Positions 1 to 32,000 of a stretch of 32,000 nucleotides of DNA are shown here, one piece after another. Within the stretch, counting starts at the first letter, position 1. Every line of letters starts with the position of its first letter. The stretch comes from an uncultured Nitrosopumilaceae archaeon (GTDB taxonomy: Archaea > Thermoproteota > Nitrososphaeria > Nitrososphaerales > Nitrosopumilaceae), in the NCBI GenBank assembly GCA_964567715.1, contig CAZMNT010000002.1:1-32000 (forward strand), given 5' to 3'. Both the position numbers and the translations under genes were made by a program. The notes under the pieces are model-generated. The model did not search any database, had not been told where the DNA came from, and worked only from the letters and a program-made list of their open reading frames with translations.

Positions 1-190
1 GTCTCATTTATCGTTTTTGAATGACTAAACGACACTTTGATTAGATTCTAGAACAAAAATAGAGTCAAACCGGAGTGGGTTGGCGTCTCGGTTCACAGAT
101 CTTTGAGACAGGGTATGTCCGCTACGTAAAATCATAAGGTGATTTGGGTGAAACAAAATCTTACCACAATTTTTTTATTTTGAATTAATT

Positions 191-448
191 TTACTTTTGT
201 TTTTTTAAATAAACAGCGTCATTGATCACCTGCCCGTATTCAGATAGGCACATAGAACAGGGTGGTTTTCCGTCTTTGTTGGTTTCTGGTCGTGAGTGTG
301 TCGCTGACAGCGTATTCAAAATATTATGGCTTCCGGAGCCTGTCCTAGGATCCTTGTTAGATAGAATCATTTCACGTACCTTATTTTGAATCCATTCAAA
401 GCCAATTCTGTTTGCGTTACACTTTTTACATTTCTTGAATTCTACCAT
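191..448 (-). CDS. hypothetical small zinc-ribbon-like protein
   Basis: 85-aa ORF with CKKC near the N-terminus and CSMC near the C-terminus. No family recognised. Confidence 0.4.
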   Translation of the reverse strand: MVEFKKCKKCNANRIGFEWIQNKVREMILSNKDPRTGSGSHNILNTLSATHSRPETNKDGKPPCSMCLSEYGQVINDAVYLKKQK

Positions 449-502
449 TCATTATGCTATTTCCCGCCTCGTCTAAACCTTTGTGGAGATTGGTTTCAGG
501 TT

Positions 503-1480
503 CTATTTTGGAGGCCCAAACTTTCTAATCTCTCCATTTTCCGTCACATTTGGTTTGGAAGGGATTTTGATGTCTAGTAATTCTCGCAGTCCTTTGTGCC
601 TATTTCTTATTGTTACTTCTGTGACTCCTGCTGCCATGGCAATAACTTTCTGCGTTACCACATCGTTGTTTATTACACATGAAAGATAGAGTGCCGCGGC
701 TGCAAGGCCCATAGGATCTTTTCCCGCAGTAATCTCAATTTTGTTTGCATCTTCCAGAATTGTAATAGCATAGCGTGTTACCTTCTCGCTTAGTTTGACT
801 TGATTTGCTATTCTAGATATGCAGCGAATAGGATCCACCACCGGCATTGTAAGATCTAGCTCTTTTAGGAGCAATCGGTAGCATCTTGACACATCTTTTC
901 TTTTTATGTTGATCTGGCAGGCTACGTCATTTAGAGTCCTTGGAGTGCCAGTTTCTCTACATGCCAGATATATAGCTGCGGCTATCATTCCAGAGATTGA
1001 TCTCCCTCTTGTAAGATTTTTCTCTACAGCTTTTCTGTATATGTAAGCCGTCTTTTCTACAACCGAATCAGACAGTGCAATCTTGTCTTTGATTCTGTCA
1101 AGCTCGCTAAATGCTTGTCTGAAATTTTTATCTTGAGACTCGTGAATTTGACTTCTGCCATCCCATTTTCTAAGTCTCTTAATTGTGCTTTTCATTGATA
1201 CTGAGAGTGGTTTTCCAGTGGCGTCCCTATCGTCATGTCCAATCATCGTTGCAAGCCCCATGTCATGTACTGCAAGAGACGATGGCAGACCGGTTCTTGC
1301 CCTATCCTCGTGTTCCCCTTTTGAAAATCCCCGCCTTTCTGGTTCTGAATTATCATCAATTCGCTCGTTGATAACAATGCCGCATCCCGCGCAAAATCTC
1401 TCTCCAGTTGAGTTATCAGTAACCATGGTACCTTTTCCGCAGCGGTTACAGCGTATACCGTCATGATTTTGAAAAACCAT
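503..1480 (-). CDS. tfb: transcription initiation factor IIB (TFB)
   Basis: N-terminal zinc ribbon (CNRCG...CAGCG) followed by two cyclin-like repeats typical of TFB/TFIIB. The track ORF starts at TTG 1483, and the adjacent ATG at 1480 is the more likely start. A TATA-like 'actatatc' lies about 25 nt upstream. Confidence 0.93.
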   Translation of the reverse strand: MVFQNHDGIRCNRCGKGTMVTDNSTGERFCAGCGIVINERIDDNSEPERRGFSKGEHEDRARTGLPSSLAVHDMGLATMIGHDDRDATGKPLSVSMKSTIKRLRKWDGRSQIHESQDKNFRQAFSELDRIKDKIALSDSVVEKTAYIYRKAVEKNLTRGRSISGMIAAAIYLACRETGTPRTLNDVACQINIKRKDVSRCYRLLLKELDLTMPVVDPIRCISRIANQVKLSEKVTRYAITILEDANKIEITAGKDPMGLAAAALYLSCVINNDVVTQKVIAMAAGVTEVTIRNRHKGLRELLDIKIPSKPNVTENGEIRKFGPPK

Positions 1481-1605
1481 CAAAAAGTCGCATAGATATA
1501 GTTCTCATGCAATAAGAATGGTTGTATTTTAGAAATTGTGAAATTAAACAATCAGACCATTCTTATTGAAGTGTGGTGTATGATGATAAGAAAGGAGGTA
1601 CAGTA

Positions 1606-1899
1606 ATGAGTTATAGCGGTGGTTATGGAAGATCTAACCGAGGATACGGTAGAGACAGAGGTTTTGGAAGACGAGAATTTTATAATACACCAAAACCAGT
1701 CGAAACAGGAAAGGAATACGATGTTTCCATAACAGAAATTAGCAGAAAAGGAGACGGTATAGCAAGAGTGCAAGGCTTTGTTATATTTGTAAAAGACGGA
1801 AAAGCAGGTCAGAATGCAAAAGTAAAGATCACACAGGTTGGTCAGAGATTTGCATCTGCTGACATAGTAGAAGGTTCTTCACCAACTGCGTCTGAATAA
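1606..1899 (+). CDS. TRAM domain-containing protein with Gly/Arg-rich N-terminus
   Basis: TRAM-like core (YDVSITEISRKGDGIARVQGFVIFVKDGKAGQNAKVKITQV). GGAGG at 1594-1598 lies 7 nt before ATG 1606, favouring this internal start over 1573. Confidence 0.85.
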   Translation: MSYSGGYGRSNRGYGRDRGFGRREFYNTPKPVETGKEYDVSITEISRKGDGIARVQGFVIFVKDGKAGQNAKVKITQVGQRFASADIVEGSSPTASE

Positions 1900-2077
1900 G
1901 TACGTTTATTCAAAAACACGTTTCATACCAATTTTTTTCAATCTATTTTTTACATATTCAATAAATTAATCTCGAACACTGTAACCGGACAATATCTAGA
2001 AATGATGGAATATCATGTAGAATGTCAAATTTTATACAATCAACAGTTCTTATTGGATAAGAATATAATCAAAAAAC

Positions 2078-2218
2078 ATGTCGTCAGACAGACAAATGTA
2101 TCCTGCTACTTGTGCAGACTGTAAAAAAGAGACACAAGTACCTTTCCAACCAAAAGAAGGAAGACCGGTGTATTGTCGCGAATGTTTACCAAAACATCGC
2201 GGCGAAAGAAGATTTTAA
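2078..2218 (+). CDS. small CxxC-x17-CxxC zinc-ribbon protein
   Basis: 46-aa ORF MSSDRQMYPATCADCKKETQVPFQPKEGRPVYCRECLPKHRGERRF, translated by hand and below the ORF-track cutoff. The CxxC-x17-CxxC spacing matches a known small-protein domain. Confidence 0.6.
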   Translation: MSSDRQMYPATCADCKKETQVPFQPKEGRPVYCRECLPKHRGERRF

Positions 2219-2552
2219 GCTGAAACACGCTTAAACTAACTTTTTATTATATCTGATAATTCTCCAATATGATAAATCTGTTCTACTACATGTTAAAGAA
2301 AAAATCCTTGAATATACAAAATATTGTAGAACCTATACTATCAGTTTCTCTTAAAGAAAACAAGATTGTATTAAAAAAGTGACCGGATAATTTTTCAGGT
2401 CACGGTTCTTATTTCTTAGATTTTTTAGATTTTGATGTAGTCTTTGTTTTTGATTTTGCTTTGGCTTTTGCCATCGCTTATGGTATATTGTATCACTATT
2501 AAGCATATTGAATTTATACACTGTAAATTTCACGTTAATTTTATTCTTGTAA

Positions 2553-3078
2553 AAAAAGCGTCTGATAGTAGATTTAGAATTTTATCACTGTGGTGTGTTC
2601 AGTAGCATCCACTTTAACTCGCTTCTGAAGCAAGTCCTCTATAACACATTTGTAGAGATTACCAAGATACAGCGACCAAGATTTGGGTGGAGACCATATG
2701 TACTGCGTGCATACTTTGACACACAGCTTCTCATGGCAGAATCAGGGGGAAAAATTGCAACATGACTTTCGCGTCTTCTTCATGGGTCATAAGGGAAGCA
2801 TGGAAGCCAAGTATACAACAAACAAGGGACTCTTGCCAGATGCATTGATTGAAGAAATGCGCCAAGCATTTAGACGAAGTGAGGAATTGCTTGACCTTGA
2901 GATGCAAAACAATGTAACAAAGGAAGAACAAGAAAATAAAACAAAATTCAGTTTGCAACCAGCTCAGATGGTTGTGTCACTTGAACAAGCAGAGACACTA
3001 ATCTCCCAAGGTTGGAGATTTGTTGCAACTTTGCCAAAAGACAAGGCAGTAGTGGAGAAAAATGGTAGCGGACAGTGA
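2553..3078 (+). pseudogene. tyrosine recombinase/integrase, C-terminal catalytic half only, frameshifted
   Basis: Frame 0 (2553-2762) reads ...RPRFGWRPYVLRAYFDTQLLMAESGGKI. Frame 1 continues HDFRVFFMGHKGSMEAKYTT..., which holds the box II LR..F and MGH...Y catalytic-Tyr region. The shift lies in a G5A5 run (2745-2754). An in-frame stop at 2550-2552 means no N-terminal half is present. Confidence 0.6.
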
Positions 3079-3100
3079 CCTGTCTGAAAGGAATGATAAG

Positions 3101-3188
3101 GTGGACCGGGTGGGATTTAAACCCAAGCATCTGAGCTAACGGATCAGCGTTTTTCAGACGCTCGCATTCCATACTATGCGACCCGCAC
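3101..3188 (-). tRNA. tRNA-like element, probably a degenerate tRNA or att remnant (anticodon-loop-like CTGAAAA, GAA)
   Basis: The minus strand shows a D-arm-like hairpin GCAT-AGTATGGA-ATGC, an anticodon-like hairpin AGCGT-CTGAAAA-ACGCT and a T-arm-like TGGG-TTTAAAT-CCCA. The acceptor strands (GTGCGGG vs CCCG-GTC-CAC) pair only with a 3-nt bulge, and a 19-nt extra segment precedes the T arm. It is not a canonical cloverleaf. Confidence 0.35.
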
Positions 3189-3356
3189 AAAATTCTTCAT
3201 ACAGAGCTACCATAAATAGCCTATTTTGAGTCAACAGTTATCCCAAGGTGTAAATCAATGACATAGACAGACATAGATACGTTCATCCAAAACTCCGAAT
3301 TTACTACCTGAAGATACTGTTAATTATGGTTTTCACGTAATAAAAGATCTCTGGAT

Positions 3357-4157
3357 ATGTCTGATATGTCAATGACAATCATGGAACATCTTGAGGAGCT
3401 AAGAAAGCGACTCTTCAGGATGGTAATTGCAGTTGGTGTTGTCTCCTTTTTCATCCTAGGGTTCCATCTTACGCCGTTTGTTTACAATGGAGTTCATCTC
3501 TACTATCCTACTTTCAGTCCGTTTGACAACATAGCAGCTCAAGTCACAGTATCAATGAAGCATAATTTGCTTCCACCAGAAGTACAGCTGATCCAGACAG
3601 CGCCAGGGCAGGCATTTTTTTCTCAGTTCTATATCGCAGTCTTGCTTGGAATTGCGGTGGCAATGCCTGTAATAGTAAGAGAGTTTATAGCATTTCTCTC
3701 ACCTGCCTTTGCCAAAAAAGAGATCCAGATAATAAAATCAATCACTTTACCTGCAGTAGGTCTCTTTGTTGCAGGATGCGTCTTTTCGTACACGGTTGTC
3801 ACTCCATACATGCTTGCATTTCTCTACAAGTATGGCGTGTCTGCAGGTCTGCTGACATTTCTCAATATTGTTGATTTTATCACATTTGTATTACAATTCA
3901 TGCTTGCCTTTGGAATATCATTCCAGCTGCCACTCATCATGTATGCAGTTACTGCATCAGGAATGGTTGACGAAAAGTTTTGGAGGCGCAACATAAAGTG
4001 GGCCGTCATTGCCATAGTCATACTTGGCGCTGCAATAACCCCTGATGGAAGCGGAGTTACAATGTGGTTTGTGGCAGGACCTCTCATAGGACTATATCTA
4101 ATGGGCATGTTCCTCTCAGAGAGAAAGGCACGACAGATTGATACACTTAAATCTTAA
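3357..4157 (+). CDS. tatC: twin-arginine translocase subunit TatC
   Basis: 266-aa polytopic membrane protein with a TatC-type N-terminus (MEHLEELRKRL) and a six-helix hydrophobic pattern. It is followed by tatA. Confidence 0.9.
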   Translation: MSDMSMTIMEHLEELRKRLFRMVIAVGVVSFFILGFHLTPFVYNGVHLYYPTFSPFDNIAAQVTVSMKHNLLPPEVQLIQTAPGQAFFSQFYIAVLLGIAVAMPVIVREFIAFLSPAFAKKEIQIIKSITLPAVGLFVAGCVFSYTVVTPYMLAFLYKYGVSAGLLTFLNIVDFITFVLQFMLAFGISFQLPLIMYAVTASGMVDEKFWRRNIKWAVIAIVILGAAITPDGSGVTMWFVAGPLIGLYLMGMFLSERKARQIDTLKS

Positions 4158-4178
4158 TCTGCCGCATTAATAGCACTC

Positions 4179-4355
4179 ATGGCGTACGAGAATGTAATAA
4201 TTGCTGTCGTTATTATAGGGGTACTGATCTTTGGAGCAAAAAAGATCCCCGAACTTGCTCGAACATTTGGCAAGGCCAAAGGCGAGTATGAGAAAGGCAG
4301 AATCGAAGCCGAAAAAGAGCTAAAGGAATTCAAGGACAAAGAAGATCTCAAGTAA
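4179..4355 (+). CDS. tatA: twin-arginine translocase TatA/E family protein
   Basis: 58-aa ORF MAYENVIIAVVIIGVLIFGAKKIPELARTFGKAKGEYEKG..., with one TM helix, the FGxKK.PEL hinge and an amphipathic helix. It is below the track cutoff. The listed antisense ORF 4154..4351 is its shadow. Confidence 0.8.
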   Translation: MAYENVIIAVVIIGVLIFGAKKIPELARTFGKAKGEYEKGRIEAEKELKEFKDKEDLK

Positions 4356-4391
4356 CGAACGCTTTTTTACCCATTCAAAAATAGATTTTGC

Positions 4392-5483
4392 ATGATCAAA
4401 AGATCAGAGATTCAAAAGATAGCAAGTGGGTACTCTGATCTGTCAATTGGCACACTTGGCAGCCACTCTGCACTTGAAATCATGGACGGCGCAAAGGACG
4501 AAAACTTTAGAACCTGCGTAATCTGCCAGAAGGGAAGAGAGGTTCCCTACAAAAGGTTCTCGCGAATTGCAGACGAGATAATCATAGTAAGCAAGTTCAA
4601 AGAGATGCTCTTACCCAAGATCCAGTCAAAACTTATGGCAGAGAACACCATCATAGTTCCCCACAGGGCCCTTACTGCATATCTTGGATATGACGCGGTA
4701 GAAAACAGGTTCAAGGTTCCGCTCTTTGGAAATCGTGCACTGTTCCAGGCAGAAGAACGCTCGCATAAGAAAAACCAATACTATTTGCTTCAAAAGGCCA
4801 AGATAAGACTGCCCAAGATATTCAAGGACCCAAAAGAGATAGACAGGCCCGTAATTGTAAAGGTGCAAGAAAAGTCTCGCAAGCTAGAGCGTGCCTTTTT
4901 CATGGCAACATCCTATGCAGACTATAAAGACAAGACCGAACAAAAAATAAGACAGGGCCTCATCTCGCGTGATGCACTAAAGATTGCAGGTATTGAGGAA
5001 TTTGTTGTCGGGACCTACTTTAACTTCAACTATTTTCACACACCAATATCCGACGAGGTAGACTTTCTTGGAATAGAAAGAAGGTTGCAGACAAACGTCC
5101 ATGACTTTGTCTCCCTTCCTGCAAAGCAGCAGCTTGAGACAAACATAGAGCTTCAAAACATAGAGGTGGGCCACACCCCTGCCAGCATCCGAGAGTCACT
5201 ACTTGAAAAGGTCATCGAGGCGGGAGACAAGTTTGTGTCAGCAGTCAAAAAAGTGTACCCTCCCGGAATCATCGGTCCGTTCTCCCTTCAAAGTGTGATC
5301 ACAAGAGACCTTGAGATTGTAGTGTATGATGTCTCACTTAGAGTACCAGGCAACCCAATTCTTGCCACTACCAGTCCCTATACAAAGTACAAGTACGGAA
5401 CAACCTTTGGAGTTGGCAGAAGAATTGCAATGGAATTACACAAAGCCCAGCAAGAAGACAAGCTAGAACAGATAGTAACCTAG
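4392..5483 (+). CDS. purP: 5-formaminoimidazole-4-carboxamide ribonucleotide (FAICAR) synthetase PurP, ATP-grasp
   Basis: Strong resemblance to archaeal PurP: IGTLGSHSALEIMDGAKDENFRT..QKGREVPYKRF, IVPHRALTAYLGYDAVEN, FGNR, IRESLL, PPGIIGPFSLQ. Confidence 0.9.
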   Translation: MIKRSEIQKIASGYSDLSIGTLGSHSALEIMDGAKDENFRTCVICQKGREVPYKRFSRIADEIIIVSKFKEMLLPKIQSKLMAENTIIVPHRALTAYLGYDAVENRFKVPLFGNRALFQAEERSHKKNQYYLLQKAKIRLPKIFKDPKEIDRPVIVKVQEKSRKLERAFFMATSYADYKDKTEQKIRQGLISRDALKIAGIEEFVVGTYFNFNYFHTPISDEVDFLGIERRLQTNVHDFVSLPAKQQLETNIELQNIEVGHTPASIRESLLEKVIEAGDKFVSAVKKVYPPGIIGPFSLQSVITRDLEIVVYDVSLRVPGNPILATTSPYTKYKYGTTFGVGRRIAMELHKAQQEDKLEQIVT

Positions 5484-5905
5484 GCCTCCATCTTCTCTTT
5501 TAAGAGATTTTTTCTGACAAGTATTGGCACGTTGTAAAAAGTTGCAAGAGCTATTGCATCAGACGCCCTATAGTTTCGCATCACAACATCGTGTTTTCCG
5601 GTAAAGTAGAGGTTGGCTCGCAACACGCTGCCGCTCTCGTACACCTTTATTCTTACAAGCACAAGCCCGTTTATCTCAGAGAGTTCTTCGATCATGTTGT
5701 ATATGGTAGGAATTGCACCTCTATCGCCATCTATGAAATTTGAGATGTGCCTTGCAACCTCGCCTGAAAAGGCGCGCATGTGAAACTCCTTGTCGTCATC
5801 GGATTTTAGAACAACAAGCCCTTCCACTCCGTATGGATCGACAAAGCCCACATGTGTGATCGTGGTCGTCACATAATCAGAGTCCTGAGGTTCATCTATC
5901 TTCAT
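5480..5905 (-). CDS. bifunctional nuclease family protein (DUF151/BFN)
   Basis: 141 aa. The pattern ...VVLKSDDDKEFHMRAFSGEVARHI...IPTIYNMI...RANLYF...RASDAIALA...PILV is typical of the DUF151 family. Confidence 0.78.
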   Translation of the reverse strand: MKIDEPQDSDYVTTTITHVGFVDPYGVEGLVVLKSDDDKEFHMRAFSGEVARHISNFIDGDRGAIPTIYNMIEELSEINGLVLVRIKVYESGSVLRANLYFTGKHDVVMRNYRASDAIALATFYNVPILVRKNLLKEKMEA

Positions 5906-6064
5906 AATATAGGTCTCTATGGCTCATCATAAGATAAATACTTTGTAAGAATTTCTCCTTTGGGAAAGACAGATAGGATTTAATGTTCCCATTCACCGTT
6001 TTGTTAGTTGGAAAAGCAGAGCATAGTTCCTAGATCACGCAGAGTATTGATAATTGTCTGATTT

Positions 6065-6262
6065 TTGGTCATTGCAGTATCATTTCTTGCGTATGCAAGA
6101 AACAATCAGATCATAGTAACACTGGCTGCCATACCAGCTTTTCAGAACATGGCAGTTGCCACATATGTCATATTGTTTACCTCCTTTGGAGTCATTGGAT
6201 GGTCGATTTACAAGTTTTACAAGGCAGAGATAGAGTTTCCCGACTCGTCAATTGCTCAATGA
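6065..6262 (+). CDS. hypothetical small membrane protein
   Basis: 65-aa ORF with a TTG start directly after an in-frame stop and two hydrophobic segments. No family recognised. Confidence 0.3.
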   Translation: MVIAVSFLAYARNNQIIVTLAAIPAFQNMAVATYVILFTSFGVIGWSIYKFYKAEIEFPDSSIAQ

Positions 6263-6829
6263 TTTCCAACACCATAAACAAGAAGAGGGCAAAGAGAATC
6301 TTTGTCATAAGTACCACAGGATAAGGAATTTCTTTGGTCGGGCCTCAGGTATCATATTTTACAAACCTGAAATTAATGTAACAGATTATGGATTTCCGAC
6401 TCCGCCACACATCGAGCTCTCTCCCTACTGTGATCTACCAAGATACATGCCTATGATTTTGCATTCTTTACAGAGTATTGGAGTTACAAATTGTTCCGCT
6501 AAACTTGGTTCTTCTTGTAATGTCTTTTCTTGTCGGACTGAACTTTTCTCTTGTTGCAACCACCTTTGCGGCAGCCAAGAGCACAGACAAGTTTGGCACG
6601 TTTGGCGCGCTGACAGGACTATGTAGGATGCCCAACATGTGAGGAACTGCGTTTACAATGCTTTTTGGTCGTGGAGCCAGTGCAAGGGGCGTAACATCGT
6701 TTTTGATAAGCTATGAAGCACAGCTGCAAGCCATATTTATAGCTCTTTCAATCCCCATTCTAGTTGCCACTCCATACATCATGGCGAAAAAGATTAGAAA
6801 GGCACAAAACGGTAGCTGTGTATTAGAGC

Positions 6830-7084
6830 CTAAACAGCAGGTTTTGTTACCTGCGGGGTTTTCCAGTCCCCAATGTTGTAGCCTTTCTGCCTCAGATATT
6901 TGAGAGTAAGCTTGTAGACAAGTTCGTCATGATCAGAGGTTTCTAGGATCTCGCTCCATTGCACTACGCCTGTCTGTTCCACCTTCTTTGCAAGTTTCGA
7001 AGAGTTTTTTTCTGCGATTTTTCTGCATTGGTCAAATGTCTTGTCGTTCTTGTAGGCTCGAGTTCTGTCATCACACACATCCAT
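6830..7084 (-). CDS. hypothetical protein
   Basis: 84-aa hydrophilic ORF with protein-like composition, divergent from the methyltransferase gene. No family recognised. Confidence 0.45.
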   Translation of the reverse strand: MDVCDDRTRAYKNDKTFDQCRKIAEKNSSKLAKKVEQTGVVQWSEILETSDHDELVYKLTLKYLRQKGYNIGDWKTPQVTKPAV

Positions 7085-7169
7085 GATATCACGTTGTCTG
7101 ACCCAAATAAAAATCTGAAATCATATAACATAAAAGAATTTTAAACCAAATTTGACCACATGTAGATAA

Positions 7170-8090
7170 ATGCCAAGCCAAGATCAAAGGATAACATCCA
7201 TAAATCCGCTAGATATTCTTTTTTGGACATTTCGCAGAAACGAGACTGATGTCATAAATCTTTACGACGCACTTGCTTCTCTTATGCAGATTTGTACAGG
7301 AAGTAACATGCTCAACTTTGGATACTGGGATGGAACCACGACAGGTCCAGTTGAGGCGCAGAAGACTCTATGCAAGATTATTGGAGACATGGCAGAACTC
7401 GGTACGGCACAGAACGTTTTGGATGTAGGAAGCGGTTTCTCCGAGCCTGCAACAATTTGGAGAAGAGATTTTCCTCATCTAGAAATTTCCTGCCTGAATG
7501 TAAACCAGACCCAGCTTGCGACAGCCTCAAAGATTCTCAATGAAAATTACAATATGTTTCCAAGAGGAATAGGTCTTGTCAACTCCACCGCTACAAGATT
7601 GCCATTTGTCGAAAAGTCTATGGATAGAATAATTGCGTTGGAATCTGCCCAACACTTCAAGTCCTTTTCAGGGTTTGTGGCCGAGTGCAAAAGAATCCTC
7701 AAGGCAAAAGGAATTCTTGCCATAGCCATTCCTGTTATGACGCGAACCGGTAAGTCGCTTGAATTGTTCAACCTTGGTATTTTGTCATTTACATGGTCGT
7801 CTGAACACTATTCACTTGAGACTATCAAAGACACTATCGAAAATTCTGGTATGAAGATAGAGTCTGCAAATCTGATAGGCTCAAAGGTATACCAACCTCT
7901 TGCAGACTATTATGAAAAAAACAGAGAATATTTGAGATCAAAGATACTTGAGAGATATCCAACGTATGTGGAGAAGATTCTCTTCAAGTCATTGTTAAAG
8001 ATGAAAAATGTCTCGAAAAACGGAACCATAGACTATGCAGTTTTAAAAGTTGTCGCAGAACCACAAACAAAGCCTTATCTTGTAGATTGA
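7170..8090 (+). CDS. class I SAM-dependent methyltransferase
   Basis: Motif I VLDVGSGFSEPA, the post-I acidic region, and RLPFVEKSMDRIIALES (motif II/III pattern). 306 aa. Confidence 0.85.
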   Translation: MPSQDQRITSINPLDILFWTFRRNETDVINLYDALASLMQICTGSNMLNFGYWDGTTTGPVEAQKTLCKIIGDMAELGTAQNVLDVGSGFSEPATIWRRDFPHLEISCLNVNQTQLATASKILNENYNMFPRGIGLVNSTATRLPFVEKSMDRIIALESAQHFKSFSGFVAECKRILKAKGILAIAIPVMTRTGKSLELFNLGILSFTWSSEHYSLETIKDTIENSGMKIESANLIGSKVYQPLADYYEKNREYLRSKILERYPTYVEKILFKSLLKMKNVSKNGTIDYAVLKVVAEPQTKPYLVD

Positions 8091-8129
8091 CAGAGCATAT
8101 ATTGTAATACCAGTTATTCTGGTGCCCAA

Positions 8130-8165
8130 CTGCGTAGCATAATTTCTACGCAGGTGCCATTTTTA
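8130..8165 (+). terminator. hairpin plus T-run downstream of the methyltransferase gene
   Basis: Perfect 8-bp inverted repeat CTGCGTAG (8130-8137) / CTACGCAG (8146-8153) with an 8-nt loop, then T5 at 8160-8164. Confidence 0.3.
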
Positions 8166-8221
8166 TCAATTCCAAAAGAAAATGAAGCAAAGTTTAAACT
8201 TTATTTTCATTAAATGTTTAC

Positions 8222-8695
8222 ATGACAAAACCAATACCAGATGGATATCACAGCGTAACTCTAGCCTTGACAATAAAAGGAGTTGCTGACGCAATCGAGT
8301 TTTATAAAAAAGCATTTGGTGCACAAGAGACCAACAGATTTCTTGGACCAGATGGCAAGTCCATAATGCATGCAGAAATCAAGATAGGCGATTCAAGAAT
8401 TATGCTTTCTGATGAAATGCCTCAGATGGGAGTCCTTTCTCCTAAATCAAGAGGAGGCTCAAGTGGAGCAATCTACCTGTACGTACAAAATTCCGACGAA
8501 GTTTTCAACAAGGCGGTATCAGCAGGTGCAAAACCCAAGATGCCCATGATGGATGGTTTCTGGGGTGACAGGGTTGGTTCTTTAGAAGACCCATTTGGAC
8601 ACGTATGGACAATCGCTACACGAAAAAAAGATATGAGTATGGAAGAGATAAGAAAAGCTGGTGGAGAGTTTATGAAGCAGATGAAACCTCACTGA
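8222..8695 (+). CDS. VOC family protein (glyoxalase/PhnB-like)
   Basis: 157 aa with the typical PhnB-like pattern AIEFYKKAFGAQE...DGKSIMHAEIKIGDSRIMLSDE...FGHVW. Confidence 0.85.
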   Translation: MTKPIPDGYHSVTLALTIKGVADAIEFYKKAFGAQETNRFLGPDGKSIMHAEIKIGDSRIMLSDEMPQMGVLSPKSRGGSSGAIYLYVQNSDEVFNKAVSAGAKPKMPMMDGFWGDRVGSLEDPFGHVWTIATRKKDMSMEEIRKAGGEFMKQMKPH

Positions 8696-8806
8696 AGAAA
8701 TCTAACTTAAGGTTATACTAGTTCCTTGAGAAGATATTTACACTGTACCTGCTACCTCAAATATATTTCGGATAAAAGATGGAAAAAGAATATTAGTACA
8801 TTTTAG

Positions 8807-8983
8807 ATGACTCCAATCATGGGCTTGCTTAAGAAAAAAGAAAAACCACAGACAAAATGCAAGGAGTGCGGTCTTGAATTAAATGACCCAATACGTCTTG
8901 ACAGGCATATGAAGAAGGCACACAAACATGCACTACAGCGAAAGTTTGACGAGCCTGGATTTACCACAAGCGGCACGTGGTAG
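8807..8983 (+). CDS. small C2H2-type zinc-finger protein
   Basis: 58-aa ORF (or 54 aa from ATG 8819) containing KCKECGLELNDPIRLDRHMKKAH, i.e. C-x2-C-x12-H-x4-H. The listed antisense ORF 8803..9015 is Cys-rich and low-complexity, and is judged spurious. Confidence 0.55.
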   Translation: MTPIMGLLKKKEKPQTKCKECGLELNDPIRLDRHMKKAHKHALQRKFDEPGFTTSGTW

Positions 8984-9029
8984 TTTGTGCGATACATATA
9001 ATTCAGCAGTCCCACAGCTATAGAAGAAG

Positions 9030-9647
9030 TTGGTTATACTAGAGATTCTTTCAAGTCTCACAAATTTCATAATTCAAACAATATCAGATTCTGGTTATCT
9101 TGGGATCTTCTTCCTCATGGTAGCAGAAAGTGCACTCATTCCCATACCAAGCGAGGTCATCATGCCGTTTTCAGGTTATCTTGTATCTTCTGGCAAGTTC
9201 AATGTTGTACTAGTCATAGCTGCAGGCTCACTTGGAAACTTGGTCGGCTCGCTGATTGCGTATTTTGTTGGAGTATATCTTGGGAGGGGCTTTGTGCTAA
9301 GATATGGCAAGTATGTCCTGCTCAAAAAGTCCCATCTTGAGCTTGCGGAGTCTTATTTTCGAAAATATGGTGACAGATCAACTTTCATCAGCAGACTCTT
9401 GCCTGCAGTGAGGACATACGTCTCGCTTCCAGCAGGCACTGCCAAGATGAACCTGAAGAGGTTTGCAGTCTTTACACTGGTAGGTTCCATAATATGGAAT
9501 ACTGCGCTCACGTATATCGGCATAAAACTGGGCGAGGAGTGGTACAGCATCCGAAAGTATTCAGATTATTTCACCATACTGGTAATTGTCACAGTAATCA
9601 TTAGCATAATCATATACTGGAAGAGGCGCAAAGTTAGCGGTTCTTGA
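9030..9647 (+). CDS. DedA family membrane protein
   Basis: GYLGIFFLMVAESALIPIPSEVIMPFSGYL and the later RLLPAVRTYVSLPAG motif are DedA/SNARE-associated hallmarks. TTG start. Confidence 0.85.
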   Translation: MVILEILSSLTNFIIQTISDSGYLGIFFLMVAESALIPIPSEVIMPFSGYLVSSGKFNVVLVIAAGSLGNLVGSLIAYFVGVYLGRGFVLRYGKYVLLKKSHLELAESYFRKYGDRSTFISRLLPAVRTYVSLPAGTAKMNLKRFAVFTLVGSIIWNTALTYIGIKLGEEWYSIRKYSDYFTILVIVTVIISIIIYWKRRKVSGS

Positions 9648-9915
9648 GATTTCCAAGCTCTTCTAGAATTATCTTAAAGAGTGTCTCGGTGTCTAGCAGT
9701 ATGCATGGTATGCTGTTTTCCTTGCAGGCCTTTCCTATCTCAATGTCTTCTGTTACCATCACCATGTTGTTCTCTTCTGCATATTTTATTACCGAATAGT
9801 CGCTTGCGAGCTTCTTGCCCTCCATGATAAGTTTTTTTACACTAAACGCATCATAGCCAAATTCTCTTAGTCGCACATCCATTCCGTCATACATCTCGTC
9901 GACCAGCACTTTCAT
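9634..9915 (-). CDS. PIN-like nuclease domain protein (Mut7-C / DUF5615-like)
   Basis: 93 aa. MKVLVDEMYDG.DVRLREFGYDA...SD..VIKYAEENNMVMVTED resembles the N-terminal PIN-like half of Mut7-C/DUF5615 proteins. The 3' end overlaps dedA by 14 nt (convergent). Confidence 0.55.
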   Translation of the reverse strand: MKVLVDEMYDGMDVRLREFGYDAFSVKKLIMEGKKLASDYSVIKYAEENNMVMVTEDIEIGKACKENSIPCILLDTETLFKIILEELGNLKNR

Positions 9916-10011
9916 GATATTTTCTTGGTTTCAGAGTACTGTTATTTATCTGATTTCAGATATAACATCTAGAAATTATGTTATAGAACATCTTTTAAAA
10001 TTTTAAAAAGT

Positions 10012-11058
10012 TTAGGATTTCTTGAATCTTTTTCGTATTTTTCGTAGTCTTTCCATTCCTAGCGTCTTTCCAAAGAAACGCCTGATATAGAAATATGCTA
10101 CTGCGCTAGCAAGTCCTGCTGATGCGATAATGGTACCAAGTATAGGCCAGAACCGTGTCTCATATGCTGGATAAAGACCAAAGACTGTTGCAATTGTGTT
10201 TGGCACAAGCTCTGCAGTTCCGGCAACTGTCCACCAGATGATGAGTATTGTTACCTTGTTGGTCACTTCTGTCTGAATTACATTAGCTCCTGTGGCAACC
10301 ATCTGCATGACATTTTCTGACATTTGTATCTGCCTGTCAAGCCTACCAAGTATGACCTCAAACTTTGCAAGAATGGTTTCATCATCTGATACCATGTCTG
10401 CATCGCCATACTTGAGGTTGTGAACTGTATCGTAGGTAGCCCATATAGCGTTTAGAAATGTTAAGAGAGCAGTTTTCATGTTTGAGAGCTCACGCGAGAT
10501 ATCGCGTGTTACCTGCCTTGAGCCAGCAAGGTCAATCTCGAATTGTTCTGCACGCTCTACAATTAGTCTCAATATTGAAAAGTTGGCCTCACTGATTTCG
10601 TCAATTATTCTTGCAAGCAAGAGTGTCTGTCTGTCAGCCCATTGTTCAGGATCTTTTGGAAGCTTGCGCAAAAGTGTGGGGGCATAGTTGTACAGGCGAG
10701 TAATTTTTCCACCGTAGTCGTCATGTATGGTCAAAACAAAGTCCTTTTTCACAAATATCAGCAACGGCGCTGTTTGAGTTGTGTTGTTTCCAGGCACGAC
10801 AAATGGAATCATCAGTCCCAGAGTCTCACCCCTGTCTTCATAGCTTGAAACGTATCCAGAAAGAAGTACAGAGGGGTCCATTGTAACACCAAGTTTTTCT
10901 AGAATCTTTTGAGTCTCCTCAGTTATGCTGTCAACTACACATTCTATCCAAACAAGATTACCTACAGTAATAACCTGTGCAACCTCGTCAAGTCCCACAG
11001 ATGGGTTCTTGAAAGGGGTGCCGTTTTGAAAACCCGCAATGCTTACTGCCTTTATCAT
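10012..11058 (-). CDS. CorA-like divalent cation transporter (non-canonical GMN position)
   Basis: 348 aa with a cytoplasmic alpha/beta plus coiled-coil domain and two C-terminal TM helices, as in CorA. The loop motif reads VFGLYPAY where CorA has YGMNF. Confidence 0.75.
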   Translation of the reverse strand: MIKAVSIAGFQNGTPFKNPSVGLDEVAQVITVGNLVWIECVVDSITEETQKILEKLGVTMDPSVLLSGYVSSYEDRGETLGLMIPFVVPGNNTTQTAPLLIFVKKDFVLTIHDDYGGKITRLYNYAPTLLRKLPKDPEQWADRQTLLLARIIDEISEANFSILRLIVERAEQFEIDLAGSRQVTRDISRELSNMKTALLTFLNAIWATYDTVHNLKYGDADMVSDDETILAKFEVILGRLDRQIQMSENVMQMVATGANVIQTEVTNKVTILIIWWTVAGTAELVPNTIATVFGLYPAYETRFWPILGTIIASAGLASAVAYFYIRRFFGKTLGMERLRKIRKRFKKS

Positions 11059-11540
11059 GATATTTTGGGACGTTTTGATCTATATACGCCTATTTGTAAA
11101 ATATCAGATACCACTTCTGCCAGTTTGTAGTTTACATATCAAAATTGATTTTATGTAGGGCATTTTTTGTAAAAGGGACTCAAATTTCATAACCGTTTCA
11201 ATTCAGAACAGTAAAAAGACAACTGTAACTAATATAAATGAGAGCACACCTCAACGTAGATTCCGTCCAACACATATCACAAAACACGGTAAAACTAGTC
11301 CAAGAGCCAGAGCTGTTGTACTTAGAATCCTTATGCAGTGTGCTGTTTTATAGCACAATGGGCTAAATTTCTTGGTCTTTTTTACAGATTAAAAAACCAT
11401 CTAGGTTAGTTATTATAAAAAACTAGATCATTTCTGTTAATTTTGACGCAAACACCATATAAAACTAGAATATCTCTAATTTTTCTCGAAAGTAAAAGGT
11501 TCATAAATCGAATTCACCAACCCTCGAAGAATTACTAGTC

Positions 11541-14528
11541 ATGAAAGAATTTGGAACCTTAGAGTATGTCTTGGACAATTACTCAAAAAACTGGACCTGG
11601 AAACTTACCGGCTCAAGGGCGGTCTCCATGGTTGCTCGTGTTATACCTCAGGCATGGTATGGAGAGGGTCCCGAAGAAGCAATGGTGCCAGATACAGTAC
11701 AAAACGTTGAGAAGATCAAGTGGATAATGGAGACCTATCCGCTTGAGATAAAGTCCAGAAACATCTGGCAGCGAAAAACAAAGCATATGAAGGCTCCAAA
11801 GAGAAGATGGACGAGAATTGAGAAGCTTCGAAAGGCAAACCCCGGCGAGCAGTTCAGGGGAATGCTACTTAACTTTCAGAGGGAAGGACTAGACTTTTTG
11901 TTAAAATCTTCTGGCAATGCACTGTTAGCTGACGAGATGGGTTTGGGCAAGTGTCTTAAATCAGATTCTCTAATTAGCACTACTAGCGGTCAAATTACAA
12001 TAAAAGAGATTTGGAATAAATCAACAATTATTGAAAAAGATGGGAATGAAGAATGGGGAAGGCTAGAGACTCCCATTACTATACAAACCTTCAATGGAAG
12101 TCAAATCGTACCAAAAAAAGTTACTCGTGTTTTCAGACAAAAAATTGATGAAGACATAACAAAGATTACTTTTTCCGATGGAGCAGTAATAGAATGTACC
12201 AAGCGCCACAAGTTCCTTACCCCTACAGGCTGGAAGATAGCAGGAAAATTAACTATTGACGACAGAGTAGCTATACCCTCAAAGACGTTGCATGAAGGAA
12301 AAAATTCCTTATCTCCAGATGTGAAAGAGTTAATTGGCTGGCAGATTGCAGAAGGATACGAATACTTTGAAGGCAAAAAGTATGTCCATGGCAGATTTTA
12401 CAATTCGGATCCAAAAATTCTTTCTAGAGTGCAACAATCGGCCAACCAACAAGGAATAGAACTCTATCTTTTCTCGTCCTGGGGAACAGCTTTTGTTATT
12501 TCTACAACGAAATTTTACAAATTATTTTCAAAATATAGCTACGAGTGGAGCAAGAAATCTAAAGACAAGTTTGTTCTAAGAGCAATACTGGAGGCACCAT
12601 TAGAAACACAGAAGACATTTGTTCAAGCTGTCTTTGATGCAGAAGGTCATGTAGGTAAAACATACTGTGAGTTAACTACTGCAAATAAATCAATCGCCAT
12701 TGCATTACGGGAGATTCTCCTTCACTTTGGAATCTGTCTTCGCAGTAGAACTGTGGGAAAATTGGCAACAAATGGGACAAGAATACGATGGAAATACTAT
12801 ACATGTACTTTCGGTGGAAATTCGTTAGCCAAATTCCATAACCAGTTCACTCTTCTTACTGAATACAAACAAAAAGCGTTAGAAAAACTTGCATCAAAAA
12901 AACATAACACTAACATCGAAGGCATACCATCACAAAAATTTGTTCAAAAAATTGCAGAAACTGGCATATCATTGCGTTCGCTTAACTTGTACACACCGTA
13001 CAAACATACACAAGGCATGAGCAAACAATTAGCACTTGATGTTTCTTACAAGTTAGAATTACTTCACGAATATGACCTTTCTAAACAGTTGCGTGAATTA
13101 TCTCTAGAATCAATCAACTGGAATACAATCAAATCCATTGAAACCAAACCGTATTCAGGGTATGTGTATGATCTTTCTGTTCCTGAAACACATAACTACA
13201 TCGCAAATGGAATAATCACCCATAACACAGTCCAGACTCTGGCATATCTTGCAACAGAAAAGCAAACATTTCCGGTTCTAATTGTTGCACCGCTTGTTAC
13301 ACTGAGCAACTGGCAGAGAGAAATTCAAAAGTTTCTAAAAAGAAGAAGCAAGAATGGCAGAATTGTCGAAAACCAATATCCATCATCGGTATTGATTCGC
13401 ACTGGCAAGTCACATGAGATTGTAAGGCATGACATTTACATCATAAATTATGACCTGTTATACAAGAGATTCGATGACCTCTCAAAGCTTAACATAAAGA
13501 CGCTTGTATGCGACGAGGTGCAACATCTACGTTCAAAATCAACCAAGAAATATTCTGCAGTAAAGAAACTTGCTGCACTGGAATCTGTCAAGTACAGGAT
13601 TGGGCTTTCGGGGACACCAATTTACAATCGTGGTTCTGAGATATGGCCTATAGTTGACATACTGCGACCCGGACTCCTTGGAAGCTTTGAAGAGTTTTGT
13701 GAATACTTTTGTTATGTAAACGAGAAAGGAAAAGCAATAGTGCTTGAGAACAAGCGTGCAAGCCTAGGCGAGGAATTGCGAAAACATGTAATGCTTAGGC
13801 GCAAAAAGTCAGACGTACTAAAGGAGCTAAAAGAAAAGGTAAGGTACAAGGAGTTTATCGACTCTGATATCAATTATTACTATTCTGAGCTTGACAAGAT
13901 TTGGAAGCGTCTAGAAGAAGAACAAAAGACTGCAACGTCTGCCTTTGACAAGTTCTCATCATACAAGAGAGCGATACAAAGCGAGAGGCAGGCAGCCGGT
14001 GCCGCCAAGCTTCCACATGTCATAGAGTTTGTAAAAAACATCATGGAGATTGAGGAAAGCGTAGTGGTATTCTGCCACCACAAGGCAATCCACGAACTCT
14101 TGCACAAGAGTCTACACGAGTACTCCCCTTCATCCATAATAGGTGGACAGTCAGACAATGAGCGACAGGACAACATTGACAGATTCCAGAACGGTCAGAC
14201 CAAGCTAATGATTGCAGGACTGCGAGCAGGAAACGTCGGAATAAACCTAAGCAGGGCAAAGTATGTCATATTTGCAGAGCTTGACTGGAGCCCTGCAATT
14301 CACAGGCAGGCAGAAGACAGGCTTCACAGGATAGGTCAGAAGAATACTGTATTTGCCTACTACTTGATAGGAAATGGAACATTAGATGATCACGTTGCAA
14401 ACGTTCTGGTTGACAAGAGCTACGAAATTGATGCCATAATGGACGAAAAAGAGGAACCGTTTGAGAACAAGGACAAGGCAGAGCTGATCCTAGCACAGAT
14501 TCATGACAGGCTTAGGACAAAACACTAA
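11541..14528 (+). CDS. SNF2/Rad54-family helicase interrupted by an intein
   Basis: Extein carries SNF2 motifs: DEMGLGK|T (split), LIVAPLVTLSNWQREI, VCDEVQHLRS (DExH), GLSGTPIYNR, and the C-terminal helicase lobe (LMIAGLRAGNVGINL, ELDWSPAIHRQAEDRLHRIGQ). Confidence 0.92.
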   Translation: MKEFGTLEYVLDNYSKNWTWKLTGSRAVSMVARVIPQAWYGEGPEEAMVPDTVQNVEKIKWIMETYPLEIKSRNIWQRKTKHMKAPKRRWTRIEKLRKANPGEQFRGMLLNFQREGLDFLLKSSGNALLADEMGLGKCLKSDSLISTTSGQITIKEIWNKSTIIEKDGNEEWGRLETPITIQTFNGSQIVPKKVTRVFRQKIDEDITKITFSDGAVIECTKRHKFLTPTGWKIAGKLTIDDRVAIPSKTLHEGKNSLSPDVKELIGWQIAEGYEYFEGKKYVHGRFYNSDPKILSRVQQSANQQGIELYLFSSWGTAFVISTTKFYKLFSKYSYEWSKKSKDKFVLRAILEAPLETQKTFVQAVFDAEGHVGKTYCELTTANKSIAIALREILLHFGICLRSRTVGKLATNGTRIRWKYYTCTFGGNSLAKFHNQFTLLTEYKQKALEKLASKKHNTNIEGIPSQKFVQKIAETGISLRSLNLYTPYKHTQGMSKQLALDVSYKLELLHEYDLSKQLRELSLESINWNTIKSIETKPYSGYVYDLSVPETHNYIANGIITHNTVQTLAYLATEKQTFPVLIVAPLVTLSNWQREIQKFLKRRSKNGRIVENQYPSSVLIRTGKSHEIVRHDIYIINYDLLYKRFDDLSKLNIKTLVCDEVQHLRSKSTKKYSAVKKLAALESVKYRIGLSGTPIYNRGSEIWPIVDILRPGLLGSFEEFCEYFCYVNEKGKAIVLENKRASLGEELRKHVMLRRKKSDVLKELKEKVRYKEFIDSDINYYYSELDKIWKRLEEEQKTATSAFDKFSSYKRAIQSERQAAGAAKLPHVIEFVKNIMEIEESVVVFCHHKAIHELLHKSLHEYSPSSIIGGQSDNERQDNIDRFQNGQTKLMIAGLRAGNVGINLSRAKYVIFAELDWSPAIHRQAEDRLHRIGQKNTVFAYYLIGNGTLDDHVANVLVDKSYEIDAIMDEKEEPFENKDKAELILAQIHDRLRTKH
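11952..13226 (+). mobile_element. intein with LAGLIDADG homing-endonuclease domain (425 codons) in SNF2 motif I
   Basis: Begins with Cys directly after GLGK and ends ...GIITHN, followed by Thr that completes GLGKT. Contains TxxH block B (CTKRHKF), LAGLIDADG-like motifs LIGWQIAEGYEY and FVQAVFDAEGHV, and block F/G VYDLSVPETHNYIANGIITHN. Confidence 0.85.
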
Positions 14529-14751
14529 GCCAGAATTTTATCATAATAACAGTTAGTAGGTAGCGGCCTACAGAATCGTACAGCCAGTAGTTCCAATGCA
14601 CAAATACGTAGACCGCTTTGCATAGTCATTTCACAGTATCTAAGGATTCGCCACAGTTTTTTAGTATTTTATGTATGCATTAGAATCTCATGTTGAATCA
14701 AGCGTTAATGAAAGATTATTCAAATTATAATAGATTCAGTATCTTTTTCTT

Positions 14752-14919
14752 TTAATAGGGATAATGAGGTTTTGATTGCCTGAGATAGTTCCTTTTGGCA
14801 TCATCCAGATTTTTGCCAGTGCTACATACTCCCAATGCTGAACATGCAATGGAGTAAGATCCGCCGCCTTCTTGCATATCTTGGGTTTTAAATCTTTTAT
14901 CTTGACAACCAACTCTCAT
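14752..14919 (-). CDS. small HicB/UPF0150-like protein
   Basis: 55-aa ORF MRVGCQDKRFKTQDMQEGGGSYSIACSALGVCSTGKNLDDAKRNYLRQ... resembles the HicB N-terminal pattern (Y.a.vP.L.Gc.t.G.t.eeA..n). Its ATG overlaps the upstream stop (ATGA at 14916-14919). Below the track cutoff. Confidence 0.35.
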   Translation of the reverse strand: MRVGCQDKRFKTQDMQEGGGSYSIACSALGVCSTGKNLDDAKRNYLRQSKPHYPY

Positions 14920-15092
14920 CGCTCCTGCCGTATCTCGTACTTGTTGAAAAAGTCTTGGCTTTCCCCTTCCTTTTGAACAATAAACGACTCTAGTTTTTTT
15001 ATGACCTCTGCCCTAGTTAGCCTTCCTTGGTTTGATGTATAGTATGCGGCTTCTTTTTCCCGGAACTTTTTGTAGCTCATACCTTTTGCCAT
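14916..15092 (-). CDS. hypothetical small protein
   Basis: 58-aa version (MAKGMSYKKFREKEAAYY...) of track ORF 14916..15221. This start lies 34 nt after the DnaJ/TPR stop, while the longer version would overlap that gene. The stop overlaps the next ATG. Confidence 0.3.
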   Translation of the reverse strand: MAKGMSYKKFREKEAAYYTSNQGRLTRAEVIKKLESFIVQKEGESQDFFNKYEIRQER

Positions 15093-15126
15093 ACATGATA
15101 TTGCATCAGGTTCCAAATAAGATATT

Positions 15127-15867
15127 TTATGACATCTTTGCACGCTCGATGCATTTTTTGGCATCGTTTTTCTTTCCCATCTCAAGCAACAGGTTTCCCT
15201 TGTTGCGCCAGGCTGGTGCAAAGTTAGAATTTAGATTTATTGCCTTGTCAAACGAGTCCAACGCTTGTTCGTATCTTTTGAGGTTATAGAGGCATACGCC
15301 CCTAAAGTTCCATATTGCCTCATGCCTAGGATTTAAGATAATTGCCTCATCAAACGACTCTAACGCTTGTTCGTATCTTTTGAGGTCAGATAAGCACACT
15401 CCCTTGAGATTCCACGCAGTCATAGATTCTGGGTTTATCTCCAAGACTTTGTTGTAGCAGAAAAGTGCGTCATCGTATCTCTTCAGATTATAAAGACACT
15501 GCCCCCTCCTAAGCCATGCATTCTCGTATCTTGTAAGGCGGTCAGTGGCTTTTTCATAAAGTGATAACGCTTCATCATACTTGTTCCTTGCATAGAGTAC
15601 CTCGGCCTGATCATGCCAAGAGACAGCGTCTTCCGGATATAGATCGGAGAATTTTGTGCTGGTTTTTGCTTCTATTTTGTGCTGGTTTCTGAGTATTTGG
15701 TATGCATCGGTTATCAATTTGAACCGGTCCCCATCTTTTTCCAAGTTTTTATCAGGATGGTATCTTAATGCCAATCGCCTGTACGCCTCGCGTATCTCCT
15801 TGACAGATGCGCCGGGCTTGAGCCCAAGAACTTGATAGTATTCAGATAGGTTCATTTCCCATACCAT
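15127..15867 (-). CDS. J-domain (DnaJ) protein with TPR repeats
   Basis: N-terminal J domain (YYQVLGLKPGASVKEIREAYRRLALRYHPDKN) followed by about five 34-aa TPR units (W..G.CLYNLKRY..AL..F..A). Confidence 0.85.
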   Translation of the reverse strand: MVWEMNLSEYYQVLGLKPGASVKEIREAYRRLALRYHPDKNLEKDGDRFKLITDAYQILRNQHKIEAKTSTKFSDLYPEDAVSWHDQAEVLYARNKYDEALSLYEKATDRLTRYENAWLRRGQCLYNLKRYDDALFCYNKVLEINPESMTAWNLKGVCLSDLKRYEQALESFDEAIILNPRHEAIWNFRGVCLYNLKRYEQALDSFDKAINLNSNFAPAWRNKGNLLLEMGKKNDAKKCIERAKMS

Positions 15868-16081
15868 CCGTCAAGATCGGTATCACTTGTGAAAACTTGA
15901 CAAGTTATGCGATTCCAACACAACATCAGTAATTTTCTCTTGGCATAAGTGTAAAAAATCTATCTTTGTGCAATTTTTATCAATATTTCAGGCCTTGCAA
16001 TCTTATTGAACATTGTTTAACTCAAAGTATCAAAAAATTATTCTCAAGAAATAAATTGAAAAAATATTCCAGCCAGAGGAA

Positions 16082-16246
16082 ATGGTAAATCAAACAATAA
16101 ACGAACTTGTCAAGATGGCAGACAAAATAGTTATCGACGAGATAAAAGACAAGAAGGTTACTTTGAAGATAAGCTGGTTTGATCTCAAGGGAGCAAAAAA
16201 ATCAAAAAAGTTTTTGCTAAACGAAAAGGAAAAGATCGAGTTTTAG
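16082..16246 (+). CDS. hypothetical small protein
   Basis: 54-aa Lys-rich ORF MVNQTINELVKMADKIVIDEIKDKKVTLKISWFDLKG... in an otherwise ORF-free gap. No family recognised. Confidence 0.25.
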   Translation: MVNQTINELVKMADKIVIDEIKDKKVTLKISWFDLKGAKKSKKFLLNEKEKIEF

Positions 16247-16697
16247 ATCTCAACCTAATATTTTTTTATTTTAGATTCGAGCTAATTATAGGTAAAATCT
16301 ACGGTATATCCAATAATATAAAAATTTTGTTCATAAATCCGTCCGACCACTAATAAACGAAAAAACATCTTTGAGATAGGCGGTCCTTCCTTGTTTGTGA
16401 AAAACAGGAACTCTGGCATACCCACCGTTGCCTGAACGATCCCTACCCACACAGGCAAGGACGCCTAAAGGTATAGAAACGCCCAAAAATTATGGCATTG
16501 TATATTATGTCATGAGCTTCGTGCTTCACAGCAAAAGGCGAGGCCTGTACAGAAAGGCGTTCGTATTGTATACCAACGAGTACATAATATCCGAAGATGA
16601 AGACTGACATCTCAGTATCACAACACCATCCTGAAATGTATACATCTAGTTTAGAACTTTGTTACAGAATGTAATCAAGAAACATAAGTGACCGTCG

Positions 16698-16946
16698 TTG
16701 ATACAAATTATGAAAAAGCACGAGGTCAACAAACTTTTGCTTGAGAAATTTACTTTGGAACAGCTACACGAACTCTGTCGAGAATACAAAAGAGAGATGA
16801 ATCCAATTGATTATAGAGACAGGGTTGTTCTTGGGGAAACAGACTATAACATAATAAAAAAGCGGTTCATTCCATACATCGTTGGCTTTTTTGACCAGTC
16901 AGAGATCATGCAGTATGCCAAAAAGTGTCAGATAAAAATGGACTAA
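16698..16946 (+). CDS. hypothetical protein
   Basis: 82-aa ORF (ATG at 16710 is also possible) with protein-like composition. No family recognised. Confidence 0.4.
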   Translation: MIQIMKKHEVNKLLLEKFTLEQLHELCREYKREMNPIDYRDRVVLGETDYNIIKKRFIPYIVGFFDQSEIMQYAKKCQIKMD

Positions 16947-16950
16947 GAAG

Positions 16951-17679
16951 TCACGGCACAGTGGTGTTGTCTTTGGTGTAATTGGTCTCATTTACCATCC
17001 CAATCTTGTCTGAATAAAGAAGGCTTGCAGTAGACATTCTTGCCTGGGCTAGTGCTAGTTGTTGCCTGATATCATCTGCATGATTTGGTTTTGTCTTGCA
17101 GTCCCATTGTACATTTCCAAATACAAGGTTTGTAAATTCTGTTGGACTATAGTTTTTCTCATACGAATACGGTATTACCCCAAAAAGTTTCTCCTTGACA
17201 AGAAGTGTTGCGTTAAAGTCTGTGTTGGTTTGGTTGTTCAGAGCCATGTCAACAAAGGACTTCATGGATGTAAAATCGGCAAAATCCATCCTTCCTTCTA
17301 GTGTCTCCTGTGACATGGTAGGAACGGTCTTGCCTTCAATCGCAATGGAGCCATACCTTGCCGAAGAGCCACCGAGGTTGATTTCAAGCCCCTGTATCTC
17401 TATTGGTACGACAGATGGATTGCATACTAGGAAGGAGATGTCCATTCCAGAAGCGTCAACTCTCCCTATTGCAAGCCCTGCAAACTCGAGCCTTTTTTCC
17501 GAATGATACAGCATGACAAACGTTGCTGCTGCTACCACCAATATCATTGAAATAATTAATGCTGTGGACCTTTTCACGACTGGATAGATCGCATCCTCTA
17601 CAACATAAATTCCTTGATGGAAAACACCAGCCACGTCCAAGATTCCAGAATGGCTACAGATAACCCTCCCATCTTCCAA
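16951..17679 (-). CDS. membrane-anchored LEA_2/WHy-like domain protein
   Basis: One N-terminal TM helix (ALIISMILVVAAATFVMLY), then a beta-rich segment LEFAGLAIGRVDASGMDISFLVCNPSVVPIEIQGLEINLGG resembling LEA type 2 domains. TTG start. Confidence 0.5.
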   Translation of the reverse strand: MEDGRVICSHSGILDVAGVFHQGIYVVEDAIYPVVKRSTALIISMILVVAAATFVMLYHSEKRLEFAGLAIGRVDASGMDISFLVCNPSVVPIEIQGLEINLGGSSARYGSIAIEGKTVPTMSQETLEGRMDFADFTSMKSFVDMALNNQTNTDFNATLLVKEKLFGVIPYSYEKNYSPTEFTNLVFGNVQWDCKTKPNHADDIRQQLALAQARMSTASLLYSDKIGMVNETNYTKDNTTVP

Positions 17680-17753
17680 CGGGTTTATTAGCCAAATTCA
17701 GTACCCGTACATATTGAAGCGAAGGGAAAAGTTGTGTATCACTTTCCAGAGAG

Positions 17754-18281
17754 GTGCTGGAAAGGCTACGAGACAAGGCAAAAAAGCAGAACGTCTCAGT
17801 TAACAGTTTGATAAACAAGACGCTTGAAAATTATACCATATGGAATCTTCACAATACAGAATTCATCCCGATAAGGAAGGCGTTGCTTGTCAAATTCCTA
17901 GACAGGTTTACACATGCAGAGATACGTTCCATCGCCGAAAACATGGCACAGACAAAGAGCAGGGATACCGTCCTACGACTTGCAAACAAGTACGATTTAT
18001 TTGCAATGCTCAAGACGTTTGAAGAGTGGTTGCGCATGACAGGACTTCCATACTCGTATAAGGTGGAAGGAACACAACACAGGTTCATAGTTTTGCATGA
18101 CCTTGGAAACAAGTGGTCGCTTTACCTGACAAATCTTGTTTCATCTACCCTCAACCAGTTTGGTCTCATTCCAGTGTGTGAGCATACTGATAAGATACTA
18201 TCAATAATAATAGATCTTGGAGAGCTTAAAGAGATTAAAAACGAACTGACGAGCAGATCGAATTCTTGGATGCTGCAATAA
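17754..18281 (+). CDS. putative ribbon-helix-helix-type regulator with uncharacterised C-terminal domain
   Basis: The N-terminus LERLRDKAKKQNVSVNSLINKTLENY looks like RHH helices. The expected beta-strand (VSLSRE) is encoded in-frame upstream of the GTG start, so the true start is uncertain. Confidence 0.5.
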   Translation: MLERLRDKAKKQNVSVNSLINKTLENYTIWNLHNTEFIPIRKALLVKFLDRFTHAEIRSIAENMAQTKSRDTVLRLANKYDLFAMLKTFEEWLRMTGLPYSYKVEGTQHRFIVLHDLGNKWSLYLTNLVSSTLNQFGLIPVCEHTDKILSIIIDLGELKEIKNELTSRSNSWMLQ

Positions 18282-18301
18282 AAGAGATTCAAACCAAATA
18301 A

Positions 18302-18649
18302 TTACGGAGCAACTGGACGCGGAAAACAGCTTGACAGTTTTCCAACAAGTCTTTGCGCTGTGTTATTGTCTATCTTGCCGTCACTAATTGTTGCCAATGG
18401 CAAGAAAGTTGAGGCGTAATCGAGGATAGAGATTATTGTTTTCGCATCTTCCTCTTCCAAATGGAATCCCGTCTGCACCGGCACAGATTCAGTCTTTCTA
18501 AGCAAGAACTGTTTGAGACTGCCATACGAATATTCTATTCCATGCTCTTCATACGAATGCTGCATGAATTTGCTGACTACCTCTTTTTCCTCGCCCTCTA
18601 CTTCATATTTGCATTCAAAACCATAATCGGCGCATGCAAATTTTGCCAT
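18302..18649 (-). CDS. DUF1059 domain-containing protein
   Basis: From the internal Met: MAKFACADYGFECKYEVEGEEKEVVSKFMQHSYEEHGIEY, the DUF1059 signature, plus a roughly 60-aa C-terminal extension. Confidence 0.65.
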   Translation of the reverse strand: MAKFACADYGFECKYEVEGEEKEVVSKFMQHSYEEHGIEYSYGSLKQFLLRKTESVPVQTGFHLEEEDAKTIISILDYASTFLPLATISDGKIDNNTAQRLVGKLSSCFPRPVAP

Positions 18650-19071
18650 CGTATTTCGTTGTACCCTTGAGTTCATAAGAAGTAGCTTGATCGAAAACCG
18701 CAAAACTTGATGAACGGCACCAAAAACCATGCAAGACTTGAATTGCAGCCTTGGTCCGTTTTCTGCAGGTGAGATACCGCATGATATTTACCAATCAACC
18801 TTTGGAGGAAATGGTACCATGAGGTACGGATACGGCATCACGATATGTGGTGTGTGTATGCTTGTTATTTGCCCATTACATCCCCCCATGGATAATTGAC
18901 AGCATACCTGCAGCCAACCCCTCACGCTCTTCGATGATGGCAGATGCACAGTATCACATACTTGACTGGGGCAACCAGCAGAATATTGTCAGTAGTGGAG
19001 TATAATTGTTCTTAGGATAGACATGTTTGTGACGATATTAGATAAGATGAGAAAGCCAAAGTTACAATAGA

Positions 19072-20199
19072 TCATTGCAGTTTGATTATTCCCGCGCTGA
19101 TAAGATACTGGATGCCACGAATGAATTCATAGTCTGATATCTTGCCTTCTGCCCAGTATCCAGCATTTGTTGTCACCCATGATGGTATCGAGCTTGATGC
19201 AATCGTAATTGGAGTGCTAGGTACTTTCAGGATTCCTTTCTGTATGAGATACCCCATTGCGCCTGCCAACTCGCCGTTGCTGACCTGTCCTTGAGACCAC
19301 CACCTTGCAATGTTTTTTATCCATGCAGGAAGTTGCGATGGAATTGGTGTTGCGGTTGGCGTGAGGGGCGTAGTTGGTTGTGTCGTATTGTAGACTGTGG
19401 TGGGAATGATGTTTCTAGTGAGATTGTATGTGATTGGCTGCAGAGGTTTTGTTGGCATTCCTGCAGTACCGTAAATCGACTGGACTTCTTTGACGTCAAG
19501 AGGCGTAATATCAAAGTGTGTCACCCCATAGGTAAATACAGTTGTCACCATGATTGACGGCATGTCCTGAGAGCCCTGCACTATCCGCGTAAGCTCTTGG
19601 TCTGTCACGATATAATGTCCAAGACCAAGTGCGTGTCCAAGCTCGTGTCTGATTGTCATGTCAAGCTGCGGCTGGCTTGCAAGGTATCCAGTAAAGTAGG
19701 GTATTGGTTCGTATGTATAGTACAGTGTGCCATTTTGCCAAAATGTCTTGTATTGTTCTTTCAGTCCGATTCCAAGATAGTATATAGTAACTGATATCTT
19801 TGGAAAGTTCTTGTATACTGTAACCCCTGCCTCGTTGAATTTTTCATCAGAGTTTTCAGGTGACGGCTTGAAGTATACAGAGATATCGCAGTTTGTTGCA
19901 TCATACGAGTTTGTTTGCAAATAGGGAATGTCAACCAGATTCAGGTTCCATGGGCCATTTGCATTTCCGCCGTTTAGCTTTGTCTGCCAATCAAGAACCG
20001 CGTTCTTCGTCTCAATAAACATCTTTTGTCCAAGACCTAGAAATTGCGAGTCGGACTGCTCAAAGACGCATATTGTAGGCTTGTACGACCACTTGAACAG
20101 AGGAGGCTGGAATCCGTCTGCAAACGACTGCGATATGAAACTTGCAGAAAGAAGGATTATAATGATACAGAATACAACAAGTTTAGGCAAGAGATTCAT
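19072..20199 (-). CDS. secreted metzincin (matrixin-like) zinc metalloprotease with tandem C-terminal repeats
   Basis: N-terminal signal/TM segment. HELGHALGLGH (HExxHxxGxxH) is encoded at 19615-19647. A Thr/Pro-rich linker is followed by two roughly 36-aa repeats (PAWIKNIARWWSQGQVSNGELAGAMGYLIQKGILKV / PSWVTTNAGYWAEGKISDYEFIRGIQYLISAGIIKL). Confidence 0.85.
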   Translation of the reverse strand: MNLLPKLVVFCIIIILLSASFISQSFADGFQPPLFKWSYKPTICVFEQSDSQFLGLGQKMFIETKNAVLDWQTKLNGGNANGPWNLNLVDIPYLQTNSYDATNCDISVYFKPSPENSDEKFNEAGVTVYKNFPKISVTIYYLGIGLKEQYKTFWQNGTLYYTYEPIPYFTGYLASQPQLDMTIRHELGHALGLGHYIVTDQELTRIVQGSQDMPSIMVTTVFTYGVTHFDITPLDVKEVQSIYGTAGMPTKPLQPITYNLTRNIIPTTVYNTTQPTTPLTPTATPIPSQLPAWIKNIARWWSQGQVSNGELAGAMGYLIQKGILKVPSTPITIASSSIPSWVTTNAGYWAEGKISDYEFIRGIQYLISAGIIKLQ

Positions 20200-20242
20200 A
20201 GTTTTTCCTCTACGACAGAAACTATGGTTTTCTCTATTATCA

Positions 20243-20470
20243 TTACTTTCGATTTGGTTTTCTTTTAGAGTCGTTTATTGGCAATTTCTTTTTGTCAAAG
20301 TATCTAATTGCAAAACCTGCAAAAAATAAAATCCATCCAAAGATGGTTACGGTTCCCAAGGTACCCTTGTATAGTTGAAAGGCTGGAGAATTTGACATGG
20401 TTGATGAGATTATCCAGTTTGCTATCTGCATGGCAAGCCCTATTATCATTATAACTGTACCACGTTGCAT
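20243..20470 (-). CDS. hypothetical small membrane protein
   Basis: 75 aa with two hydrophobic helices and a basic C-terminus. Confidence 0.45.
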   Translation of the reverse strand: MQRGTVIMIIGLAMQIANWIISSTMSNSPAFQLYKGTLGTVTIFGWILFFAGFAIRYFDKKKLPINDSKRKPNRK

Positions 20471-20598
20471 ACAGTCATAGAATTTGTATTGATCTTAAAG
20501 GTTTGCATTCTGTATACAGTGTACTGATACAATTTATTGAATGACCGATTTGAAAAGCAACCCGGAAGATCAAAATAAAAAGATAGATTCTACAAGAG

Positions 20599-20916
20599 TT
20601 ATCCCTTCGTAGATCTCCATATTATTCCTACAAATGAACCGACGGTAGATGCACTAATCAGTGCAGCCATTTCATTTATGATAGGGTTTGTGTCGGCATT
20701 TGTCTGGGAAGCGCTTATGTATGCTGGAACCAGTACAAAGAGGGTGATAAGACAAGAGACCAGAAGGATTACAACGCCTATTGCAAACTGGGGTTCCTTT
20801 AATCCTCGTGGTTCAGGCTTAATACTCTCAAGTTCTACATATTCTGAATCGTGTCTCACAAGAATGCCCGATTTGATGGATACTTGACCATTTGTAGTGG
20901 TGTAATCTATTATCAT
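20599..20916 (-). CDS. hypothetical membrane protein
   Basis: 105 aa with a soluble N-terminal segment followed by two TM helices. Confidence 0.45.
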   Translation of the reverse strand: MIIDYTTTNGQVSIKSGILVRHDSEYVELESIKPEPRGLKEPQFAIGVVILLVSCLITLFVLVPAYISASQTNADTNPIINEMAALISASTVGSFVGIIWRSTKG

Positions 20917-21145
20917 GATATTTTGAACAGAGATATGGTTAAGACATACTTTTGATTTCGGAATTTCTTGTTAAAAATTTATTATTTTATTTTTAGAAAA
21001 TATGTTTTGTATCCAAGAAAACAAAAGATAGAATTTTTACAATGATGGTTTGTTTTCATTTTTTGTGTTGTTTTGGTTTTTTGAATTTAATTTTTTTACA
21101 AGAAATGTATTGCGATGTTACAAAATCAGGTTTTTTGCAAAAAAA

Positions 21146-21406
21146 TTAGTAAGACTTTACGAGTGTTGTTGTAGATACCAAGTGAGATGTCCTGCGAATC
21201 TTTTGTTCTATTATTTCTCGCAGTGATTCTACTGTTGTAGTCTCTACACTGCACAGTATGTCGTAATGGCCAGTCGTTCTAACGACCTCTTTGATCCCTC
21301 CAATTGAACTCAGATGCTCGATCACGTCACTTTCGTAGCCGGCCTCACAGTTGACCATTACATATGCCGTTTGGAGAGGCAGCATCATCTCTTGCGATGT
21401 ACGCAT
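21146..21406 (-). CDS. stand-alone Lrp/AsnC ligand-binding (RAM) domain protein
   Basis: AYVMVNCEAGYESDVIEHLSSIGGIKEVVRTTGHYDILCSVETTTVESLREII matches the AsnC-type C-terminal domain pattern. No HTH is present. Confidence 0.72.
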   Translation of the reverse strand: MRTSQEMMLPLQTAYVMVNCEAGYESDVIEHLSSIGGIKEVVRTTGHYDILCSVETTTVESLREIIEQKIRRTSHLVSTTTLVKSY

Positions 21407-21507
21407 AAAACTAATTATAGCTGAATTACTTGATTACTATAATTCAGGGTTTTAGCTGATTTATCATAATATTAGCTGATAAGCAAGAGAGATATCGGGC
21501 GTTAATT

Positions 21508-23700
21508 CTACTCTTTATCGATAAACTCGTCTGCTGTAGGAGGCTCTGGTGAGAGACCCTTCCTCTTTCTGATATCAGATATTATGGTACCCAAGATAGA
21601 ATTTGGAACCGGAGTCCATGCCTTGAAATGAGTGTTCCACATTGCCTTTCCTGCTGTCTGTCCGCGCATTACCTCTGAGAGGTCAAATGTCTCAGATGCC
21701 GGTATCTCACCTGTTACGATATTTACAACACCTTTCTGTTCCATGTTTAGCACCTTTCCACGCTTGCCAGATATCACACCTGCAACGTTTCCAATCAGTT
21801 CCTGAGGAATCCTTACCTCAATTCCAAGTGTTGGCTCTAGCAGTACAGGGTTTGCAAGAAGCATTGCGCCCATGCATGCACGCCTTGATGCAGGGCCAAG
21901 TTGTGAGAGACCTCTGTGTGCTGGGTCCTCGTGCGGGACAAAGTGGTGGAATGTAAACTTGCATCCTCTCACCTGCTCTCGTGTGAGAGGACCCTCCTTC
22001 ATGGTATCATCAAATCCTGATAGTATGGAATCGGTCGACTCTTGTACAAACTGGACACCCTTTGTCCCATCAACTATAACGTTTCCTCTTGGGTCAAACT
22101 TCATGACGCGCTTTGCCTCATCGCTGTCCCACCCAGCTTCTTTGAGTATCTTCTGAACCTCCTTTTTGTCCTTGTACTCGTTTAGTGTTCCGTTTCTTAT
22201 CATCTCAGCAACTTTGTCGTCCAGCGGTTCTACCTTCATGAATATCTTGTTGTGCCTGTTAGGAGATTTCGACATGATTGGCCCTGCTGTACTACGGATT
22301 GTCTCCCTGTAGTTGATCAATGGCTGCGATGTTACAATCTCTATCTTGGAGTCTGCAATAAGTGCGGTTGCAATCTCAAGGTGCAGCACACCCATTCCTG
22401 CAATTACAGTCTCCCCACTCTCCTCGTTTATCTTTACCACTAGGTTGGGGTCCTCTATTGTGAGTCTGTTCAAGACCTCGACTAATTTTGGCAGGTCCTT
22501 GGGATGCTTTGGCTCTACTGCAATCTGCACGACAGGCTCTGACACATACTGGATTCCCTCAAATGTGTGCACTCCAGCTACTGTGGAGAGCGTCTGTCCC
22601 GCCCTTGCATGTTCAAGCCCCAATAGTGCCGGTATGTTTCCTGCTGCAAGCTCGCCTACCATCTCCCTCTGGTTTCCCATGAAAAAGTTGACAGATTGGA
22701 TCCTTCCTTCGCGCTTGCTGTCTATAATGTGAACCTTGTCACCGTCTTTTATTTTCCCAGAAAATAATCTGCCGATTGCAACAGGTCCTGCAGCCGGGTC
22801 GACTGTCATGTTTACTATCATCATGATAGCAGGTCCATTGTCGTCGCAGTTGAGCAGCGCCTTTCCAATGTCTGATTCTAAGTCGCCTTTCCAGATCTTT
22901 GGAATTCTGTATTTTTGTGCAACATCAGGAGGTGGGTGGTGCTTTACTACCATTCCTAGCACGGCATCGTATAGAGGAGCTTTTTCTGCAAGTGCCTTGA
23001 CGTCTCCGCCTTCAGAATATGCAGTGTAAATGTCCTTAAACGATATTCCCTTTCTCTTCATCACGTCGGCGTTAAATCCCCACTTGTCCTTTGCAGAACC
23101 AAACGATACGCTTCCGTCCTGGATGCTTACCTTCCACTTGTCCTTGTACTCGGGCTCGGCGTAAATATCGATAAGCCTGTTAAAGTTGGTTATAATCTCA
23201 AGCAGCCATTCCTGCATCTTGTCAGGAGTCAGCCTCAGCTCCTTAATCAGTCGGTCAATCTTGTTGATGTAAAGAACCGGTCGTACCCTCTCCTCCAGTG
23301 CCTGCCTTGTTACAGTTTCTGTCTGGGTCATGATTCCTTCTACAGAATCGGATACCACAACTGCACCGTCTATTGCCCTTAGACTTCGAGTTACACGACC
23401 TGTAAAGTCAATGTGTCCTGGAGTATCAATCATGTTGATCACATATTCCTCGCCGTCCCTTTCGTACAGCAAGGTAACATTTGCCTGTACAATAGTCATC
23501 TGCCTGTCCTGCTCTAGTTTCATGGAGTCAAGTGCAAGGGCCTGGCCTGCCACTGATGGGCTGATAATACCGCTTGATGCAAGAAGGCTGTCGCTCATTG
23601 TGGTCTTGCCGTGATCTACGTGAGCTATCACACCAAAGTTTCTGATGTGTTTCTTGTATCCGATAATTTTGAGAATCTGTTCTGTTGCCTTGAATTTCAT
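21508..23700 (-). CDS. fusA: translation elongation factor 2 (aEF-2)
   Basis: 730 aa. GTPase motifs AHVDHGKTT, DTPGHIDF and NKID, plus domain IV with the diphthamide-region HRG. All plus-strand ORFs listed across 21642-23614 are antisense shadows. Confidence 0.97.
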   Translation of the reverse strand: MKFKATEQILKIIGYKKHIRNFGVIAHVDHGKTTMSDSLLASSGIISPSVAGQALALDSMKLEQDRQMTIVQANVTLLYERDGEEYVINMIDTPGHIDFTGRVTRSLRAIDGAVVVSDSVEGIMTQTETVTRQALEERVRPVLYINKIDRLIKELRLTPDKMQEWLLEIITNFNRLIDIYAEPEYKDKWKVSIQDGSVSFGSAKDKWGFNADVMKRKGISFKDIYTAYSEGGDVKALAEKAPLYDAVLGMVVKHHPPPDVAQKYRIPKIWKGDLESDIGKALLNCDDNGPAIMMIVNMTVDPAAGPVAIGRLFSGKIKDGDKVHIIDSKREGRIQSVNFFMGNQREMVGELAAGNIPALLGLEHARAGQTLSTVAGVHTFEGIQYVSEPVVQIAVEPKHPKDLPKLVEVLNRLTIEDPNLVVKINEESGETVIAGMGVLHLEIATALIADSKIEIVTSQPLINYRETIRSTAGPIMSKSPNRHNKIFMKVEPLDDKVAEMIRNGTLNEYKDKKEVQKILKEAGWDSDEAKRVMKFDPRGNVIVDGTKGVQFVQESTDSILSGFDDTMKEGPLTREQVRGCKFTFHHFVPHEDPAHRGLSQLGPASRRACMGAMLLANPVLLEPTLGIEVRIPQELIGNVAGVISGKRGKVLNMEQKGVVNIVTGEIPASETFDLSEVMRGQTAGKAMWNTHFKAWTPVPNSILGTIISDIRKRKGLSPEPPTADEFIDKE

Positions 23701-23737
23701 GTTTTAGCTAAATCCTTTTCTAGCCTCTATTAAGCGT

Positions 23738-24109
23738 TTAGAGATTTGCATGATAATTTAGTAGATCATGGAAGAACTGGCATTGCAATTGATTTTCTTT
23801 AATAAAGAAACAGTCTTCCTCTTTTTCTTCTTTGCCTTGTATAACGCAATCAATTCTGAAACAAATATGTAAAACAGGATCTGCTCCTGCAGAAATTTCC
23901 TTGTTTTTTATCAGATCCAGAGGGTCGTGTGCTCGAACCCTGAACTTGGAAAAGACCTTGGCAAGCTGTGACGATGCAAACGAGTCCCCGGTGCCACAAA
24001 ATATTGTTTTCCTCTGTTTGCTTGCAGAGAGAGTTTTTTGTGGAACAAACTTTTGTACAAAGTCGAGCTGCATCATAATTTCTTTTTCTAGTGCAGCTAT
24101 GGTGTGCAT
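23738..24109 (-). pseudogene. SIS-domain sugar isomerase/aminotransferase-like remnant
   Basis: The N-terminal roughly 75 aa look SIS-like (RKTIFCGTGDSFASSQLAKVF...DPLDL). After that the frame loses similarity, while an alternative frame reads ILFYIFVSELIALYKAKKKKRKTVSLLKKINCNASSSMIY (like the SIS D.vi.iS...AK.kG..v..iT.n..S pattern). Far shorter than typical SIS proteins. Confidence 0.4.
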
Positions 24110-24142
24110 TATTTTGATATTTAGGTACGTTGAATTTATGGC

Positions 24143-24489
24143 TCACGCCACCAATAACTTTGACACATCGACTTTCAGGACTAATGGTTCCTTTCTACCA
24201 CATTCCTGTACCATCGCTTCATTTGTATCACCTTTAGGAATGCAGAACCTTTGCATCACCTTGTAAGATATATTCATGGTAGCTACAACATCTCTGTCCA
24301 TTGATTTCTTATAACTACACCATAATTTTCGTCGATATTCTTTGTCCTCTTGGGTTCTCTCCCCGAATATTGGGCAAAGTATGATTCTCTTTTTTTTGCT
24401 ACTAGTATTATGAATTTGGAAATAATATGTAATCTTTGTTTGATACGTCTAGATTGTCTGCTACCAATCTTTGAGTAAATCTTTTGCAT
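24143..24489 (-). other. two overlapping reading frames joined at an A8 run (frameshifted gene or -1 slippage site)
   Basis: Frame 1, from ATG 24489, reads MQKIYSKIGSRQSRRIKQRLHIISKFIILVAKK up to the A8 run (plus-strand T8 at 24390-24397). The -1 frame is open from that run for about 82 codons (RIILCPIFGERTQEDKEYRRKL...VLKVDVSKLLVA) to the stop at 24143-24145. Confidence 0.3.
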
Positions 24490-24549
24490 GATTCTTCTCC
24501 AGAGATCAATTTAAAGTCGATATTTATAATCGACCTAAAAATCCTATTT

Positions 24550-25371
24550 ATGCAAATAACAGTAGGTCACACGCCTGACTCTGACGACGCTTTCATGTTT
24601 TATGCAATGCTTACAGGAAAGGTCAAATCTCCACACTTTGAGGTCAAGCATGTTGTAGAAGACATAGAGACCTTGAACAAGCGCGCACTGAACCACGAAC
24701 TTGACGTCACCGCAGTCTCTGTACATGCTTGTGCTTACATCAAAGATTATACGATTTTAAGAAGTGGAGGAAGCTTTGGCAAAGGATACGGCCCAATAGT
24801 TATTGCAAAACAAGAGATGTCAGCAGACCAGCTGCGCCGCTCCAAAATAGCAGTTCCAGGCAAGATGACGTCTGCATTTCTACTGCTGCAATTGATGATC
24901 GGCAAGTTTGATTATGTCGAGATGAAGTTTAGCGATATTCCAGATGCAGTATCAAGGGGAGAGGTAGAGGCAGGGCTTATCATACATGAGACCCAGATAA
25001 CATATGTGCAAAACAACCTAGCCAAAATCCTTGATGCGGGCGACTGGTGGCGCAACAGCACAGGAGGACTGCCCGTTCCTCTTGGGATAAACGTGATGAG
25101 TGACAAGTTCGGTTCTGATACAATAAAAAAATTTGACGGGTTTTTCCGGGAATCAATTGTTCATGGGATGGCACACGTTGGAGATGCACTTGACTATGCA
25201 ATGCAGTACAGCAGGGGGCAGACAAGAGACCTCATCGAAAAGTTTGTGCGCATGTACGTAAATGACGTGACAATCGAGATGGGCTTGCTAGGCGAGCAGG
25301 CAATCAGGACGCTATTCAAGTTTGGAATAGAGAAGGGATTTGTCCCCTATTTGGAGCCAAAGTTTGCCTAA
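24550..25371 (+). CDS. MqnA/MqnD family menaquinone (futalosine pathway) biosynthesis protein, MqnD-like
   Basis: MQITVGHTPDSDDAFMFYAML.GKV...EDIETLNKRAL...DVTAVSVHA...GYGPIV matches the PF02621-type pattern (periplasmic-binding-protein fold). Internal ATG 24550 is preferred over the track start 24484. Confidence 0.82.
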   Translation: MQITVGHTPDSDDAFMFYAMLTGKVKSPHFEVKHVVEDIETLNKRALNHELDVTAVSVHACAYIKDYTILRSGGSFGKGYGPIVIAKQEMSADQLRRSKIAVPGKMTSAFLLLQLMIGKFDYVEMKFSDIPDAVSRGEVEAGLIIHETQITYVQNNLAKILDAGDWWRNSTGGLPVPLGINVMSDKFGSDTIKKFDGFFRESIVHGMAHVGDALDYAMQYSRGQTRDLIEKFVRMYVNDVTIEMGLLGEQAIRTLFKFGIEKGFVPYLEPKFA

Positions 25372-25432
25372 ATCCAAGAAAATCAAGACGGACAATTAAC
25401 GGTTAATTAGGAGAGAGGACCAAATCGCAACA

Positions 25433-25711
25433 ATGGACAAGCGTATCTTCCTGCTTGGCGTCTCGATGCTGGTAATTGGAGGAGTATCATGGTTTTACTT
25501 GAACAACACACAACCAATGGTCACATCCGGAATGACAGAGGAAGAGACTAGCGCATTTTATCAGGCAGTTGCATGGAACACGGGACTGCAAAATATATCA
25601 GGAATGGTGGCAGGATTAGGGTTTTTCATTGCACTAATCAGCATAGGACTGAAGCGCAGAAAGAGGGGCGATGGAGGAAAGTCAATCACGCAAAAGCCTG
25701 CCCAGACCTAG
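25433..25711 (+). CDS. hypothetical membrane protein
   Basis: 92 aa with two TM helices and a basic C-terminus, located between the two mqn genes. Confidence 0.5.
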   Translation: MDKRIFLLGVSMLVIGGVSWFYLNNTQPMVTSGMTEEETSAFYQAVAWNTGLQNISGMVAGLGFFIALISIGLKRRKRGDGGKSITQKPAQT

Positions 25712-26829
25712 AATATCTTTAGAATCTTGAAAAAGGTGTCTCTTTGCGCGGCACTTCTGCCAATCTCTTTTATCAAGTTTGCAAGCTCCATGATAGAAGA
25801 GTGCGCTCCCTTGCCTGCTGCACGGTAAATCTCCTCTGAGAATGCAGTCCCAACAAGGTCGTTCCCACCATATGTGAGTGCCACTTGCGAGAGCTTCTTT
25901 CCAAGTGCCACCCAGTAGACAGAGATATTGTTGAGCTGCTGTGCAAGCATCAGCCTTGATATTGCGATAATTCTCAGGTCATATGTAGAGGGGCTTTCTG
26001 ACTTGACAAGCCCTGCCTTTTCAAGTTCGGTGTTTTCAAGGCTAAATTTGAGGGGGATAAACGTAATGAATCCCTTGGTCCTTTTCTGTACATCGCGTAA
26101 CTTTACAAGATGGTCTACAATGTGTTCTGGCTTTTCAATATGGCCAAAGAGCATTGTTGCATTGCTCTTTATTCCAAGATTGTGGGCCTGCTCTATTGTA
26201 TCAAGCCACTCTTGGCCCGAGCACTTGCCTCGAACTATCTTGTTTCGAATATCAGGATGGAATAGCTCAGCTCCTCCGCCCGGCATAGAGTCAAGCCCTG
26301 CTGCCTTGAGCCGCAACAATACCTCTTTTACAGAATTTTTGGTTAGTTTTGATAAGAAGAAGATCTCGGCTGCTGTAAGCGCCTTTATGTTAAGTTCATG
26401 ATGGCTCTTTTTTATTGTGCGAAACATCTCTTCATAGTATTCCAAAGGCAGATCAGGATGAAACCCGCCCACTATGTGCACCTCGGTTGCGCCCATCTCC
26501 TTTACCTTGCCTACTCTTGCCTCAATGTCCTGTGGTGTCAGTGTATAGGCATCCTTTTCATTTCCCTTTCTGTAAAATGCACACATCTGGCAGCTTGCTG
26601 CACAGACATTTGTGTAATTCAGATAATACGATGCTGCAAAGGTTACGGTATTGCCAACAAGTTTTTGTCGGACAAGATCTGCTGCGGCTCCAAGCATGTA
26701 GAGGTTGTCATATGACATCAGGTCAAGGCCATCGTTGTATGAGAGTTCCTCGCCTGCTATTGCTCTCTCAAGAGCCTTCGAGTCCTTGACCAGTTTTTCT
26801 AGCACGCCCTTTGTTGATTTCAGTACCAA
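25708..26829 (-). CDS. radical SAM enzyme of the CofH/MqnC/MqnE family (futalosine pathway)
   Basis: CAASCQMCAF (CxxxCxxC) preceded by YLNYTNVC, plus HIVGGFHPDLPLEYY, LDSMPGGGAELF, NATMLFGHIE, FIPLKF. I cannot separate MqnE from MqnC by eye. Confidence 0.88.
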   Translation of the reverse strand: MVLKSTKGVLEKLVKDSKALERAIAGEELSYNDGLDLMSYDNLYMLGAAADLVRQKLVGNTVTFAASYYLNYTNVCAASCQMCAFYRKGNEKDAYTLTPQDIEARVGKVKEMGATEVHIVGGFHPDLPLEYYEEMFRTIKKSHHELNIKALTAAEIFFLSKLTKNSVKEVLLRLKAAGLDSMPGGGAELFHPDIRNKIVRGKCSGQEWLDTIEQAHNLGIKSNATMLFGHIEKPEHIVDHLVKLRDVQKRTKGFITFIPLKFSLENTELEKAGLVKSESPSTYDLRIIAISRLMLAQQLNNISVYWVALGKKLSQVALTYGGNDLVGTAFSEEIYRAAGKGAHSSIMELANLIKEIGRSAAQRDTFFKILKIF

Positions 26830-26848
26830 TATAAAACTAGAGACAGGT

Positions 26849-27031
26849 TCACCTGAACAGAGCTTTTCTTGTTATTACGTCGGAACACTTGTTGTGTTTC
26901 ATGCAATAGTTCTGGCATTCTTTTGCAGTGTACGGTTCTGCATACCCAAACCCACACTTGTCACAAAAATAATACTTTTTTCCCTTCCTGTACTGTTCTT
27001 GAACCATATACAAGATATGGCACTGATCCAA
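26849..27031 (-). CDS. small zinc-finger protein
   Basis: 60-aa ORF with KKYYFCDKCGFGY...AKECQNYCMKHNKC (CxxC plus C..C/H cluster). Met at 27007 is an alternative start. Confidence 0.5.
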   Translation of the reverse strand: MDQCHILYMVQEQYRKGKKYYFCDKCGFGYAEPYTAKECQNYCMKHNKCSDVITRKALFR

Positions 27032-27108
27032 AATTTAGAACTTTGGGATACAACAGCAACTCAAGTTTTATGGCATAGTTATTGTATTGCAACATAATTG
27101 AGGATATC

Positions 27109-27510
27109 ATGAAATTACATCACATAGGGGTCGTAGTTCCAAACATAGAGGACTCGCTTGGCGAGCTCAAAGGATTCATGACCTTTCAAAGTGTAAGCCT
27201 GCCAATGCCTGTTGCCACAAGAAAGGTAAACGTCTGCTTCCTCAAGATAGGCGAGCCGTTTCTTGAACTTATAGAGCCAACATCTGAAGACTCGGGCGTT
27301 TCAGAATTTGCATCAAGGGGTGGTGGGATTCACCACCTCTGCTTTGAGGTAGACGACATACAAAAGGAGGTGGATGCAATGGTAAGCAAGGGTGCAACAC
27401 TTCTTGTGGCAACAGAGAAGGGCTTTGATGATAGAAGAATCGCATTTGTGGACCTTAACCTAAAAAACACAAACTGCGGACTCGTCGAATTTCTTGAAAC
27501 CAAAAAGTAG
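27109..27510 (+). CDS. mce: methylmalonyl-CoA epimerase (VOC superfamily)
   Basis: MKLHHIGVVVPNIEDSL...FLELIEP...SGVSEF....GGGIHHLCFEVDDI...GATLL is the typical epimerase pattern. Internal ATG 27109 is preferred over 27082. Confidence 0.86.
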   Translation: MKLHHIGVVVPNIEDSLGELKGFMTFQSVSLPMPVATRKVNVCFLKIGEPFLELIEPTSEDSGVSEFASRGGGIHHLCFEVDDIQKEVDAMVSKGATLLVATEKGFDDRRIAFVDLNLKNTNCGLVEFLETKK

Positions 27511-27530
27511 ATTTTATCGAGCATGTTTTT

Positions 27531-28032
27531 ATGATCCTTGCCACGTTGCTCGGTGAGTCAGACGCCTTGACAGCATTGATCTTTGGTTTGGTGCGTGGTA
27601 ACAGAAAGATATTGGCAAGAAATCTCAGTTTTGAGATGCCTGAGATCTCAATGGAGGACACATTCCACGATGAGATAATATTTCTTGTTAGATCATTTTT
27701 CTTTGTATTAGTGGGATTGATTGCAGAGTTTGGGCAGCTAAGATACCTCATAGTCTGAATCATAATCTCGCTTGTACTTTATCTGTCAAGAAGGTTGATT
27801 GCCGCGTCATTGCTTACCTCAAGATTTCCTGAGTTTGATAGAATAGTAGGGAGGGCCATGGTCCAGAGGACTTGCAGCTGCGGTGCTTGCTACGTTTGCC
27901 CTGCCGTTTGCAGTTCCACATGCCAAGGTCCATACCGAGATTGCCTTTATTGTGATAATTGGCACTGTAATTATTACAACAATAGACATTGGAAAGATCT
28001 CAAAGAAAAAGGATGCGGTAGTTGTGAATTGA
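27531..28032 (+). pseudogene. cation:proton antiporter (CPA/NhaP-like), C-terminal remnant with in-frame TGA and frameshift
   Basis: ...GESDALTALIFGLVRGN...FFFVLVGLIAEFGQL, then TGA (27756-27758), with the same frame continuing IIISLVLYLSRRLIAASLLTSRF..DRIVGRAMV. The frame then shifts (about 27861-27866) to RGLAAAVLATFALPFAV...IAFIVIIGTVIITTI, ending at 28032. The N-terminal two-thirds is absent because mce ends at 27510. Confidence 0.55.
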
Positions 28033-28197
28033 TCCAGTTCTTGTCTTTTCCAGACTGTAAAAAATTTTTATATCTTCATGTTACAACTTTTATACGGCCT
28101 TCAAAGAACTATACTGTTTCAGCTGTAAGAGGATTCTTGGAAGGTATAATGAGAAATATTTTACCGAGGTAACAATAAACGAGATTATCATGAAAAA

Positions 28198-28230
28198 CCA
28201 CATCTCATGTATAAGATGTGGACATGAGAT
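28198..28230. repeat. two interleaved perfect inverted repeats
   Basis: CCACATCT (28198-28205) pairs with AGATGTGG (28214-28221), and ATCTCATGT (28202-28210) pairs with ACATGAGAT (28222-28230). The two stems are mutually exclusive. Confidence 0.4.
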
Positions 28231-28284
28231 ATGTATCAAAAGGATTGATTAGCTCATCTGAAAAACATGAAGTAAAACCAGAAG

Positions 28285-29046
28285 CTAGAAAGATTTTAGT
28301 CGTGATCTTTGAGATAACAATATAATAGATATTATTGAGACTGCTAGGACTAAGGACACCACGGGGCCAAACTCTGGAACAAAGGTTGTACTCTTTGCAA
28401 ACATCACATCACTGTACTGTCCTACTCCTATCCATGTCAAGTATACTGCATTTGATGTTGCGCCCATTTGGTTATACCACGAATTGTTGGTGCCATTGTT
28501 TACCTCTACCGGAGATCCAAAGCTATTCCCGTTATCGGTGCTTTTGACAATGTAGACATCATAGTTGCCTAGCGTATTGTCAACCCAGCTTACGTAGATG
28601 TTTCCATCAACAGCTATCTTAGGCCAACCAGACGCACCTGGATTGTTGCTTATGTCAAGTGGTTGGTCAAATGTCTTGCCACCGTCAGTGCTCTTTGCAA
28701 AGAAGATTTCATAATTTTTGTCAGTTACAATCTCAGTCCATACAATGTAAACGTTATTGGCAGATACAGCAAGTTGTGGGTATCCAGAGTCTAGCTTTGT
28801 CCTGCTTATGTCTACTGGAGTTGCAAATGTCTGCCCTCCATCACTACTTTTTGAAAAAAATATGTCAAAGTTTCCAGAAGAGTCATCCATCCATACTGCA
28901 TAGACATTGTTTCCATTTACTGCCATCTGAGGAGCTCCCGAATTGCCTTGGTTCACACTTATGTTGACTGGAGTGGAAAACATATTTCCAGAGTCGTTGC
29001 TTGTACTCAAGAATATGTCATAGTTTTTTACTCCATTGTCCTCCAC
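28285..29046 (-). CDS. BNR/Asp-box repeat protein, C-terminal part with PEFG-CTERM-like anchor
   Basis: Asp-boxes SSDGGQTF, STDGGKTF and STDNGNSF within repeated NNVY.VW units. The C-terminus VPEFGPVVSLVLAVSIISIILLSQRSRLKSF has a PEFG motif, a TM helix and a basic tail. The GTG 'start' is probably an artefact of the frameshift at about 29043. Confidence 0.78.
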   Translation of the reverse strand: MEDNGVKNYDIFLSTSNDSGNMFSTPVNISVNQGNSGAPQMAVNGNNVYAVWMDDSSGNFDIFFSKSSDGGQTFATPVDISRTKLDSGYPQLAVSANNVYIVWTEIVTDKNYEIFFAKSTDGGKTFDQPLDISNNPGASGWPKIAVDGNIYVSWVDNTLGNYDVYIVKSTDNGNSFGSPVEVNNGTNNSWYNQMGATSNAVYLTWIGVGQYSDVMFAKSTTFVPEFGPVVSLVLAVSIISIILLSQRSRLKSF

Positions 29047-29693
29047 ATCAGATACACATTGTTCCCGTTTGCGTAGATCTTTGGGATCCCAGAATTTCCC
29101 CTGTGGCTGGTCACGTCAACTGGTAAGCCAAACGTTTTACCGCCGTCATCACTTTTTGCATTTAGTACGTTTGTCACATCTCCCGCGGTTCTCTCAAGCC
29201 ATGCAACATAGACGTGATTGCCGTACATTGCCACCTGAGGAAATGCCGAGTCCTTTGAGGCATCGCTGATTCTAATAGGCGTACCAAAGGTTGTCCCGTT
29301 GTCATTACTTTTTGCAAATGCTATGCTTGACCTATTTGCTGCAAAAGACTGCCAGACAACACCTATCTTCCCCCCAAACTCTGCAATCTTGATATTATCA
29401 GGCGCTCCTCCGATTGTTCGCAGATTGGTTTCATTTCCAAAGGAGGTTCCTCCGTCGCTGCTTTTTGCAAACTTGGCCCCAAACTTGCCGGCCGAGTTGT
29501 CTATCCATCCAACGTACACATTGTTTCCTGAGACCAGTAGCTGTGGTATCGTAGAGTTGCCGTTGGGTGAGCTAATAGATACAGCATTTGTAAATCCATT
29601 GGATTCTGCAAAAACACTTGATACAGGTATACAAAATGTTATCATTAAAAGGGCAAGTACAGTTCTTTGCATACAAGGCACTTTGTCGCGCAT
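29028..29693 (-). CDS. BNR/Asp-box repeat protein, N-terminal part with signal peptide
   Basis: Signal-like MQRTVLALLMITFCIPVSSVFA and Asp-boxes SSDGGTSF, SNDNGTTF, SDDGGKTF. It ends ...NNVYLMWRTME*, exactly where the next repeat unit continues in another frame. Confidence 0.78.
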   Translation of the reverse strand: MRDKVPCMQRTVLALLMITFCIPVSSVFAESNGFTNAVSISSPNGNSTIPQLLVSGNNVYVGWIDNSAGKFGAKFAKSSDGGTSFGNETNLRTIGGAPDNIKIAEFGGKIGVVWQSFAANRSSIAFAKSNDNGTTFGTPIRISDASKDSAFPQVAMYGNHVYVAWLERTAGDVTNVLNAKSDDGGKTFGLPVDVTSHRGNSGIPKIYANGNNVYLMWRTME

Positions 29694-29721
29694 TATAAGA
29701 TAGTTTTGATTTTAGAAGCAA

Positions 29722-30108
29722 TCACGGAATTGTCCCGTCCACTATCATGTTTAGCTCCACCCTCTTCTTTGTGTTTACGGTGTTTGCCACGTGCGATACA
29801 AGAACTATCTCTTTGGCATCTTTTCCAAGAGTGGTATTAATCTCAACTGGTTTGAACTCTGTATTTGGCCCAAGCATTATCTTTGGCAAGAGTTCGAGTA
29901 TTGACATATCGCTTGTTGTTGCCTTTATCTTGTAAGCTGTTGTATCAGTAAAGTACACACCACCTCTTGTGGTAGGTTTTCGGACAGGAATTTTGGATTT
30001 TACTATAGAGACACTCTCGAGGTGGAATGTTTTTTCGTCAACATGCATTGAATATCTCAGGCTTGCATCTTGTGTTAGCTTTGACATGATATCCTCGTTT
30101 ACCTGCAC
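29722..30108 (-). CDS. hypothetical protein
   Basis: 128-aa ORF (Met at residue 8 is also possible) with beta-rich composition. No family recognised. Confidence 0.45.
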   Translation of the reverse strand: MQVNEDIMSKLTQDASLRYSMHVDEKTFHLESVSIVKSKIPVRKPTTRGGVYFTDTTAYKIKATTSDMSILELLPKIMLGPNTEFKPVEINTTLGKDAKEIVLVSHVANTVNTKKRVELNMIVDGTIP

Positions 30109-30533
30109 AAAATGTACACTATAGCATAGAGGTAATAATCTTGCCCTTTAGCCGGCAACTTGTGGATCAAGAACAGATTCTAGCAGCTTCAAAACTTATT
30201 GATACTCAAACACCCGGTGCCTTCCATATTTGAGATGGTAGTTTTTTGTATTGCTTGATTACCATTAGTCACAAGAGCGCCCCCCCATAGTTAAAGCCAC
30301 AAATACCGAATACCTACAACAGTAGCACCAATTGCTGCAACTATTGAAATTTTTTTGGTTTGTTGTGCAAGCAATCATTAAATTTTCTTATTATTTTATT
30401 TAAAAGTAGACAAGATAATGCGGTATACCTAATCTTGTAACCATCGTTCATAAAATGACGCTTACCTTGCAACTCTGATAAAAAAGAAATTCCCAAAGTT
30501 TTTGGGTCGTCATGTTTTATGGCTAAAACATAA

Positions 30534-31898
30534 TTGAAAAACTATGATATAGAATCAGCTTGGAATTATCACAACGGAACAAAGCACCCAAACGGAACAT
30601 TGCTAAGCAGATTTCACACATACAACCCGGCAAATAGACCCATACCTTACAAGATTTACAAAGACATGCCTCAAATCAGACTTGAACTGGATAAACAACG
30701 TGGAGTTTAGAGCTGCGTCGTGTACTGGAGCCCTCTATCATATTGAGATGTAGTTATAAGCTCTGACATTTCAGGACTTGCAGCAGGTGTATACTACTTT
30801 GACCCCAAAAATAACTCCCTGACCGTACTGCGAATAGGAGACTATCGTAGGGTTCTAGCAGACTGCATTGCAGACGAACCTTTTGTTTCTGCCGCACCCG
30901 TAACGCTTGTCTATACCGACATATTTTCAAGAAACTCAATCAAGTATCAGGCAAGGGAGTACAGACACGCATTCTGGGATTACGGTACAATTGTAGCAAA
31001 CTCCCTTGCAATGACAGGCGCATACCAAGTGCCATACAAATTGATACTTGGTTTTGTTGATTCCAAGATAAACGAGCTTTTAGGCCTTGATGAAAAAAGA
31101 AGCTGCGCTGGTAATGTTGTCGCTTGGCCATGTAAAAAAAGATACTTCAGTCTCCCGCTCTAGACAAAGTTGCAAAGTCAGAACCTTTGGAATATAACTT
31201 GGATATTGCAGCAATAAATGAGATTCACAGATCTTCATCTCTTTTAAACGCAAAGGAAGTCTCTGTATGGAGAAGGCAGATGAGTCCAACAGTTTATCAA
31301 CCAACCTCAAAATAAATCAAGCTTGGAAATAGTATTGACTGCAATGAGAGATTGGAACATACAATAATCAGGCGCGGCTCTATACGCAGCTTTTCCCATG
31401 ATTCCATATCACTTGATCCGCTGTCTACCATATTGAAGAGGGTGACGAGTGGCATCATCTCAGATTTTGAGGAAAACGATACCATCAATGACATTTACTT
31501 GATTGTTAATGCCATAGATGGCCTTGAAGAGGGGCATATTTTTACAACAGGAAGGAAAACTTGCTTGAGATTCTACAACAAGGAAATTTACGTGACGTAT
31601 TGGGTTATCTAGGACTTGACCAGAGCTTACCATATGACGCTTCATCTACAATATTTTTCATGGTAGACCTTGACAGAATTTTAAAAATTTTTGGCAATCG
31701 TGGATATGGGGTAGCACAGTTAGATGCAAGCATTACTGCAGGAAAGATGTATCGTGCTGCATATGTCCTGAAGATTGAGCCACTGGCCTTACGTTTTATG
31801 ACGATGAGATGACAGAGTTTTTCTCACCTCATGCAAGCAACAAAAGCGTCATGTTCATCCTTGCAGTAGGCAAGAAGGCAAAGAGATACCACCAGTAG
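30534..31898 (+). pseudogene. two-domain SagB-type/nitroreductase-family dehydrogenase, multiply disrupted
   Basis: Fragments in three frames: (TTG)KNYDIESAWNYHNGTKHPNG...RPIPYKIY (stop 30708-30710); RAASCTGALYHIEM*; a 139-codon open stretch VVISSDISGLAAGVYYFDPKNN...KYQAREYRHAFWDYGTIVANS...LGLDEK; then LVMLSLGHV after an A6 run (31093-31098). The second domain reads IIRRGSIRSFSHDSISLDPLSTIL...DIYLIVNAIDGLEEG..., ...GNRGYGVAQLDASITAGKMY..., ...VMFILAVGKK. Confidence 0.6.
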
Positions 31899-31941
31899 CA
31901 TTCCAAGTCTCAATGCTTAAATCTACATCATCGAACCCAAC

Positions 31942-32000
31942 ATGGAGATGCAGGCCAAGACAAGATATGCCATACTTGCGTTGCTCATCTTGATTCCCTC
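31942..32000 (+). CDS. 5' end of a gene encoding a signal/TM-bearing protein (partial)
   Basis: The ATG at 31942 opens MEMQAKTRYAILALLILIP..., which runs off the window edge. Confidence 0.25.
   Translation, partial: MEMQAKTRYAILALLILIP

Follow-up and report, generated by a model that had tools for sequence, protein, structure and literature searches.

That replication and repair ATPases, SNF2/HepA helicases among them, can carry inteins in their P-loops is well documented. In class 3 inteins, the N-terminal Cys or Ser nucleophile is missing, and a Cys in block F forms the branched intermediate (WCT signature). Novikova et al. (2016; PMC4760082) count HepA/SNF2 among the 15 commonest intein hosts of bacteria. 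Splicing of the Snf2 intein of Deinococcus radiodurans was demonstrated experimentally, as cited in PMC11219805, and the title of Brace et al. (2010; via PMC4031507) assigns it to class 3, with a block F branched intermediate. The TliVMA and PhoVMA inteins (VMA-b) occupy the P-loop of V-ATPase subunit A, and an accessory domain has been described for the VMA-b inteins, a family that includes active and degenerate endonucleases as well as deletion-derived mini-inteins (PMC8966425).

The intein described here is located in a stretch of 32,000 nucleotides (the window), whose host is a Nitrosotalea-like, soil ammonia-oxidising archaeon. TliVMA and PhoVMA (PDB 7qss, 7qsu, and 7qst) are its best solved match by sequence and fold. 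They share with it the ATPase P-loop site, the layout of HINT, LAGLIDADG, and accessory segments, and a similar size (429 aa), but their host is the V-type ATPase subunit A instead of a helicase, the identity is only about 22%, and the catalytic acidic positions hold Asp in TliVMA and putatively Glu in the window's intein. The D. radiodurans Snf2 intein likewise resides in an SNF2-family helicase; going by its description alone, it is of class 3, whereas the window's intein has Cys1 and a class 1 signature. PI-PfuI, PI-TkoII, and PI-SceI agree with the window's intein in two-domain architecture and fold, with Foldseek E-values of 1e-22 to 1e-10, whereas their hosts differ (RNR, DNA polymerase, and site a of the yeast V-ATPase, respectively) and the identity is 9–19%. 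Far closer are the allelic inteins of Nitrosotalea and Nitrosotenuis (for example, Ca. Nitrosotalea sp. TS, NZ_RCMB01000007.1, here locus L003, and protein clusters P0021, P0090, P0095, P0101, and P0122), which share the gene, the K|T site (vertical bars mark splice junctions), the 424–425-aa layout, and the splicing and LAGLIDADG motifs at 68–75% amino acid and 69–76% nucleotide identity within the intein; the window's endonuclease differs from them in having more private changes. One allelic protein carries the JGI label [quoted passage not shown]. No paper linking inteins with Nitrosotalea was found in the literature search, and none of the matches for Nitrosopumilus looked relevant by title or abstract. 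The window's intein is an ordinary member of a family already known at the SNF2 motif I site.

The features of the precursor gene are listed in Table 1. In the translation, precursor residues 131–145 read DEMGLGK|CLKSDSLI and residues 556–575 NGIITHN|TVQTLAYLATEKQ. Both boundaries of the intein given in the preliminary description (C138–N562, 11952–13226) match the translated ORF exactly. Its placement inside the Walker A motif (motif I) of an SNF2 helicase also holds, as removal of the 1,275 nt yields a 570-aa protein with DEMGLGKT intact. No identical protein to the window's precursor was on record in an exact-protein look-up. The identity of the insert as an intein is confirmed, with signals far beyond chance and no contradicting evidence. 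With high confidence, the insert is a class 1 intein with a two-motif LAGLIDADG endonuclease, located between Lys137 and the Thr of DEMGLGK|T in an SNF2-family ATPase.

Table 1. Positions, strand, and supporting details of the precursor gene and its parts in the window
Feature	Position	Strand	Details
Precursor gene, SNF2-family ATPase with intein	11541..14528	+	995 aa + stop, uninterrupted ORF
N-extein, residues 1-137	11541..11951	+	ends in DEMGLGK; GLGK = nt 11940-11951
Intein, 425 aa, precursor residues C138-N562	11952..13226	+	profiles; without counterpart in 21 orthologous loci
HINT N-terminal half, intein residues 1-113	11952..12290	+	TIGR01445, beta-rich model, pLDDT 81-97
Cys1	11952-11954	+	N-terminal HINT half
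Block B T83-K-R-H86	12198-12209	+	N-terminal HINT half
LAGLIDADG endonuclease domain, intein residues 121-335	12312..12956	+	LAGLIDADG_3, AF2 model, Foldseek
LAGLIDADG motif 1 LIGWQIAEG, intein residues 127-135	12330..12356	+	putative catalytic Glu134
LAGLIDADG motif 2 FVQAVFDAEG, intein residues 223-232	12618..12647	+	putative catalytic Glu231
Linker/accessory segment, intein residues 336-386	12957..13109	+	between endonuclease and C-terminal HINT half
HINT C-terminal half, intein residues 387-425	13110..13226	+	TIGR01443; pLDDT 86-95
Block F VYDLSV..THNYIANG	13164-13211	+	C-terminal HINT half
Block G ITHN	13215-13226	+	C-terminal HINT half
C-extein, 433 aa + stop	13227..14528	+	rest of SNF2 core, including motif VI QAEDRLHRIGQ
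Thr+1	13227-13229	+	completes Walker A GLGK|T

The profile searches proposed in the preliminary description gave HINT/intein and LAGLIDADG matches that all exceeded the curated cut-offs. The insert is matched by Pfam Intein_splicing (E=2.7e-25), by NCBIfam intein_Nterm (TIGR01445; 39.3 bits, cut-off 24.5) at intein residues 1–90, and by intein_Cterm (TIGR01443; 40.3 bits, cut-off 15.6) at residues 404–425. The HINT fold is further indicated by the splicing halves of the predicted model (pLDDT 81–97) and by Foldseek matches to inteins. Each of the splicing residues named earlier (Cys1, the TxxH of block B, the terminal H424-N425, and Thr+1) is present. In the alignment (A1), almost no variation occurs at T83 and H86 or at V405, Y406, D407, P411, H414, N415, H424, and N425. 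Blocks F and G followed by the +1 residue read VYDLSVPETHNYIANGIITHN|T, and the combination of the Cys1 nucleophile, TxxH, blocks F/G with His-Asn, and Thr+1 places the intein in class 1. An assignment to class 3 was rejected, because the intein starts with Cys1 and its block F (VYDLSVPETHNY) is without Cys.

The host protein was characterized by its own domain matches and by comparison with a solved archaeal SNF2 core. Pfam SNF2-rel_dom (1.8e-37) runs over precursor residues 112–781 and thereby bridges the insert, and Helicase_C (1.9e-16) is present as well. The suggested alignment of the extein-only protein with archaeal SNF2 proteins restored motif I: residues 118–534 match residues 50–466 of 1Z63, the SNF2 core from Sulfolobus, at E 5e-47, and the alignment stays colinear through the junction, where LADDMGLGKTLQT stands opposite LADEMGLGKTVQT. 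GLGKT, DEVQ, and QAEDRLHRIGQ all lie within the aligned span, which places the host in the SNF2 family. Intein-free 570-aa orthologues from Nitrosotalea are 95–96% identical to the extein-only protein, and the N-terminus MKEFGTLEYVLD is shared by almost all of the closest orthologues, those of the Nitrosotalea clade. The extein dN/dS of 0.01–0.03 corresponds to strong purifying selection. Because this constraint persists despite the split P-loop, the host gene is most likely functional and we infer that the window's copy splices; the unspliced precursor would presumably be dead as an ATPase. The opposite reading, in which the insert is a non-splicing lineage-specific domain kept in the mature helicase or the gene is a pseudogene, could draw only on the fact that splicing is read here from sequence. 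It carries a negligible probability and is in effect already refuted by the orthologues just mentioned, which are without the segment precisely at K|T. Moreover, all intein signature residues are present, the ORF is intact, and 425 residues inside GxGK|T are incompatible with a working P-loop, yet the extein is under the constraint given above.

The endonuclease domain was recognized by Pfam LAGLIDADG_3 (E=8.5e-9, 36 bits, cut-off 22.5). The two LAGLIDADG-type motifs from which a full-size intein had been deduced were found (LIGWQIAEG and FVQAVFDAEG), each ending in an acidic residue and Gly (LIGWQIAE134G, FVQAVFDAE231G). In the AF2 model of the intein (mean pLDDT 76.9), the endonuclease region consists of two alpha-beta-beta-alpha-beta-beta-alpha halves (pLDDT 70–90). 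The motif helices 122–134 and 217–231 terminate at E134 and E231, respectively, and are each followed by beta-hairpins, as in a two-motif LAGLIDADG fold. Residues 319–360 have low confidence and are followed by two helices; the linker 336–386 is possibly analogous to the accessory domain of the VMA-b inteins (PMC8966425). The top Foldseek match was the TliVMA intein (7qss, E 1.5e-27, TM 0.66), followed by further matches to PI-PfuI (1dq3), PhoVMA (7qst), PI-TkoII (2cw7), and PI-SceI, and the endonuclease part alone resembles I-DmoI. TliVMA and PhoVMA also rank first in a sequence search of the PDB.

The preliminary description had called the element intact. This is true of the reading frame and of the catalytic residues; endonuclease activity, on the other hand, is not assured. 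Compared with the other full-length alleles, the window intein is free of frameshifts, stops, and indels; in those alleles, the motif Glu and Gly are kept except in the degenerate L006. In L006, the Glu134 position of motif 1 is kept with an altered next residue (AEG to AEE), and Gly occupies the position of the putative catalytic Glu231 in motif 2. The window endonuclease itself shows 18 private substitutions, each at a site with at least 90% conservation among the other alleles, compared to 1–8 private changes per allele elsewhere in Nitrosotalea; in the window intein, another two are found in the C-terminal part and six in the N-splice part. Four of the changes in the endonuclease (R175S, K176S, W262C, and R280W) remove basic or aromatic residues from both predicted beta-hairpins, and its Lys + Arg count of 32 is the lowest among the full-length alleles (others 34–40). 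A compensated frameshift was considered for the divergent YLFSSWGT (PKPRKDKT in the others) and rejected, because the codon alignment displays scattered substitutions without a frame slip.

Because of this excess of private substitutions, the endonuclease activity of the window's copy is uncertain. It is conceivable, though less likely than not, that the intein splices while its homing endonuclease is inactive or decaying, so that it would be in a post-invasion state, inherited only vertically here and en route to a mini-intein. Apart from the private substitutions and the low number of basic residues, this is supported by a somewhat higher dN/dS in pairs with the window (0.11–0.20, compared to 0.07–0.14 in the other pairs without the degenerate L006) and by the fate of its relatives, since a catalytic Glu is gone in L006 and the endonuclease has been deleted in 10 loci. 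In addition, the PhoVMA endonuclease is structurally intact yet inactive (PMC8966425). Against decay, the window's copy retains E134, E231, and the Gly of both motifs in an undisrupted frame, the dN/dS among full-length alleles (0.07–0.20) is well below 1, and the predicted fold has the confidence given above. In relative-rate tests with Nitrosotenuis P0122 as the outgroup, the window endonuclease had 16–24 unique changes versus 10–19 in the compared alleles (p = 0.07–0.45). This is only a trend towards accelerated evolution and not significant, and decay is not claimed.

Intein-free alleles at GLGK|T, which the preliminary description had proposed to look for in related genomes, are numerous. 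Of 37 complete orthologous loci, 21 are empty, six contain a full-length intein, and ten a mini-intein; the protein clusters add 16 insert sizes from 163 to 274 aa, and 91 clusters without an insert read GLGK[T/S]. Every insert is located at one site, and all 16 non-window intein-bearing loci read MGLGK|C...HN|T, with insert sizes of 424–428 aa (full) or 163–223 aa (mini). In the mini-inteins, the endonuclease segment is deleted with different end points; the linker segment 336–386 is present in those of 221–223 aa and absent from those of 163–166 aa. Several independent endonuclease deletions evidently gave rise to these mini-inteins. In the extein tree, on which the intein distribution is patchy, the window's allele is sister to the intein-free L019 and L020. 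The alleles L001 and L005 share 82% nucleotide identity in the extein and 70% in the N-splice part, but 94% in the endonuclease and C-splice part, where dS is about 0.2 against 2.6. This mosaic clearly points to a recent horizontal exchange of intein parts within the population. Purifying selection acts on both the extein and the intein. Taken together, the empty alleles, the full-length inteins, the one full-length intein with a dead endonuclease, and the independently deleted mini-inteins in related genomes show the whole homing cycle, as would be expected of one. At the population level, the patchy distribution, the L001/L005 mosaic, and the endonuclease dN/dS lend support to homing by the family.

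The insert had been described as more A/T-rich than its flanks, with recent horizontal arrival as the explanation. The composition was borne out (GC 36.3% and GC3 30.6% in the intein, 43.6% and 47.5% in the extein). Every part of the intein is well below the host GC3, and none of the window's 22 other large ORFs falls as low as the intein (GC3 mean 0.438, sd 0.049, minimum 0.361). However, the GC3 of the intein is below that of its own extein in 17 out of 17 intein-bearing alleles, including old endonuclease-deleted mini-inteins, so that a low GC characterizes the family as a whole. Since all alleles share the bias and no near-identical donor was found, the bias at most hints at a recent arrival. 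The closest sampled intein has only 70–78% nucleotide identity to that of the window, less than the exteins (81–87%), no sampled intein exceeds 78%, and among 5.8 billion protein clusters the best match was 73% with no closer protein. No co-conversion tract around the junction was detectable by nucleotide identity in 60–240-nt bins across 29 alleles, and the nearest relative did not change convincingly along the sequence; the identity of 0.90 to L008 in the first 60 nt comes from a small bin and is nearly reached by L024 (0.87), which has no intein. Dating of the arrival by dS was rejected because most pairs have saturated synonymous sites, with a dS that exceeds 1 or is undefined. The low GC3 together with the intein-free closest extein relatives would fit an acquisition, undated, from an AT-richer relative.

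An exhaustive HMMER scan supplied relatives beyond the Thaumarchaeota. Twelve of the nearest were inspected, and each is an SF2/SNF2-type helicase with an intein at G-x-GK|C...HN|T; their identity to the window is 27–46% over the full length of the intein and thus no lower than in the extein (21–31%). The bacterial and viral-type inteins at motif I of SF2/SNF2 proteins (P0139, P0140, P0146, P0154, and P0157) are homologous to the window's intein, occupy the same position, and have related endonuclease motifs (AWQ[IL]AEG.. and F[DE]AE[GS]). They differ in being often longer (433–514 aa) and in many cases ending in CHN instead of THN, and the extein of P0157 has no detectable match to that of the window. 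Same-site inteins in the bacterial loci L044–L060 were rejected: the tblastn matches started within the C-terminal region of the intein, and translation gave a plain GLGKT without an insert, indicating an alignment overhang. The true bacterial same-site inteins emerged from the HMMER scan.

According to the proposed mechanism, translation would yield the 995-aa precursor with its P-loop split by 425 residues. An N–S acyl shift at Cys1 would produce a thioester to be attacked by the hydroxyl of Thr+1, cyclisation of Asn425 with the assistance of His424 would release the intein, and an O–N shift would form a normal peptide bond in the 570-aa helicase with intact GLGKT. If the endonuclease is active, the free intein would cut alleles without an intein where K and T are joined, and repair would copy the intein in (homing). 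The intein might also have been co-opted as a conditional switch, responding for example to redox state or stress, with the SNF2 ATPase inactive until splicing, which would explain its retention. The placement in a catalytic P-loop, a type of site with an argued "panic button" role (PMC4760082), agrees with such a function. So does C81 (ECTKRH), two residues before the block B Thr, which occurs in 17/17 aligned thaumarchaeal alleles and not in TliVMA and could in principle pair with Cys1. Nevertheless, a switch is quite improbable, as 21/37 loci are without any intein, the intein is scattered patchily over the extein tree, and the endonuclease is under purifying selection with parts that move horizontally, all of which is typical of a selfish element. 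Somewhat less remote, though still unlikely, is a joint reading of an ongoing, module-wise homing cycle in Nitrosotalea, spread across domains via the GK|T codons, and redox-conditional splicing through Cys81. In it, the endonuclease and C-terminal splicing module would be exchanged independently of the N-terminal half (L001/L005), the family would have crossed from one domain of life to another via the shared Walker A codons of SF2 helicases, and the family-specific Cys81 would condition splicing of the SNF2 ATPase in acid-soil ammonia oxidisers.

For annotation, the gene is one intein-containing SNF2 helicase with a mature product of 570 aa and should be recorded neither as a 995-aa "helicase" nor as fragments. 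The window's intein alone adds little biologically, as public Nitrosotalea MAGs already contain allelic copies. What gives it some modest value is the set of alleles at a single site, with empty, full-length, endonuclease-dead, and variously deleted forms and one clear recent mosaic within one genus-level clade of ammonia-oxidising archaea that are uncultivated or difficult to grow. The locus is usable as a marker of gene flow and as a natural series for the origin of mini-inteins, and an active endonuclease would represent a new rare-cutting LAGLIDADG enzyme whose target is defined.

The precursor gene is an uninterrupted reading frame, whose translation passes from ...LLADEMGLGK to CLKSDSLISTTSGQ... 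on the N-terminal side of the insert and from ...THNYIANGIITHN to TVQTLAYLATEKQ... on the C-terminal side. The junctions therefore fix the insert at the residues and nucleotides listed in the table, exactly where the preliminary description had placed it. Removal of the insert leaves a 570-aa protein in which DEMGLGKT is restored, as had been claimed. The splicing residues named in that description (Cys1, the TxxH block B as T83-K-R-H86, and the terminal His424-Asn425 followed by Thr+1) and two LAGLIDADG-type motifs are all present. Cys81 is found in 17/17 aligned thaumarchaeal alleles and might form a disulfide with Cys1; the intein TliVMA, in contrast, has no Cys at the matching position. 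The antisense ORF within the intein coding region is not supported as a gene and most probably arose by chance in AT-rich sequence.

Coordinates of the features in the window
Feature	Window position	Strand	Residues	Remarks
Precursor ORF	11541-14528	+		uninterrupted, 995 aa
Intein	11952-13226	+	precursor 138-562	exactly 1,275 nt, 425 codons
Leu codon	11943-11945			two codons upstream of the insertion
Cys81	12192-12194		intein 81	IECTKRH, two residues before the block B Thr
LAGLIDADG-type motif 1			intein 127-135	LIGWQIAEG
LAGLIDADG-type motif 2			intein 223-232	FVQAVFDAEG
Predicted DNA-binding beta-hairpin	12456-12500		intein 169-183
Predicted DNA-binding beta-hairpin	12723-12830		intein 258-293
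Antisense ORF	12101-12376	-		91 aa, TTG start, inside intein coding region
tRNA-Phe (GAA)	3100-3188	-		about 85 nt
AT-rich stretch	about 1500-2700			GC 0.30-0.37, no ORF of at least 120 aa
AT-rich stretch	about 15900-16950			GC 0.30-0.37, no ORF of at least 120 aa
AT-rich stretch	about 20200-21500			GC 0.30-0.37, no ORF of at least 120 aa

Profile matches were counted above the curated thresholds of Pfam and NCBIfam. The insert alone matched both an intein and an endonuclease profile of Pfam (Intein_splicing, E 2.7e-25; LAGLIDADG_3, E 8.5e-9), and the NCBIfam models intein_Nterm and intein_Cterm matched intein residues 1-90 and 404-425, respectively. The insert was modelled with AlphaFold2 from an alignment of allelic and distant relatives; the model reached a mean pLDDT of 76.9 (HINT halves 81-97, middle domain 70-90), with a poorly predicted stretch at residues 319-360 followed by two helices. 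The DSSP order in the model is the canonical alpha-beta-beta-alpha-beta-beta-alpha, twice, and the motif helices span residues 122-134 and 217-231, with Glu134 and Glu231 as their last residues. Foldseek searches of the PDB retrieved whole intein-endonucleases, namely the TliVMA intein (7qss, E 1.5e-27, TM 0.66), PI-PfuI, PhoVMA, PI-TkoII, and PI-SceI, and matched the middle domain to I-DmoI. By sequence, the best PDB matches are the TliVMA/PhoVMA inteins, whose insertion point is the VMA-b site, in the P-loop of subunit A of the V-ATPase (PMC8966425). Judged from its sequence and predicted fold, the element is a genuine class-1 LAGLIDADG intein of splicing-competent appearance in the Walker A loop of a conserved thaumarchaeal SNF2 ATPase, and the preliminary description of a full-size intein at this site was correct.

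In the full protein, the Pfam domain SNF2-rel_dom spans the insert (residues 112-781) and is followed by Helicase_C. The extein-only sequence is colinear over residues 118-534 with the Sulfolobus solfataricus SNF2 ATPase core (1Z63, E 5e-47), and the alignment of LADDMGLGKTLQT with LADEMGLGKTVQT continues unbroken through the splice junction. A search of a large protein collection with the extein yielded hundreds of thaumarchaeal orthologues (source names Nitrosotalea, Thaumarchaeota, or Nitrosopumilaceae), many of which are exactly 570-572 aa long and devoid of an intein domain; the best is 95% identical. The neighbourhood is that of an ordinary archaeal chromosome with genes for TFB, TatC, a PurP-like protein, CorA, a DnaJ-TPR protein, EF-2, and menaquinone genes; in a related contig, CorA is likewise found upstream. 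With a score barely above the Rfam threshold (31.5 versus 29 bits), the single tRNA gene of the window exceeds the standard tRNA length and might harbour an archaeal intron.

An ortholog scan with one genome per species gave 41 loci, 37 of which were complete enough to be classified. Intein-free alleles, for which the preliminary description proposed a search in related genomes, account for 21/37 loci with an uninterrupted GLGKT or GLGKS; at L019, L020 or L021, the joined site reads ...GAYGARATGGGNYTNGGNAAR/ACNGTNCARACN... (slashes mark splice junctions). The other 16 loci and the window carry an insert, always as MGLGK/C...HN/T. Among these 16, six inteins are full-length (424-428 aa) and ten are mini-inteins lacking the endonuclease (163-223 aa); further insert sizes between 197 and 274 aa were found in protein clusters. 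One group of mini-inteins retains the first LAGLIDADG helix to AWQ and resumes at AETGISL, a second picks up again about 45 residues from the C-terminal end, and others stop earlier still. Because the deletion end points differ, mini-inteins arose more than once. In the full-length intein of L006, AEGYEY is changed to AEENEY and FDAEG to FDAGG, by which a catalytic Glu is lost. On a neighbour-joining tree of the exteins, the intein states are interleaved: the sister of the window's allele is the intein-free pair L019 and L020, L005 (full-length) is sister to L021 (none), and L004 and L008 (full-length) group with L024 (none). The allele series and the interleaved tree are the pattern expected under the homing-cycle model, in which invasion is followed by decay of the endonuclease, its deletion to leave a mini-intein, and then loss or re-invasion (PMC8966425).

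Two loci of this series deviate in other respects. The intein-free L022 (DATFCV010000003.1, a Nitrosotalea MAG) has Ser for Thr in the motif (GLGKS, then VMTL), so that both the +1 residue and the homing-site target sequence are altered. L006 (JAGWHF010000002.1, Thaumarchaeota MAG REEA70, nt 3001-7065) encodes a 1,355-aa SNF2 ortholog with two inteins. In addition to the degenerate Walker A intein, an insert of 357 aa interrupts helicase motif VI (QAEDR/CIKQ...SVHN/CHRIGQ; Pfam Intein_splicing, E 1.4e-14), with Cys for the usual Leu at +1.

The extein is under very strong constraint (dN/dS 0.01-0.03), and the endonuclease domain is also constrained among full-length alleles (dN/dS 0.07-0.20). 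The window's endonuclease has an intact frame without indels relative to the other full-length alleles, keeps both catalytic Glu and both motif Gly residues, and its fold is well predicted. Against activity, this copy has 18 substitutions of its own at sites that are at least 90% conserved in the remaining alleles, while other Nitrosotalea copies have 1-8 such changes and the C-terminal part of the window's intein has just 2. It also has the lowest Lys+Arg count of any full-length allele. Several of the 18 lie in the two predicted DNA-binding beta-hairpins, where this copy alone has lost conserved basic or aromatic residues (PKPRKDKT to YLFSSWGT, WLRIRIAKKY to CLRSRTVGKL, RRKYY to RWKYY). Relative-rate tests with a Nitrosotenuis outgroup gave a consistent, non-significant excess in the window's copy (p 0.07-0.45). 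Taken together, an active endonuclease appears somewhat more probable than a decayed one. A frameshift as the origin of the hairpin changes was rejected; they are scattered base substitutions.

Horizontal movement is apparent in the mosaic inteins of L001 (ENA ERZ27257062 k141_1666886) and L005 (JAGWFS010000002.1). Their exteins share 82% nucleotide identity (dS 2.6) and the N-terminal splicing parts 70% (dS saturated, 1.9), whereas the endonuclease and C-terminal splicing parts share 94% (dS about 0.2). This clearly points to a recent exchange in which only a portion of the intein passed from one lineage to another, so that parts of the intein evidently move between lineages. No such partner was found for the window's intein. 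Its closest inteins share 70-78% of the DNA sequence with it, less than the 81-87% seen for the exteins, and the best match among the proteins of the large collection reaches 73% identity. A co-conversion tract was sought next to the junction, and none was convincing. The Leu codon upstream of the insertion was compared in L001-L036: in the Nitrosotalea clade, it is TTG/TTA in 13/17 intein-bearing and CTN in 9/13 intein-free alleles (Fisher p = 0.025, alleles counted as independent of phylogeny), which could reflect co-conversion or a target preference of the endonuclease.

The computed GC and GC3 contents of the intein (36.3% and 30.6%) are lower than those of the extein (43.6% and 47.5%) and of the 22 other ORFs of the window (GC mean 0.430, sd 0.021; GC3 mean 0.438, sd 0.049, minimum 0.361). 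The A/T-richness judged by eye in the preliminary description is thus real, but the recent arrival derived from it is weakly supported, because intein GC3 is below that of its own extein in 17/17 alleles, even in mini-inteins that are necessarily old. In every allele, the highest A/T content is that of the endonuclease part (GC3 0.24-0.31). The three parts of the window's intein have GC3 values of 0.28, 0.30, and 0.36 versus 0.475 in the host, far below it, whereas the N-terminal splicing part of the degenerate L006 intein has reached host composition (0.584 versus 0.577). The window's nearest extein relatives lack the intein. These last three points argue to some extent that the intein came rather late, from a relative richer in A/T; a precise loss of the intein in the nearest relatives is equally possible. 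Elsewhere in the window, A/T-richness equal to that of the intein occurs only in three stretches (see table), which are probably intergenic or contain small genes.

When 1.84 billion representatives were scanned exhaustively with the intein by HMMER, 3,350 matched; 12 of the closest non-thaumarchaeal ones were inspected. All 12 are long SF2/SNF2-type helicases with an intein at the same site (LADDMGLGK/C...HN/T in three, G-x-GK/C...HN/T in the other nine). Because the site is shared and intein identity to the window (27-46%) is at least as high as extein identity (21-31%, undetectable in one), the element can be placed in a broad site-specific helicase motif I intein family crossing domains of life. 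Of the bacterial proteins that host inteins, SNF2/HepA ranks within the 15 most frequent, and P-loops are favoured sites of insertion (PMC4760082); spread from P-loop to P-loop between unrelated proteins has been reported (PMC10710043). The Snf2 intein of Deinococcus radiodurans is reported to splice experimentally (cited in PMC11219805) and to belong to class 3 (cited in PMC4031507), in contrast to the window's intein, which has Cys1 and no block F Cys and is therefore not class 3. In the literature searched, no paper on inteins in Nitrosotalea was found, and none of the Nitrosopumilus papers was evidently relevant by title or abstract. Allelic copies are present in public MAGs, and one of these copies is labelled an intein/homing endonuclease helicase at JGI. 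The window's intein adds to a known kind of intein rather than founding a new one. The by-product of greatest use is the series of alleles that the population shows at this locus, with its recent mosaic and with a related genome in which the same helicase has a second intein, in motif VI.
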